Positions 1 through 64,000 of a DNA stretch of 64,000 nucleotides are shown here, piece after piece; position 1 is the stretch's first letter; every line of letters begins with the position of its first letter. The translations under genes and the position numbers were made by a program. Under the pieces are notes generated by a model. That model had not been told where the DNA came from. It saw only the letters and a program-made list of their open reading frames with translations, and did not search any database. Where the stretch lies: positions 1 to 64,000 of the forward strand of contig CBDATR010000043.1 of NCBI GenBank assembly GCA_965200155.1, written 5' to 3'. Source of the stretch: Nitrosopumilaceae archaeon (lineage in GTDB: Archaea; Thermoproteota; Nitrososphaeria; Nitrososphaerales; Nitrosopumilaceae).

Positions 1-1752
1 GGCAGCAGCATCCACCAAGTCTGAGACATCCTTGCATCTTGATACCAGCACCGGTTTGTCAGATGCTGGCACCCTTGTATCGTTAGTACCATATATCGCC
101 GCGCCATCATACTCGGGGCCTATCCCACCATCTGGCATTTCAAAGAGAGATGCAAACACCCGTAGTGTACCGGCTTCTAGACTATGCCTAGCAGCTATGA
201 TGGGTTCAGGATCCATTGTCGTCTTCATCAAGTCCGGGAAGGGCCTGCTCTTTATCATATTCCTCACGGCGTCCACCTTGGCCGCTACATTCACATCTGT
301 TCCATGCCATATGCGATACTCGTCGGCGTGCACCCTGTAGGTTATGATGGATCTGGATTCCAAACTCCTGACGGCCTGCTCAGCCCCATGTCCCACCATG
401 CACCGTATAATTCCCATGGAGGCGCGTAGACGACCGGAGCGGCCTATAAGATTCATCAGGCCTATGGCCTTGAGGACACTCATCTCCGTCTTATCTGAAG
501 CGCGCGTGTCACGCACTATCGTGTCAATCTCAATTAGTCTGGATGATGAGGCCGCTGCCCCGGCAGGAGCAGATCCAGATATGAAATAATCATACAGTTG
601 GTCTGCTCCTATGGTCGGCAGAGCACCCTGCCCATCCCACCGCGTATTCTCGACAAACCTTGCGACAGTACCCGGTCCACTTCCAAACACAAAAGAAAGT
701 AGCGTGCGGTCATTCTGGCCATATCTAGAACACAATTCCGGTAGTGCCTCAACAGCCAAGGGATGAAGCGGATAGCAAGATGCTGCAATATTGGTTGGTA
801 TGCCCATGCCTGCCTCTTCGGCAATCATCTTGGCATGCCCATCGGCCCACTCTAATATGTGACTGGATTGTTTGATGCCGTGCTTCAGGAATGAGGAGAG
901 AAGCGCCCTTGTATGTTCCAGTGTGTTGGTAAAATGAATACTATCGAAACGACCCTGTATTTTGGCCCACTCTTTGATACGTGTGGCCGAGGATCCTGCC
1001 ATATACTCGCCAAGTGCCATATGTTGCATGGTCACTATGTGTAGGCGCACGGCGCGCGTACCGGTCATCTCCGCTAGTTCCTGCAACAGAAACAAATCTC
1101 CATCACTGCCACCATTAGCAAAATACTCAACATTCTTGCCGAACTCGTCTATCACCAACAGGACGGGCGCCGCTGCTGCCATGCTGGATACTATACGTGA
1201 TATGATCGCGGCATCTGGAACCACTCCCCTTTGTAGGGACTTTGTACAACGACGCAAGGTTCCTGCTTCTGCAAAGTGTTGGCGCCCATATCTAGTCCCA
1301 AAGTAGGATACTGCACCATTGACCGCCGCCCGTAGGACGGTTACCGCCACCGGCTCCAATCGGGCAGTGACGACACACCTTATCATGCCGTGTTTGTCTA
1401 AACCGGCTTGCTGTCTACCCGATACCAGACGGTTTACCACATCGGGTGCCGTTTTGTACAACATTCTGTATATGGCCTTCCATCCCGGGTCGTCATGCGG
1501 GGCTACTAGGTGTCCTAAAACCACCCCGCAGATGGACTTGCCGGATCCATAAGGGCCAATTATCGACATAGCCATTCCCTTGTCTAGTCTGGTCGCAAAG
1601 ACATTGACTGCTTCAACAAAACTCGCATTTGGTATGTATTTAGCCACTATCTCGTCTGCGTCGCGTTCAATATTGGCCGAGACATGGGGCCGATCCGGAA
1701 CACTCACTATCTTGGGCAGCGGAATGCTAGACGCAGAATCGTGTATTATCAT
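1..1752 (-). CDS. sspC: SspC-like ATPase of an Ssp phosphorothioation cluster (3' end outside window)
   Basis: Not in the ORF track; translated by hand in part. ATG at 1752 overlaps the sspB stop (ATGA). Starts MIIHDSASSIPLPKIVSVPDRPHVSANIERD; Walker A IIGPYGSGKS (~1535-1565); Walker B LLVIDEFGKNVEY (~1125-1165). Follows the DUF4007 and cysteine desulfurase genes. Confidence 0.8.
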   Translation of the reverse strand, partial: MIIHDSASSIPLPKIVSVPDRPHVSANIERDADEIVAKYIPNASFVEAVNVFATRLDKGMAMSIIGPYGSGKSICGVVLGHLVAPHDDPGWKAIYRMLYKTAPDVVNRLVSGRQQAGLDKHGMIRCVVTARLEPVAVTVLRAAVNGAVSYFGTRYGRQHFAEAGTLRRCTKSLQRGVVPDAAIISRIVSSMAAAAPVLLVIDEFGKNVEYFANGGSDGDLFLLQELAEMTGTRAVRLHIVTMQHMALGEYMAGSSATRIKEWAKIQGRFDSIHFTNTLEHTRALLSSFLKHGIKQSSHILEWADGHAKMIAEEAGMGIPTNIAASCYPLHPLAVEALPELCSRYGQNDRTLLSFVFGSGPGTVARFVENTRWDGQGALPTIGADQLYDYFISGSAPAGAAASSSRLIEIDTIVRDTRASDKTEMSVLKAIGLMNLIGRSGRLRASMGIIRCMVGHGAEQAVRSLESRSIITYRVHADEYRIWHGTDVNVAAKVDAVRNMIKSRPFPDLMKTTMDPEPIIAARHSLEAGTLRVFASLFEMPDGGIGPEYDGAAIYGTNDTRVPASDKPVLVSRCKDVSDLVDAAA

Positions 1753-2669
1753 ATTGCGGCCGCCGTTCCTGATGTGGTCATGTCGTATGTTGCGGCTAGC
1801 ATTGCATCGGCGACGCCGCCGGTCTCACGCTCAAACACCAAGTGAGGTTCGCCATTGAGTCGTGATATTGACATGTACCGAGTGTCTCTACAAGCAGTCT
1901 CAAGGGCGGTAACCAGATCACCTTCGCTCATCTTGAATGCATTACCCACACCGCCTGGCTCTACGGCCAACCGCGCCACCGAGACATCATCACCGGCGCC
2001 TGTTCTGTCGGCAAAGTCAGCACATGCAAACGCTATCACATGGGGGGTAAGTCCAGTCTTGGGACCGAATATGAACCGTATAGATCCATTGTCATGTAGT
2101 GCCAACCCAATGTTTCGGAATGGGCAGTCGATGTACTCTTCTATCGTATGTCTGCCCCGTTTGGAAGTATAGGTATGAAGAAACACATCAACGTCTCTCT
2201 TAACGGAATCGGGGCTTGGTGTTTCCCAACGGGTGTTGTTCCGAACCATCTCCTGTATGGCGTCAAGGAGTTCACCGGTGCCAATTACTATTCCATGTAT
2301 CTGGTTTAGTATGAGCCACCAGGTTGGGATCCTACATGGCGGGGCCAGTAACAGCCAATGAAGTATCCATAATGTCTCAGGTCTCTCTAGATAGGGATCA
2401 AATCCATTGTCGTCAAATAGCGATTTTCCATATTTGTCTATATCCAAGCCGTTCTTGACCTCCTTTGTTATCTTAAATGCAAGTGACCAGAATCGTATCG
2501 ACCTTACCATGTTCTTTCCTACACCAAACCTAACGGTCGCATCGTTAGTCAGGAATGCATCAGATCTTGTAATGATCTGATTGTATGCTTTCTTAAGCCA
2601 GCCGTACCTTGGATGGAATGTTTCATGGCGTCCAAATCCGGGAACCTCGACTGCCTCGTTGATGTCCAT
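1749..2669 (-). CDS. sspB: DUF4007 family protein (SspB-like nickase)
   Basis: FGRHETFHPRYGWLKK, FGVGKNMVRSIRFW, DPYLE..TLWILHW and DCPF motifs typical of DUF4007. Confidence 0.88.
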   Translation of the reverse strand: MDINEAVEVPGFGRHETFHPRYGWLKKAYNQIITRSDAFLTNDATVRFGVGKNMVRSIRFWSLAFKITKEVKNGLDIDKYGKSLFDDNGFDPYLERPETLWILHWLLLAPPCRIPTWWLILNQIHGIVIGTGELLDAIQEMVRNNTRWETPSPDSVKRDVDVFLHTYTSKRGRHTIEEYIDCPFRNIGLALHDNGSIRFIFGPKTGLTPHVIAFACADFADRTGAGDDVSVARLAVEPGGVGNAFKMSEGDLVTALETACRDTRYMSISRLNGEPHLVFERETGGVADAMLAATYDMTTSGTAAAI

Positions 2670-3821
2670 TTATGCCGCCCTCGGTCTGCTTTCTATGGTT
2701 CTTATGGCCTTGACCGCCTCGGCAATATCAAGGACTGCTGCTTCTATGTCAGCGGCGGTGGTGCTCCTGCCTATCGATACCCTAATGGATTCATCTGCGG
2801 CCACCTTGTCCAAACCCATTGCCACCAAAACATGTGATGGCTCGATTGTGCTGGACGAGCAGGCGCTGCCTGTGGATATGTCGATTGATGTAATTCGAGC
2901 CAGCACCGCATCTGCAAGCGCCCCGCATATTCTGATGTTGGATGTGTTGGGAATTCTCTGTGAGATGGCGCCGTTCACCTGTATGTTTGGAATCGTATCT
3001 GATATGTGGCGCTCAAAACTGTCACGTAAGTGGCGCTGCCGCGGTGCATCGGCAAGTCCAACCGTGATGGCTATACTACATGCCTCACCAAAACCGGCTA
3101 TGGCCTGAACATTGAGCGTACCACTCCGCATTTCCCTCTCCTGGCCTCCCCCATGCAGGATTGCCCTGATGCGTTTCCGGGCATGCTTGGTGGCCACTAA
3201 TGCACCGCATCCCTTTGGCCCGTATATTTTATGACTGCTGAATGTCACCATATCGGCACCAATACGAACACAATCAAAGGGAATTTTTCCTATTGCTTGT
3301 GTGGCATCGCAGTGAAATAGGGTATCATGGTTATGAGCTATTGTGGCAGCTTCCTCTATCGGATGAATGACGCCCGTCTCACTATTTGCCGCCATTATTG
3401 AGACTACATCCACACCCTCCATCATGGATTCCATCTTATCCAAGTCAATTACACCGTCGGAATGGACTGGAATGACACTGAACTCAGAACCTTCTTCGGC
3501 TAGACTAGCACATGTCTGAAGCACAGACTTGTGCTCTGTTGCCCCGGCCAGCACCTTGAGGTGTCGCCCTAACCCGCGCCGTAGACCGCACAGTGCCAAA
3601 TTATTGGCCTCGGTCGCCCCAGAGGTAAATATGACATCCGATGGCTGCATTTCAACAGAATCTGCCACTTTCCTGCGCGCCTCTTCAACAACTTGCGCAG
3701 CCGTATAACCAGAACCATGACTGCTTGATGGGTTGCCAAATTTCTTGGTGAACAGCGGTGCCATCACATTGAGGACTCTTTCATCCACCGGTGTGGTGGA
3801 GTTGTAGTCAAGATATGTCAT
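2670..3821 (-). CDS. sspA: Cysteine desulfurase (IscS/DndA/SspA family)
   Basis: YLDYNSTTP, FGNPSS, FTSGATEANN, SSHKIYGPKG (PLP Lys), STGSACSS (catalytic Cys); abuts sspB. Confidence 0.88.
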   Translation of the reverse strand: MTYLDYNSTTPVDERVLNVMAPLFTKKFGNPSSSHGSGYTAAQVVEEARRKVADSVEMQPSDVIFTSGATEANNLALCGLRRGLGRHLKVLAGATEHKSVLQTCASLAEEGSEFSVIPVHSDGVIDLDKMESMMEGVDVVSIMAANSETGVIHPIEEAATIAHNHDTLFHCDATQAIGKIPFDCVRIGADMVTFSSHKIYGPKGCGALVATKHARKRIRAILHGGGQEREMRSGTLNVQAIAGFGEACSIAITVGLADAPRQRHLRDSFERHISDTIPNIQVNGAISQRIPNTSNIRICGALADAVLARITSIDISTGSACSSSTIEPSHVLVAMGLDKVAADESIRVSIGRSTTAADIEAAVLDIAEAVKAIRTIESRPRAA

Positions 3822-3834
3822 TCGCTGTTGGTTT

Positions 3835-3933
3835 GTATGAGTTCACCTGTATCTAAATTTACGCATAACTGATAGAACCGGTTACCAGTTAATGTGATTT
3901 GTTCATAAGATTCCGGAAGACGTGAACTCATAC
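3835..3933. mobile_element. MITE-A copy (99 bp variant)
   Basis: TIR GTATGAGTTCAC...GTGAACTCATAC; 8-bp TSD gttggttt. Confidence 0.92.
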
Positions 3934-3949
3934 GTTGGTTTATGGTGGT

Positions 3950-3959
3950 AAAATAAAAA
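3950..3959 (-). promoter_or_regulatory. Putative TATA box of the sspABC operon
   Basis: TTTTTATTTT on the minus strand would end ~21 nt upstream of the sspA ATG once the MITE and one TSD are removed, which is leaderless-type spacing. Confidence 0.4.
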
Positions 3960-4099
3960 GTCTGTCGTGTTCCGCCGCCCTTGACGGCTTGTGGTGTTTC
4001 TGCAAGTAATATATAATCAAAACAACCTATTATTCCTGTACAGTCCATATACCGATAACTTACCAGTTTCAGGTATACACTATGAGACGTAGGATGTCA

Positions 4100-4646
4100 G
4101 TGGTGATAGGAGGCCAGACTTTGTTGTCAAACTGTCAGAGGACCGTTCTATAATCGCCGATTCAAAAGCCCCTTAGGTGATCTATGGAATGCGGATGATG
4201 AGGCTGCCAAGTAGGACTATTTGGACAAACATGTGGCGGCGGTCAAAACCCACATACACAACATCTCCAAAAATGGATATTGGAAGAACCTCAAGTCGTC
4301 GCTGGATTTTGTGGTGGTGGTCATGTCCGAATATGCGTTACTTCCCGCACTTGACCGCGATAACACACTCAACGAATTTGCCATGGACAAACATGTCGTA
4401 CTGGTGACACCATCAACTTTGTTGTTGTTACTGCGGGCCGTGAATTTGATGTGGCGGCAGAGTCAGATGACCGCCGCGGTCAAAGAGATGGGCGATCTGG
4501 CAAGGGATCTGCATGAAAGATTGGGCGTGTTTGCCGGGCATTACAACAAGATAGGCAAGGACCTCAATGATGCGATCAAAAGCCACAATGCAGGCATAGG
4601 ATCGTGGAGTCGAAGGGTGGTTCCTGCCATTTACAAGCTGGGCTAG
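4100..4646 (+). pseudogene. rmuC: RmuC family nuclease, 5'-truncated and disrupted
   Basis: RPDFVVKLSEDRSIIADSKAP then stop; downstream frame HIHNISKNGYW...DFVVVVM...VVLVTPSTLLLLLRAV. Confidence 0.8.
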
Positions 4647-4665
4647 GCCAGCGCGGCAACTAAAG

Positions 4666-4764
4666 GTATGAGTTCACGTCTTCCGGAATCTTATGCACAA
4701 AAGAACCGGTTCTTTAACTGTCGCGATCAGTTATGCGTAAATTTAGACACAGGTGAACTCATAC
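4666..4764. mobile_element. MITE-A copy (99 bp), no TSD
   Basis: Both TIRs present; flanks differ (aactaaag / actggaca). Confidence 0.9.
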
Positions 4765-5322
4765 ACTGGACAAGCCAATCACGTGTGACGGATATGCCGG
4801 ATATAACATATTTTACAATATACGAGGTGCTGGGCACACATTACGGGAATCAAAAGATGAATCCGGGCCCGGCCCACCGGAAACATTACATAAAATGCTT
4901 CAGGAAATATACGCCGAGGCCCGGGACTTGAATCCTAAAGAGACGACTCCGGATATCATAGATTCGTTCGAGATACGTGTGCTCTCCATTGACACCCAGT
5001 GGCAAAAGATGGGCGTCAAGTTCGGCGATAAGCTGGAAGGCGCATCTCCAAATCTGTTTACATTCCTGCGCTACCACGGAATGGCACCCACCAATAATGA
5101 GTCTGAGCGCGCGCTGCTACGTCATACATCGCAAGATACGCATGTCTTGGGGCTCATACAAGTGTATGAAGGCAGTCGAGAACATCCTGACCTGCATGAT
5201 GACGTGGAGAAAGCGCGGACTCAACACAGATACTGTCCATACTTGGGGCAAGTTAAACGATCACACCAAGAACAATCTGGCGTAGCGCATTTCTCTTTGC
5301 TAAGGGTGACCTAAACGGTTAC
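4765..5322 (+). mobile_element. IS66-family transposase C-terminal remnant with terminal repeat
   Basis: LFTFLRYHGMAPTNNESERAL motif; ends GACCTAAACGGTTAC (GTAA-type TIR). Confidence 0.78.
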
Positions 5323-5385
5323 TCTGCGTCTATGTTGGCAGTGATCAGCTAAAGGCTCACCTATTTCCTACAAGAGTGTGTTAAA

Positions 5386-5674
5386 CTAGTCTATTGCCTG
5401 CTCCTCTGCGAGGACAATCTCTACGTTAAGGGGTGAAAGTGATTCAGACTCTGAAAGTATGGATCTAATGCGTATTACTGAATCAGTCTGATAGACCCCA
5501 ACTGTCGGAGTAAGGGTTACCTCACCCATTGTAAAGGGATCCCCTGCGGACAGAATCAAGGTTGCGTCGTTTGCATATGCCGAAGGAATAGATCCCGGGA
5601 TTGCAGCGGTCAGGCCGCCGGTTATCATTATTGTAGCTATTATAAAAACTCGTAATTTTGTGTTCTTTATTCAT
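5386..5674 (-). pseudogene. Fragment of a secreted/surface protein
   Basis: Signal-peptide-like start (..FIIATIMITGGLTAAIPGSIPSAYA) with a frameshift near the ATG; truncated next to the IS66 end. Confidence 0.4.
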
Positions 5675-5854
5675 GTTAAGTGAAAACCCACAATCCGTAT
5701 TTAACTATTGGATAAAGAGCAGTAGTATACCACCATGGCAGAGATTAAATCCCGCTATTTTACTACAAGCAGGGCGGGCGGTGATTGTTCCCTACCGGCT
5801 TGTTTATGCTTGCCGGATTTTGTGCCATGAAAAACGCGCCTCGATTCGGAGCGG

Positions 5855-7678
5855 CTACATCCTAGAAGGTGCACCTATCCCCAATGTCTTTAGGGCATCA
5901 CGCAACACTATACAAAAGGCATCCACCAGGCAAAGGCGGGCATTTTCGTATTCCTTGGCACCTATCACTCTGGTGGATTCATAGAACATGTTAAAGGCCA
6001 CAGCCATGTCATAGCAGTAACGGGCTACGACCTTGGGTGCCAGGTTCTCTGCCGCATTATTCAGAATGACGCAATATGTACTGAGTAATCGCAACAGGGC
6101 CTTCTCCCTGTCTTGGACCAGTACGTCCAGGCGCCCCCCATAATCGGGCTTTGTTCCGGACTTTTCCAGTATGCGGCAGGCGCGCGCATGGGAGTATAAA
6201 ATGTAGGATGCCGTGTCGCCCTCCATTCTCAGCGACTTGTCCATGTCAAATGTTATGGGCCGACCTAGGTCCTGGCGAATCATCTCGTATCTTAGCGTAC
6301 CTACACCTATTATCCGGGAGACCTCATTGGTGTCTATGTCAGAATTACGCTTGGATGTCTCGTCTGCGGCCCGGCGGCGTAGCATATCTAATACCATATC
6401 GGCGCCCACGTTTATACCCCGGCGGCCGGACATCTGTATGTTCTTCTCAGACTCTATGCCCAAAATTCTGGCCGTATCTGGACTGATGGTAACTGCCTCA
6501 TATCCCAAATGCACGTATGACCCAGACGGGGCAAGCCTAGCCATAATATCTGTCACCATATCCTGCAGGCGCGCCTGCCTGGAGTCCACCACTGTAATCA
6601 CCGTATGGGAACCAAAGTCCGCATTCATGCCATCTTTAAGTGCGCTTTGCAGTAATGGACCCCCAGGCTGGCCAGGATACTCCACGTACGAGAAGGGATC
6701 CTGGACCGCACCCATCTTCCAGGCCGCATAGGGTATATCCTTGGCCACGTATGTGGCGGTGCCATTACTGCGCACTATTACCTTGTCGCCTATAACCCAG
6801 CACCCCTTATTGTCACCATCGCTCTCCAGGTGAGTGATTTCCATTTCCTTGAGTTTCTCAAATGTCTCCCCCCACAGGCCTGATTCGATGATGTGGGACT
6901 CGTAGTTAAGCAGATCATAGAATATATCCATGTCCCAGCAGGTCTGCAGCTGGGCCTGCAGTACCTTACGAGTCACCTCGGCAGCCATATGCGATGCAGG
7001 TGTATAGTCCCTTTCCATATCCTGCAATATGCGACTGCGGACCTCCTGCAGTTCTGCATCATCCTGGCATCTCCGGGCAGCCTCCACATATACTACATCC
7101 CCGCAGTATGCATCAAACTTTTGGTCACCGGGTGTATTCATATCAAAACCCAAATGCATAAAGCCCAACACGGCTTCGGCCACCTGCAGTCCCAAATCGT
7201 CCACATAATTCAGGACCCGCACCTTGTGCCCTACCCGGCGCAGTATGCGGGCCAGTACATCGCCGATTACAATATTCCGGACATGTCCTATATGCAGGGC
7301 TTTGTTGGGATTGACACTGGTGTGCTCTATTGTTACGGTATCTTTTGCGCCAAAATCCCAATCCTGGTTAACACACTCTTTCAGTATGGACTGCCCCAGT
7401 ATGTCCCAGCGGGCCGTAATATTCACGTATCCGGCCGGATGAGACTCTATCACACCCACCATGCCGGATACGCTGCACTGCCCCGCCACCATTTCCGCCA
7501 TACAGGCGGGGCTCTGGCGCATCTTTTTTGCAAGCAGAAAAGCCACATTACTGCTCATATCCGCGTGACCCCCCCGGGCAGGTCCTACATCAAAGGGAAC
7601 CATATCATAATCCAAACTCTCCAGGGCATCCTGTATAATGGAACGGCACTGCTGCACCAGTGTATCATATGAGGACAT
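5855..7678 (-). CDS. argS: Arginine--tRNA ligase
   Basis: IEHTSVNPNKALHIGHVRN (HIGH), MSGRRG, YILYSHARACRIL anticodon-binding domain. Confidence 0.96.
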   Translation of the reverse strand: MSSYDTLVQQCRSIIQDALESLDYDMVPFDVGPARGGHADMSSNVAFLLAKKMRQSPACMAEMVAGQCSVSGMVGVIESHPAGYVNITARWDILGQSILKECVNQDWDFGAKDTVTIEHTSVNPNKALHIGHVRNIVIGDVLARILRRVGHKVRVLNYVDDLGLQVAEAVLGFMHLGFDMNTPGDQKFDAYCGDVVYVEAARRCQDDAELQEVRSRILQDMERDYTPASHMAAEVTRKVLQAQLQTCWDMDIFYDLLNYESHIIESGLWGETFEKLKEMEITHLESDGDNKGCWVIGDKVIVRSNGTATYVAKDIPYAAWKMGAVQDPFSYVEYPGQPGGPLLQSALKDGMNADFGSHTVITVVDSRQARLQDMVTDIMARLAPSGSYVHLGYEAVTISPDTARILGIESEKNIQMSGRRGINVGADMVLDMLRRRAADETSKRNSDIDTNEVSRIIGVGTLRYEMIRQDLGRPITFDMDKSLRMEGDTASYILYSHARACRILEKSGTKPDYGGRLDVLVQDREKALLRLLSTYCVILNNAAENLAPKVVARYCYDMAVAFNMFYESTRVIGAKEYENARLCLVDAFCIVLRDALKTLGIGAPSRM

Positions 7679-7679
7679 A

Positions 7680-8366
7680 TTACCACTGCCCGTATCCCAG
7701 TCTCTCTATGGCCTCGATAACACCAGGGCCGTAACTATTATCAGTGACAATATCCGCGGCATCCTGCACCTCGACGGGTGCATTGGCCACTGCCACCGAA
7801 GACCCAGCCACTTTAAACATGGGAATGTCCGTATGGCTGTCGCCAATGGCTATGATATCATGTGCCGGGATGTTAAATTGCCGCATCAACTCCCGCAGAC
7901 CCGCCCCCTTATCTATGCCGGGGGAGTTTATGTGTATGGCGTATCCACTGTCAGATATACATACGTCCAAGCCCAGCGACCTTACCACACTACGTATGAT
8001 ATCCGCGTCCACGTTACGCTCCAGGACCACCTCGGCCATTCTGGGAAATACGAGCTTCTCCATTACGCCGGGTACCTTACGTACTATGGCATTCAGTGCC
8101 GCCCTGCATTGTTCCAGATCGCCTAGCTTGATATGCGACTGGGCAGTAAGGGTGATGCAGCCCCCGTTCTCGCCGATGGCCATTTCTCCGGTGCCGCCAA
8201 ATACACCTAGTATATGGGCCTCCACAGAGGATCTCCCCGTCACGTATACCACCACATTCTCACCCATAGCCAGCTCACGCAAGACCTTCATGGTGCCCAG
8301 ATGTATAATGCCATTGCCGTTCTCTGTGATGGTGCCGTCTATATCCACGGCCCACAACTTTGTCAT
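7680..8366 (-). CDS. HAD-superfamily phosphoglycolate phosphatase (archaeal Cof/SPP-like)
   Basis: DIDGTIT, VTGRS, ENG, DKGAG, AIGDSHTD, VANA motifs. Confidence 0.9.
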   Translation of the reverse strand: MTKLWAVDIDGTITENGNGIIHLGTMKVLRELAMGENVVVYVTGRSSVEAHILGVFGGTGEMAIGENGGCITLTAQSHIKLGDLEQCRAALNAIVRKVPGVMEKLVFPRMAEVVLERNVDADIIRSVVRSLGLDVCISDSGYAIHINSPGIDKGAGLRELMRQFNIPAHDIIAIGDSHTDIPMFKVAGSSVAVANAPVEVQDAADIVTDNSYGPGVIEAIERLGYGQW

Positions 8367-8755
8367 TGTGATCCTGGTTATACCAGCAGATATAATATTT
8401 GCTCAGAAAATAGTTTGTTGCATAACTCCAAACAAGTTAAATTAAAAATATATGTGAACGGTTTGAGTGTTTTCGTTTATTCTGTCATAGTGATTACTAA
8501 CTTGGATCCAAGCATTAATATCTAAGATTTTTTAAACAAACTTGATGGTATTCACCGACAATGCCAAGTACGTCCAGCGGAAGGCTATTTGGCTTTGATC
8601 ATGCATGGGATTGAAAAGGCCAACCATAACAAGGAGGGTGCTCCCTACCAGTATGCCGTGGGCATGTTACATGACACTGAGAACGGCATTAGGTGTGAGA
8701 TACAGGCAGGTATCCGGATTCCTTGCAGGACTACTGGAATGGCACCAAACCCCGC

Positions 8756-9826
8756 GTATGAGTTCACCTGTGTCTAAATTTACGCACAACTGATCGTGAC
8801 AGTTAAAGAACCGGTTCTTTTGTGCACAAGATTCCGGAATCAATAGTACGAAAAGTAAGTCCGCTTAGGATCCGGCGTACAGTAGTTCAGATTGCACAAG
8901 CCAGATGGTAAAGAGAATAACAGAGGAATCAAGACAAAAGAGGCGTTGCCGCCACCAAAATAGCTCAAGACCTGAAACAAGACACGTACGAAGATTGTGA
9001 ACCAGAGAACGGGAACGACTCAAGATGGGCAGGCCCATGATACCAATCACCGCTACCCAGATACGAATGGTAACTGAAGCATACAGCAAGGACCCCGCCG
9101 GAGTAGTACGTATTGCAAAGAGGCTTAGACAGAATTACAATATATCGCGCAGTATATCGCATAATGAAAAAGAACGGTACAGCAGGATCATCACCTGCAA
9201 AGTCAGAGTGAGTACGATATGAGCGTAAATATTCCAATGCAATGTGGCACTGGCATGTCATGAAAAGATGAGCGCTTCAGGGGGACTGAATCTCATAGAT
9301 GATGCATCCAGGTGTATAGTCGGAGCGGCACTATTTGAGCATGCAACCTCAGAGAACACCGTTCTATTACTGAGACTGGCAATGAAACGATTCGGCGCCC
9401 CTGCATCTTGGATAACGGCGCGTGTTTCGTAGGACAATAAAAGGGCAAAAAGAGCTGGAAACCCACTATTCTAGGAAGAACTGCTGGATCAGGACATTAT
9501 ACTAATCAATTCCAGGCCATACCACCCGTAGACAAATGGCAAACTGGAGCGCTTCCATGGAATGATTGAGGACGAGGGGACTCTTATTTAAGAGTCCAAT
9601 GAGATATGGCATTATGACAGTCTCCGGGATTATGTGGACTACTACAATGAGAGAAGATTGCACTTCTCACTGGATATAGATAACGGCGAAACGTCGCTTC
9701 AGGAATAAAAAGGCGACCTAGACAATTAGGGCAAATGATGCAAAATGAATGGAGCGGGATGCCAATTACTAGCGGACCGACTTTTCATACATTACACACA
9801 AGATTCCGGAAGACGTGAACTCATAC
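8756..9826. mobile_element. MITE-A copy split by an IS481-like insertion (8756-8839 + 9797-9826)
   Basis: 8-bp TSD aaccccgc outside both halves. Confidence 0.92.
8840..9796 (+). mobile_element. IS481-family element copy 1 (defective)
   Basis: Imperfect TIRs TCAATAGTACGAAAAGTAAGTCCGCT / TGTAATGTATGAAAAGTCGGTCCGCT; 15-bp TSD cacaagattccggaa; RYERKYSNAMWH, IDDASRCIVG and TNGKLERFH motifs in broken frames. Confidence 0.88.
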
Positions 9827-10720
9827 AACCCCGCACCACTCCACAATATACAGACGCGGAAAAGATCTTGACATCGACAAGGGGAATGGCATGATTGTCG
9901 GCACAGACAAAAAGCTGACTAGAACCATGATTGTTGACTCAACCGGCCTTGAATCGTGCTGAGTGGATTAGGGCTAAATGGAAAAAGAGACGCGGATTCA
10001 TCAGTGCTCGCGGACTGGGAGAGCATATGCATTTACGGTTACCGGCGAGTGGGTTGGGGATACGCGCATGTTAAACAATGGAGTGCTGGGCTCGTATGCA
10101 GAAGAGCCACAACTGGACAGGGAGCACACCCTGGAATTGGAAAGTTCCAGACCCATTGCAACAGTTGCCATCTCTGGCAGGATCAACAGATAAGCCACCA
10201 CCCGGAAACGCGCTGACTAACGGTGTGTCCCCCTTACCGAATAATGATGAGAAGCGCGCATGCAACCTCGAGTTGCTTGCAGATGGCGCATACGCGTCCA
10301 GGGATAACATGAAATTGTGCAGTGATAATCGAATCCGGACAACCATTCCACTTCAGCTAAATTCCACCAAAGGAAAGGCGACTCATGGGGACTTGCAGTC
10401 TTGGAGGAAGCCCGGAATCGCCCATTTTCCGCCTTTCTGATGAGGAAAAAGCCAAAAACAAGCAGTACTGGAAGGCGGCAAAAGGGTACAACAGGCGATG
10501 GATAATCGAGATAATCATTAGAGCCGGTTCCCGTTCAAACTATTATTCGGACACGGATTAATGGCGCGGAAATGGGATAACATACGAGTACAATGAGTGG
10601 GTGGACGCGGCAGCAACGTAGATCACGACATGGGGAACCTGTATTCTGTCAAAGTCAGTCATGCAACAAACTCTCCGAAAACACATACCAATATACCAAT
10701 AATTTGCCACAAATGATACA

Positions 10721-11866
10721 ATGGGAATCCCGGAAAAGATAAAGGCCATCCAGGACGAGATGGCGCGCACCCAGATAAACAAGGCTACTGAGCACCACAT
10801 AGGACTGCTCAAGGCAAAGATAGCCAAGCTCCGCCGGGAACAGGAGGAGCGGGGGAGCGGGGGAGCGGGCTCCAGAAATGACGGCTTTGATATAAGAAGG
10901 GCGGGCGATGCTACAGTAGTATTCATAGGACTGCCCAGTGTGGGAAAGTCAACCCTGTATACTATTAGTACTGGATGTCTTCCAGCCACCCTGCTGAACC
11001 GCCTTACAGGAGCGCATTCGGCGGTGGGCGCATTCCAGTTTACCACTCTAACGGTAGTTCCCGGCATGATGGAGTACAGGGGGGCGCGTATACAGGTACT
11101 GGATTTGCCGGGCATCATAAAGGGGGCATCCACAGGACGGGGCCTTGGAAAGCGCATACTCTCGGTGGCCAGATCCGCGGATTTGGTACTATTAGTACTG
11201 GATGTCTTCCAGCCATATCACAAGCAGGTACTGGTGCAGGAGCTGGGCAACATGGGAATACGGTTAAACTCTCTACCACCAAATATAACAATCGAAAAAG
11301 CCGGTTCCGGCGGCATTGCCATAGCGCAGCAGACCAGACTGACAAAGATTGATGAGCATCACATCAAGGACATACTGCATCTGTATGGAATAATTAGCGC
11401 CAGAGTGGTGATGAGGGAGGATATAACATCAGATCAGCTGGTAGATTACATATCCGGAAATGTAGTCTATACCAAGTCCCTGACGATCCTGAATAAGATT
11501 GACTTGGTGGATACGGACTTTGTGGCATCTGTGTCAGATATTATACACGAGGATTTTGTGGGAGTCTCGGCAAATTCCGGCGCCAACATGGACAAACTGC
11601 GGGACATGATATATGACAAGCTCAACTTCATACGCATATACATGAGACCCAAGGGAGGACCCACCGACTACGAGGAACCGCTAATGGCCCGGTCCGGAGA
11701 CACCATAGAGGATATTTGTAACAAGCTGCATCGTAGTATGCGGAGCGAATTCCGGTACGCGCTGGTCTGGGGCAAGAGCGTGAAATTCGGCGGGCAGCGG
11801 GTAGGACTGTCCCACACGTTACATGACGAGGATGTGCTGACCATAATAAAGAGAAGAGGATCCTAG
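10721..11866 (+). CDS. drg: DRG/OBG-family translation-associated GTPase with TGS domain (12-aa insertion after the P-loop)
   Basis: [48 protein letters not shown]-terminus. Confidence 0.93.
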
Positions 11867-14661
11867 TATAGGTTGCTACTGAGGTCTATCTGCTGATCAG
11901 TACTGATGACGCCCTTGGCGGCAAGTATGTCTATTAGACTCTTTAGGAGATCCTTCTGCTTGTCACTACCTTTATCGCCGGGCGGCCCCGGGGGTCCACG
12001 TATGCCTTTCTCGCCGGGAGGTCCGGATTGCCCTGCCGGTCCACTGGGCCCCTGCTCGCCCTGGGGTCCTGCCGGTCCCGGAGGTCCGCGCTCGCCCTGT
12101 AATCCCTGAACGCCTTGGGGTCCACGTATGCCTTTCTCGCCGGGAGGCCCCTGCTCGCCGGAGGGTCCCTTGGAGCCGGGAGGTCCGGGAGGCCCCTTGT
12201 CTCCGCGCTCGCCTATAGGCCCCTTGTCTCCGGGTATGCCAGGCAACCCAATGGGTCCCTGTTCGCCTTGCGGTCCCTTCTCGCCCTTCTCGCCAGGAGT
12301 GCCTACCGGACCCGGCTCGCCTGCCAGCCCCCGCGGTCCTTGCGGTCCCTGAACGCCCTTCTCGCCGACGGGGCCAGCTGGTCCTCGAGGTCCTGGTATA
12401 CCTGTGGGTCCGCGCTCGCCGGTAGGTCCGCGCTCGCCTATTGGTCCTTTATCGCCTATGGGTCCGGTAACACCACGCTTTCCGGCAAGACCCTTGTCGC
12501 CGGTAGGCCCTTGCGGTCCCTTCTCGCCCTTGTCGCCGGTAGGGCCGGTAACGCCCCGGGCTCCGGCAAGACCCTTGTCGCCGGTAGGCCCTTGCGGTCC
12601 CTTCTCGCCCTTGTCGCCGGTAGGGCCGGTAACGCCCCGGGCTCCGGCAAGACCCTTGTCGCCGGTAGGCCCTTGCGGTCCCTTCTCGCCCTTGTCGCCG
12701 GTAGGCCCAACAGATCCGCGCGCGCCTTGCGGTCCCTTATCTCCATCAGGTCCCTTCTCGCCTTTCTCACCCTTCTCGCCCGCGGGTCCGGTAACACCCC
12801 GTGCTCCTACAGGTCCCTTCTCGCCGGTGAGTCCACGCTCACCGGTAGGTCCCTTCTCACCCGCTGGTCCGGTAACACCACGCTTTCCGGCAAGACCCTT
12901 GTCGCCGGTAGGCCCTTGCGGTCCCTTCTCGCCCTTGTCACCGGTAGGTCCGGTAGCTCCACGCTCACCCGTAGGTCCCTTCTCGCCAGTGGATCCCCGG
13001 ACTCCTTTGTCACCCTTCTCGCCCGCGGGTCCGGTAACACCATGCGCACCCGCAAGTCCCTTGTCACCACGAGGTCCACGCTCACCCGTAGGTCCCTTCT
13101 CACCCTTGTCACCCGTAGGTCCGGTAGCGCCACGCTCACCGGTAGGTCCCTTCTCGCCAGTGGATCCCCGGACTCCTTTGTCACCCTTCTCGCCCGCGGG
13201 TCCGGTAACACCATGCGCACCCACAAGTCCCTTGTCACCACGAGGTCCACGCTCACCCACAAGTCCCTTCTCGCCCTTGTCACCCGTAGGTCCGGTAGCG
13301 CCACGCTCACCCGTAGGTCCCTTCTCGCCCTTGTCACCCGTAGGTCCGGTAGCGCCACGCTCACCCGTAGGTCCCTTCTCGCCCTTGTCACCCGTAGGTC
13401 CGGTAGCGCCACGCTCACCCGTAGGTCCCTTCTCGCCCTTGTCACCCGTAGGTCCGGTAGCGCCACGCTCACCCGTAGGTCCCTTCTCGCCCTTGTCACC
13501 CGTAGGTCCCTTCTCGCCCTTGTCACCCGTAGGTCCGGTAGCGCCACGCTCACCCGTAGGTCCCTTCTCACCAGTGGATCCCCGGATTCCTTTGTCACCC
13601 TTCTCGCCCGCGGGTCCGGTAACACCATGCGCACCCGCAAGTCCCTTGTCACCACGAGGTCCACGCTCACCCGTAGGTCCCTTCTCGCCCTTGTCACCGG
13701 CAGGTCCGGTAGGGCCAGCGGGTCCGGTATTACCCTTGTCACCACGGGGTCCACGCTCACCCACAAGTCCCTTCTCGCCCTTGTCACCGGCAGGTCCGGT
13801 AGGGCCAGCGGGTCCGGTATTACCCTTGTCACCACGAGGTCCACGCTCACCCACAAGTCCCTTCTCGCCCTTGTCACCGGCAGGTCCGGTAGGGCCAGCG
13901 GGTCCCTTGTCACCACGAGGTCCACGCTCACCCACAAGTCCCTTCTCGCCCTTGTCACCGGCAGGTCCGGTAGGGCCAGCGGGTCCCTTGTCACCACGGG
14001 GTCCACGCTCACCCACAAGTCCCTTCTCGCCCTTGTCACCGGCAGGTCCGGTAGGGCCAGCGGGTCCGGTATTACCCTTGTCACCACGGGGTCCACGCTC
14101 ACCCACAAGTCCCTTCTCGCCCTTGTCACCGGCAGGTCCGGTAGGGCCAGCGGGTCCGGTATTACCCTTGTCACCACGGGGTCCACGCTCACCCACAAGT
14201 CCCTTCTCGCCCTTGTCACCGGCCAGGTCCGGTCCACGCTCACCCACAAGTCCCTTCTCGCCCTTGTCACCGGCAGGTCCGGTAGGGCCAGCGGGTCCCT
14301 TGTCACCACGTCCCGGGGCGCCTTTCTGGTAAGCATCACCCGTAAGTCCCCACCCATTATTATTGAGGACTTTGTCAAATACAGAATAGTGCCCAGTAAG
14401 TATATCCAGGGCAATAATCCAGACGCGTTTCAGTGCCAGAATATCTGATGATACAGGATTTGTTGAAGTGCCCAGTGTTACATCAAAAGTGCCGTCGCTT
14501 ACCCTGAGGTGAAAATTATCAGCCCAAAGCGAGGAAAAGCTCCACCCCTTTATGGAATCGGCAGTCGGCTTTTTATCACATATGGCTATGCGTACCTCGT
14601 ATATACCACTACGTGTGATTGGGGCCGGGCCACTTACATTTAGGTGCGCACCATCGGCCAT
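11863..14661 (-). CDS. Collagen-like protein (~790 aa Gly-X-Y) with an N-terminal globular domain
   Basis: Near-continuous G-X-Y triplets rich in GEK/GDK/GER/GPT; short helical C-terminal tail. Confidence 0.93.
12440..14310. repeat. Hierarchical tandem repeats encoding collagen blocks
   Basis: Near-identical 45-, 63- and 72-bp units, e.g. cttctcgcccttgtcacc... Confidence 0.9.
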
Positions 14662-14715
14662 ATGACATCAGGGCAGTAAAGGTATATTTTACCTTTATTG
14701 TATCTGACATGGTAT

Positions 14716-15778
14716 TGTAATGTATGAAAAGTCGGTCAGCTAGTCATTGGTATCTCACTCCATCCATTTTGCATCATTTGCCCTAGTCTGTATGAGTTCA
14801 CCTGTGTCTAAATTTACGCACAACTGATCGTGACAGTTAATGTGATTTGTGCACAAGATTCCGGAAGACGTGAACTCATACCCTAGTCTGGGTCGCCTTT
14901 TTATTCCTGAAGCGGCGTTTCGCCGTTATCTATATCCAGTGAGAAGTGCAACCTTCTCTCATTGTAGTAGTCAACATAATCCCGGAGACTGTCATAATGC
15001 CATATCTCGTTGGACTCTTAAATAAGAGTCCCCTCGTCCTCAATCGTTCTATGGAAGCGCTCCAGTTTGCCATTTGTCTGCGGGTGATATGGTCTGGAAT
15101 TGATTAGTATAATGTCCTGATCCAGCAGTTCTTCCTAGAATAGTGTGGGTTTCCAGTTCTTTTTGCCCTTTTATTGTACTACGAAACACGCGCCGTTATC
15201 CGAGATGCAGGGGCGCCGAATCGTTTCATTGCCAGTCTCAGTAGAGTGGTGTTCTCTGAGGTTGCATGCTCAAATAGTGCCGCTCCGATTATACACCTGG
15301 ATGCATCATCTATGAGATTCAGTCCCCTGAAGCGCTCATCTTTTCATGACGTGCCAGTCTACGTGCCACATTGCATTGGAATATTTACGCTCATATTGTA
15401 TTCACTTTCGTCTCCTTGACTTTGCAGGTGATGAGACTGTCGTGCCGTTCTTTTTCATTATGCGATATACTGCGCGATATGTATCATGTCTAAGCCTCTT
15501 TGCAATACGTACTACTCCGGCGGGATCCTTGCTGTATGCTTCAGTCACCATTCGTATCTGGGTGACGGTGATTGGTATCATGGGCCTGCCCATCTTGAGT
15601 CGTTCCCGTTCTCTGGTTCACAATCTTCGTACGTGTCTTGTTTTAGGTCTTGAGCTATTTTGGTGGAGGTAACGCCTCTTTTGTCTTGATTCCTCTGTTA
15701 TTCTCTTTACCATCTGGCTTGTACAATCTGAACTACTGTACGCCGGATCCTAAGCGAACTTACTTTTCGCACTATTGA
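14716..15778 (-). mobile_element. IS481-family element copy 2 (defective), containing MITE-A
   Basis: Same TIRs; ~15-bp TSD gtatctg(a/g)catggta. Confidence 0.88.
14790..14881. mobile_element. MITE-A copy (92 bp)
   Basis: TIRs; TSD cctagtct. Confidence 0.92.
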
Positions 15779-15790
15779 GTATCTGGCATG

Positions 15791-15921
15791 GTAACCGTTT
15801 AGACCACCCCCGGCAACCGTCTAAAATACACCACGAACATGTTTGTCCTTGTTTTGCCCATCCTGTTATCTCATATGTCCATGCATAGATGTCTGCTCTT
15901 TAACGCGGCCTAAACGGTTAC
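15791..15921. mobile_element. MITE-B (IS66-type TIR GTAACCGTTTAG)
   Basis: GTAACCGTTTAG...CTAAACGGTTAC; interior similar to 30549-30682. Confidence 0.8.
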
Positions 15922-16113
15922 TCTGTAATGAGTCTTGATTGGAGATTATGCATAAAGGTTATGGAATCCATGATAGTGATGGATTTTGTACGTGATCGTT
16001 GAGTATTGTTGCTTTGCAGATCTATTTACATAATATTCATTATACAAAAAAGTCAGATCAGAATCCATTCATACGGATAATATTTATCAGGTTTGCGGAT
16101 ATAATAACAACTA

Positions 16114-17217
16114 ATGGAGGATAAGCCAGACACAAAACCAATCCCAGCAAGTGGTAGTCTGACCGATTCAGACTATAATCGCAAAAAACTCTTTAAAAAG
16201 GGAGTCAACCTCATGGCCGACGAGAAGCTTGAGGACGCGTGCGAGGTATTCGAGCAGGCGTTGAGGATAGATCCCAACAACGTAGAGACCCTGTTGAAAC
16301 TAGGCTATGCCCGGTTCCATCTAGACCAGTATCCCGAGGCCCTAGAGTCATATGACAAGGTACTGGAGATAGACGTAACCCACCCGGAGGCATGGAACCT
16401 CAAATCTCTTGTGGACTATGAGCAAAAAAACTATGCCAAAGCCCTGGAGGCCGTAGAGAATTCGGTGGAATCAGACCCTAACTATGGTATGGCATGGTAC
16501 AACAAGGCCTGTTACCTCTCGCTACTGAATCAGGTGCCCGAGTCTCTAGAATCACTAAAGCGCTCCATCGAGATAGACGTAAAGAACGCCCGCAAGGCGG
16601 TCAAAGATAGGGACTTTACCAATGTTCGCATAGAGGAGGGATTTAGGCGTATAATAGAGGTCGTGGTACTAGAGTCAATTCGTCAAGGATACCATACCCT
16701 GGGCGCCATTGTCTGGACAACTTTCCTCGGCAAGGACGATACCGCAGAGGCCCTAGTCAAACTGCAGGAGAAAGGCCTCATAGTGAAGAATGAAAAGCGG
16801 GAGGGATTCCATCGCATACCCGTATATGATCTGGCCAAGAAGGTGGCAGATAACGTTACCGTGGAAAAACGTGGATTTTTGGGTCTGACCCACAAGAAAC
16901 TTCCCGGAACCATACAGGTATTCCGCATTATGGCCGAGTCTGTTCACGTGGCAAAGACATCCATAGAGGAAGAGGATGTTAAAAAAACCATATCAAGTCT
17001 AGAGTCATTTACAGATCCCAAGAAATGTGGACCCATAATGATAGAACAATTCTTTGAGGAACACCGTGATATTAGGCTCTGGAAGGTACGTTTGGAACAC
17101 AGGGGCAAAGAATACTTGATGGAGCACAAGGAACGCATGCTCACAGTACTGGACAACATAAACGTGTCCATAACCCGCAAGATACGGGAGAGCGATTCTG
17201 TGGATTTACCACGCTAG
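16114..17217 (+). CDS. Tetratricopeptide repeat protein
   Basis: Four TPR-like units (ALRIDPNN, VLEIDVTH, AWYNKAC) plus a possible winged-helix segment. Confidence 0.85.
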   Translation: MEDKPDTKPIPASGSLTDSDYNRKKLFKKGVNLMADEKLEDACEVFEQALRIDPNNVETLLKLGYARFHLDQYPEALESYDKVLEIDVTHPEAWNLKSLVDYEQKNYAKALEAVENSVESDPNYGMAWYNKACYLSLLNQVPESLESLKRSIEIDVKNARKAVKDRDFTNVRIEEGFRRIIEVVVLESIRQGYHTLGAIVWTTFLGKDDTAEALVKLQEKGLIVKNEKREGFHRIPVYDLAKKVADNVTVEKRGFLGLTHKKLPGTIQVFRIMAESVHVAKTSIEEEDVKKTISSLESFTDPKKCGPIMIEQFFEEHRDIRLWKVRLEHRGKEYLMEHKERMLTVLDNINVSITRKIRESDSVDLPR

Positions 17218-17278
17218 TCCACTGAGTGGAAATAACCCTATTGATAATCCTAGTCTACATTTAGTTTTTAATGTAATC

Positions 17279-17769
17279 TATAGCGATCACCCTAAGTCTT
17301 TGAGAACATGGCACCTCGTTCCTGGACAGCACATGGCTTTGGCTTATCGCCATTATTCTCGCCCTGACGCCTCCGGTTGGGCGAGGAACGGTTCCCCCTC
17401 CGGACGACACGCTCTGCCGCCCCATACAGGGAAACCGGTTACTAAACGCCGCGTTGATATCGGCGTGAAATTCCTGGTTACATATTGAATGTGTCCCTAG
17501 TTGATCGTGATTTGTCAACGTGTCCACACATGTGACAGGTCTGGCTCGTTGGGCGGGTAAACCGCCCCTAGTGTATTTCGCTGGCACGGCCACCAATTCA
17601 ATCCCCAGTGCCTCGCACTTTTGCCCCACTCTCCGGCGGAACTCGCCTACCCGGTTCTCGCGCATGGACGGTTCATTGTTCTTTTCCGGTTCCCGCCATG
17701 ACTGGTCACTGCTTTCGGTGATAAATCCTCTAGTACTACCTTGTCTACACCTTTGGTGATCGCGTGGAC
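17279..17769 (-). pseudogene. tnpB: TnpB C-terminal remnant with putative omegaRNA region, ending in an IS630-type TIR
   Basis: HAITKGVDKVVLEDL (RuvC-II), LGIELVAVPAKYT, CHMCG Zn finger, HADINAA (RuvC-III); frameshifted; terminal TATAGCGATCACCCTAAGTC. Confidence 0.85.
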
Positions 17770-19022
17770 TATAGCAGTCACCATAAGTCTTGGCAGTGAT
17801 TTTCCATAAAATATCACAACAGGGATGGCAGACAGGCTAAATCAGCAGATGTAAGTAATGTACCCTACCATACTTTATGGACATGGAATACTTCATGACG
17901 AGTTTAGTGGCGTATAATGACTGTGTACATGTATGGGCCTCCAGAACGATCACGCACAAAAATCCACCACTTATTCCCTGATCAGAGTGGCATGAAATAG
18001 TGTACCAACTACTTTGTAGGTAACCTAGTTTGACCTTTTGTACTATACCGGCCGACACGGATGTGCTTTCCACACCGCCTGCACTTTTTGAACCGTTTTT
18101 TCTGTTTTTGGATCACTGGGTTCCCCCTTGCGTACTGATTCCATGATTGGTAGTATTAATCCATCAGCTGGTTTTCTGTTCCAGAATTTGTTAAAATCAT
18201 AATCGAGCTTATGGCCATCTTTGAAATCATACACTGCCTACTTGTGGTAATTGATATCCGAATATCGTAGGGAGTGATCCATCCCCCTCTTGAGTACGCT
18301 ACAGAATTCCTTGACTGGATTCAGGTATGGATGTCCAACCGGATACTCTATTACGATTATGTCCCGATCAGCAAAGAATTCCTTGGCCTTCCTTGAGGTG
18401 TGCCATGTCCACGAATAGTACCATCTTACCCACCTTGTTATGCATGTGATCCAGGAAATTCTCTGTATCTATGACCGTATAATCATCAAGGAATACCCTA
18501 CCGTCATTAATCATGGTACAGGCCATGGAGAACCAGTATCGCCTGCCGGTCCATGCCATGAGTACGCGCCTGCCTGCAGGGACCCGGAATCGCGCAGATA
18601 ATCTCTCGGTCTTGAAATGGGATTCATCCTGGGTAACAATGGCATAATCCATCTTTATGTAACGTGCAACCTTTTCTGACATTTCTTGCCTCCATTTTTT
18701 CACGTCTTCCATTGAATCACGATTCATGTGGATTGGGGATGACTTTTTGTTGGAGCAACCGGCGAGGTGGACATGGACAACCATGCCGTGGTGATTTCAT
18801 GTGGATTGGGGATGACTTTTTGTTGGAGCAACCCCACTTTTTGGCGTAACGCTTGAACCTGATTTGCGCTCAGCCATATGCCGGATATCTCTTCGAGGTA
18901 ATCTTGTAGTGGTGAATACGTGGCTTGGCGCCCATAAACGGATCCTCTCCAGCTGTTCTCGCTTTCTTTTCGTGGGGCGAGCTGATCTGGGCTTGCCAGT
19001 CTCTGATTCCCGCTGTATCATT
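17770..19022 (-). mobile_element. IS630-family element remnant inserted at a TA in tnpB
   Basis: IVTQDESHF, MVLFVDMA and YPVGHPYLNPVKE DDE motifs; end TATAGCAGTCACCATAAGTC. Confidence 0.82.
18723..18833. repeat. 38-bp perfect direct repeat flanking a 35-bp insert
   Basis: ttcatgtggattggggatgactttttgttggagcaacc at 18723-18760 and 18796-18833. Confidence 0.9.
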
Positions 19023-19114
19023 GTATGAGTTCACGTCTTCCGGAATCTTATGCACAAATCACATTAACTGTCGCGATCAGTTATGCGTAAATTTAGACAC
19101 AGGTGAACTCATAC
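19023..19114. mobile_element. MITE-A copy (92 bp), no TSD
   Basis: TIRs; joins truncated IS630 and truncated IS481 remnants. Confidence 0.9.
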
Positions 19115-19654
19115 GTCTCAGTAATAGAACGGCGTTCTCTGAGGTTGCATGCTCAAATAGTGCCGCTCCGACGATGCACCTGGTTGCATCATCTATGAGA
19201 TTCAGTCCCTTGAAGCGCTCATCTTTCATTACATGCCAGTGCCACATTGCATTGGAATATTTACGCTCATAGCGTACTCACTCTGACTTTGCAGGTGATG
19301 ATCCTGCCGTACCGTTATTTTTCATTATGCGATATACTGAGCAATATATTGTAATTCTGTCTAAGCCTCTTTGCAATACGTACTACTCCTGCGGGATCCT
19401 TGCTGTATGCTTCAGTTACCATTCGTATCTGGGTGGCGGTGATTGGTATCATGGGCCTGCCCATCTTTACTCGAGTCGTTCCCGTTCTCTGGTTCACAAT
19501 CTTCGTACGTGCCTTGTTTCAGGTCTTGAGCTATTTTGGTGGCGGCAACGCCTCTTTTGTCTTGATTCCTCTGTTATTCTCTTTACCATCTAGCTTGTGC
19601 AATCTGAACTACTGTACGCCGGATCCTAAGCGGACTTACTTTTCGTACTATTGA
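19115..19654 (-). mobile_element. IS481-family element copy 3 (partial)
   Basis: Matches the other copies; left end ...gtactattga. Confidence 0.88.
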
Positions 19655-19678
19655 CAGTCTAATTTTTGTATAATATAA

Positions 19679-20335
19679 TCAAGAATAATCCAGTCCGTAA
19701 TGCGCATCTATCAGGGGTATAGCTTTTGTGAGGTCCTTCTCTTCTAGTACTGCAGTAGCCTTGTCCTTGACTATATCCTGTGCTCTAAATGCAATCCCCA
19801 TACCGGATATCTCAAACAGCTTGATATCGTTGGCGCCATCGGCAATACAGATTATATCATCTTTGGGGATCCCCCACTTCTCTATCATAACACGTGCATT
19901 TTTGGACTTGTCCGAGTCTACGTTTATGGAGACTCCACTGAGCTTGTCATTCTCAAAGATAAGCTCGTTTGAGGCGACATGATCCAGGCCCAGCTCCCAC
20001 TTTAGCCGGTCTGTCATTATGGTAAAGCCGCCAGATACGGCAATCATGCGCCAGTTCCGGCGCCGGAACTCCCGGCACGCCTGCCTGGCCCCGGTCATTA
20101 TGGGCAGCGAGTCGGCTATTCGCTGGCACAAACCCCTGTCCATGCCGTACAGGGCCTCCACCCTGGTACGGAGTCCCTCCTCCCAGTTTATTGCGCCCTG
20201 TATGCCCTTTTTGGTTATATCCCATATCTCATCCTCCTTGTTTACCTGCTCCGCCAGTACGGGGAGAAACTCTGCATCATAAAGTACACCCTCTACATCA
20301 AATATAATCAACAACTGCGATAATGAGGCACTCAA
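19679..20335 (-). CDS. serB: Phosphoserine phosphatase
   Basis: FDVEGVL, VSGGF and ADGAND HAD motifs. Confidence 0.88.
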   Translation of the reverse strand: MSASLSQLLIIFDVEGVLYDAEFLPVLAEQVNKEDEIWDITKKGIQGAINWEEGLRTRVEALYGMDRGLCQRIADSLPIMTGARQACREFRRRNWRMIAVSGGFTIMTDRLKWELGLDHVASNELIFENDKLSGVSINVDSDKSKNARVMIEKWGIPKDDIICIADGANDIKLFEISGMGIAFRAQDIVKDKATAVLEEKDLTKAIPLIDAHYGLDYS

Positions 20336-20391
20336 AAGCTAAATATATTAAAGTTTGAACTTGCACAATATGCATCGAGCGGATAGTAATA

Positions 20392-20691
20392 ATGAGTGAA
20401 CTGGAACACAAGTACGAGGTAACCGTCAATCAGCGAGAAAAGGCGGCAAGACTTGACAAAGAAACAAAGGAAGTGTTAAAGAAGGCCGGAATGATCAAGG
20501 ACAACAAGCTAAAGATAGGCGGCGTCAGTCCCAGAATGCTCAAGATTATGAAAGCAGAGTATGTAGATTGCCCTGTAATGGAAAAAGAGATACACTTTGT
20601 CCAGTGCTACGTATGTCCCAACTTCCAAAGCCGTCTAAAGAAGATGGTAATGTGCAAGGGAGAACCGCTTCCCGACGTTGATGTCACATGA
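20392..20691 (+). CDS. Small Cys-containing hypothetical protein (possible metal binding)
   Basis: CP...CYVC...C pattern; ATGA overlap with proS. Confidence 0.75.
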   Translation: MSELEHKYEVTVNQREKAARLDKETKEVLKKAGMIKDNKLKIGGVSPRMLKIMKAEYVDCPVMEKEIHFVQCYVCPNFQSRLKKMVMCKGEPLPDVDVT

Positions 20692-22118
20692 AAGAAGAGA
20701 TAGGCATCACCGAAACAAAGTCAGGTAATTTTTCAGAGTGGTACACGCAAGTAGTGATAAAGGCCCAGTTGGCCGATTACGCACCCGTAAAGGGGACCAT
20801 AGTCCTGCGACCGGATGGCTACTCCATATGGGAGTCACTCCAGTCCGCGCTAAACGAGCAGTTTGCCCGGGCAGGCATACGCAACGCCTTTCTACCCGTC
20901 CTGATACCCGAGTCCCTGCTGAACAAGGAGAAGAGCCACTTTCAGGGGTTCAACCCGGAAGTATTCTGGGTTACCCACTCCGGTGACAGTCACGTGGGCG
21001 ACCGGCTGGCATTGCGACCCACCTCCGAGACCATAGCCTACTCGTTGTACTCCAAGTGGATAAAATCCTGGCGAGACCTGCCACTTAAACTTAACTTTTG
21101 GAATACCGCCCTGCGCGCGGAGATAAAGGCAACCAAGCCCTTCCTGCGCAACTCCGAGTTCCTGTGGCAGGAGGGTCACACGGCGCATGCTACACGAGAG
21201 GAGGCAGTCAGCCAGGTATCACAGATGCTAAACATATACAGGCACGTAGTAGAGACATACCTTGCCATTCCCGTCGAGGAGGGGCAGAAGAGTCAGAGCG
21301 AGCAGTTTGTGGGTGCGGACTATACCCTCACCATAGAGGCCATAATGCCGGACGGCAAGGCTTTGCAGATGGGGACCAGTCATCTGCTGGGACAGAATTT
21401 CTCCCGCCCGTTCTCGGTAAAGTTTGCAGACAAGGACAACATAGAGCACTACGCGTGGCAGACATCCTGGGGCGTCTCCTGGAGGCTCATAGGTGCCATG
21501 ATAATGGTGCACAGCGATGACAGGGGACTGGTACTGCCACCCAAGGTGGCTCCGCGACAGGTAGTGATAGTGCCCATATACACATCCGGCAACGATAATG
21601 TAATGCAGGAAGCCCAGGCCCTGACCTATGCGCTGAGCAACCACGGGATACGGGTGCACCTGGATGACAGGGAGCAAATCACGCCGGGATTCAAGTTTCA
21701 TGACTGGGAGATGCGGGGCATACCCCTGCGCCTGGAGATAGGGCCCCGGGATGTACGGAACAAACAGGCCGTAATGGTACGCCGGGACAGCGGTGCCAAG
21801 GAGTCTATCCCGCTCAGCGAGGCAGCGGACAGGGTTGCAGCAACGCTGGATACCATGCAATCGGACATGTTAACGTCGGCGCGCAGGCGCGCCTCTGAAA
21901 TGACATTTGATGTGGATGGTTACGATTCTGTGGGTAGGCGTGTCCAGTCCGGCGGATTCATGCGGGCACACTGGTGTGGTGACAGTATGTGCGAGAAAGC
22001 CATAAAGGATGACACAGGCGCAGAGATACGGCTAAAGTATAATGATGATACGGGCAGTACATGTATACGGTGCGGGAAAGATGCCAATAATGCGGTTCTG
22101 CTAGCCAGGGGATACTAG
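20688..22118 (+). CDS. proS: Proline--tRNA ligase (archaeal/eukaryotic type)
   Basis: LRPTSET, FLRNSEFLWQEGHT, QMGTSHLLGQNFS, QTSWGVSWR, C-terminal Zn domain and ARGY. Confidence 0.97.
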   Translation: MKEEIGITETKSGNFSEWYTQVVIKAQLADYAPVKGTIVLRPDGYSIWESLQSALNEQFARAGIRNAFLPVLIPESLLNKEKSHFQGFNPEVFWVTHSGDSHVGDRLALRPTSETIAYSLYSKWIKSWRDLPLKLNFWNTALRAEIKATKPFLRNSEFLWQEGHTAHATREEAVSQVSQMLNIYRHVVETYLAIPVEEGQKSQSEQFVGADYTLTIEAIMPDGKALQMGTSHLLGQNFSRPFSVKFADKDNIEHYAWQTSWGVSWRLIGAMIMVHSDDRGLVLPPKVAPRQVVIVPIYTSGNDNVMQEAQALTYALSNHGIRVHLDDREQITPGFKFHDWEMRGIPLRLEIGPRDVRNKQAVMVRRDSGAKESIPLSEAADRVAATLDTMQSDMLTSARRRASEMTFDVDGYDSVGRRVQSGGFMRAHWCGDSMCEKAIKDDTGAEIRLKYNDDTGSTCIRCGKDANNAVLLARGY

Positions 22119-22149
22119 GGATATATTAAGCGGCATAGCAACGCAGTCA

Positions 22150-22617
22150 TTGGCAATAACCTGGACAGGTGGTTTTCCACGCATTGCGTGGGCGCAGGAG
22201 AAAAAGCGCCTTGTCATATCTGCCATATTCGAGAACAGGGAGGCAGCTGAGGCACTGGCGCAACACGTGAACCGATGGAATGACCGCTTCGTCAAGCTAA
22301 TAATAATAGAGGATGCAAATGAGTATGCTGTGTGCTGCTACCAGGATCCCACAGCCCTCGGAGAGGAGAATACGGGCGTCTACAGACCGGGTCTGCCTAG
22401 AATAAGCGGCTATGATCAAGTGAAAGTGCTCTTTAAAACCCGGACACCCATGTTTCAGGTGGCCTATGCATCAGACTATACCAGAATGGAGACGTACCAG
22501 CAGATATCACGATTGGTGTCACCCGCGCGTTCACGCATAATACCGGCCACTCATTTAAGGCGCCAAGAATTCTATTACGAGAGGGATGCTATATCCGCGT
22601 ATGAATCAGCAGAGTAA
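22150..22617 (+). CDS. Hypothetical protein
   Basis: 155-aa ORF co-oriented with proS; start codon uncertain. Confidence 0.6.
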   Translation: MAITWTGGFPRIAWAQEKKRLVISAIFENREAAEALAQHVNRWNDRFVKLIIIEDANEYAVCCYQDPTALGEENTGVYRPGLPRISGYDQVKVLFKTRTPMFQVAYASDYTRMETYQQISRLVSPARSRIIPATHLRRQEFYYERDAISAYESAE

Positions 22618-22770
22618 TGATTTTGTAGAAACCTCGTATCAAAACCAAATGTAACGCACTATAGTAGTGATTTTGTCATACCGGCACAGAATTATATAAT
22701 TTCACATCCCCCGCCACTTTGCGGCAGAATAGTGTTCTCAAGTACACGTACAAGAGCAGATATACGTCAT

Positions 22771-23713
22771 TCAATAGTACGAAAAGTAAGTCCGCTTAGG
22801 ATCCGGCGTACAGTAGCTGACTATTTCATTGCACAAGCCAGATGGTAAAGAGAATAACAGAGGAATCAAGACAAAAGAGGCGTTGCCGCAACCAACATAT
22901 CTCAAGACCTGAGACAAGACACGTACGAAGATTGTGAACCAGAGAATGGGAACGACTCAAGATGGGCAGGCCCATGATACCAATCACCGCCACCCAGATA
23001 CGAATGGTGACTGAAGCATACAGGAAGGATCCCGCCAGGGTAGCACGTATTGCAAAGAGGTTTAGACAGAATTACAATATATCGCGCAGTATATCGCATA
23101 ATGAAAAAGAACGGTACGGCAGGCTCATCACCTGCAAAGTCAAGGAGACGAAAGTGAATACAATATGAGCGTAAATATTCCAATGCAATGTGGCACTGGC
23201 ATGTCATGAAAAGATGAGCGCTTCGAGGGACTGAATCTCATAGATGATGCATCCAGGTGTATAGTCGGAGCGGCACTATTTGAGCATGCAACCTCAGAGA
23301 ACACCACTCTATTACTGAGACTGGCAATGAAACGATTCGGCGCCCCTGCATCTCGGATAACGGCGCGTGTTTCGTAGTACAATAAAAAGGCAAGAAAAGC
23401 TGGAAGCCCACACTATTCTAGGAAGAACTGCTGGATCAAGACATCATACTAATCAATTCCAGGCCATACCACCCGCAGACAAATGGCAAACTGGAGCGCT
23501 TCCATGGAATGATTGAGGAGAGGATATGGCATTATGACAGTCTCCGGGATTATGTGGACTACTACAATGAGAGAAGATTGCACTTCTCACTGGATAGATA
23601 ACGCCGAAACACCACTCCAGGAATAAAAAGGCGACCCAGATAATTATAGCAAATGATGCAAAATGGATGGAGCGAGATACCAAGACTAGCGGACCGACTT
23701 TTCATACATTACA
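22771..23713 (+). mobile_element. IS481-family element copy 4 (defective)
   Basis: Both TIRs present; no TSD. Confidence 0.88.
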
Positions 23714-23721
23714 CAACAAAC

Positions 23722-23820
23722 GTGTGAGTTCACCTGTGTCTAAATTTACGCATAACTGATCGCGACAGTTAAAGAACCGGTTCTTTTGTGCATAAGATTC
23801 CGGAAGACGTGAACTCATAC
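23722..23820. mobile_element. MITE-A copy (99 bp)
   Basis: TSD caacaaac. Confidence 0.92.
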
Positions 23821-23873
23821 CAACAAACTATCCATCGCATAACTTTTTAAAGAAACCAACACCACTACACACT

Positions 23874-24092
23874 ATGAGCGATGATACCATATATGACAGA
23901 GTCTCAACACTAGAGGATAAAATTGCAATCATAGAGAAGCACATAGACACTGACCAGCACGATGTGGCCATATTTCGGGAGCTTGGGGATAAAATTGCAA
24001 TCATAGAGAAGCACATAGACACCCTAATGGACATACACAAGAACCAACTCGCAAAACGTGAAGTTAGGCGAGTCAAGGATGGCAGTTACTAG
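23874..24092 (+). CDS. Small coiled-coil protein with an internal duplication
   Basis: DKIAIIEKHIDT occurs twice; TTTTTAAA box upstream. Confidence 0.5.
   Translation: MSDDTIYDRVSTLEDKIAIIEKHIDTDQHDVAIFRELGDKIAIIEKHIDTLMDIHKNQLAKREVRRVKDGSY
23915..24022. repeat. 36-bp perfect direct repeat flanking a 36-bp insert
   Basis: ggataaaattgcaatcatagagaagcacatagacac at 23915-23950 and 23987-24022. Confidence 0.9.
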
Positions 24093-24294
24093 TGTTGTGT
24101 TTTTGCATACACTGTTGGTTTGCCCGTATGTAGATCTCGCGTATAACCCTTTGTGTGACATATAATTATTCCCGTATACAATTTGTATACGCATACACGT
24201 CCCTCAATCATGAGTTGCAAGGAACCAATAGTCACTATTTATCGTGTGTGAATACGTTAACTTGCACAGTCCGTTTCTGTTTGCAGACAGTCTT

Positions 24295-25479
24295 TTAGAC
24301 GCGCCTGACATACGTATCCGGTTTTAGAAGTTCCGCAGTGGTAGGTGGCATCTCCAGTATTGTGCCAAAGGCGCTCCTGCCCAACTTTTCAACTACATAA
24401 GATACAAAGTCAGAACCCATATCTTTGCGGATGTGGTACGCGTCGCTGTTACCGTATGAGCCCAGATATGACACAAACTCTGGATCATTGCCCAGTATCT
24501 CCTTTATGGCATATTTTGCCATGCCTTCCATTACAGAGAATGCTGCATGATGTTGTTGTATTGGTGAGAGCCATTCCTTGTATATGCTTGCCAGTTCAGG
24601 CAGGTACCCGGCAATCTTTGGATCCACCTCCACATGTGTATACGTCATTACGCCAGGTCCTATCTGCTCTGTCAGAAAGTGGTCTGGATTCAAAAAGAAG
24701 AATAGATTGGCTCTCCGCGCAAAGGGAAATTCGTTGGGAACTGCCTGTAGTTGTAGGTACTCGGAGAGGTTCCTTACTGCGCCCTCATCCATATCCAGTA
24801 TCAGCCGGGCGAGCCCCTCGTTTACCTTGTTGACACGCATAACCGCATCCCTGTTGGACATGTACAAAGACTCCTGCATGGAATGTATGGACTCCTCCAA
24901 AAGGGTCATCTTGATGGCCCCCCGGTACCCCTCCTGTACCCGGGGACGGTTGGCCCAGTATGGTTTGCCCATCTTGTATAATATTATACTTGGATATCTG
25001 GACAGGATAAACTTGTTAACAAATATGGTATCATCCAGATAGTCACCATAGGTGGTGGTTATCTTTGAGATATACTGGATGGCATATGTAGAGTATACCA
25101 GATACTTGGCGGGGTTACTCTCTATACAATCTACGACAGGACCCATATCCCCGGTGGCTACTGCCCCAAATAGATTATCTACAAATTCTCTCGAGTCAGG
25201 ATTACAAAAGACCTTCCGGCCTTTCAGCCGCTTAAGCTCTTTGAGTTCAGGATACACGATTTGAACGCGACCCTTATGATTCAGCCCCAAGAACTGAGAG
25301 GCCTGGGCAGACATAGACTGGTGTATATCAGGACAGAGTGACTCCAGAGACTCAAAATCCGTATCAATCTCTGCATCCTCGTATATGGTCGTGGACAAGG
25401 AGAGTATCTCCCGCTCCTCGGAGAGCTCCACATCCAGCTGACCGAATAGCGCTTGGGCGAACTCCTCAAACTCCGTCAT
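24295..25479 (-). CDS. Hypothetical protein, possible zincin-like fold
   Basis: 394-aa ORF; LLEESIHSMQE and SVMEGMA resemble a degenerate HExxH...E arrangement. Confidence 0.75.
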   Translation of the reverse strand: MTEFEEFAQALFGQLDVELSEEREILSLSTTIYEDAEIDTDFESLESLCPDIHQSMSAQASQFLGLNHKGRVQIVYPELKELKRLKGRKVFCNPDSREFVDNLFGAVATGDMGPVVDCIESNPAKYLVYSTYAIQYISKITTTYGDYLDDTIFVNKFILSRYPSIILYKMGKPYWANRPRVQEGYRGAIKMTLLEESIHSMQESLYMSNRDAVMRVNKVNEGLARLILDMDEGAVRNLSEYLQLQAVPNEFPFARRANLFFFLNPDHFLTEQIGPGVMTYTHVEVDPKIAGYLPELASIYKEWLSPIQQHHAAFSVMEGMAKYAIKEILGNDPEFVSYLGSYGNSDAYHIRKDMGSDFVSYVVEKLGRSAFGTILEMPPTTAELLKPDTYVRRV

Positions 25480-25790
25480 GCAAATAGTGACATATTTGAC
25501 ATTTATTGATGTTTGGTAAGAAGAGTTTGTTTCATAATCAAATTAGGTACAAAAAGTCCACCGCTGAAAGAAACAGTTTGTGTATTTTCTTAAATTCGGG
25601 TAGATGGGACAACAGAAGACTGACCAGTTTCAAAATACGTTCATCTATTGCAACTGTCATAAGTCTCCGGGCACACATGCAATCTCCGTCTTGTATGCTG
25701 CAGATCCGGGAGGTATTTATCACATGGCTCCACGGAGTTCTCCGTAAGAATATAGTTCAAAAAGAAGTCAGGATAAAAAACGTTATTAGC

Positions 25791-26230
25791 TTATGGGTAT
25801 TGTATTACGATATCCGTGGGATGGGCTCTTAGCCAACCATCCACAGTTACAGTGGCGACAAACGCGTCTCCTCTGCTATGTAGCATCAGCCCGGCGCCTG
25901 CATACTCCAAAGTACCAGCGCTATTTTCATTGTAAATAATGGTCCACCCATATACTGTCTGGTCGTCTAGACGCCACACAGGTTGTCCCCTGGCATCATC
26001 AGGCTCCATCTCGTGTAGTATGGCAATTTGGATAGGTGCGCTAGCTGTATACCATCATGTATAGCATCCTCAACTGGGGAATGTATCATTACAATCTGGT
26101 GAGTCTCATGACCCTCACCAGGTGAGAGTAAGGAATCAGCAGTATGGGTGAAATGGTACTTTTCGTTTACACCAGCAACAACACTCTGCTCCGGCAAGGT
26201 AGCAATCCTGCTGACAAGACAGCGGCACAA
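25791..26230 (-). pseudogene. Fragmented hypothetical (surface-protein-like) ORF
   Basis: Two overlapping frames (25967-26230, 25791-26009) with beta-rich composition. Confidence 0.35.
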
Positions 26231-26319
26231 ACTAGTAATACTTTTTCTTATATTCTAATGTTTCTCATTATATTTATAAACTTTTGATAGTTTAACTTTA
26301 TTTCCGCGTACTAATGTCA

Positions 26320-26710
26320 CACCAACTAGTTGCAAAATGCTTAGCAAAGTCCAAGTATGAGTTCACGTCTTCCGGAATCTTGTGCACAAAAGAACCGGTT
26401 CTTTAACTGTCGCAATCAGTTGTGCGTAAATTTAGACACAGGTGAACTCATACAAGTCCAAAGGCGACTAACAGCGAATCAGGAAAAACATGATCAAGCG
26501 CCTGGATGAAAAAAGCCCTCCAATACATCATTATAGTGCAGGAAGGAAAAGCGCACCCCGAACATATCCCGGGAAGTTAACGTCTTGCAAAGATGCACCC
26601 AGCGCATATACGCCGAATTCCAAAGGACATCTAAGTATACTGTTCCTGGACGAGCTGGCCCTCCCACTACGGAACTCAAACCGGCTGAGATACGGCTAAC
26701 TCTGAGTACT
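26320..26710 (+). mobile_element. 5' fragment of a second IS481-like family
   Basis: Homologous to ~51470-51870 (atatacgccgaattcc...); truncated at a TA by the tnpB element. Confidence 0.65.
26355..26453. mobile_element. MITE-A copy (99 bp)
   Basis: TSD aagtccaa. Confidence 0.92.
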
Positions 26711-27590
26711 TATAGCGGTCACCATAAGTCTTTGAGAACATGGCACATCGTTCCTGGACAGTACCTGGCTTTGGCTTATCACCAGTATGAGTTCACGTCT
26801 TCCGGAATCTTGTGCACAAAAGAACCGGTTCTTTAACTGTCGCGATCAGTTGTGGTATGAGTTCACATGTTTTGATCATATAATAGACCGTATGCGCAGA
26901 ATCACTTCTCCCACCCTGCACATCTAAACCAAGTTTTTAGATACGAACAATTGACCTAGCATCATGGGTTCTCCCACACAGACTCTTGTGAAACAGAAAA
27001 GTTAAGACCTAATTTTGTAGTACCAGGTATGCTAAAAGTAGAAGAACTCACCAAAGGAGCAGTTAATAGCAGAGTACAACCGGCTACACACCGAGGCCGA
27101 AGTAACAAACCTGCGTGGCAAACTTGAAGCTCAAACAAAGAACACATTCATTTCAAATCTTGATGACATCATAGAACGCAAGTATCGTATGAGTTCACCT
27201 GTGTCTAAATTTACGCACAACTGATCGCGACAGTTAAAGAACCGATTCTTTTGTGCACAAGATTCCGGAAGACGTGAACTCATACTATCACCATTATTCC
27301 CGCCCTGACGCCTCCGGTTGGGCGGGAAATGGTTCCCCGCCCCCGGACGACACGCTCTACCGCTCCATACAGGGAAACCGGTTACTGGACGCCGCGTTGA
27401 TATCGGCGTGAAATTCCTGGTTACATATTGAATGTGTCACTAGTTGATCGTGATTTGTTGTCAATGTGTCCACACATGTGACAGGTCTGGCTTGTTGGGC
27501 TGGTAAACCGCCCACTTGTGTATTTCGCTCGCACAGATGCCAATTCAATCCCCAGTGCCTCGCACTTTTGTACTACTTTCCGGTGGAATT
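26711..27590 (-). pseudogene. tnpB: Second TnpB remnant with the same IS630-type terminus, interrupted by a MITE-A composite
   Basis: EALGIELASVRAKYTS, CHMCG, HADINAA; terminal TATAGCGGTCACCATAAGTC. Confidence 0.85.
26785..27285. mobile_element. Composite unit: partial MITE-A (26785-26854), ~330 bp cargo, MITE-A (27187-27285)
   Basis: A single 8-bp TSD tatcacca flanks the whole unit; the two MITEs are inverted relative to each other. Confidence 0.82.
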
Positions 27591-27841
27591 CCCCATCATA
27601 GATGATGCAAGGCATAACTCAAAACAAAATGAACCAATACTTGCCCAGAAAGGCATGGGCAGACTGCAAGAACAACCACCAGTTTAACCATATTGTGTTT
27701 GTGAAACATGCGCGCGTCGCAACCTGATCGGATCCTGGCCCCGGAGAATATACAAAAGTATCATACACAAAATCCATTACTGTGGATTTCCTATTTACAT
27801 AATCTCCATTCGACAATGATTCATGAAAATTGCCAAGATAG

Positions 27842-27948
27842 TGCCGGGGGCGGGTTTCGAACCCGCGACCTCCAGATTATGAGTCTTGCCTATGGAGGAG
27901 GGGTTAACGCCCCAAGCTGGCACTCTAACCAGGCTGAGCTACCCCGGC
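27842..27948 (-). tRNA. tRNA-Met(CAU), probably elongator, with a 32-nt non-canonical intron (~27885-27916)
   Basis: GCCGGGG acceptor stem, D arm GCTC/GAGT, T arm GCGGG-TTCGAAA-CCCGC; anticodon arm CCAGA-CTCATAA-TCTGG forms only after removing 32 nt from the 5' strand. Confidence 0.9.
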
Positions 27949-28007
27949 ACTGTAGTGGTCCACATTCATGGGGAAATTAACTCTTGTGAATTGCATACCC
28001 GATACGA

Positions 28008-29666
28008 TCAGGCGCCAGCCTTTATGGCATCCCAGGATACGCTCTCATCACGGACCCAGAGAAACTTTTTCTGCAAGGTAGCCGTGTATAGTTTCTCCCA
28101 GGCCACATCTATCTCGTCTGCCCATGCCTTGAATACACGGGGGTCTATGTAATTGCGCAGTGATGTACCAAGATTATAATCACGTGTGTTCTCTACCAGC
28201 TTTATCTGGAGCGAAAGCTTTTCAACACGCTCGCGGTGTCTCTGTTTTCTCTGCCTTATCTGGGAGCGCAGCTTCCTCATGCGTTTTTGGCGTGTGGCTT
28301 TCTGCTTGTCGGTCTTGGGCGTGGATTCCCTGACCTTCACCAGCGTCTCCTCGGCCTTTGACCAGGGGTTCTGCGATTTAACTTTCTTTAGGTTATCCTT
28401 CCTTTTGCGGAGGGATTCCCGAAAGGTCTTTGGTATGGCCCTCTTGTGGTTGCACCGTATGGCAGCCTTGAGGTTGGCAGTCTTTGCGTGGTATATCTTC
28501 ATACTGGGCGATTCAGACTCTATATTGTCATTCTGCATTAAATATTGGGTTACTTCCTTGGTTGCTAGATAAGTCCTAAAGACCTTGGCGCTCACCCCGC
28601 TTATTATGCCAGAGAGGTACTTGTTGACATCCTGGGATTTTATACCCTCAAATATCTCATCATCATTATCCTTCTCTTTTATCATCTCTATCATGTTGTC
28701 CCGAAACTGTATCTCTTCGGGAGATATAGTCAAGGTCTGCCGCCACCGTACGCTGTCCTTTCCCAGAAAATTCAGGTGTATGGAATCATCAGTAATACTT
28801 AGGTGCTCTTTTCTAAGGGTTGTGGCACCCACCGTATCGGCCTCTTCCTCGTCTTTTTCATCACCTACCCTCATGGCTGTACGATATATCAGATAGCACA
28901 CGGTGGATATGCTGGCCTTTTCCTTGTTGGCCATATCCCTCATTAGAGTCTCCTTAACCAATCCTATCTTCTGGGCCAGTATGATGGCCTTCTCGTACTT
29001 TGCCTTGTCCATATCCTGTCGCAAATATGAGGTGTCCGCTAACATCACATACTTTGTCTTGTTTGTAAGCTTGTCCGTCCACTTTGCCACCCATACGCTG
29101 TCATGCTCGTGTACAACAGCCCACTTTCCCGGCGGTTTCTTCACACCCTCACCCAGGTTTAGGGTGATATCTTTTACCATAACGCGGGGCTTCCACCGGC
29201 CCCGCAGGGGATGGTTTCCCCTCCCGATGAATATACCCGGCGGCTCTGCCATATAGTTGGCCAACTCCACCTTTTGGCCATCCAGTATCGCATAACCATA
29301 CTGTTCCTTGAGGTCATTCCTGGTCTCCTTGCGCTGCGCTGCCAGTCGCTTTCTGTCCTCTTTTGTAAGCAATAACTTGGCCTCTTTTTCCCGTTCCACA
29401 ATCTCGTATGCATGGGTAAAATCCAAGTCCTTATACCGCAGCTTTCTTTTCTTGCCAAAGGTGACAGTAAAGTCTGCTGTAAAGTTCTTCTGGAACGTTG
29501 TATCCTGTACATAGGGGGTATCCTTCTTTTTTGCCCACAGGTATACCATCTCCTCCTGTATGGGAGTCAGGGATACGTCCTTGCCCTTTATACGAAATTT
29601 TATTCCCTGTACCTTGTATTCCGGAGGCAGCAGTATGCCGTTGTGTCGGAGCGTCTTCCACTTCAT
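28008..29666 (-). CDS. top1: DNA topoisomerase IB (eukaryote-like)
   Basis: KWKTLRHNG, EPPGIFIGRGNHP, MRVGDEKD, ADTVG, FLGKDS, AKVFRTY, CNH, LGTSLRNYIDPR (catalytic Tyr). Confidence 0.96.
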   Translation of the reverse strand: MKWKTLRHNGILLPPEYKVQGIKFRIKGKDVSLTPIQEEMVYLWAKKKDTPYVQDTTFQKNFTADFTVTFGKKRKLRYKDLDFTHAYEIVEREKEAKLLLTKEDRKRLAAQRKETRNDLKEQYGYAILDGQKVELANYMAEPPGIFIGRGNHPLRGRWKPRVMVKDITLNLGEGVKKPPGKWAVVHEHDSVWVAKWTDKLTNKTKYVMLADTSYLRQDMDKAKYEKAIILAQKIGLVKETLMRDMANKEKASISTVCYLIYRTAMRVGDEKDEEEADTVGATTLRKEHLSITDDSIHLNFLGKDSVRWRQTLTISPEEIQFRDNMIEMIKEKDNDDEIFEGIKSQDVNKYLSGIISGVSAKVFRTYLATKEVTQYLMQNDNIESESPSMKIYHAKTANLKAAIRCNHKRAIPKTFRESLRKRKDNLKKVKSQNPWSKAEETLVKVRESTPKTDKQKATRQKRMRKLRSQIRQRKQRHRERVEKLSLQIKLVENTRDYNLGTSLRNYIDPRVFKAWADEIDVAWEKLYTATLQKKFLWVRDESVSWDAIKAGA

Positions 29667-29673
29667 GACGTAT

Positions 29674-30492
29674 TCATTGTGGGAACATCTCCTGCTTCAT
29701 GAAAGACTCAAACTCGATATCGGACCTGGAGCCCTTGGCCTCTATGAACATCTGCGCATCGGCACCGGCAACGTATCTTGGTAGTATGGGCGAGTCTTGA
29801 AGCGCCCGCACCACTACGTCCGCGACCTTCTGCGGCTCGGTACCCATCTTGACCATCATTTGCAATCCAGAGACGATATGATTGAACATCTTCTTGTATT
29901 CCTCTACCTTGGGCTCGACCGCTCTCATGGAATCAAGGAAGGATGTCTTTACCACACCGGGCTCTATTATGGTAGTCTGTATGCCAAATGGATCAAGCTC
30001 ATACCTCATGGACTCGGTAAGTCCTTCCAAGGCGAATTTGGAGCTGATATACGCGGGCGAGAAGGGCAGGCCCATGCGTCCTGCCACAGAACCCACATTT
30101 ACAATGACGCCGGACCTTTGCTGCCTCATAACAGGCAATACCTCCTGTATTGTACGCACCACTCCAAAGAGGTTGGTCTCGAATTGGGCACGAAAGTCAG
30201 CCATGGGCGTCTCCTCAAGGGAGCCAAACTGCCCATACCCGGCGTTGTTTACTAGCACGTCGATATGACCGGTATCATTAGTTACATCCGATATTACATC
30301 AATGATGGACTGTTGGTCATTTACGTCAAGTCTTGATACACGTATGTCAATATCACCGGCAGCCTCACGTAGCGGCTGGGCGCGGGTGACATCCCGCATG
30401 GTTGCAGTGACATTATATCCGGCCCGAGCCAAGGCTACAGCCGTATGCAATCCTATTCCCGACGAGCAACCGGTTATAATGGCAGTCCTCAT
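29674..30492 (-). CDS. Short-chain dehydrogenase/reductase
   Basis: TGCSSGIG, NNAG, YISSK. Confidence 0.92.
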   Translation of the reverse strand: MRTAIITGCSSGIGLHTAVALARAGYNVTATMRDVTRAQPLREAAGDIDIRVSRLDVNDQQSIIDVISDVTNDTGHIDVLVNNAGYGQFGSLEETPMADFRAQFETNLFGVVRTIQEVLPVMRQQRSGVIVNVGSVAGRMGLPFSPAYISSKFALEGLTESMRYELDPFGIQTTIIEPGVVKTSFLDSMRAVEPKVEEYKKMFNHIVSGLQMMVKMGTEPQKVADVVVRALQDSPILPRYVAGADAQMFIEAKGSRSDIEFESFMKQEMFPQ

Positions 30493-30548
30493 TGATACGT
30501 TGTTCTTGGGTGACCATATATTATTTGATCGTATTTGCCCAGTGTAGC

Positions 30549-30682
30549 GTAACCGTTCAGGTCACCTACGGACAACTATCCAAAATACACGGCCAACATG
30601 CCTGTTCTTGCTTTTTCTATCTTGCATATGCCCATGAATTTACCGTCTAGGTGTTGATCTTTAACGCTACCTAAATGGTTAC
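30549..30682. mobile_element. MITE-B copy
   Basis: GTAACCGTTCAGG...CCTAAATGGTTAC; 9-bp direct flank cagtgtagc. Confidence 0.8.
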
Positions 30683-30700
30683 CAGTGTAGCTGTTTAGGC

Positions 30701-30799
30701 GTATGAGTTCACCTGTGTCTAAATTTACGCACAACTGATCGCGACAGTTAAAGAACCGGTCCTTTTGTGCACAAGATTCCGGAAGACGTGAACTCATAC
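30701..30799. mobile_element. MITE-A copy (99 bp)
   Basis: TSD gtttaggc, inside a degenerate IS66-type TIR. Confidence 0.92.
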
Positions 30800-30842
30800 G
30801 TTTAGGCTGCCTCCGATGAAAGGACGTTCAAGGTAGAAAATA

Positions 30843-30963
30843 GTTCAAGTTTACGTCTTCCTCCATCCCGTACTCAAATTATACTGATCGCCACGAACCG
30901 TAGTGATGAACTCATACAAATTGTTCCCATGGGTGCAAGATTGAGGAAGACACGAACCCATAC
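30843..30963. repeat. Degenerate MITE-A-related element
   Basis: gttcaagtttacgtcttcc ... ggaagacacgaacccatac ends; internal tgaactcatac. Confidence 0.5.
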
Positions 30964-31005
30964 AGGAGGCAGGTGTGAGCGTACGGTATTTGTGGCACCG
31001 GTCTT

Positions 31006-31104
31006 GTATGAGTTTACGTCTTCCGGAATCTTATGCACAAAAGAACCGGTTCTTTAACTGTCGCGATCAGTTATGCGTAAATTTAGACACAGGTGAACTC
31101 ACAC
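31006..31104. mobile_element. MITE-A copy (99 bp)
   Basis: TSD ccggtctt. Confidence 0.92.
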
Positions 31105-31256
31105 CCGGTCTTTGCCTATCACGGAGTGATCGGTTTCCCATTCTCCCTCGGTTCCGGCACATGACGCGTAGGAAATATAGTTAGTAGGGATTCACGCAGG
31201 GATCCTGCCAGGACTGCGACAATCTCTAAAAATGGCAACCCCCCAAGTGTAATTCA

Positions 31257-32003
31257 ATGTATGACACAATACAGAATGGTGACTGTATACAGGGGATGAA
31301 AAATATGCCGCCGGACTGCATAGATCTCATAATAACGGATCCCCCATTTGCCATAGATTACAAGCCCCACAGAGGCAACTACAACCGTACCCAAAGTAGT
31401 GTAATGGAGGGATATGAGGAGATAGATGCCCAGGACTATTACCAGTTTACAAAATCCTGGATGACACAGGCATATCGCATACTAAAGCCCTCGGGCAGCA
31501 TGTACGTGTTCTCCGGATGGAATAACCTAAAGGACGTACTTGTGGGCCTGGATGACACAGGTTTTCATACAGTAAATCACATCATATGGAAGTATCAGTT
31601 CGGCGTTGTTACCAAGCGCCGATTCGTCACTTCCCACTATACCTGCCCTTATGTATGCAAGGATGAGAAGCTGCGCCGATTCTACCCGTTCCAGCGATTC
31701 CACAAAGATGTCAAGGACACAACTGGCCGCAGCCTGCATTACAGGGACAAGGAGGATGTGTGGATCATAAACCGGGAATACTGGCGCGGTCGCACCAAGA
31801 CTCCCACAAAGCTCCCCAGGGAACTGATACTCAAGATTCTGGCATACTCCAGCCTGCCCGGCGACATGGTATTGGATCCCTTTTTAGGCTCCGGTCAGGT
31901 GGCAGTAGTTGCAGCTCAATCCGGGCGCAGATATGGCGGTTTTGAAATAGTACCAGAGTATTACCAGTTTGCCAAGGAGCGCCTGGAGACAGGCACTTAC
32001 TAG
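31257..32003 (+). CDS. Site-specific DNA methyltransferase (beta class, N6A/N4C), orphan
   Basis: ITDPPF before VLDPFLGSG; PTKLP motif. Confidence 0.9.
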   Translation: MYDTIQNGDCIQGMKNMPPDCIDLIITDPPFAIDYKPHRGNYNRTQSSVMEGYEEIDAQDYYQFTKSWMTQAYRILKPSGSMYVFSGWNNLKDVLVGLDDTGFHTVNHIIWKYQFGVVTKRRFVTSHYTCPYVCKDEKLRRFYPFQRFHKDVKDTTGRSLHYRDKEDVWIINREYWRGRTKTPTKLPRELILKILAYSSLPGDMVLDPFLGSGQVAVVAAQSGRRYGGFEIVPEYYQFAKERLETGTY

Positions 32004-32311
32004 CCCATCTTGTCCCGGATTGCCTGCCGTAGATCATCATCACTAATATTGCCGGGATCTATCCCGACAGAGCGGGCCATGGCCTCCAGCTTGGCCCTCT
32101 CATCATCTACCGGACCGCTCACCCGTATGTTGTTATTATTGGTCAGCTCCTCTACAACACTCTTCTTTGCACTCTCAAACTCCGCCACCGCCTTTCCCAG
32201 CTTGCGCGCCGCGGCAGGCATCTTGCCTGTACCCAGTATAAGAATGAGTGCAACGAATATGACAATTACCCATTCGGCCCCCATTATGTTAAGGAAGAGC
32301 CATTCCAACAC
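32000..32311 (-). CDS. tatA: Twin-arginine translocase TatA/E subunit
   Basis: GAEWVIVIFVALILILGTGKMPAAARKLGKAVAEF. Confidence 0.88.
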   Translation of the reverse strand: MLEWLFLNIMGAEWVIVIFVALILILGTGKMPAAARKLGKAVAEFESAKKSVVEELTNNNNIRVSGPVDDERAKLEAMARSVGIDPGNISDDDLRQAIRDKMG

Positions 32312-32340
32312 AAGCGGTATAATAATAATGAAAATTAAAT

Positions 32341-33033
32341 CTATGTCTTGCGAGCCGCGACCATTATTGCTCCACCTAGCATGCCCTTCTGGATATACAC
32401 ATCACTATATTTCTCCAGCAGTAAAGATTCCAGTTTTTTATTATGTGGCCACCTCTTGTAGGTATCATACAGTGTGGCGAACTTCCAGCCCAGCCGTCCT
32501 CCTGCTACCAAGGCCAGAAGTGGCAGTATGGCACACAAGTAAAAGGATACACCGGCGCGTATCATACTGTTATCGGGCTTGCCCAAGTCTACAACCACCA
32601 GGCAACCACCCTTCTTGGTTACGCGGTACAACTCAGATATGGCAACCCTCAAGTTTATGGCATCCCGCAGGGAATATCCGCACAGTACTGTGTCGAACAT
32701 CTCGTTCTGAAAGGGCATGTGTTCAAATACACCGTTAGCCTTGTGGCGTACCGGTAGTTCACGGGAAGTTTGCCGCAGCATCGGCAGTAATGGATCATAC
32801 AGGGTTATGGAGAGATTGTCATACATAGAAGATGCCGTCTTTGACATGTTCCCAAAGCCGGATCCCGCATCCAGTACCTTGTAGCCGGTATTCACCCGCC
32901 CCCTTATGCCCCGGGTACGATACTCTGAATCCTTGCCCAAGGATATGTAGGAGTTCACCCGATCATAGACCGGTATTATATCCTCCAGTACGCCTATTAC
33001 ATGATCCCACTTCTCGGCCAGACCCAGAGTCAA
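32341..33033 (-). CDS. UbiE/MenG-like class I SAM methyltransferase
   Basis: YDRVNSYISLG, VLDAGSGFG, MPF..FD.V, ELYRVTKKGG. Confidence 0.85.
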   Translation of the reverse strand: MTLGLAEKWDHVIGVLEDIIPVYDRVNSYISLGKDSEYRTRGIRGRVNTGYKVLDAGSGFGNMSKTASSMYDNLSITLYDPLLPMLRQTSRELPVRHKANGVFEHMPFQNEMFDTVLCGYSLRDAINLRVAISELYRVTKKGGCLVVVDLGKPDNSMIRAGVSFYLCAILPLLALVAGGRLGWKFATLYDTYKRWPHNKKLESLLLEKYSDVYIQKGMLGGAIMVAARKT

Positions 33034-33734
33034 GAAGATGCCGAGTAGGATTTCATCTCCGCATCGGTTATCCTCTCAAAGGTACGATCTTTGGTGGTTA
33101 TGCGGGCCATCTTGATATTGTCAACACTGTTCTTGTTTACGGAATTCTTGTTTATGGCCGCGACAGTAAGAGAGGCTGCCTCCTCCAATGTCATGTCGAA
33201 TTTGTAGTTCTTTTCTAGGAATGTGTTTATCTCATCAGATCTTGCACCAATGGCCACCGCTACATAGGAGGAGAAGGCGCCACTGGGGTCTGTAACATAT
33301 ACCAACTCTTTTTTATCCACACCAGCTATTATCAGCGATACTCCGTTGGGGCGCACTCCCGCATATTGTGTAAACTGTAATGATATATCCGCAAGATGCT
33401 TTGCTACTACCTCCACATCGGCCACCTCGTCATATGAAAGAACATTACCCTGAGCAAAGAGTTGTGCATTCTCAACCATGACACGAGCATCGGGAATATA
33501 ACCGGCCGCGGCTACGCCTATGTGCTGGTCTACCTGGAATATCTTTTGCGTACGGTCGGCGGTCTGTAATGACAGGGGTTTCTCTTCCACTGCCATTATC
33601 ACGCCCTCCCGGCTAACCAGACCCATGGCAACATTCCCGCGCTTTACTGTCTCTTCTGCATATTCCACCTGATATATACGACCATCAGGCGAGTACATGG
33701 TAGGAGTCATATCATACCCACGGGAGCTGGACAT
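33030..33734 (-). CDS. psmA: Proteasome alpha subunit
   Basis: GYDMTPTMYSPDGRIYQVEYA signature. Confidence 0.96.
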   Translation of the reverse strand: MSSSRGYDMTPTMYSPDGRIYQVEYAEETVKRGNVAMGLVSREGVIMAVEEKPLSLQTADRTQKIFQVDQHIGVAAAGYIPDARVMVENAQLFAQGNVLSYDEVADVEVVAKHLADISLQFTQYAGVRPNGVSLIIAGVDKKELVYVTDPSGAFSSYVAVAIGARSDEINTFLEKNYKFDMTLEEAASLTVAAINKNSVNKNSVDNIKMARITTKDRTFERITDAEMKSYSASS

Positions 33735-33822
33735 CAAGGCTGTTTTACATGCATGACCTAGTTAATTTAAGGGTATAGCGAGTTCCATGAGTAACCGGTT
33801 ATAGGTCACTAGGTAACCGGTT

Positions 33823-34903
33823 GTGTGAGTTCACCTGTGTCTAAATTTACGCATAACTGATCGCGACAGTTAAAGAACCGGTTCTTTTGTGCATAAGATT
33901 CCGGAATGTAATGTATGAAAAGTCGGTCCGCTAGTCATTGGTATCTCGCTCCATCCATTTTGCATCATTTGCCCTAATTGTCTGGGTCGCCTTTTTATTC
34001 CTGGAGTGGTGTTTCGCCGTTATCTATCCAGTGAGAAGTGCAACCTTCTCTCATTGTAGTAGTCCACATAATCCCGGAGACTGTCATGATGTCATATCTC
34101 ATTGGACTCTTAAATAAGAGTCCCCTCGTCCTCAATCGTTCTGTGGAAGCGCTCCAGTTTGCCATTTGTCTGTGGATGATATGGTCTGGAATTGATTAGT
34201 ATGATGTCTTGATCCAGCAGTTCTTCCTAGAATAGTGGGTTTCCAGTTCTTTTTGCCCTTTTGTTGTACTACGAAACACGCGCCGTTATCAGAGATGCAG
34301 GGGCGCCGAATCGTTTCATTGCCAGTCTCAGTAATAGAACGGTGTTCTCTGAGGTTGCATGCTAGAATAGTGCCGCTCCGACTATACACCTGGATGCATC
34401 ATCTATGAGATTCAGTCCCCCTGAAGCGCTCATCTTTTCATGACATGCCAGTGCCACATTGCATTGGAATATTTACGCTCATATCGTACTCACTCTGACT
34501 TTGCAGGTGATGATCCTGCTGTACCGTTCTTTTTCATTATGCGATATACTACGCGATATGTATTCTGTCTAAGCCTCTTTGCAATACGTACTACTCCGGC
34601 GGGGTCCTTGCTGTATGCTTCAGTTATCATTCGTATCTGGGTGGCGGTGATTGGTATCATGGGCCTGCCCATCTTTACTCGAGTCGTTCCCATTCTCTGG
34701 TTCACAATCTTCGTACGTGTCTTGTTTCAGGTCTTGAGCTATTTTGGTGGAGGTAACGTCTCTTTTGCGCTGTCTTACTATTGATTTCTCTGTTATTCTC
34801 TTTACCATATGGCTTGTGCAATCTGAACTACTGTACGCCGGATCCTAAGCGGACTTACTTTTCGTACTATTGACATAAGATTCCGGAAGACGTGAACTCA
34901 TAC
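33823..34903. mobile_element. MITE-A copy split by an IS481-like insertion (33823-33906 + 34874-34903)
   Basis: TSD aaccggtt. Confidence 0.92.
33907..34873 (-). mobile_element. IS481-family element copy 5 (defective)
   Basis: Both TIRs; 15-bp TSD cataagattccggaa. Confidence 0.9.
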
Positions 34904-34987
34904 AACCGGTTAGGTCACCCCTGTGCAATCGCTTAAAATACACAGCTAACATACCTATTCCTGCTTTTTCAGTGATGATACCTCACA

Positions 34988-35078
34988 TATAGCGGCCACC
35001 ATAAGTCCTCGGGTAACAAATCTACATTTGTCACATACAATCCGTCTTACATGTCAAAGAATTATGGTGTTTGGTGTA
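34988..35078. mobile_element. MITE-C (IS630-type, TA target)
   Basis: TATAGCGGCCACCATAAGTC ... GAATTATGGTGTTTGGTGTA; duplicates the TA of host sequence caTAtgccc. Confidence 0.75.
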
Positions 35079-35131
35079 TGCCCATGAATTCACCGTCTAG
35101 ATGTATGATCTTTAACGCGACCTAAACGGTT

Positions 35132-35199
35132 GTATGAGTTCACCTGTGTCTAAATTTACGCACAACTGTTCGCGATAGTTAATGTGATTTGTGCACAAG
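35132..35199. mobile_element. MITE-A partial copy
   Basis: One TIR and interior; inserted in the MITE-B right TIR. Confidence 0.85.
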
Positions 35200-35310
35200 T
35201 TCTGCTAATTTATCCGGATTATGATACTTAAAGATAACCACGACATACATGTCCCAGTACTGATTTGTTGACTAGTATCCGCGCGTATTTTTATACATGC
35301 GATAGTAGAT

Positions 35311-38300
35311 GTGGTAATGACATCCGGGACAGCTGGTACCATTCTTGAAATGATACGGAAACAAAGTCGTCATCCCAGGGAGAAGGGTGACTCATTTGAG
35401 AGACTCTGGATGGGAATAATGGAGCAGTCGCCAGAGTTCGAAGTAGAACAACAATGGCAATGGAGGGATTATCCGGACCGTGGTAGTCATTCCCACAGTG
35501 ATGAAGGGATAGATATTGTCACTCTATTAAAAAATGGTAAGAAGGTAGCGATTCAGTGCAAGTGTTATAATGAGAATGATTACGTGAATAGAGAAGAAAT
35601 CAACTCATTCTTGACAGTATCTGACAAGTTCGATATGCGCTGGATTGTTGCTACATGTAAGTGGGGGAGAAATGCAGAGCAAGTAATTGAAGGAAGGACT
35701 ATTCCAGTCAAGCGCATTGATTTTCATGATTATGATGACGTCATCATAAATCAACCCAAGACAGAAAAACCGAAACGTATTCCATTACCACTACAAGAGA
35801 GCGCCATCAAGGCAGTTGTAACACGATTAAGTGATGGTGAGGATAGAGGTCAGTTAATAATGGCCTGCGGGACTGGCAAGACATTCACCTCACTCAGAAT
35901 AGCTGAGCAGCTTGTGGGGGGGGGGGGTTCCCGGAACATACTATTCTTGGCACCCAGTATCGCCCTAGTATCGCAGGCGCGCCGGGAATGGCTACGCCAT
36001 TCCACAAGAGTGATTAATTCACTAGTCATTTGCTCGGACAAGACGTCCGGTGGCAGGGGTGAGAGTGATGATATTATGGTAACGGAGATGATATGTGATG
36101 TTACAACGAATCCAGAAATTATATCAAATCACATGAAAGGTATCGGGATCAACGTCTTGTTCTGTACGTACCAATCGCTGGTTAACGTCTCAAAAGCACA
36201 GCTGGAAGGAGGCGCACCGTCATTCGATATGATGATAGCTGATGAGGCGCACCGAACTACTGGTGTTGAAAGGGATAACGGCTTCCACATGTTACATGAT
36301 GACTCCAAGATAAAAGCAGAAAAGAGGCTCTACATGACCGCTACGCCTAGAGTATACACTCCCAAATCCAAGAGAATGCTGGAGAAGAAGGGTTACTTAG
36401 TACATGACATGGATGATCATGAGAAATTTGGCGAGGTCTTGCATAGACTGACATTCAAGGATGCGGTTTCAAATGAGATGTTATCAGATTATAGAGTCAC
36501 GATAATGCGTGTACGGGATGATTCCGTGATACACGACTTTTATGACAAATACCTGCTTGAGACTAATGACGAGAAAGATCGTGTAATAGAGTATGAGGAT
36601 GTGGAGAGACTGGTTGGTACGGCGTTGGCCATTAACGGGATTACCGGTGAGAATTCCAAGAATGAGCGGCTGAAAAAGGTCTTGGGTTTTGCCAATAGCC
36701 GCAGGCGTTCCAAGGCATTCTGTGACTTGCTGAATATGCCTGACTTGCATGATATCGTGAAGAAACGACTGCAAAATTCACCAATACCGCATAGAGTAGT
36801 TCACATTGACGGCAAGTCAAGCGCACTAGAACGGAACAAGGCATTGCGGGAACTGGAACGCGCTGATGAGAAAAACCCGCAAATGATCATGAATGTCAAA
36901 TTATTCACCGAAGGCGTAGACGTTCCCTCACTCTCTGCGGCGGTATTCCTGGAACCAAAGGGTAGTATGGTCGATATCATACAGGCTGTTGGTCGTGTAA
37001 TGAGAAAGTCGGATGGCAAGCAATTCGGCCACATTATCATACCGGTTCCCATTCTTAATACTGATGACGTGGCCGGGGAGCTAGAAGCCAAGGACGGCTG
37101 GACATCAGTGGGACGTGTTCTGCAGGCTTTGCAGTCTCATAACGAGAGGCTACCGGATGATCCACTACGTTTTGTGAACATAGTTGACTCTGGTGACCCC
37201 AAATTCTCAAGCAGTCCTAATATAACGGGCATTCAGGACAAGCTGGAGTTAGGAGAGCTAAGCGAGAAATTCTATGCCAAGATTGTCTCCTCATCTGGAC
37301 TAGCAAAGCCGGGCCAGAGGGTGACCGATGAAATAACGCATGCTGTTACACTATCTGGTAGGGCATTCCAGAAGCGTGGGCTGGGTGAGAAGCTGGCTGA
37401 CATTCTAGGACTTTCAATCAATGATGGAACGGGCAGTGCGAATGTCTGCAAGATTGCCGCGCTGTTAGTCATAAATGCGTGCTTGTTACACCGCCGTCTC
37501 CAGGGAAACATCCCCGGCATTCAAACACTTGGTTCTATTAATGGCTCCTGTGAGCCACGGGAACGATTACAGGAGTCATGGAGAGTGATACTGGAACGGG
37601 ATTTTGCACCCGTTTTCGAACCCGCCCTGAGTGTTCTTGAATCACTCCCAGTCCAGGATAGAGAGATAAGAAACGCGCTATATAGAATCATAGACAGTGC
37701 CGATGCCATGGCCGACTCACTGAATGATTTGGGGTATGATCATGCAGGGCCACTATACCACAAGATATTGGGGACAGCCAAGAGTGATAGTGCGTATTAT
37801 ACAAAGAATGTTTCTGCGTTAATGTTAGCTAGACTCGCATTTAATGAGTCATTCATGGACTGGAGTGATAAAGACAAGGTGACTAGTCTAAGAGTGATGG
37901 ACCCCGCATGTGGGACTGGCACTTTACTGATGGCTGCACTAAAAACGATAAAGGAGCGGGCTAATGATGATAGCTTGCATGGCAAATTAGTAGAGGATTC
38001 CATTTGTGGCCTTGACATAAACAGGCATGCCGTTCAGTTGGCCGCGTGTAATCTTACACTGGGGGCGCCCACCGTCAATTACAAGAGAATGAATTTGTTC
38101 ACAATGAGGCACGGGCCGCAACCGGATAAGAGTGTGAAGGCCGGTTCTGTGGAGATATTGCGCTCTGTTAGTGATCGGGATGTATTACGCGCATTTGTAC
38201 AACCATTACGGGATGTGAGTGATGTAGGAGCTCAGCAGGTAGACAACGGAATGGAGTCATTCCAGATACAGAACCTGGATGTGGTTATCATGAATCCGCC

Positions 38301-39567
38301 TTTCGGTAATAGTGGTGTTAGGGGAAAGAAATTCAATAATGATGTGGTCAAAATGATGCAAAGAAATGAACTAGACATAAAGGATGATCTATCTAGACGG
38401 GATCCGGATGCCGGAAATGTTATAGATTCGAATGGTATGACTACATTCTTTGTCCCACTTGTAGACAGGCTGATAAACAGGAGTGTTGGTACGCTTGCAA
38501 CAGTTCTTCCCACCACTGTCTGTATAGGTGCGTCCGGGTCATCACAGCGGCGGTTACTGGCGAACCGGTTCCATGTTGAGAGGATAATAACTACACATGA
38601 TCCAAAACATGTCAATTTTTCATACGCGACCGACATTAACGAGAGCTTGATGGTTTGTAGGAGGTTCAACGGTGATGAGAAACCCCCAACAGAATTCATA
38701 TCGCTAAGTAAGATGCCAGAGAATACCAAAGAGGCGGTAGAGGTAGCTGATGCCATTGCCAATGGAAATTATGGTAGTGTTTGTTACTGGCCAAGTGAAA
38801 GAATGATGAATGGTGACTGGTCACCGGCACAATGGTATGATGTAGAAATACCCGAAATCATTTATGAGTTGGAAAAATCACCACTACTAGAAAGAATCGG
38901 TTCTTCATATAATATAGGACCTGTCGGCCAGGGCATACGTGGCACATATGAGGAGTGTGAACAAGGTGAACACGGCGCTGTAAAATTATTCTATTACATC
39001 AATGTTGATATTCGAAAGACCATACGGGGCAATCCTGACTCGTGGCGACGACCCAAACAGGGTATGGAAAGCGCCGCTCAAAGATATTGGAAACAACGTG
39101 GCCATTTACTTTTGGCTACACGATTCAGAACAACCAGCAGCCGTATTTTTGCACTATATACGGATCAGCCCTCAATTGGGAGTGCATGGATACCTGCTGG
39201 TGTTAAGGATGAGTTTACGGCAAAAGCGCTTGCCATCTGGTTGAATTCCACACCCGTTCTAATGATGCTTTTGAACCGTCGTAGTAAGACACTAACATAC
39301 CCCGCATGGTCACTGGTTCACCAACGAGAGATACTAATACCCAAACCGGACAATCAGTATTGGAATACATTATATGATACATATGAGAAAATATGTGATA
39401 GAGAGGTTCTACCACTGAAACAGGCGACAGTGTGTCCAGTACGAAAAATGATAGACGATGCAGCTGCTATCGTTCTCGGTATAGAACCGGAAGTAATAGA
39501 ATGCTGGCGCGAGAGATTAAACAGGGAACCTACCATAAGTAACAAATCAGTAGAGTCTACTATCTAA
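35311..39567 (+). CDS. Type ISP-like single-polypeptide restriction-modification enzyme (Mrr-like nuclease, SF2 helicase, N6-MTase, TRD)
   Basis: GIDIV..AIQCK, MACGTGKT, DEAHRTTG, MTATPR, QAVGRVMRK, MDPACGTG, NPPF. Confidence 0.92.
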   Translation: MVMTSGTAGTILEMIRKQSRHPREKGDSFERLWMGIMEQSPEFEVEQQWQWRDYPDRGSHSHSDEGIDIVTLLKNGKKVAIQCKCYNENDYVNREEINSFLTVSDKFDMRWIVATCKWGRNAEQVIEGRTIPVKRIDFHDYDDVIINQPKTEKPKRIPLPLQESAIKAVVTRLSDGEDRGQLIMACGTGKTFTSLRIAEQLVGGGGSRNILFLAPSIALVSQARREWLRHSTRVINSLVICSDKTSGGRGESDDIMVTEMICDVTTNPEIISNHMKGIGINVLFCTYQSLVNVSKAQLEGGAPSFDMMIADEAHRTTGVERDNGFHMLHDDSKIKAEKRLYMTATPRVYTPKSKRMLEKKGYLVHDMDDHEKFGEVLHRLTFKDAVSNEMLSDYRVTIMRVRDDSVIHDFYDKYLLETNDEKDRVIEYEDVERLVGTALAINGITGENSKNERLKKVLGFANSRRRSKAFCDLLNMPDLHDIVKKRLQNSPIPHRVVHIDGKSSALERNKALRELERADEKNPQMIMNVKLFTEGVDVPSLSAAVFLEPKGSMVDIIQAVGRVMRKSDGKQFGHIIIPVPILNTDDVAGELEAKDGWTSVGRVLQALQSHNERLPDDPLRFVNIVDSGDPKFSSSPNITGIQDKLELGELSEKFYAKIVSSSGLAKPGQRVTDEITHAVTLSGRAFQKRGLGEKLADILGLSINDGTGSANVCKIAALLVINACLLHRRLQGNIPGIQTLGSINGSCEPRERLQESWRVILERDFAPVFEPALSVLESLPVQDREIRNALYRIIDSADAMADSLNDLGYDHAGPLYHKILGTAKSDSAYYTKNVSALMLARLAFNESFMDWSDKDKVTSLRVMDPACGTGTLLMAALKTIKERANDDSLHGKLVEDSICGLDINRHAVQLAACNLTLGAPTVNYKRMNLFTMRHGPQPDKSVKAGSVEILRSVSDRDVLRAFVQPLRDVSDVGAQQVDNGMESFQIQNLDVVIMNPPFGNSGVRGKKFNNDVVKMMQRNELDIKDDLSRRDPDAGNVIDSNGMTTFFVPLVDRLINRSVGTLATVLPTTVCIGASGSSQRRLLANRFHVERIITTHDPKHVNFSYATDINESLMVCRRFNGDEKPPTEFISLSKMPENTKEAVEVADAIANGNYGSVCYWPSERMMNGDWSPAQWYDVEIPEIIYELEKSPLLERIGSSYNIGPVGQGIRGTYEECEQGEHGAVKLFYYINVDIRKTIRGNPDSWRRPKQGMESAAQRYWKQRGHLLLATRFRTTSSRIFALYTDQPSIGSAWIPAGVKDEFTAKALAIWLNSTPVLMMLLNRRSKTLTYPAWSLVHQREILIPKPDNQYWNTLYDTYEKICDREVLPLKQATVCPVRKMIDDAAAIVLGIEPEVIECWRERLNREPTISNKSVESTI
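35916..35927 (+). repeat. G12 homopolymer inside the R-M gene
   Basis: cttgt-G12-ttcc, in frame (VGGGGS). Confidence 0.9.
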
Positions 39568-39598
39568 TTCTAGGTCTGTTCTAGTATGGTGAGTTACA

Positions 39599-39682
39599 GT
39601 ATAAGTTCACCTGTGTCTAAATTTACGCACAACTGTTCGCGACAGTTAAAGAACCGGTTCTTTTGTGCACAAGATTCCGGAA
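39599..39682. mobile_element. MITE-A left part, interrupted by IS481
   Basis: Ends at cacaagattccggaa, exactly as in the other split copies. Confidence 0.9.
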
Positions 39683-40635
39683 TCAATAGTACGAAAAGTA
39701 AGCCGCTTAGGATCCGGCGTACAGTAGTTCAGCTTGCACAAGCCACGAAAGGCTATGGCAAAGAGAATAACAGAGGAATCAATAGTAAGGCAGCGCAAAA
39801 GAGACGTTACCTCCACCAAAATAGCTCAAGACCTGAAACAAGACACGTACGAAGATTGTGAACCAGAGGACGGGAACGACTCGAGTAAAGATGGGCAGGC
39901 CCATGATACCAATCACCGCTACCCAGATACGAATGGTAACTGAAGCATACAGCAAGGACCCCGCCGGAGTAGTACGTATTGTAAAGAGGCTTAGACAGAA
40001 TACATATCGCGTAGTATATCGCATAATGAAAAAGAACGGTACTGCAGGATCATCACCTGCAAAGTCAGAGTGGGTACGCTATGAGCGTAAATATTCCAAT
40101 GCAATGTGGCACGTAGACTGGCATGTTATGAAAGATGAGCGCTTCAGGGGACTGAATCTCATAGATGATGCATCCAGGTGTATAGTCGGAGCGGCACTAT
40201 TTGGGCATGCAACCTCAGAGAACGCCGTTCTATTACTGAGACTGGCAATGAAACGATTCGGCGCCCCTACATCTCGGATAACGGCGCGTGTTTCGTAGTA
40301 CAATAAAAGGGCAAAAAGAACTGGAAACCCACTATTCTAGGAAGAACTGCTGGATCAAGACATCATACTAATCGATTCCAGACCATACCACCCGCAGACA
40401 AATGGCAAACTGGAGCGCTTCCATAGAACGATTGAGGATGAGATATGGCATTATGACCGTCTCCGGGATTATGTAGACTACTACAATGAGAGAAGGTTGC
40501 ACTTCTCACTGGATATAGATAACGGCGAAACGCCGCTTCAGGAATAAAAAGGCGACCCAGACAATTAGGGCAAATGATGCAAAATGGATGGAGCGGGATG
40601 CCAATGACTAGCGGACCGACTTTTCATACATTACA
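39683..40635 (+). mobile_element. IS481-family element copy 6 (least decayed)
   Basis: WVRYERKYSNAMWHVDWH, IDDASRCIVG; both TIRs. Confidence 0.9.
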
Positions 40636-40774
40636 ATTGCTGGGCGCGATCCATTATACTAGTATATAAGATCGAAGTTTTTAACTTTTATCTTGCTTCA
40701 AAGTACCATATTTAGCTGCACACAATACCATATTGACATGCCAAATTAACCACCCACTTGGGGGCGCGCAAATA

Positions 40775-40866
40775 GTATGAGTTCACGTCTTCCGGAATCT
40801 TATGCACAAATCACATTAACTGTCGCGATCAGTTATGCGTAAATTTAGACACAGGTTAACTCATAC
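40775..40866. mobile_element. MITE-A copy (92 bp), no TSD
   Basis: TIRs present. Confidence 0.9.
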
Positions 40867-41023
40867 GCTATATGATCGCGTACTGATTCTGTGTGACAGA
40901 GTGTATTCAAGATTATGTCATGAAGCTCTGAATAATGTGGTGCACATTTGATTAATTACACTCCAAAAATCTAGGTAAATACCAAACAAAAAAGTATAAT
41001 AATATACCTAAAACATCACAAAT

Positions 41024-42286
41024 ATGAATAAGAGCATAATTTTCATGACGATATGTGCGCTATTGGCGTGCGTTTCTGTAACAAGCGCCACTGCACAGAC
41101 TGATGACGCCATGAATGATGACATGGTGCTATCGGGCGATGTTGAAATTGCAACTCTAAACCCGATAACAGGGGAGTCTGCCTCTACCGGTATCCAGACT
41201 GATGCGGCAGCCGCGCTGGCAGTAAATGACTTTAATAACTATCTGGATGCTATAGGGCAAACGTGGCAATTTGTCCTCACTAGGGAAGATAACGCAAGCA
41301 GCCCAACCATAAGCTTTGAAAAGATACAGAGTATAAAAGCCAAGGGGATAGATATTATCATAGGACCCACAAGTAGCGGAGTCGTATCGTTGATCAAGCC
41401 CTATGCGGATGTAAATAATATGATGCTGATCAGCTGTTGCTCAACTTCGCCTGAATTAGCCATTGCTGATGATAGTGTATACAGAATGGTACAGGATGAC
41501 ACGATACAAGGCAAGGGAGTAGCCAAGTTACTGGAGGCAAGTGGATTTGAGACGATGGTGCCCATATGGCGCGGTGATAGCTATGGAAATGGGCTTGTGG
41601 GGGAGACCAGAAAAAGTTTTGAGGAACGCGGTTTTATCAGCTATGACGGAATACAACTCAGTCCCGGCCAGAAAGAATTCTCTGCCGAGGTAGCGTTCTT
41701 GGCAGATCAAGTGCAGACGGCAGCAGATGAATATGGACAGGACAAAGTGGCTGTGTTTATGGTCGAGTTTGATAATGCCATATCGTTAATGCAGACTGCG
41801 GCCGATTACGATATACTAAGCTCTGTGCAGTGGTATACGGCAGAGGGTTTTGTGTCAAATCCTGATATCAATGACCCCATAGTTAGAGAATTTACTGACA
41901 GCGTTCAGTTGACTGGTTATCTGCCCGATGTATCTCGAGATGACTATCGTATAAAATTGCATCTGGCCGATGCCACAGGAATCCCGGAACCGACAACATT
42001 TGTGTATGCCGCTTATGATGCTGTCTGGCTAGTTGGTCTCTCCATTGCTGAGGCGCAAAGCGCCGAGGTATCTGACATCAAGGCTGTAATACATGAGGTT
42101 GCTGCAAATATGCGCAGTAGCGGAGCAGGTTCCCTTAATGAAGCGGGCGACTTGGCTCTAGGAAATTACGTCGTATACAAGACTGAAGGCGGGCAATGGG
42201 TTCCCACCGGTGAAAGATACGTTGGCATTACTGATACAATGGAGAATATGCAGAATCAGACAAATCATCAGTTCTCTAAAACATAA
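41024..42286 (+). CDS. ABC transporter substrate-binding protein (branched-chain amino acid/ANF type)
   Basis: Signal peptide; IIGPTSS, LISCCSTSPELA, DSYG and AYDAV motifs. Confidence 0.88.
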   Translation: MNKSIIFMTICALLACVSVTSATAQTDDAMNDDMVLSGDVEIATLNPITGESASTGIQTDAAAALAVNDFNNYLDAIGQTWQFVLTREDNASSPTISFEKIQSIKAKGIDIIIGPTSSGVVSLIKPYADVNNMMLISCCSTSPELAIADDSVYRMVQDDTIQGKGVAKLLEASGFETMVPIWRGDSYGNGLVGETRKSFEERGFISYDGIQLSPGQKEFSAEVAFLADQVQTAADEYGQDKVAVFMVEFDNAISLMQTAADYDILSSVQWYTAEGFVSNPDINDPIVREFTDSVQLTGYLPDVSRDDYRIKLHLADATGIPEPTTFVYAAYDAVWLVGLSIAEAQSAEVSDIKAVIHEVAANMRSSGAGSLNEAGDLALGNYVVYKTEGGQWVPTGERYVGITDTMENMQNQTNHQFSKT

Positions 42287-42439
42287 AATGTACAGAATCT
42301 ACTGCCAATATCTAGGAATAAATTCATCATAATTTTCGTTGTAAAACAGTCGTTTTTAGTCTAAAAGCCGGAAAAACATGTGGGGAATCACAATAATGTG
42401 CCCCACATGAAACTGTTAACGACTAGCTGATGAATAGGG

Positions 42440-43785
42440 AAACATACACCCGACGACATCAGAACATGACGGATCTTATTCCGGTGCTGGTAGCAGTCCG
42501 AAGGGATCCTGATCCCGACTAATATATGACCTTTGTGTTTACTATGGCACAAGCCATCTGAAACTCTTCATATCTATGGTTCCAAGATATATGTCGGACA
42601 TTCTAGTTGACATTTTGATCTTCCCTATACTTTGCTCTACCTTTATTCTGGTCTTGTTTATACGCGCGTTGTGTTTCCTCTGCTCTTCTGTTAGTTTCTC
42701 ATGTTTGGATCTCTTGAGCGGCTGGATAGATATGATTCCCGGTAATATCTTTTCTATACCCACAAATCCCAGATCCGTGTACAGTTTTACCTTCAATCCG
42801 GAGTTCTTTTTGATCATGGCCTCAAATAGTAATCCTAGACCATTTAGCTTTGCCATGGACTGCTTTAGAATACTAAAATCGTGCGTACTACCATCAAAGG
42901 CGTCGCTGGTCCATATTGTGGCCCCGTGAATATCGGTCAGTATTAGTATGGTGTATCCGTGTGATTTCTTTTTTCCGGAGTATTGACTTTTTTGTTTCCG
43001 GGGGTCTATGGGACGCACCGTCCGTACTACAGTACCATCCAGTATCAAAGGTATGACGCCATCCTCCTCTGCCAGCATGTTCGTGATATCCTCGTTGGTT
43101 TTTGCCGCACCTATGGCCTCAGTTATCTTCACCGGTGATGCCAGTGCTTCCTGTACCGGTTTTGATAAGACGCTGACATAGCGACTCACCGTGGACTGGT
43201 TCACTCCAAATTCCACTACTATTTCAGCTTCGGTCATTTTTGATCTGGCCCTAGTAGCATGATGAAAGAGCAGCTTGCGTCTGGACCCCGGTTCGGCTGA
43301 ATTCGCATCTAGATCCTTGAATAGTAGAGTCTTTTCGTGATTGCCTATGTTTTTTGACACACGACTGCAAATGGTATGAGTTCACGTCTTCCGGAATCTT
43401 GTGCACAAATCACATTAACTAGAACAACCTGTTCCATCAGTTGTGCGTAAATTTAGACACAGGTGAACTCATACTGCAAATGTACCAGAATGCCTCGATT
43501 GTCAACAATGCAGTGTCATGCATCTTTTTGTGATCCTTTACTGTGTTTTCCAAATTTACATAATGGCGTACATCATCCGGATCAGCCCTCTCTTTGATCA
43601 TCTTGTGAAGATATGCATCATCTTTCATGTGTGGTTAAGTTTGCAGGTGACTCTTCCAGTTCCTTGATCTTCCTATCTCTCTCTTCCAGCTTTTTATCCC
43701 TCTTTTTTATCCCCTTATGTGCGCGTTCAAGACTCACTTGAAGATGCTTTATCTCTTCAGTGGGTGTCTTAAATTTGGGCATCAT
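42440..43785 (-). pseudogene. IS5 family (ISL2/Harbinger-like DDE) transposase, disrupted by MITE-A and frameshifts
   Basis: ILDGT, YSGKKKSH, GSTHD, YTDLGFVG, RIKVEQSIGKIK. Confidence 0.85.
43374..43474. mobile_element. MITE-A copy (101 bp variant)
   Basis: TSD tgcaaatg. Confidence 0.92.
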
Positions 43786-43869
43786 ATTTGCTGGAATAAT
43801 TCCACTTAGAAATGTTTTGTTTTGGAAATTGATGATTTGTCTGATTCTGCATATTCTACAATAGACCTT

Positions 43870-43968
43870 GTATGAGTTCACGTCTTCCGGAATCTTGTGC
43901 ACAAAAGAACCGGTTCTTTAACTGTCGCGATCAGTTGTGCGTAAATTTAGACACAGGTGAACTCATAC
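43870..43968. mobile_element. MITE-A copy (99 bp), no TSD
   Basis: TIRs present. Confidence 0.9.
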
Positions 43969-44034
43969 CAATTTTTATCTTTCCAGATTGTGTGTATGAA
44001 TTATGCCAACCGTCGCGATTAACGCTAACACTTT

Positions 44035-44126
44035 GTATGAGTTCACGTCTTCCGGAATCTTGTGCACAAATCACATTAACTGTCGCGATCAGTTGTGCGT
44101 AAATTTAGACATAGGTGAACTCATAC
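44035..44126. mobile_element. MITE-A copy (92 bp)
   Basis: TSD aacacttt. Confidence 0.92.
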
Positions 44127-44132
44127 AACACT

Positions 44133-45302
44133 TTACCAAGTGTCCAGTATGCTTGCCAGCCGTGACCGGGTAGTATCACAATATTTCTCGTTTACATCAA
44201 TTCCCACATAATTGCGTCCGGTACGTCTTGCCACAACACATGTGGTACCTGCTCCCATGAATGGGTCTAGAACTGTATCTCCCCTGAAACTAAACAATTG
44301 CAGGGCGCGCCGTGCCAGCTCTTCTGGAAACATGGCGGGATGCCCGTATGATTTCATATTCCTCTCAGTCCCCACGGACCATTTTCCATAAACCCATTTC
44401 TTGAACGAGTCACCGTCAATGTCTATGTTTTCTGAAATTCCCTTCTTCTTTAAACTGCCCTTGCAAAAGATCTCCAAGAATTCCCATGTATATTTCAGGT
44501 ATGGACTGGACGGACTTTTCCAGCTTCCCCATGACGTATACTTGCAGTTGTAGTTGTTCTTTTCCCATATTATCTCCCCGCGCCATATCATCTTTCTTTT
44601 GATGAAATGATTAGTTATGATATGGTGATTTGGAATGTAGTCCGAGAATAGCGGTTGTACATCAATTATAATCCTGCCTCCGTATTTCAACACCCTAATG
44701 CATTGATCAAATATGGCGAATAGTTTATCAAAATATGACTCCCACTGCGCCGCATCCTCATATTCTCCATAATTTAGGCCAAAATTGTAAGGAGGAGATG
44801 TAAAAACCAAATCAATACAGTTGTCTGGTATGTCTTTTAGTAATTCTTCACTATCGCCACATAGTATGGAATTCCGGAATTTGTCGGGAATATCCATGTT
44901 ATTATCTACAAATTCGTTATTGTCGGCGTAGTAATGCTTGCCGCGCTGCGCCTCTTTCTTCTTTCTATTTTCTGCCTTTCTCTCTTTGTTGTAGCCTACG
45001 AATAGTCGCTTGTTACCATTCATTGCATAGCCTCCAATCTTTTCTATACTGGCCAGAATGGTATTGGCTATGGATCCTTGCTCTGCACTTATGAACGGCT
45101 CCAGATGTGTTTTGAGATCATCCATGTCCACCTGATGCATGTGTACCCTGACAGATTGGTCATCATATGTTACGTGTATGTCATCTTGGCTAAAATGGCT
45201 ATTCACAAATTCGATCACCGTTTTGTTGTGTACTGTTGGTGATATGGCTATTTCTATTGTCTTGTATTTTGAGCGACTATAAGTAGCAAAAAAGTGACTC
45301 AT
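44133..45302 (-). CDS. Site-specific DNA methyltransferase (beta class, probably N4C) with N-terminal extension, orphan
   Basis: FTSPPY, HPAMFP, VLDPFMGAGTT. Confidence 0.9.
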   Translation of the reverse strand: MSHFFATYSRSKYKTIEIAISPTVHNKTVIEFVNSHFSQDDIHVTYDDQSVRVHMHQVDMDDLKTHLEPFISAEQGSIANTILASIEKIGGYAMNGNKRLFVGYNKERKAENRKKKEAQRGKHYYADNNEFVDNNMDIPDKFRNSILCGDSEELLKDIPDNCIDLVFTSPPYNFGLNYGEYEDAAQWESYFDKLFAIFDQCIRVLKYGGRIIIDVQPLFSDYIPNHHIITNHFIKRKMIWRGEIIWEKNNYNCKYTSWGSWKSPSSPYLKYTWEFLEIFCKGSLKKKGISENIDIDGDSFKKWVYGKWSVGTERNMKSYGHPAMFPEELARRALQLFSFRGDTVLDPFMGAGTTCVVARRTGRNYVGIDVNEKYCDTTRSRLASILDTW

Positions 45303-45404
45303 ATTATATAACTACTGCATTGCCTTCTTTATACAGTGCGCGTTATTCGGGCATGTGCGATCCCATCTGGCCTGTACATACCGGAACTGTCTTGGCGTAA
45401 ATTT

Positions 45405-45496
45405 GTATGAGTTCACGTCTTCCGGAATCTTGTGCATGAATCACATTAACTGTCGCGATCAGTTGTGCGTAAATTTAGACACATGTGAACTCATAC
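45405..45496. mobile_element. MITE-A copy (92 bp)
   Basis: TSD gtaaattt. Confidence 0.92.
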
Positions 45497-46119
45497 GTAA
45501 ATTTCGCTAGGGGTATCTGTCTACGTTTTTGAAGTGATAAATTGTATGGCATAAGTTCATGTTTCCATTATGTTACTAAAATCATACCAATTGTTACAAT
45601 TGGCGTTCGTGAATCAAAGCATGGATAAACCACTTGAAGGTACAAGACTATTCTGTACTGAAAAGCATACGCTAGACAGAGGAGATTATGCATATTGGAG
45701 TGGACCCTATGTTTTGATAACGTTTTTTGTGGTTTTCTAAGAACAGATATCTGCTTCCGTTTTGGACGATATATTGCTTCATTCGGAGAACTCTGCGGGA
45801 GGGACGTATCCCAGTGCCGAGTGTATCCGGGAGTGATTGTAGTCATGATGTGCGGCTTTGATGTGATCCAGCGCCCCCAGGTAGTTCTCAAAATCATTCG
45901 GCCAAACGTTCTCAGCGTCTTGTGGAATGACTCGATTCTGCTGTGGTGCGTTGACATAGATATAGTCAATTTTGACCCCCAATATTTTGGCGGCCTGTCG
46001 GAAGCTGCGACTGGTGTACTGGGATCCATTATCAACCCGGACTGTCAGTCTGGATACATCCGGTTTGTGAATAGCTATTACGTCAGTTAGTGCAGTGATG
46101 GCATGGTTGGTCGTTGCAG

Positions 46120-46211
46120 GTATGAGTTCACGTCTTCCGGAATCTTATGCACAAATCACATTAACTGTCGCGATCAGTTGTGCGTAAATTTAGACACAGG
46201 TGAACTCATAC
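46120..46211. mobile_element. MITE-A copy (92 bp)
   Basis: TSD cgttgcag. Confidence 0.92.
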
Positions 46212-46389
46212 CGTTGCAGTTCTCTCGAAGCTGTATGATAACCATTCCCTTGTGTAGACATCCAGTACGTTGAAGCAGTAACACCAGCCTGACTCGCCAC
46301 ACCATTGACATGCCCGCCTCCCAGAACTGGCCGGGGCGGTGTTGTCAAACTCTTGTTGGAGCGTATTATCTGCGATTTGATCTTTTTTG

Positions 46390-46490
46390 GTATGGGTTCA
46401 CCTGTGTCTAAATTTACGCATAACTGATGGAACAGGTTGTTCTAGTTAATGTGATTCATGCACAAGATTCCGGAAGACGTGAACTCATAC
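46390..46490. mobile_element. MITE-A copy (101 bp variant)
   Basis: TIRs; T-run flanks. Confidence 0.9.
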
Positions 46491-47149
46491 TTTTTTTTGG
46501 CGTGATCCAGCCCTTGATACGGTATAGTCTCTGGATTTTTTAATGGTTTACCGGAATGTTATTGTCCCGGGCAAGCTGGGCGGCCATTCGGCGCGTTCCA
46601 TAGGAGGGGGCGTTTGTGGGCGATCTTGAGTATATGGGGCCAACTGTATCATCATTCGTCATCTGTGTGTGGTCTTTCCTGTCTGTTACCGGCTTTTTGT
46701 AGTACAGCTTGTTCCTGTACACCTCGCAGAGCTCCAGTGCACGGACTACCCCGGTGGTGTCCTTGATCTCCTTGAGTATCTTCAGTTTGGTTCCCCCATC
46801 ATTGTTTTTTTAAATGCGTTGTTAACAGGCGTCAGCTCGCCTACTGAGATTATCGTTCTCTTGTAACACCTTTTTCATCTCGGAGTTTTAGAATCTTGGA
46901 TTCCTGTCCAATCCCCCAGAACCGGCCTTGAGGAATCTCTCCCTCCACATGTATAGCGTCCGCGGTGATATGTTGTGCCGCCTGCAGATCTCTGCGGTGA
47001 CCACTGTCGAGTCTAATGACCTTCTCTTCCCGACTCCATTGGTGTTTCTTGTCAACCATGCTCTCTTGAATCTAAAAAGTGTGCATTGAGATCTATTCTC
47101 AATTCTATGGGGTCCAGGCCAATACCACTTTATGATTTGCGCCTTGCCG

Positions 47150-47800
47150 GTCATCATGTTACCATAACGAAGAATGAGGGCGCCAGTACATTATTCCCGG
47201 AAGAGGGTCCTGACACGCTGGTTATACGCACAGAGCCGGACGGTCAGTTCAATAGAAGCGACGCAAAACAGCCTTACCAGAACCATAACCGTCACTGTTG
47301 CCGAGGATGATGAGTCATCCCATAGGTACGGTGGCATCATGACTACACTGGGTGATAGTGACAACTTGTCAATACGACTGAGTAACATACTGCCCGCAGG
47401 CTATGTCTCTGCATACACTCATGACCTGCAGGGTGAAAGCGAGATACTTGGATACGGCATAGTCCAGACCACGCTACTGCTGGGACCGGAGCCAGACGGG
47501 CACTTTTGGCTTAGCGAGACATATCCGGACGGAGCGACCCATGACGTATCCATACATGTATAGTCGATAAGTGCGCCCGCCTACTCCCAGACTATTGTAT
47601 CACTAAGGAATACCAGCTCCACATTTACGATTCAACTATCGGGCATAATTCCCCCCAGCTACACTACTGTAACACTATCCGGAAATGAGGGCCAGAGCAA
47701 CGTAACCGGGGACAGTATCATGGTCCACGCGGAGCCGGATGGGCTATTCCATATACTGGCAACATACGGTTCGGGCAGGGATAACCTTGATCATTCCCAT
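47150..47800 (+). pseudogene. Fragmented repetitive surface-protein-like gene
   Basis: Recurring EPDG motif (RTEPDGQF, GPEPDGHF, HAEPDGLF) across broken frames. Confidence 0.45.
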
Positions 47801-48142
47801 TGTGGTTACACTTGATTAGCCATACATGAATGGCATATAAGATATGGTAGCGCATGACCGTACCGGCAACTCAGTACTATCATGATAATTTCCATACATC
47901 TCTTGATAACATTTGCCACATCCAATCTCTGTCTTACCACGGACTTGACGATCAAAGTTATACAACAAACTCGTGGATAAATCGGCAAACGCCCACTTAT
48001 CTATCTGAGAGTATGTGGCATGTGACCTGTGATTATAATTAATCACAGCGGGGGACAGACCTGCAAAGTCACTTGATGGCTTGCCTATGTTTTGCGCTTT
48101 TTGGCATGACTCAATTACAAGTACCGGCTATGAAATATCATC

Positions 48143-48688
48143 ATGACTATCACAGAGGATGCCCAAAAGTATGCCATTATGATGCATGGCCAGCAGGCAC
48201 GCAGGGGAATTCTGGTCATAGATCATGTACGGGAGGTAGTAAATGTACTGCACCGGGTTGGAGTCTCTGAGCCAGCAATAATCGGTGCCGGTTGGCTGCA
48301 TGATGTAATAGAGCACACTGATGCGGATATGGAAGATATTACATCACGGTTCGGGCCAGACGTTTCAGCATGGGTTGAAGCACTCTCCAAGAGCAGGCAT
48401 TTACCCTCCAAACAACGGGAGGCCCAGTATGTTAGGCAGCTGCATGAATCTCCCTGGCAGGCACAGGTAATCAAGCTAGCCGATATTGCAGTAAACCTGC
48501 AACATATCCTGGACTCGGATTCCCCGCCATCACTTATACGCGACAAGGTAGCGCAGCTGAGATCATACATGGAAGCCATAAGGCCGGGACTGACAGTGGG
48601 GTGGGTTCCTGGGCTACCACGCATATGTGCACAAGTGAATCAGCAACTGGCATCGCGCGGCCAGGGACTCCCATATTGGACAGAATAA
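48143..48688 (+). CDS. HD-domain protein, Mesh1/small alarmone hydrolase-like
   Basis: H.GQ, IDHVREV, AGWLHDVIEHT, FG.DV..WVEALSK, IKLAD. Confidence 0.85.
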   Translation: MTITEDAQKYAIMMHGQQARRGILVIDHVREVVNVLHRVGVSEPAIIGAGWLHDVIEHTDADMEDITSRFGPDVSAWVEALSKSRHLPSKQREAQYVRQLHESPWQAQVIKLADIAVNLQHILDSDSPPSLIRDKVAQLRSYMEAIRPGLTVGWVPGLPRICAQVNQQLASRGQGLPYWTE

Positions 48689-48802
48689 TTAATATATTTA
48701 TACTAAAATGGTCTTATTTTTAGTTTGATTTTATAATTATAATATACATACAATTTCATTATTATATCCCTATATTAAAGATAAATTTAATAATATATCA
48801 AT

Positions 48803-49327
48803 ATGATACAAATTATGTTAGTTATATACGAGGAATCTGCCAGTATAAAAAACATCATTGTCATAACCGCAGCGCAGGCTACTGCCCTGAGTGACAAAAC
48901 ACGAATGGATATGCTAAAGATGCTGTATCACGACGAGATGACCGTTTCACAGATACACGACAAGCTGAGCGAGTCCGGTCGTGAAAAGACCATGACTACT
49001 ACAAGACATCACGCAAAGATTCTGGAGGGTGCAGGACTGATTCAGGTAACCAAACTAAAGACAGTTCGGGGTGTGGTGGCCAAAGAGTATGGGACAAGCT
49101 TCCGGCTACTTAACTACGAGTCTCCGGAGAATTTTGATAAAGAGTATTCGCGGCTTGTGGATAATACTGCCACAAAAGTAGACAAACTACTGCGCGGCTT
49201 GATATCCAAAATACCGCGCCCCAAGGATGCAGGGCATGACGAGGAATACTACCAGTATCTGGCATTAGAGATACTAAATCGTGCAGCAACAAAGTCGCTA
49301 GAGCCCGAAGAAAAGACTGTCCAGTAA
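48803..49327 (+). CDS. ArsR-type winged-helix transcriptional regulator
   Basis: ALSDKTRMDMLKML..EMTVSQI...HHAKILEGAGLI. Confidence 0.85.
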   Translation: MIQIMLVIYEESASIKNIIVITAAQATALSDKTRMDMLKMLYHDEMTVSQIHDKLSESGREKTMTTTRHHAKILEGAGLIQVTKLKTVRGVVAKEYGTSFRLLNYESPENFDKEYSRLVDNTATKVDKLLRGLISKIPRPKDAGHDEEYYQYLALEILNRAATKSLEPEEKTVQ

Positions 49328-49453
49328 ACCTTGGCCAAAAGAATTTTCATTTATCTCGTTATGGTGTATCGGCGTCCCGGAATACTCCTGTGGAGTTTTT
49401 TGTTACTTGGTTTGCAGCACGATTTTGCTAACAAGTCATGCGGTTCTCTATTT

Positions 49454-49598
49454 GTAACCGTTTAGGTCGCACAGATGATTACAAGTTCGGGCGCGAGATT
49501 GTCAAGGTTACTGTGATAGCACGGACCGGTGTTCAAGTACTGAGTATCCAGTATCTGGAGTTACAGGGATCTATGCCGGGAGTGACCTAAACGGTTAC
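49454..49598. mobile_element. MITE with IS66-type TIR (different interior)
   Basis: Perfect 15-bp TIR GTAACCGTTTAGGTC/GACCTAAACGGTTAC. Confidence 0.82.
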
Positions 49599-49607
49599 TC
49601 ACTATTC

Positions 49608-49699
49608 GTATAAGTTCACATCTTCCCAGATCGTGTGCTTTAATCATACTAATTGCCGCCATCTGTATTGCATAAATTTAGACATAGGCGAACTCATGC
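49608..49699. mobile_element. Degenerate (old) MITE-A copy
   Basis: gtataagttcacatcttcc...taaatttagacataggcgaactcatgc. Confidence 0.7.
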
Positions 49700-50055
49700 C
49701 TCCATTCTGTTCTGTCATGCCTTTGGGGTTGTAGAATGTGGTGGTTTATCCTGTGTCTGGGACGATGGGTGACGGATTTTCAATGATTCTATAATATATT
49801 ATCATAATAATAGTGAATAAATGATTTTATGAAATAAAATATTTAATAATAACTAGAATATAGTAATAAAATACAAGTAATATGTATAAATGTAATTAAA
49901 ATACAATTAGTATGAAGTTAATCATTCATGTTATACAATAAATTGTGGTTTCATGTGGGCCAAATACGCAGTACTACCAACAGATAGTGTAGTGAGTGTA
50001 TGTTTCCGGCATTGGGATAACGTGTGCGCAAACCCGGTAAATGTCGTAGAGTGTG

Positions 50056-50547
50056 CTAGCAGTTGGTTATGCACACGATGCCCACGTCTAGTGAATTGTG
50101 TTCCTTGGCAGGTCGTACTATTACTTCGTATCGCTCGTCACTATCAAAGTGTACGTCAAACTGGGTGGTGCGGGATATGGAGTTTCCAGGTTGCAGTACG
50201 TCCCTTAGTAGGTCTTCCTGATGCAGTGTCCCGTTGCCATAAGATGGCCAGTGTCGTACTCCCAGTGAGTCAACAAAGTAGAACTGGCCGCCGCTGACTG
50301 CATGCTCCATGTCATCTAGGTTGTTCATGCCTATCCGTACTTTAACGAATGTATTTTCTGGCCGGAATTCCTCGTTACCATCATTGGTTCCCTCAAATAT
50401 GACAGTATACTCAATGGGTCCCACTACTACAGGCTCGCCGTCATTGACCTCCAGTACGTTAGGCTGGTATATGATGTACGCGTAGAATGCAACAGCCATG
50501 GAAATGATAACGCCACCCATGACCGCAACAAAGACAACACTTACCAT
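50056..50547 (-). CDS. DUF4352-like membrane-anchored Ig-fold protein
   Basis: N-terminal TM helix; FVKVRIGMNN, FYFVDS.G, LQPG..FDV; ATG at 50547 preferred because the upstream extension runs through repeat debris. Confidence 0.72.
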   Translation of the reverse strand: MVSVVFVAVMGGVIISMAVAFYAYIIYQPNVLEVNDGEPVVVGPIEYTVIFEGTNDGNEEFRPENTFVKVRIGMNNLDDMEHAVSGGQFYFVDSLGVRHWPSYGNGTLHQEDLLRDVLQPGNSISRTTQFDVHFDSDERYEVIVRPAKEHNSLDVGIVCITNC

Positions 50548-50995
50548 GATATCGAGCATAGTATTGAACACGTATAAACCAGTCGCTGTTGATACCGTGC
50601 TGGTATGCATTTGTTCCTGTTTAAATTCACGACGACGTATCACAATGATTAGCATGCTTAAAGCGCGGGATTGACGCCGTGAACTCGTATTGAACAGCAA
50701 GGCAACATACCATACTGTCGAGAATCGCCCCCTACCAGATTTTGTACTATGAATCAATTTGGGGTGGACCTAAACGGTTACTATACCAAACATATGATTA
50801 AACGGGTGGTTGATCTTGGAGCCTACCCATGCCTTTCTGGACAAGTAGTGTATCATTCTGTTCAATTATTGTATCGTTTTGCTTTGAGTTATGCTTTGCG
50901 TGATCTGAGATCATCGGTGCTCTTTACAACTTGGTGTCCTGTGATATTCTATTAGTGCCCCCAACATCTTCTCCTGACTCTCCAGCATCATTCTG

Positions 50996-51383
50996 TTATT
51001 CTTTGATATTTCCTTGAGTTCTTTTTTTTATTATTTTGTCCTCTACAAGAACGTCTAACTTGGCTGAACCGGCCATAATTGCACTGTGCATTTCCTTTTG
51101 CATATCCACCATTATCATCTTAAATGTAGAGAACTCTCCGGCAGCAGTACTGTATTTGACATGGCTATCTTTTACAAATGTGGGTTCATTCCTATTGCGG
51201 ACAGATACAATTAGTGATTCCATGTAGGTCTTTCACCCTCGCATATGATCAATACCGAACCGTCTTCGAGATTCTTTATACTTCCTGTCAGCCCAGTTCG
51301 TCCTACAATAGCTCTCACGTATGCGCGGAGTCCTACGTCCTGACTACTCCATAGACTTGTATGGTATCTCTTTCTTTAGCCAT
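50996..51383 (-). pseudogene. acyP: Acylphosphatase, frameshifted
   Basis: Hand translation across two frameshifts: IQVYGVVQDVGLRAYV...GLTGSIKNLEDGSVLIICEG...GEFSTFKM. Confidence 0.72.
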
Positions 51384-51607
51384 ACTTTATTAGCGCATTC
51401 ATGTAATTTAAATTCTATACTATATAAATTCGAGTCAAGTGTATCAAAATTAGATTGTACTAAGATTAAGGCACTAGTGGGAAAATGCCTAGCAAAGTAC
51501 AAAAACGATTAACAGATACACTACAAATCAAAGAAAAACATGGTCGAGCACCTGATTAAAAAGCTCACCGATACATCATCAGCAAGGGAAAGGGTACCTC
51601 AATTATA

Positions 51608-51706
51608 GTATGAGTTCACGTCTTCCGGAATCTTATGCACAAAAGAACCGGTTCTTTAACTGTCGCGATCAGTTATGCGTAAATTTAGACACAGGTGAAC
51701 TCATAC
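51608..51706. mobile_element. MITE-A copy (99 bp) with 23-bp flanking direct repeat
   Basis: agggaaag(g/a)gtacctcaattata on both sides. Confidence 0.9.
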
Positions 51707-52389
51707 AGGGAAAGAGTACCTCAATTATATTCCGGGGAAATGGATGTCTCACAATCGGCAAATATACGCCGAATTCCGCAGGACCGGCAAGTATCCGGTT
51801 CCCGGACGCGCCAGCCGTCCCAGTATGGAGATCACACTTGAAGAAATACGACAGGTTCTGGATACTCACAAAGGGGAGCCGGTTGAAGTATTGCGTACAG
51901 CTGCCAGGCTCAGAGGAAAGATCAGTACCGGCGCATATGTTGTGGTATGGCACTGGTGACCGCCTCCCCCACAAAATCCAAAAAATGCAAGTGGGTGCGA
52001 TATGAAAGAAAGCATTCCAATTCCCTGTGGCATGTTGACTGGCATATCATGAAGGAGCCCCGCTTTGAGTGTCTGATAATGGCTCCTCGCGTTGCATGTT
52101 GCCGCTCAACTATTCCGGGATGCAACGTCCGAGAATGCCATCACGGTATTACACAAGGTCATAATCCAATTTGTAACCCCGACAGCCATACTGCCAGATA
52201 TCTTTGTGGGTGTACGAGGCAAGGTTCCAAAGAAGTGGAGGTCCACCATATTCGAGGATCTAAATCGTGGTATCGAGCTTATCAATAGCCGTCCCCGCTA
52301 TCCCCCGATCAATGGCAAGCTGGGGTGATTTCGCCGGAGCATTGAGGATGAAATATTCCATTATGAACTCTTGTCAGTGTACTACAATG

Positions 52390-52481
52390 GTATGAGTTCA
52401 CGTCTTCCGGAATCTTATGCACAAATCACATTAACTGTCGCGATCAGTTATGCGTAAATTTAGACACAGGTGAACTCATAC
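52390..52481. mobile_element. MITE-A copy (92 bp)
   Basis: TSD ctacaatg. Confidence 0.92.
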
Positions 52482-52895
52482 CTACAATGAGATACGGCTT
52501 CACTTTGCACTTGATATCCATAATCTGGAGACCCCGCTCAGGGCATTCCATAACAGACGCGCATCAAGATAGAACGACTCAAAATGGATGGAGAGGGATA
52601 CGGATGACTAAGCGACATAATTTCGATATGAAACACTCTATTAGATTGGTTTGCATCACTCTCATATTGTCATAATTGATTAGTTCTTCAGCATTCTTCA
52701 TTAAACCATCTGCTTTTTCACGAAATTCACACTCTCAATCAAACTCCTGGCGGGGACCATCCATTACTGGTTTGTGATGCTTGCAGAATTTTGTTTCATG
52801 AAAACGCGCCTCAATTCGGAGCAGCCTAAACGACTACCACTGCTACTTTACATATGTCGGCGTGACTAATATATCACCGTATCCTAATCAATAAT

Positions 52896-53360
52896 ATGGC
52901 AACAACCCTGCCCGTAGAACCTGCTAATGCTTCTTCAATTGTGCCAACGACCATTCCGGCTACAACTATTCCACCCGGGGAGCGGATGGCAGCAATACGA
53001 ATAATCCGAGATAGAATTATTCATGACTTTAATCCAGTGTCAATAATTCTGTTTGGATCCATGGCCAGGGGTGATCACAACAAGTACAGTGACATTGATA
53101 TCATGGTGGTAATGCCAGAGAGCGCAAACACAAGGGTGGCAGGCCGCACTATATATGACGTCCATAATGGTTTGGGCGATGTGGACATGATAGTAACCAC
53201 ACCGTCGATCCTGGAGGCGAAATCACAATTGCGCGGTTCAGCGCAAAGAATGGCGTTACTGGAGGGAGTAGAATTGTACGGTAATCAAATACTAAAGTAC
53301 CACCTAGATTATACCAATGATGTGGAATCCGGTTCAGTGTTTATGGGAAAATGCTCTTGA
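52896..53360 (+). CDS. Minimal nucleotidyltransferase (MNT)
   Basis: IILFGSMARGD...SDIDIMVV, DVDMIV. Confidence 0.9.
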   Translation: MATTLPVEPANASSIVPTTIPATTIPPGERMAAIRIIRDRIIHDFNPVSIILFGSMARGDHNKYSDIDIMVVMPESANTRVAGRTIYDVHNGLGDVDMIVTTPSILEAKSQLRGSAQRMALLEGVELYGNQILKYHLDYTNDVESGSVFMGKCS

Positions 53361-53706
53361 TGATCTACAAACAGCCACCGAAAATGACTCTGATGCAAGA
53401 AACCAGGTAAAAGTACGTGCGTATTACTCACAGCAGGCAGCAGAAAAAGCTATGAAAGCGGCGCTGGCATGGTCCGGAATAGAGCCCATCCATGTCCATA
53501 AGCTGGAAGATCTTTATTCTCGTGTACCTACTAACTGGGGCATTAATGTATCCAAAACTGACCTTGAATCATTAACCGAGATGAATACAAAGTCAAGATA
53601 TGGCAATATACCTGTAACAAAGTACGAAGCGGACAGCGCCTATGAGCTGGCATCCTACATCTGTAATATAATATACAGTGAGTCTGTCCGGCGTAGAAAA
53701 ATTTGA
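53317..53706 (+). CDS. HEPN domain protein
   Basis: AYYSQQAAEKAMKAAL, HVHKL, SRYG; paired with MNT. Confidence 0.88.
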   Translation: MMWNPVQCLWENALDDLQTATENDSDARNQVKVRAYYSQQAAEKAMKAALAWSGIEPIHVHKLEDLYSRVPTNWGINVSKTDLESLTEMNTKSRYGNIPVTKYEADSAYELASYICNIIYSESVRRRKI

Positions 53707-53744
53707 CATAGACACTCCGATCAATACATAATTCGGTTTAACCC

Positions 53745-53830
53745 TATCGCTATTATCATAAGTCTCTGGACATGTATTTCCTACATACAGTTACCATCTT
53801 ACGTGCCGGTGACTTGTGTAACTTACTACA
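53745..53830. mobile_element. Degenerate MITE-C (IS630-type)
   Basis: tatcgctattatcataagtc...gacttgtgtaacttactaca; interior resembles 34988-35078. Confidence 0.55.
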
Positions 53831-53831
53831 C

Positions 53832-55128
53832 AAGTTTGTTACATAGCTGACTTTGACAGAATACAGGTTCCCCATGTCGTAATCTACGTTGCTGCCGCGT
53901 CCACCCACTCGTTGTACTTGGCTCCCCTCATTGTGATTTCCTGTACTGTGTTATCCTATTTCTGCGCCATTAATCCGTGCCAGAATAATCGTTTGAACGG
54001 GAACCGGTTCTATGATTATCTCGATTATCCATCGCCTGTTGTACCCTTTTGCCGCCTTCCAGTACTGCTCGTTTTCGGCCTTTTCCTAATCAGAAAGGCG
54101 GAAAATGGGCGATTCCGGGCTTCCTCCAAGACTACAAGTCCCCATGAGTCGCCTCTCCTTTGGTGGAATTTAGCTGAAGTGGAATGGTTGTCCGGATTCG
54201 ATTATCCCTGTACAATTTCATGTTATCCCTGGACGTGTATGCGCCACTCGCAAGCAACTCGAGGTTGCATGCGCGCTTGTCATCATTATTCGGTAAGGGT
54301 GACACACCGTTAGTCATCGCGTTTCCGGGTGGTGGCTTATCTGTTGGTCCTGTCAGAGATGGCAACTGTTGCAATGGGTCCGGAACTTTCCAATTCCAGG
54401 GTGTGCTCCCTTTCCGGTTGTGGCTCTTCTGAATATGGACCCAGTACTGCATTGTTTAACATGCGCGTATCCCCAACCCACTCGCCGGTAACCGTAAATG
54501 CATATGCTCTCCCAGTCCGCGAGCACATGAATCGTATGAGTTCACCTGTGTCTAAATTTACGCACAACTGATCGCGACAGTTAATGTGATTTGTGCACGA
54601 TTCCGGAAGACTTGAACTCATACCATGAATCCGCGCCTCTTTTTCCATTTGGCCCTTATCCACTCACCACGATTCAAGGCCGGTCGAGTCAACAATCATT
54701 GGCCCTCGTCAGCTTTTTGTCTGTGCCGACAATCATGCCATTCCCCTTGTCGATGTCAAGATCTTTTCCGTGTCTGTAGTGGAGTAGTGCGGGGTTTGGT
54801 GCCCTTCTAGTAGTCCTGCAAGGAATCCGGATACCTGCCTGTATCTCATACCTAATGCCGTTCTCAGTGTCATGTAACATGCCCACAGCATACTGGTAGG
54901 GAGCACCCTCTTTGTTATGGTTGGCCTTTTCAATCCCATGCATGGTTAAAGCTAAATAGCCTCCCGCTGGCCGTACTTGGCATTGTCGGTGAATACCATC
55001 AAGTTTGTTTAAAAAATCTCAGATATTAATGCTTGGATCTAATGCCTGCCACTGTGTGACGGAAATGTACAAATTTTTTCTTCAATACGATTTTCCTATC
55101 GAACTTGATTGAGTTATGCAACAAACTC
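53832..55128 (-). mobile_element. IS5 family (IS903 group) element, second degenerate copy
   Basis: Reverse-complement match to 8411-10673; TIR gagtttgttgcataact. Confidence 0.85.
54534..54623. mobile_element. MITE-A copy (90 bp)
   Basis: TSD catgaatc. Confidence 0.92.
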
Positions 55129-55540
55129 AGGATATAGAAAAAGCCATAGATGATAACAAACAACAGGTCCTGGGCAGTATGCTGAAGGCTGCTCCTTTAC
55201 AGTAGGATGTGCTCCAGTCACCGGTAACCATGAATGACCTTGACCGGGTGGTTGCCGGCAACCTAGTACAAGTAAAGCGCGCATGACACAAAATACACAA
55301 TACGACTTCCGGTAATCGGCTTGTCAGAGTGACCACAGATCGCTACATGTTTACCATAAACGGCAATGATATGGAGTTCTGGTCTCCGGACAGCCCTGCA
55401 TTTCCAGAATTTGAGCATACAAACAAGCAACCAAAACACAAAGCACTGGGTCAGTTACTTGACTCTATGGGAGTATGAGTTTAACCATCCCTGAATTGTG
55501 TATAAACTGAAAGATATGGAAACTTGCACATACAGCCATT

Positions 55541-55641
55541 GTATGAGTTCACGTCTTCCGGAATCTTATGCACAAATCACATTAACTAGAACAACCTGTT
55601 CCATCAGTTATGCGTAAATTTAGACACAGGTGAACTCATAC
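55541..55641. mobile_element. MITE-A copy (101 bp variant)
   Basis: TSD cagccatt. Confidence 0.92.
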
Positions 55642-55870
55642 CAGCCATTATGTGATAAAACAACACTGGTCATTAAATACCTCTTACTAATTCATTGCTA
55701 GCCATGAACAACTAACCCATCATGCAATTATATGCTCAGCTGTTTCTAAACCAGAATATGGGCCATTCTTTCTAAATTCGAATTTAGAAACATTATGCCC
55801 CGACAGGGTCATTTTACGTATCAGCAAGTATCCTAACAATGTGACATGAGCAACCTGCCAAGAGGGTTTG

Positions 55871-56071
55871 CTATTGGCGTTCCTTGTACCAAAGAATAAT
55901 CAATATCACCATTCCACCCAGCCAGACTCCTATCCCGGCTGCGATGATGGGCCAAAACTCCCCCCACTCCCCGCCGAATCTCACCTCCAGAACAGCAAAC
56001 AGAACCGTAATCATACCAGCTCCCGCTATGCCCATTCCCGTGCGATTAAGCCAGCCCATAAGACTAATCAC
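55871..56071 (-). CDS. Small two-TM membrane protein
   Basis: Two hydrophobic Gly-rich helices and a basic C-terminus. Confidence 0.55.
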   Translation of the reverse strand: MISLMGWLNRTGMGIAGAGMITVLFAVLEVRFGGEWGEFWPIIAAGIGVWLGGMVILIILWYKERQ

Positions 56072-56194
56072 GTGTCATTCCCTATATGACATCTCGTAAA
56101 ATTTCCATACGCGGACCTAGTAATCTTGGCCAAAATCATATGGGTGTTAAGACACAAGATACATTCTAGATCGCCAAATGCCAAAACATACACG

Positions 56195-56377
56195 AAAGCT
56201 AAACCCCCCTCCGGGCATTTCACGATCGTGCACGATCCAAAATTGACCAAAAACCCAGATCAGAGGGGGGGTTTAGCTTTTACGTACAAATATGCAATGC
56301 AACCGTCAAAACATGTAGGTAGCTGGTTAGATGATGGGCCGGAGATGCAAACCCTGAACAAAAGCTAAACCCCCCCT
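56195..56377. repeat. Three 16-17 bp repeats AAAGCTAAAC(6-7)T in alternating orientation
   Basis: 56195-56210 (+), 56264-56280 (-), 56361-56377 (+). Confidence 0.8.
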
Positions 56378-56869
56378 AGTTGAAGAAGCTGCTGTGATCA
56401 CGATGCCCAAAGATATTTGGTCGTACTCTTTTTCGTGCAAGACTGCCCGGTCTTGGGGGAGCAGGCCCCTCTCTATGGTAGTGGGCCGGATCCGCTCCGT
56501 ACGAGTAACAGGATATGTTCTGTATACCCAAGGCGTGGACATCCTAGTACTATGTCTGTATATGTAGTGGGCTCCAACATTGCACAACACGTCCTGGCCT
56601 CCTGCTTTGTTGGCAAGAATCAGTGCGGAGAACTGATCCGCCACGTTCTCCACAAGACCGGTATTGGTATGTTGATGTCTAATATTACATGTCCTATCTA
56701 GTATCGTATACGTTGTCAAGTCCTCTACTTCACAGACTGTATCAACAACCTCCAGACAGTCTTCATTATGTTTGTGATACAGATCAAATTCATAGCATGT
56801 GGTTACAGTCCTGAGCTCCATCTCATAGTAGGCGTTGGCCTCGCCGCACTCTCTTACCTCTATTATCAT
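56327..56869 (-). CDS. Hypothetical Cys/His-containing protein
   Basis: 180-aa ORF; ATGA overlap with 56866-57090. Confidence 0.5.
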   Translation of the reverse strand: MIIEVRECGEANAYYEMELRTVTTCYEFDLYHKHNEDCLEVVDTVCEVEDLTTYTILDRTCNIRHQHTNTGLVENVADQFSALILANKAGGQDVLCNVGAHYIYRHSTRMSTPWVYRTYPVTRTERIRPTTIERGLLPQDRAVLHEKEYDQISLGIVITAASSTRGGLAFVQGLHLRPII

Positions 56870-57214
56870 GTGGCAGGTAAAAGGTCTCGTTCAGCCAGTC
56901 TGCCTTGCTTTCTAGAAAGTTCATCCTGTAGCAATATTTTGGCATCATGTGCTGATATGTAGTTGGACCTGTACAAGGGAATAAAGCGTCCGTTGTCGTC
57001 GTCAAAGACATGTAATGGGCATCCAACATTGGTATGTACCCGTTTCGCCGATATGCGTACGCCAGTGCCTCTTCTGGTGTAAGGATGCAATATTGTACTC
57101 GTCCAGCGATTTCATGTACGGCGTGTCGTACTCTTTTGCAGTTGACGTACTGGTGTAATAGACATACATATCAAACCGTGACATGTACTCGTCCAGCATA
57201 TCTGGCCAGCTCAT
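56866..57214 (-). CDS. Small hypothetical ORF(s), possibly one frameshifted gene
   Basis: 57002-57214 (LDEY twice) overlaps 56866-57090. Confidence 0.35.
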
Positions 57215-57348
57215 ATGATGTGATGGGTATATCTTACAGCATCATGTACAAGTGTGATTCATGTACTACGCGCTGGCGTGAACAGGATTCATACCAAAGA
57301 TATTACGATGCAGAAGTCATAACTGGCGGTTGGCGTCTTCCTAGTTTG

Positions 57349-60300
57349 TCATACGGCTGCCTTAAAGTACTGGGTTATGTCCGGGGGATCCGGTTTTGTG
57401 TGGTCCGGCTTGAATTCTGCGGGCAGTTCGGCTATTATATGGTCTGATTCAACTCCCACATATATGAGCCGCTCTATCATTATAATTACATCTTCCTCTG
57501 ACATGTCTTTGCAGGGAAAGTTTACTATGCCACTGTCCTTGTCTGTGCGGATGTGGTAACGGTCTACAAACCAGCCCAGAGGGGTGCGACCATTTACCGT
57601 GTATGATATGTGGGGTATGTTATCAAATACCAGTATACCATTCAGATATAGTTTGGTGGTATCGGTCACTCTCTTACTACCTTTTTTCATAGTACCGAAC
57701 CTTATCTTTTCTACGGTACCGAATTTACCTTTGGGCGCTCCCAGGTTGTAGCGTGCGCAGGTTTCATAGTTGAGGTGTAGGTCGGCCAGCTTGCGGCCCA
57801 CATCCTCGAATGCCCAAAAGTCCGGGGCCATGGGGATGCGGGGCAGTTCCTTTGAGAGTGAGTTGGCGAACTTTTCCTTGTAGCCGGTATGATGGAATAA
57901 ACCATAGATGTAGTAGAAGATGTCTATTTTTGTGATATTTTCATCATGGTAGTGTTCCTGGTATTGTTCCAGTGCAGAGTCGAGTATATTCTCGCCGAAG
58001 ACGACCCTCCGTGTAGTAGAGGAATGGGAAGCATTGTCCATTGTATTGGACTTGGATGTCTGGTGTTGTATCGGTGATAAGCACTGAGAATTGCCCTTTT
58101 GGCTTATGCGTGATGATGATAGCGAGATTTTCTGCTCTCTCTCTCTCTCTCTCTCATGTGTGTATCTGCATATACGCGGAGGGGGAAGCATTGTGTGGGT
58201 GAAACTGAATTCAGATCTGGTATTGAGTCTGTTATAAGAGATGAAAATATCCCAGATGTTCCTTTATACGGAATACAAATTGAAAGGTTCTCTGAGTCAC
58301 CCTTTGGAAAGAATTTTGGAATTTGATATGGTCTATGGACAAATGCTTTTGTCTCAAAATACACATATTGTTTAAAGAAGGGTCTATACAACGCTTTTCT
58401 CAGTAAGCTCTTATCAAATACTGACTTTGTGTTTAATCGGGCAAGTTTATGGGATAACTCTTCTGTCCACTTGGCTTGACGAGGATTCAATTTCGGCTCG
58501 TCTAGATTCTGCGAGTTACAATAGTCGATATGCTTTTTCATATTTTTGACAAGTTCTGTCTTGGATGAATTATACATCCAAACATCACGACCAGTTGCTA
58601 TCCCCATAGAATATACTTTAAAGATGGCATTTTTGCTACCCTTTCTTATCTTTACCTCTTTACTTCCAATGGGCAGGTATTTTGAGAATTCTTCAATCCT
58701 CTGGTTCACCCAGTCGTGATATTTGTCTGGTTTTATAATCTGCCAGTCCTTTATTCCAGTAATAGATTTTAGGTCCCTTATAATCTTCAGTTTCTTCTCT
58801 CTTGTATGGTAATCCCCGATGTCTTTGTAATGGATGGTACAAGAGTGTTTGGCAGGGTTTTTCACTAGAATAGTAATGGCTACGGGGGCGCGGGAGCCGG
58901 AACCAAATATCTTACCGCCCTCTTTCTTGGAGGTCTCGCCTTGTGTCCTTTGGTTCCCTCTTAAATCAAAGCACCAGATATCAGTGAACTCCTCATACAA
59001 TGAGGCACGAACTCCTGATGCAGCTTCAGATTTTATGAAACTCCCGTTTGTAACAAATGCTATAACGCCAGATTCTCCTATACGATCACTGGCCCATCGA
59101 AGGGCGCGGAGGTACGAATCATAAACTGATCGGATTAACTGCTGACCTTTATTCTTCCTGACATAGGTGTCCTTTATACTCTGGTCTATTTTAGGATATG
59201 AGACATTCTGGTTCTGATCATTATAATTTGACTGACCGGCCGAGTATGGTGGATTACTCACTATAACATTAAGATTTGACTTGTACTGTTTTTGCCTGCG
59301 TTTCTTTATGTCTACAAACTGTTTATCAATTCTTGTGGATTCCTGCTTGTGATAGCCACCCTCAAGATAACGCGGGTCCATCTGGAATGTGTCGGTATAA
59401 TTCATACCCTCGAAGGAATTTTTATTCGAGGTCAAATCAACATAGGTGGACTCAATATTGACTGTCGCAATATAGAATGCCAACAAGAGCATCTCGTTTG
59501 CAAACATGTCATTCGTATATTTCTCAGTGATATGCTCTCTCGTCAGTTTGGTCTCCAGCAGACGCGCCAGAAACGTACCTGTCCCAGTAAAAGGATCAAG
59601 TATCTTGACGGTACCATCTACAAAATTTGTATCAAACTCCGATACCAGAACATCCTCTACACTGTTTATTATGAAATCTACCACCTCTATGGGGGTATAG
59701 ACTATACCATCCCTGTTTGCCCTTTTTGGATCATACTTTTTGTAGAAGGTCTCGTAGATGTTGCGGATAAACTGCTGTCGGCTTGCATTGTCTGTTATTG
59801 ATTCGGCTACGAGCTCGATTGCACTATAGTCTATAAGATGGTCTGATATACCAAGAATCATGCGCAATCTTTCGAGCTCCTGAGCTATACTATTGGTCTT
59901 GTAGAACTCATAGTCGTATACGGTTGCAAATATACGAGCAGTTACCACATGTTGGACCAGCATCCCCTTGATATCTTCCTTGGATATGGTATCGTTGAGA
60001 ATCTCCTTACAAACTAGTACAAATTTTTCCGCTTCGGCATCATATTCTGGATTGTCTGATATCTTCGATGCTATCAGATTCCGCGTATCAGATATGACCT
60101 CCCCTAGATTCTCTTCGAACTTTTTAATGGCCTCCTCATACGTGGAGAACTTATCAAATGCATTCTGCACGCGCTCATCTATGCTTATATGATCATCATC
60201 TGGGCCGGACTTTACGGCCATCACGAATGCGGCCAGTCCCCACTTCTTGGATTCGGGCTGTATTACAATGTGGCGCGTCTGCGGGTGTGTCGTCATCTTA

Positions 60301-60587
60301 TCTCGTACCGTCGTTACTATAAGTGAGTCTCCGCGTTTTGTGAATACCATACATGGCGCATCCCGGTATTCTGCCACGGTGCGGGCAATTCCGCGCCAGC
60401 CGGATTGTGCTTCCATGTATAAAATATCATACTCGTCGTTACGCGCTATAATCTCGCAGTCTATTACATCACTCATATCACCAATGTCAATTGGCTCGCG
60501 CAGTGTGTGGTATCCGTTCCGGCCCAGCATGCGTTGAACCTTTCCAAGAGTATTTGAGAATGAAATCATGCCACACCCATGCTGCAC
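57349..60587 (-). CDS. Type ISP-like N6-methyltransferase/TRD protein, frameshifted at a (GA)10 tract (predicted phase OFF)
   Basis: GIVYTPIEVVDFI, ILDPFTGTGTF, VSNPPY, DSYLRALRWASDRI, DLRGNQR, LYRPF, CFPL; C-terminal part (DIFYYIYGLFH..Y.EKFA..L.KELPRIP) continues in another frame at 57349-58191. Confidence 0.88.
58135..58155 (-). repeat. (GA)10G dinucleotide SSR at the frameshift
   Basis: ctctctctctctctctctctc on the + strand. Confidence 0.92.
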
Positions 60588-63500
60588 ACTATCTTGGGCC
60601 TCACGATTTCCTTGCGATAGTTGTATTTTCGCTCAAATATTACCTCCAGCGCTTGCAATACTGACTCATCATCCATGCCATCCCGGTCTACCCGCTTGCG
60701 TAGATCATTTAGGCTACGATAAGGTTGTTTGTTTGTAACCATCATTTTGGTAACAGACGGGATTAGCTTTTGCGCCCGCCTGCCAAGTGGGTTTTTCATT
60801 CGCATCAGTCGTCTTTCAAAGTATACCTGCGCCCTGGTCTTCTTTTTATTTTTGCCCTGTTCATTTTTCATGTCCCGGACAAATTTTCTATATGCCATAC
60901 TGATCAGCCCGTCATAATTGGCATTATCTGACTCCTGTGTTATATCGTGGATACTCTCACCCATCACTTTCAGGAATGACGAGGCCCTCATCCTCTGTAT
61001 CCTCTGTGCAGTTATCTCATAGTATCTGCGGAATGGCTTTTCCAGTAATTCCTTGTCATCCTGTAGTATGCGCTCAACTGCCTCGCATACCACCAAAAGA
61101 CGATTATTACCTACCGCGCATCGTATTCCCAGCGGCAGTGACTTTACGTGCTCTCTGAGTTCCGCATTGGTGTGTATCTTGTCTGCATCAATCTCCGCGG
61201 AGGTCTGTATCATGTCAAGGACTCCATCGGAATCCGCGTCCAGTACATCCTCTCTGCACAGATAGATATCCGTTACCGCGTTCTTGTCAATGACCTCGGT
61301 GGGTTCAAGGATTTTTTGATCATGCCCTATGATGCGGCGTATGGTGTCTATCTTGTTTGCCACCCTCTCCTGCAGGCGCAGCTCAGTCTCTATCTTGGTA
61401 GCTGGCAAAAAGTTGATTACGTCTATGGCTCTGTGCCTTGTTCCTATTCTGTCTATCCTTCCTATTCTTTGGATGAGCCGAACGGGGTTCCAGTGAAAGT
61501 CATAATTAATTATGGTCTTGCCCGCCTGCAAATTCACGCCTTCCGCCAGTACGTCGGTGCTGATCAATACCTGCAGCTCATCCTCTACCGGAATTGTCGC
61601 ATTATTATTCTCGGGATCAAAGCATTTCACCATGTTGTTCTTTTCTCTGGTGGATTTTTTGGAATCTATCTGATTCATGTGAAGATCTGGCAGCTTCTCG
61701 TGTAGATACTTGTAAACATACTGGGCCGTTACCAGCGACTCGGTGAATAGCAGTATCTTTTGGTCACTCCTGTCCTTGATAATATCCAGTAGCCCTTCAA
61801 GTTTATCATCATGTAGTACAAAGTCGTCCTTGTCTGGCAGTAGCCGTCCTATGCTGGCGAATACCTCAATGTCCTTTATTATGTCCGCCTTCCATGCGGC
61901 AACATCAAAGGCTTTAATGTCGTACTCGGAGGTGGGGGCGTCGATCATATCGTCATACCCATCATTGTCAGACATGATGCTCTCGTATATCGTGTCGTGA
62001 TAGTACTTGCCTATGGGGACAATGCCCTTTTTGACGAAACCCAAAAAGATCTCCGAGCCCCTCTCAAAATTTCTTACACTTGAGTGGAATGCGGCAATAC
62101 TTGACTCCATTCTTTTCAGTAGACTAGTCCTGACCATACCGGTCAGGGACATCATGCTGTTGGCAAGATTGTTGTACTTTGTATATTCGGGGTGTGTGGT
62201 GTTTCTGTATTCGTCTGTAATGTATTTTCCCGGCTGGTACCGCGCAAGTTTCAGTTGCTCGATATAATCCTGTATTCTCTCAAATGAGTCCTGGTATACG
62301 CGGTCTATATCATACTCCCGGGGGTTAACAAGATGCCGTTTGGGAAAGTACTTTCTCTGGCCATCCGGAGATTCCAGGTAGTACCGGTTTCCGTCCCTCT
62401 TTGCATGGTTCTCCTGTATATGTTTTCTAGTGCGGCGTATCAGTATGTGACGCAGGAGTTCCCTTATCTTTTCCTCGCCTTCCGGTGTAATCTTGTTGTT
62501 CTGCTCTGCCCCCTTGAAATACTCGTCCAGCGTGGTGTCGCCCAGGGATGGTATCTCGTGTATCCTGTCACCGGGGAACAGACTCAACTGATTCTTGATA
62601 TCTGTTACGCTGTTGGAGATGGGTGTGGCAGTGAGCATGATGATGCAGGATTCGTCAGGCTGCTGTTTCATGAAATCATACAGCGCCTCATAGGCATGAG
62701 TCCTGTTTCTGAAATTGTGGCTCTCATCGATTAGAATTACATCGCAGTTACTGTACTTGTTCAGGCTATGGCCTTCTTTGCCTATCTTGTATCTGGATAT
62801 TATTTCCGCGTTTACCTCGAACGCATCCATATAGCCGCTCCACATATCTACAAGTTGCGGTGGGCAAATTATCAGCGGCTTGGAGTGGTTCGTCTCCTTG
62901 AGGTACTTTAGTATCATGCTGCCTATGTAGGACTTGCCGGTTCCGACTACATCTGCTATTATCACCCCTCCGTAATTGTTTATTTTTGAAATGGCGCTGG
63001 CTACTGCCATCTTTTGAAAGTCAAAGAGTTTTGTGGTGCTGGGATGATCTATATCCACATCGTCGCTGTCGTGCTCGTTTAGGATGGCCTTGTGGTATAC
63101 GTCCTGCGGCTCCCTGTCATGAATCCAAGAACCTTTCATGATATCTGCAATTTCTTCGGTGAACTCTTCTGATTCCTCCCAATGCCGGTCGAACCACTTG
63201 AGTAGCTTTTCTGTATCTTCGTTCTGGTTTGTACGCAGGTTGAGCTCGGTATTCTCACGAATTCCAGATAATGAAAGATTACTGGAGCCCACTATGGACA
63301 TTTTTGGTAATCTCTTGTCACCTTCAAACTCAAAGATATACGCCTTGGCATGTAGTCGCTCCTTTGTGTATGCCCTGACTTGTAGCTTGCCCCTGCTTAT
63401 CAGGTCGTGCAATTTGATTATTGCCTGTCGATCAGAATCGGTCTGCTTCATGTGTGCCAGGGAATTTGCAAACTGACGGCTCACTGTAGCCCTGCCGTTC

Positions 63501-63802
63501 CTATCGTCTGTCTGCGCCCTGCGCTGCACGTCCTCCAAGGATTCGTTTATCGCGAGTAGCGCCTCGGCAGTGGGCCGGTTGGTTGTGGGTGATATAAGCA
63601 GGCGGATGACATGATTGGGATCGCTACTTGCCTCTATTCTGGCAAAGCTGTCCATGATGGGGGCAAAGCCTGTTACAAAGAAATATCCCACGGCTATGCT
63701 GACGCGGGATGTTTCTGGCAGCATGTCTTTTAACTGATCAAGTAGGAATACATTTTCGTTGTCTATGACGCTCTCATTTGACAATGACCAAGTTGCCACC
63801 AT
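60566..63802 (-). CDS. PLD-nuclease domain fused to an SNF2-type helicase
   Basis: AVGYFF, RLHAKAYIF..SIVGSSNLS (HKD-type), ADVVGTGKS, IDESHNFRN, LTATPISN, STDVLAEGVNLQ, WNPVRLIQRIGRIDRIG. Confidence 0.92.
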   Translation of the reverse strand: MVATWSLSNESVIDNENVFLLDQLKDMLPETSRVSIAVGYFFVTGFAPIMDSFARIEASSDPNHVIRLLISPTTNRPTAEALLAINESLEDVQRRAQTDDRNGRATVSRQFANSLAHMKQTDSDRQAIIKLHDLISRGKLQVRAYTKERLHAKAYIFEFEGDKRLPKMSIVGSSNLSLSGIRENTELNLRTNQNEDTEKLLKWFDRHWEESEEFTEEIADIMKGSWIHDREPQDVYHKAILNEHDSDDVDIDHPSTTKLFDFQKMAVASAISKINNYGGVIIADVVGTGKSYIGSMILKYLKETNHSKPLIICPPQLVDMWSGYMDAFEVNAEIISRYKIGKEGHSLNKYSNCDVILIDESHNFRNRTHAYEALYDFMKQQPDESCIIMLTATPISNSVTDIKNQLSLFPGDRIHEIPSLGDTTLDEYFKGAEQNNKITPEGEEKIRELLRHILIRRTRKHIQENHAKRDGNRYYLESPDGQRKYFPKRHLVNPREYDIDRVYQDSFERIQDYIEQLKLARYQPGKYITDEYRNTTHPEYTKYNNLANSMMSLTGMVRTSLLKRMESSIAAFHSSVRNFERGSEIFLGFVKKGIVPIGKYYHDTIYESIMSDNDGYDDMIDAPTSEYDIKAFDVAAWKADIIKDIEVFASIGRLLPDKDDFVLHDDKLEGLLDIIKDRSDQKILLFTESLVTAQYVYKYLHEKLPDLHMNQIDSKKSTREKNNMVKCFDPENNNATIPVEDELQVLISTDVLAEGVNLQAGKTIINYDFHWNPVRLIQRIGRIDRIGTRHRAIDVINFLPATKIETELRLQERVANKIDTIRRIIGHDQKILEPTEVIDKNAVTDIYLCREDVLDADSDGVLDMIQTSAEIDADKIHTNAELREHVKSLPLGIRCAVGNNRLLVVCEAVERILQDDKELLEKPFRRYYEITAQRIQRMRASSFLKVMGESIHDITQESDNANYDGLISMAYRKFVRDMKNEQGKNKKKTRAQVYFERRLMRMKNPLGRRAQKLIPSVTKMMVTNKQPYRSLNDLRKRVDRDGMDDESVLQALEVIFERKYNYRKEIVRPKIVCSMGVA

Positions 63803-64000
63803 ACCAATTTATGAATTGTGTGAAGTACAGAGGTCGTCTACTTCTACAATGGTAGTATGTGGCTACTGCCAGCTGGGCCCTGCCCGGGGCGCGATACACT
63901 TGCCCATACATGAACGTCCAGAGCAGTAGTTACATTGGGAATCTACACTGTATGCGCCGTTGCCCGGAATGGTTGCCCCGAAGGCGCGGTCAGCCTGTTA

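Follow-up and report, generated by a model that had tools for sequence, protein, structure and literature searches.

The stretch of DNA analysed here, called the window, is 64,000 nucleotides long and corresponds to C43:1-64000 of a draft genome of 2.38 Mb (51 contigs, 87.6% complete). Archaeal AmoA is encoded in this genome (E = 1.7e-115) and sampled words of the window were found mostly in runs of a sponge metagenome study and of one further study; the organism is a sponge-associated ammonia-oxidising archaeon. The minus strand of the window carries a degenerate relic of an IS630-like transposase gene, the pieces of which lie in three frames. Within this relic a repeat search of the window confirmed the perfect 38-bp duplication around 35 unrelated bp from which the original prediction had started: the two copies are identical at 38 of 38 positions and their start-to-start distance is 73 nucleotides. 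A second scar is located further along the window. The features are as follows.

18046-19025, minus strand: degenerate IS630-like transposase relic, which received the insertion
18873-19025, 18798-18869, 18368-18784, 18241-18396 and 18046-18237, minus strand: pieces of the relic, in three frames
18723-18760, no strand assigned: target copy 1, a maximal exact match of 38 nt
18761-18795, no strand assigned: spacer-like insert, 35 nt between the maximal repeats, seen in Logan contigs (runs X1 and X2)
18796-18833, no strand assigned: target copy 2, paralogues having a single copy only
23915-24022, no strand assigned: second scar, a 36-nt repeat (23915-23950 and 23987-24022) with a 36-nt insert

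The relic matched the IS630 transposase model NF033545 with E = 2.5e-5 (23.9 bits, below the curated cut-off of 100) and DDE_3 with E = 0.0023 (18.2 bits, below the cut-off of 28.6), the gene being broken into several frames. BLAST showed several paralogous copies of the relic in the genome, 94-99% identical, and in an alignment of six copies the paralogues on C13, C23 and C10 span both flanks of the site with a single 38-mer and no insert, while the copies on C31 and C34 are cut off on the left by other elements. The window copy has therefore gained 73 bp, and the DNA which was expected to be restored by removal of the insert and one repeat is present in these three paralogues. The accompanying claim that the insertion frameshifted a working transposase did not hold. 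The insert-free C13 copy has, like the window copy, a stop codon a little upstream of the site together with the same frame change downstream, so the insertion struck a gene that was already dead, and a dead target would explain why the insertion was tolerated. The relic IS region was not found in 19 of the 20 relatives searched, and the remaining one (G005) gave only a weak partial match (E = 1.5e-9); consequently there is no orthologous empty site for the 18723-18833 scar. The genome as a whole is crowded with IS and MITE copies.

The lineage was expected to possess cas1, and one Cas4/Cas1 fusion together with cas2 was indeed found in the genome, next to a CRISPR array. The array, on contig C9, has 289 repeats of 36 nt, and its neighbours are listed below.

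C9:68770-70419, upstream of the array: Cas4/Cas1 fusion, 549 aa (Pfam Cas4 and Cas1 in one open reading frame)
C9:70569-70844, after the Cas4/Cas1 fusion and upstream of the array: Cas2 (Pfam)
C9, downstream of the array: Cas3 (helicase and HD), GSU0054-family (Cas5/6-like) and GSU0053-family (Cas7-like) proteins (Pfam)

Judged by its gene content, the set appears to be type I-G, formerly I-U. All type I-G components were matched by Pfam except the large subunit, and an adjacent 319-aa open reading frame without a Pfam match may, by its position, be this subunit. The Cas4/Cas1 fusion is the sole Cas1 match in the genome and it aligned over its full length with the solved fusion 7mi4 (E = 1.1e-147). 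In genome_contigs, relatives of this protein were seen at seven loci, with 38-51% identity, in unrelated phyla. The repeats degenerate at the far end of the array, therefore the leader adjoins cas2. Outside the C9 array the resident repeat is confined to one degenerate copy at C43:128228. The spacers of the array are 34 (1), 35 (16), 36 (85), 37 (101), 38 (63), 39 (15) and 40 nt (4) long, with three longer ones, so that 280 of 288 measure 35-39 nt; the corresponding periods are 71 (16), 72 (85), 73 (101), 74 (63) and 75 (15), the commonest being 73. The repeat and insert of the scar (38 and 35 nt) compare well with the 36-nt repeats and 35-39-nt spacers of the resident array in the comparison that had been suggested. 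A 38-nt repeat set against a resident repeat of 36 nt needs two chance matches (~0.1), or a 37-nt stagger and one chance match; probably the true duplication is 36-37 nt with one or two chance matches added, and the insert is then 36-37 nt as well.

The geometry is not restricted to this locus. The genome outside the array was scanned at each spacing d from 40 to 140 for short, non-tandem stretches in which at least 32 of 36 bases recur. The loci found at d = 71, 72, 73, 74 and 75 numbered 5, 32, 17, 10 and 6 respectively (70 in all), whereas every other spacing gave 0-5 loci, mostly 0-2. The genome-wide peak of spacing anticipated by the original prediction is therefore real, and it coincides with the periods of the array itself. 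Because only 0-5 loci occur at spacings outside 71-75 in the genome minus the array, chance cannot be the source of the 38/38 match at this distance. Seven of 72 listed loci (C32:787, C32:797, C38:1674, C40:6595, C33:4575, C29:837 and C10:347796) were dropped as tandem-repeat tracts or small low-GC contigs, with 3-4 mismatches and an insert resembling the repeat; C2:5217 was removed on the same grounds, and five exact pairs missed by the filter of the fuzzy scan were added. After this curation 70 scars were retained, among which 63 different inserts and 50 different duplicated sequences can be counted, the seven recurrences of an insert lying in copies of elements that transposed after integration. 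In 49 of the 63 events the two repeat copies differ at no position, and the exact repeat lengths of these 49 are 34 (1), 35 (1), 36 (17), 37 (20), 38 (4), 39 (3) and 40 nt (3). The 18723-18833 locus, with its 38-nt repeat, 35-nt insert and period of 73, falls within this distribution of lengths. About sixty further independent events of the same geometry are scattered over the genome, and some ectopic loci elsewhere in it hold two or three spacers.

The duplicated sequences show no relation to one another or to the CRISPR repeat. The unit at 18723-18760 agrees with the resident repeat at 12 of 36 positions, random sites averaging 11.4, so the likeness to the ends of CRISPR repeats that had been ascribed to it is not above chance, and no leader-like sequence was identified at this scar. 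Taken together, all targets share 12.76 of 36 positions with the resident repeat as against 11.41 for random sites (Mann-Whitney p = 1e-5). A search over orientation and offset recovered T3, C5 and C11-12, in agreement with the repeat; this target motif is weak in the source genome G000 (information 8.78 vs 6.5-7.0 in 10 nulls) and it was not reproduced in the 26 sites of the related genome G057 (information 13.7, null range 12.4-15.7), where the identity of the targets to the repeat of that genome gave p = 0.2. Integration is not random. The same 36-nt register has been struck independently in different copies of repeated elements. One repeated element of ~540 bp carries four different inserts in one register, the 36-mer of which has 69 genomic copies, and by simple arithmetic uniform integration would give ~0.002 events there; a gene of an IS66-family transposase has received at least six different inserts in one 36-nt register, a site that has grown to four repeats. 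Repeated DNA holds 17 of the 50 targets and the remaining 33 are unique.

As regards the origin of the inserts, an exact match of the 22-mer core was found elsewhere in the genome for 31 of 70 loci. Seven of these were set aside, their inserts matching only other copies of the same scar, which leaves 24 of the 63 events with an exact counterpart at another place in the genome, as a rule identical across the full insert; a few further sources, 94-97% identical, came from BLAST. Of the 24 sources 14 fall on a single contig of 540 kb, perhaps because it is a separate replicon, contains the terminus or has hot spots of breakage. The second scar of the window belongs here, its insert being identical at 36 of 36 positions to C10:28035-28070 of the same genome. 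Spacers of the array match the genome outside the array in 2 of 288 cases, one of these matches being an overlapping ectopic insert; array spacer 58 has an overlap of 26-28 nt with the ectopic insert at C25:4760. It can be inferred that the enzyme often captures self DNA, and that self spacers would be purged from the expressed array and be harmless at ectopic sites, since the effector presumably cannot use the "repeats" which flank them there. TTN (or NAA on the other side) stands at the source boundary in 10 of 24 cases, compared to 2-7 in 27 shifted controls. At C9:70400 and C9:70477, two spacers of one mini-array, TTN lies on opposite sides, and in roughly half of the cases compared by eye the side of the PAM disagrees with the orientation derived from the target motif, a mismatch which may come either from random orientation or from chance PAM calls. 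The search for the insert of the 18723-18833 scar in the host and in viral and metagenomic sequence, suggested by the original prediction, returned no source. With the 111-nt scar as query BLAST gave no match of the insert longer than 16 nt in the genome; blastn-short gave no genomic match at E <= 0.01 and the 22-mer core had no exact match. The insert was also absent from viral_contigs and metagenome_contigs, searched for exact 35-mers, an approach blind to a diverged source. The source may also be a part of the organism's own genome that is missing from the assembly, which is 87.6% complete.

Two relatives of the same family allow the peak to be compared with the presence of cas1. The first (G057; a different genus, 1.86 Mb in one contig, 63% GC) has one Cas1, again a Cas4/Cas1 fusion, 59% identical to the studied one, and an array of 135 repeats with a 36-nt repeat related to that of the studied genome. 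It contains about 26 singleton loci, picked by eye, at d = 70-74, with repeats of 36-39 nt and inserts of 31-38 nt, and 7 of these approximately 26 inserts have a source elsewhere in that genome; 25-residue protein repeats account for 58 matches at d = 75 and 6 at d = 72, which were excluded. The second relative (G063, 99% complete) gave no Cas1 match, and in the 800 kb of its 1.23 Mb that were scanned there were no loci at d = 71, 73 or 74, two at 72 and one at 75, all matches lying at multiples of 3. The peak of scars tracks cas1, in the direction predicted, in a thin sample with one relative of each kind.

The 18723-18833 scar has the repeat length, the insert length and the insert-free target of an integration product, in a genome with cas1 and cas2, and it differs from a canonical array unit in that its repeat has the wrong sequence and does not lie at the leader. 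We therefore regard it, with a probability of about 0.9, as a natural off-target integration of a spacer outside the array. The enzyme would most likely be the organism's own type I-G Cas4/Cas1-Cas2. In the proposed course of events the Cas4/Cas1-Cas2 complex would carry a prespacer of ~36-37 bp and attack the two strands of the IS630-like relic ~36-37 bp apart, a stagger set by the same ruler that operates across the 36-nt CRISPR repeat; gap filling would then duplicate the stretch between the points of attack and give the arrangement repeat-spacer-repeat. The resulting scar would be inert, that is, not processed into crRNA. The explanation of the original prediction by off-target activity of Cas1-Cas2 was upheld in this respect, and its other suggestion, a nascent mini-array, was not, the locus being a scar with one spacer only.

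A functional nascent mini-array, transcribed and serving defence or regulation, deserves some consideration in a genome in which ectopic sites have grown to two or three spacers and the IS66 site has been struck at least six times. It is nonetheless very improbable at 18723-18833, where there is a single spacer and where the repeat does not resemble the one of the array, which the effector complex has to recognise. RNA specific to the insert was not seen: a contig of the RNA run X3 skips exactly the 73 bp, and five other differences on its left side assign it to a paralogue rather than to this locus.

Very improbable, too, is a repair scar arisen without any CRISPR component, in which a staggered nick or break left overhangs of 36-38 nt that were filled and rejoined with captured filler DNA. 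Such an origin would suit an insert without identifiable source or PAM and a target that looks like ordinary DNA, yet repair offers no cause for a fixed stagger of 36-37 nt and fillers of 35-39 nt, repeated at about 60 sites and matching the lengths of the array, nor for their presence in a further genome with cas1 and their absence from the one without it.

An unrecognised mobile element that inserted or left a footprint, or another integrase with very long target-site duplications, comes to mind for a site in a genome so full of IS and MITE copies, and transposable elements do resemble the scars in that their inserted DNA stands between direct copies of the target. We consider this highly improbable. 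An element carries its own sequence, whereas no two of the 63 inserts are alike and 24 of them were copied from scattered places in the chromosome, and no termini or core shared among the inserts were seen; the duplications measure 36-38 bp and the inserts are short and non-autonomous, unlike transposable elements, and the genome has a single match to the Cas1 family. The IS families found in this genome are not known to duplicate 36-38 bp of their targets.

An artefact of assembly or sequencing, for which a draft in 51 contigs at 87.6% completeness and rich in repeats that confuse assemblers might speak, has a negligible probability, since it would yield neither 70 loci of array geometry nor in-frame insertions of 24 residues with duplicated peptides within long open frames, and since the insert is present, with both junctions and without a difference, in the separate Logan assembly of two runs. 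The evidence is a 95-nt Logan contig, present in X1 and X2, which corresponds to 18731-18825 with 0 differences and comprises the insert with 30 nt of either repeat copy. These are contigs rather than raw reads, from one study which may include the source sample, and they do not count as independent population evidence; they do rule out an artefact of the deposited assembly, a possibility that the original prediction had raised against itself. Run X4, from a different study, had no contig covering 18760-18783 and is uninformative either way.

Off-target integration is a known kind of event, and it is the setting (natural, archaeal, type I-G) and the number that are unusual here. It has been shown mainly in Escherichia coli forced to overproduce Cas1-Cas2, and citing papers credit Nivala, Shipman and Church (2018, Nat Microbiol) with the description of off-target integration of spacers and neo-CRISPR arrays in such cells. 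As in that system, a spacer-sized insert lies outside the arrays with a target duplication of repeat length, and some ectopic sites can seed new arrays; in contrast to it, the events described here are natural, without overexpression, belong to an archaeon with a type I-G Cas4/Cas1 fusion, and amount to approximately 63 fixed events in one genome and 26 in a relative. Evidence from nature has so far been termed 'circumstantial', in two other species, by a preprint citing that work (10.1101/148544). The I-U (I-G) system of Geobacter sulfurreducens, according to PMC6547450, shares the fused Cas4/Cas1 (7mi4) and spacers of about 36 bp. Its PAM is TTN, found on ~50% of unique naive spacers, which are mostly 36 bp long; the motif stands beside roughly half of the unique sources there and 10 of 24 here. 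In Geobacter ~70% of unique spacers derive from the plasmid, whereas at least 24 of the 63 ectopic inserts in the present genome are self-derived; a further difference is that here no leader-repeat junction is involved and what was duplicated is no CRISPR repeat. Acquisition called 'ectopic' in Streptococcus thermophilus (PMC7999890 and PMC5338259) likewise places new spacers away from the leader-proximal repeat, but a genuine repeat within the array is used, as opposed to unrelated chromosomal DNA here. A full-text literature search, with most subscription papers outside its scope, gave no report of a natural genome with many such events, and the same literature gave none of such events for archaea or type I-G.

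On balance it seems likely, though with appreciable doubt, that the I-G Cas4/Cas1-Cas2 of this family of ammonia-oxidisers is naturally promiscuous and has written a genome-wide, largely unselected ledger of captured DNA, much of it self, acting also as a mutagen and as a natural source of arrays. If so, much of the captured DNA is the cell's own (at least 24 of 63 ectopic inserts vs 2 of 288 array spacers), and spacers of self origin would persist only where no guide is made from them. The activity would be mutagenic through frameshifts and in-frame insertions of 24 residues, and it would be a natural source of new arrays, the IS66 site with four repeats being an example. Should the reading hold, the scars would provide what experiments yield only with difficulty: a record of native capture before selection removes self-targeting spacers, dozens of natural targets with strong hot spots from which the rules of target choice and the 36-37-bp ruler could be worked out, and direct examples of the birth of CRISPR arrays from ordinary DNA. 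CRISPR adaptation would then be also a source of insertions in genes, which is relevant to genome annotation.

The effects on genes can be seen directly. Scars within long open frames take the form of a 12-residue peptide duplicated around ~12 new residues, hence of an in-frame insertion of 24 residues. The following proteins are examples.

IS66 transposase: in-frame scar
599-aa secreted-looking protein, C22: in-frame scar
HEAT-repeat protein, C43:105484-106287: in-frame scar
nucleotidyltransferase, C10: in-frame scar

Other scars cause frameshifts, and one of them breaks an Mrr-type restriction endonuclease. Periods that keep the frame are found in 33 of 63 scars vs 102 of 288 array units (Fisher p = 0.015), which the slightly shorter mean insert of the scars explains equally, and in a split made by eye the in-frame share is similar in scars of long open frames (about 11 of 19) and in the others (22 of 44). 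The scar of an amidohydrolase (C10:229607), a unique gene, acts as a frameshift too and replaces the last residues of the protein. DNA-level BLAST in genomes of the same genus, at ~70% identity, ends before this scar, and the comparison was made with proteins: orthologues from three same-genus genomes terminate in one copy of the peptide that is duplicated at C10:229607, therefore the duplication is derived. In annotation such scars resemble odd partial duplications of 72-75 bp.

Integration outside the canonical CRISPR array (C9; C-numbers denote contigs of the window's own draft genome, G000) is not random. A strong integration hot spot in this genome lies close to where the ORF of an IS66-family transposase gene has its 5' end, in a single 36-nt register: 51 of 66 loci hold a single copy of the 36-mer, 8 hold two, 6 hold three and 1 holds four (for example C24:500845-501097, C10:83012-83120 and C24:460667-460774). 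One old spacer is common to many copies of these sites, newer unique spacers lie toward one flank, and the most diverged repeat is the one at the end opposite to them. With new spacers on one side and the diverged repeat on the other, the layout resembles that of a polar, growing CRISPR array.

An ectopic mini-array of three repeats and two spacers was also observed outside the window, at the cas4/cas1-cas2 junction itself (C9:70400-70587). It has lengthened the distance from cas4/cas1 to cas2 by 148 bp, and both genes are nevertheless intact because the duplicated 37-mer, as read from the sequence, includes the TAG stop of cas4/cas1 together with the probable ATG start of cas2. Each of its two spacers was copied from a site in the chromosome (C10:291117- and C24:421310-).

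The origin of the ectopic inserts is uneven: contig C10, which at 540 kb makes up 23% of the G000 assembly, is the source of 14 of the 24 self-derived inserts (binomial p = 1.8e-4). The sources are distributed over the whole contig, and C10 shows no enrichment of integration sites. The excess of sources could reflect a separate replicon, a higher copy number or more breaks. The insert at C25:4760-4868 overlaps canonical-array spacer 58 (C9:75221-75246) by 26-28 identical nt, and the two are derived from overlapping stretches of one source.

Off-target integration is not private to G000, since spacer scars of this kind are also found in G057, a genome of the same family but of a different genus, whose type I-G system is a related one. 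G057 has about 26 of them, one two-spacer mini-array included (for example at 66285, 94384, 463591/463664, 1478675 and 1664037).

Within the window, two repeated elements lie at higher coordinates than the decayed IS630-like transposase gene that bears the studied scar:
19023-19114, element of about 92 bp with perfect 12-nt terminal inverted repeats, abutting the IS630 relic
19115-19654, element of about 540 bp, present in dozens of copies of 88-97% identity
The shorter element looks like a MITE; it occurs in very many copies throughout G000, and the public-run contig depth over it is about 1000 times that of its flanks. Two ectopic-integration hot-spot registers are located inside the longer one.

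About two dozen small contigs of G000 (C2-C4, C6, C8, C11, C14-C18, C21, C26-C29, C32, C33, C38-C40, C44, C45, C47 and C49) have a GC content of 35-42%, compared with 45-51% in the large contigs, and none of the curated scars of G000 lies on them. These contigs may stem from a second organism or form part of a mobile element.

Two further features of the window can be mentioned:
12481-14274, tandem-repeat block with periods of 81, 54 and 90 bp
27842-27948, minus strand, tRNA, the sole Rfam match in the window
The block is probably a repetitive protein because all of its periods are multiples of 3. The tRNA spans 107 nt against a model of 71 positions and probably carries an intron.
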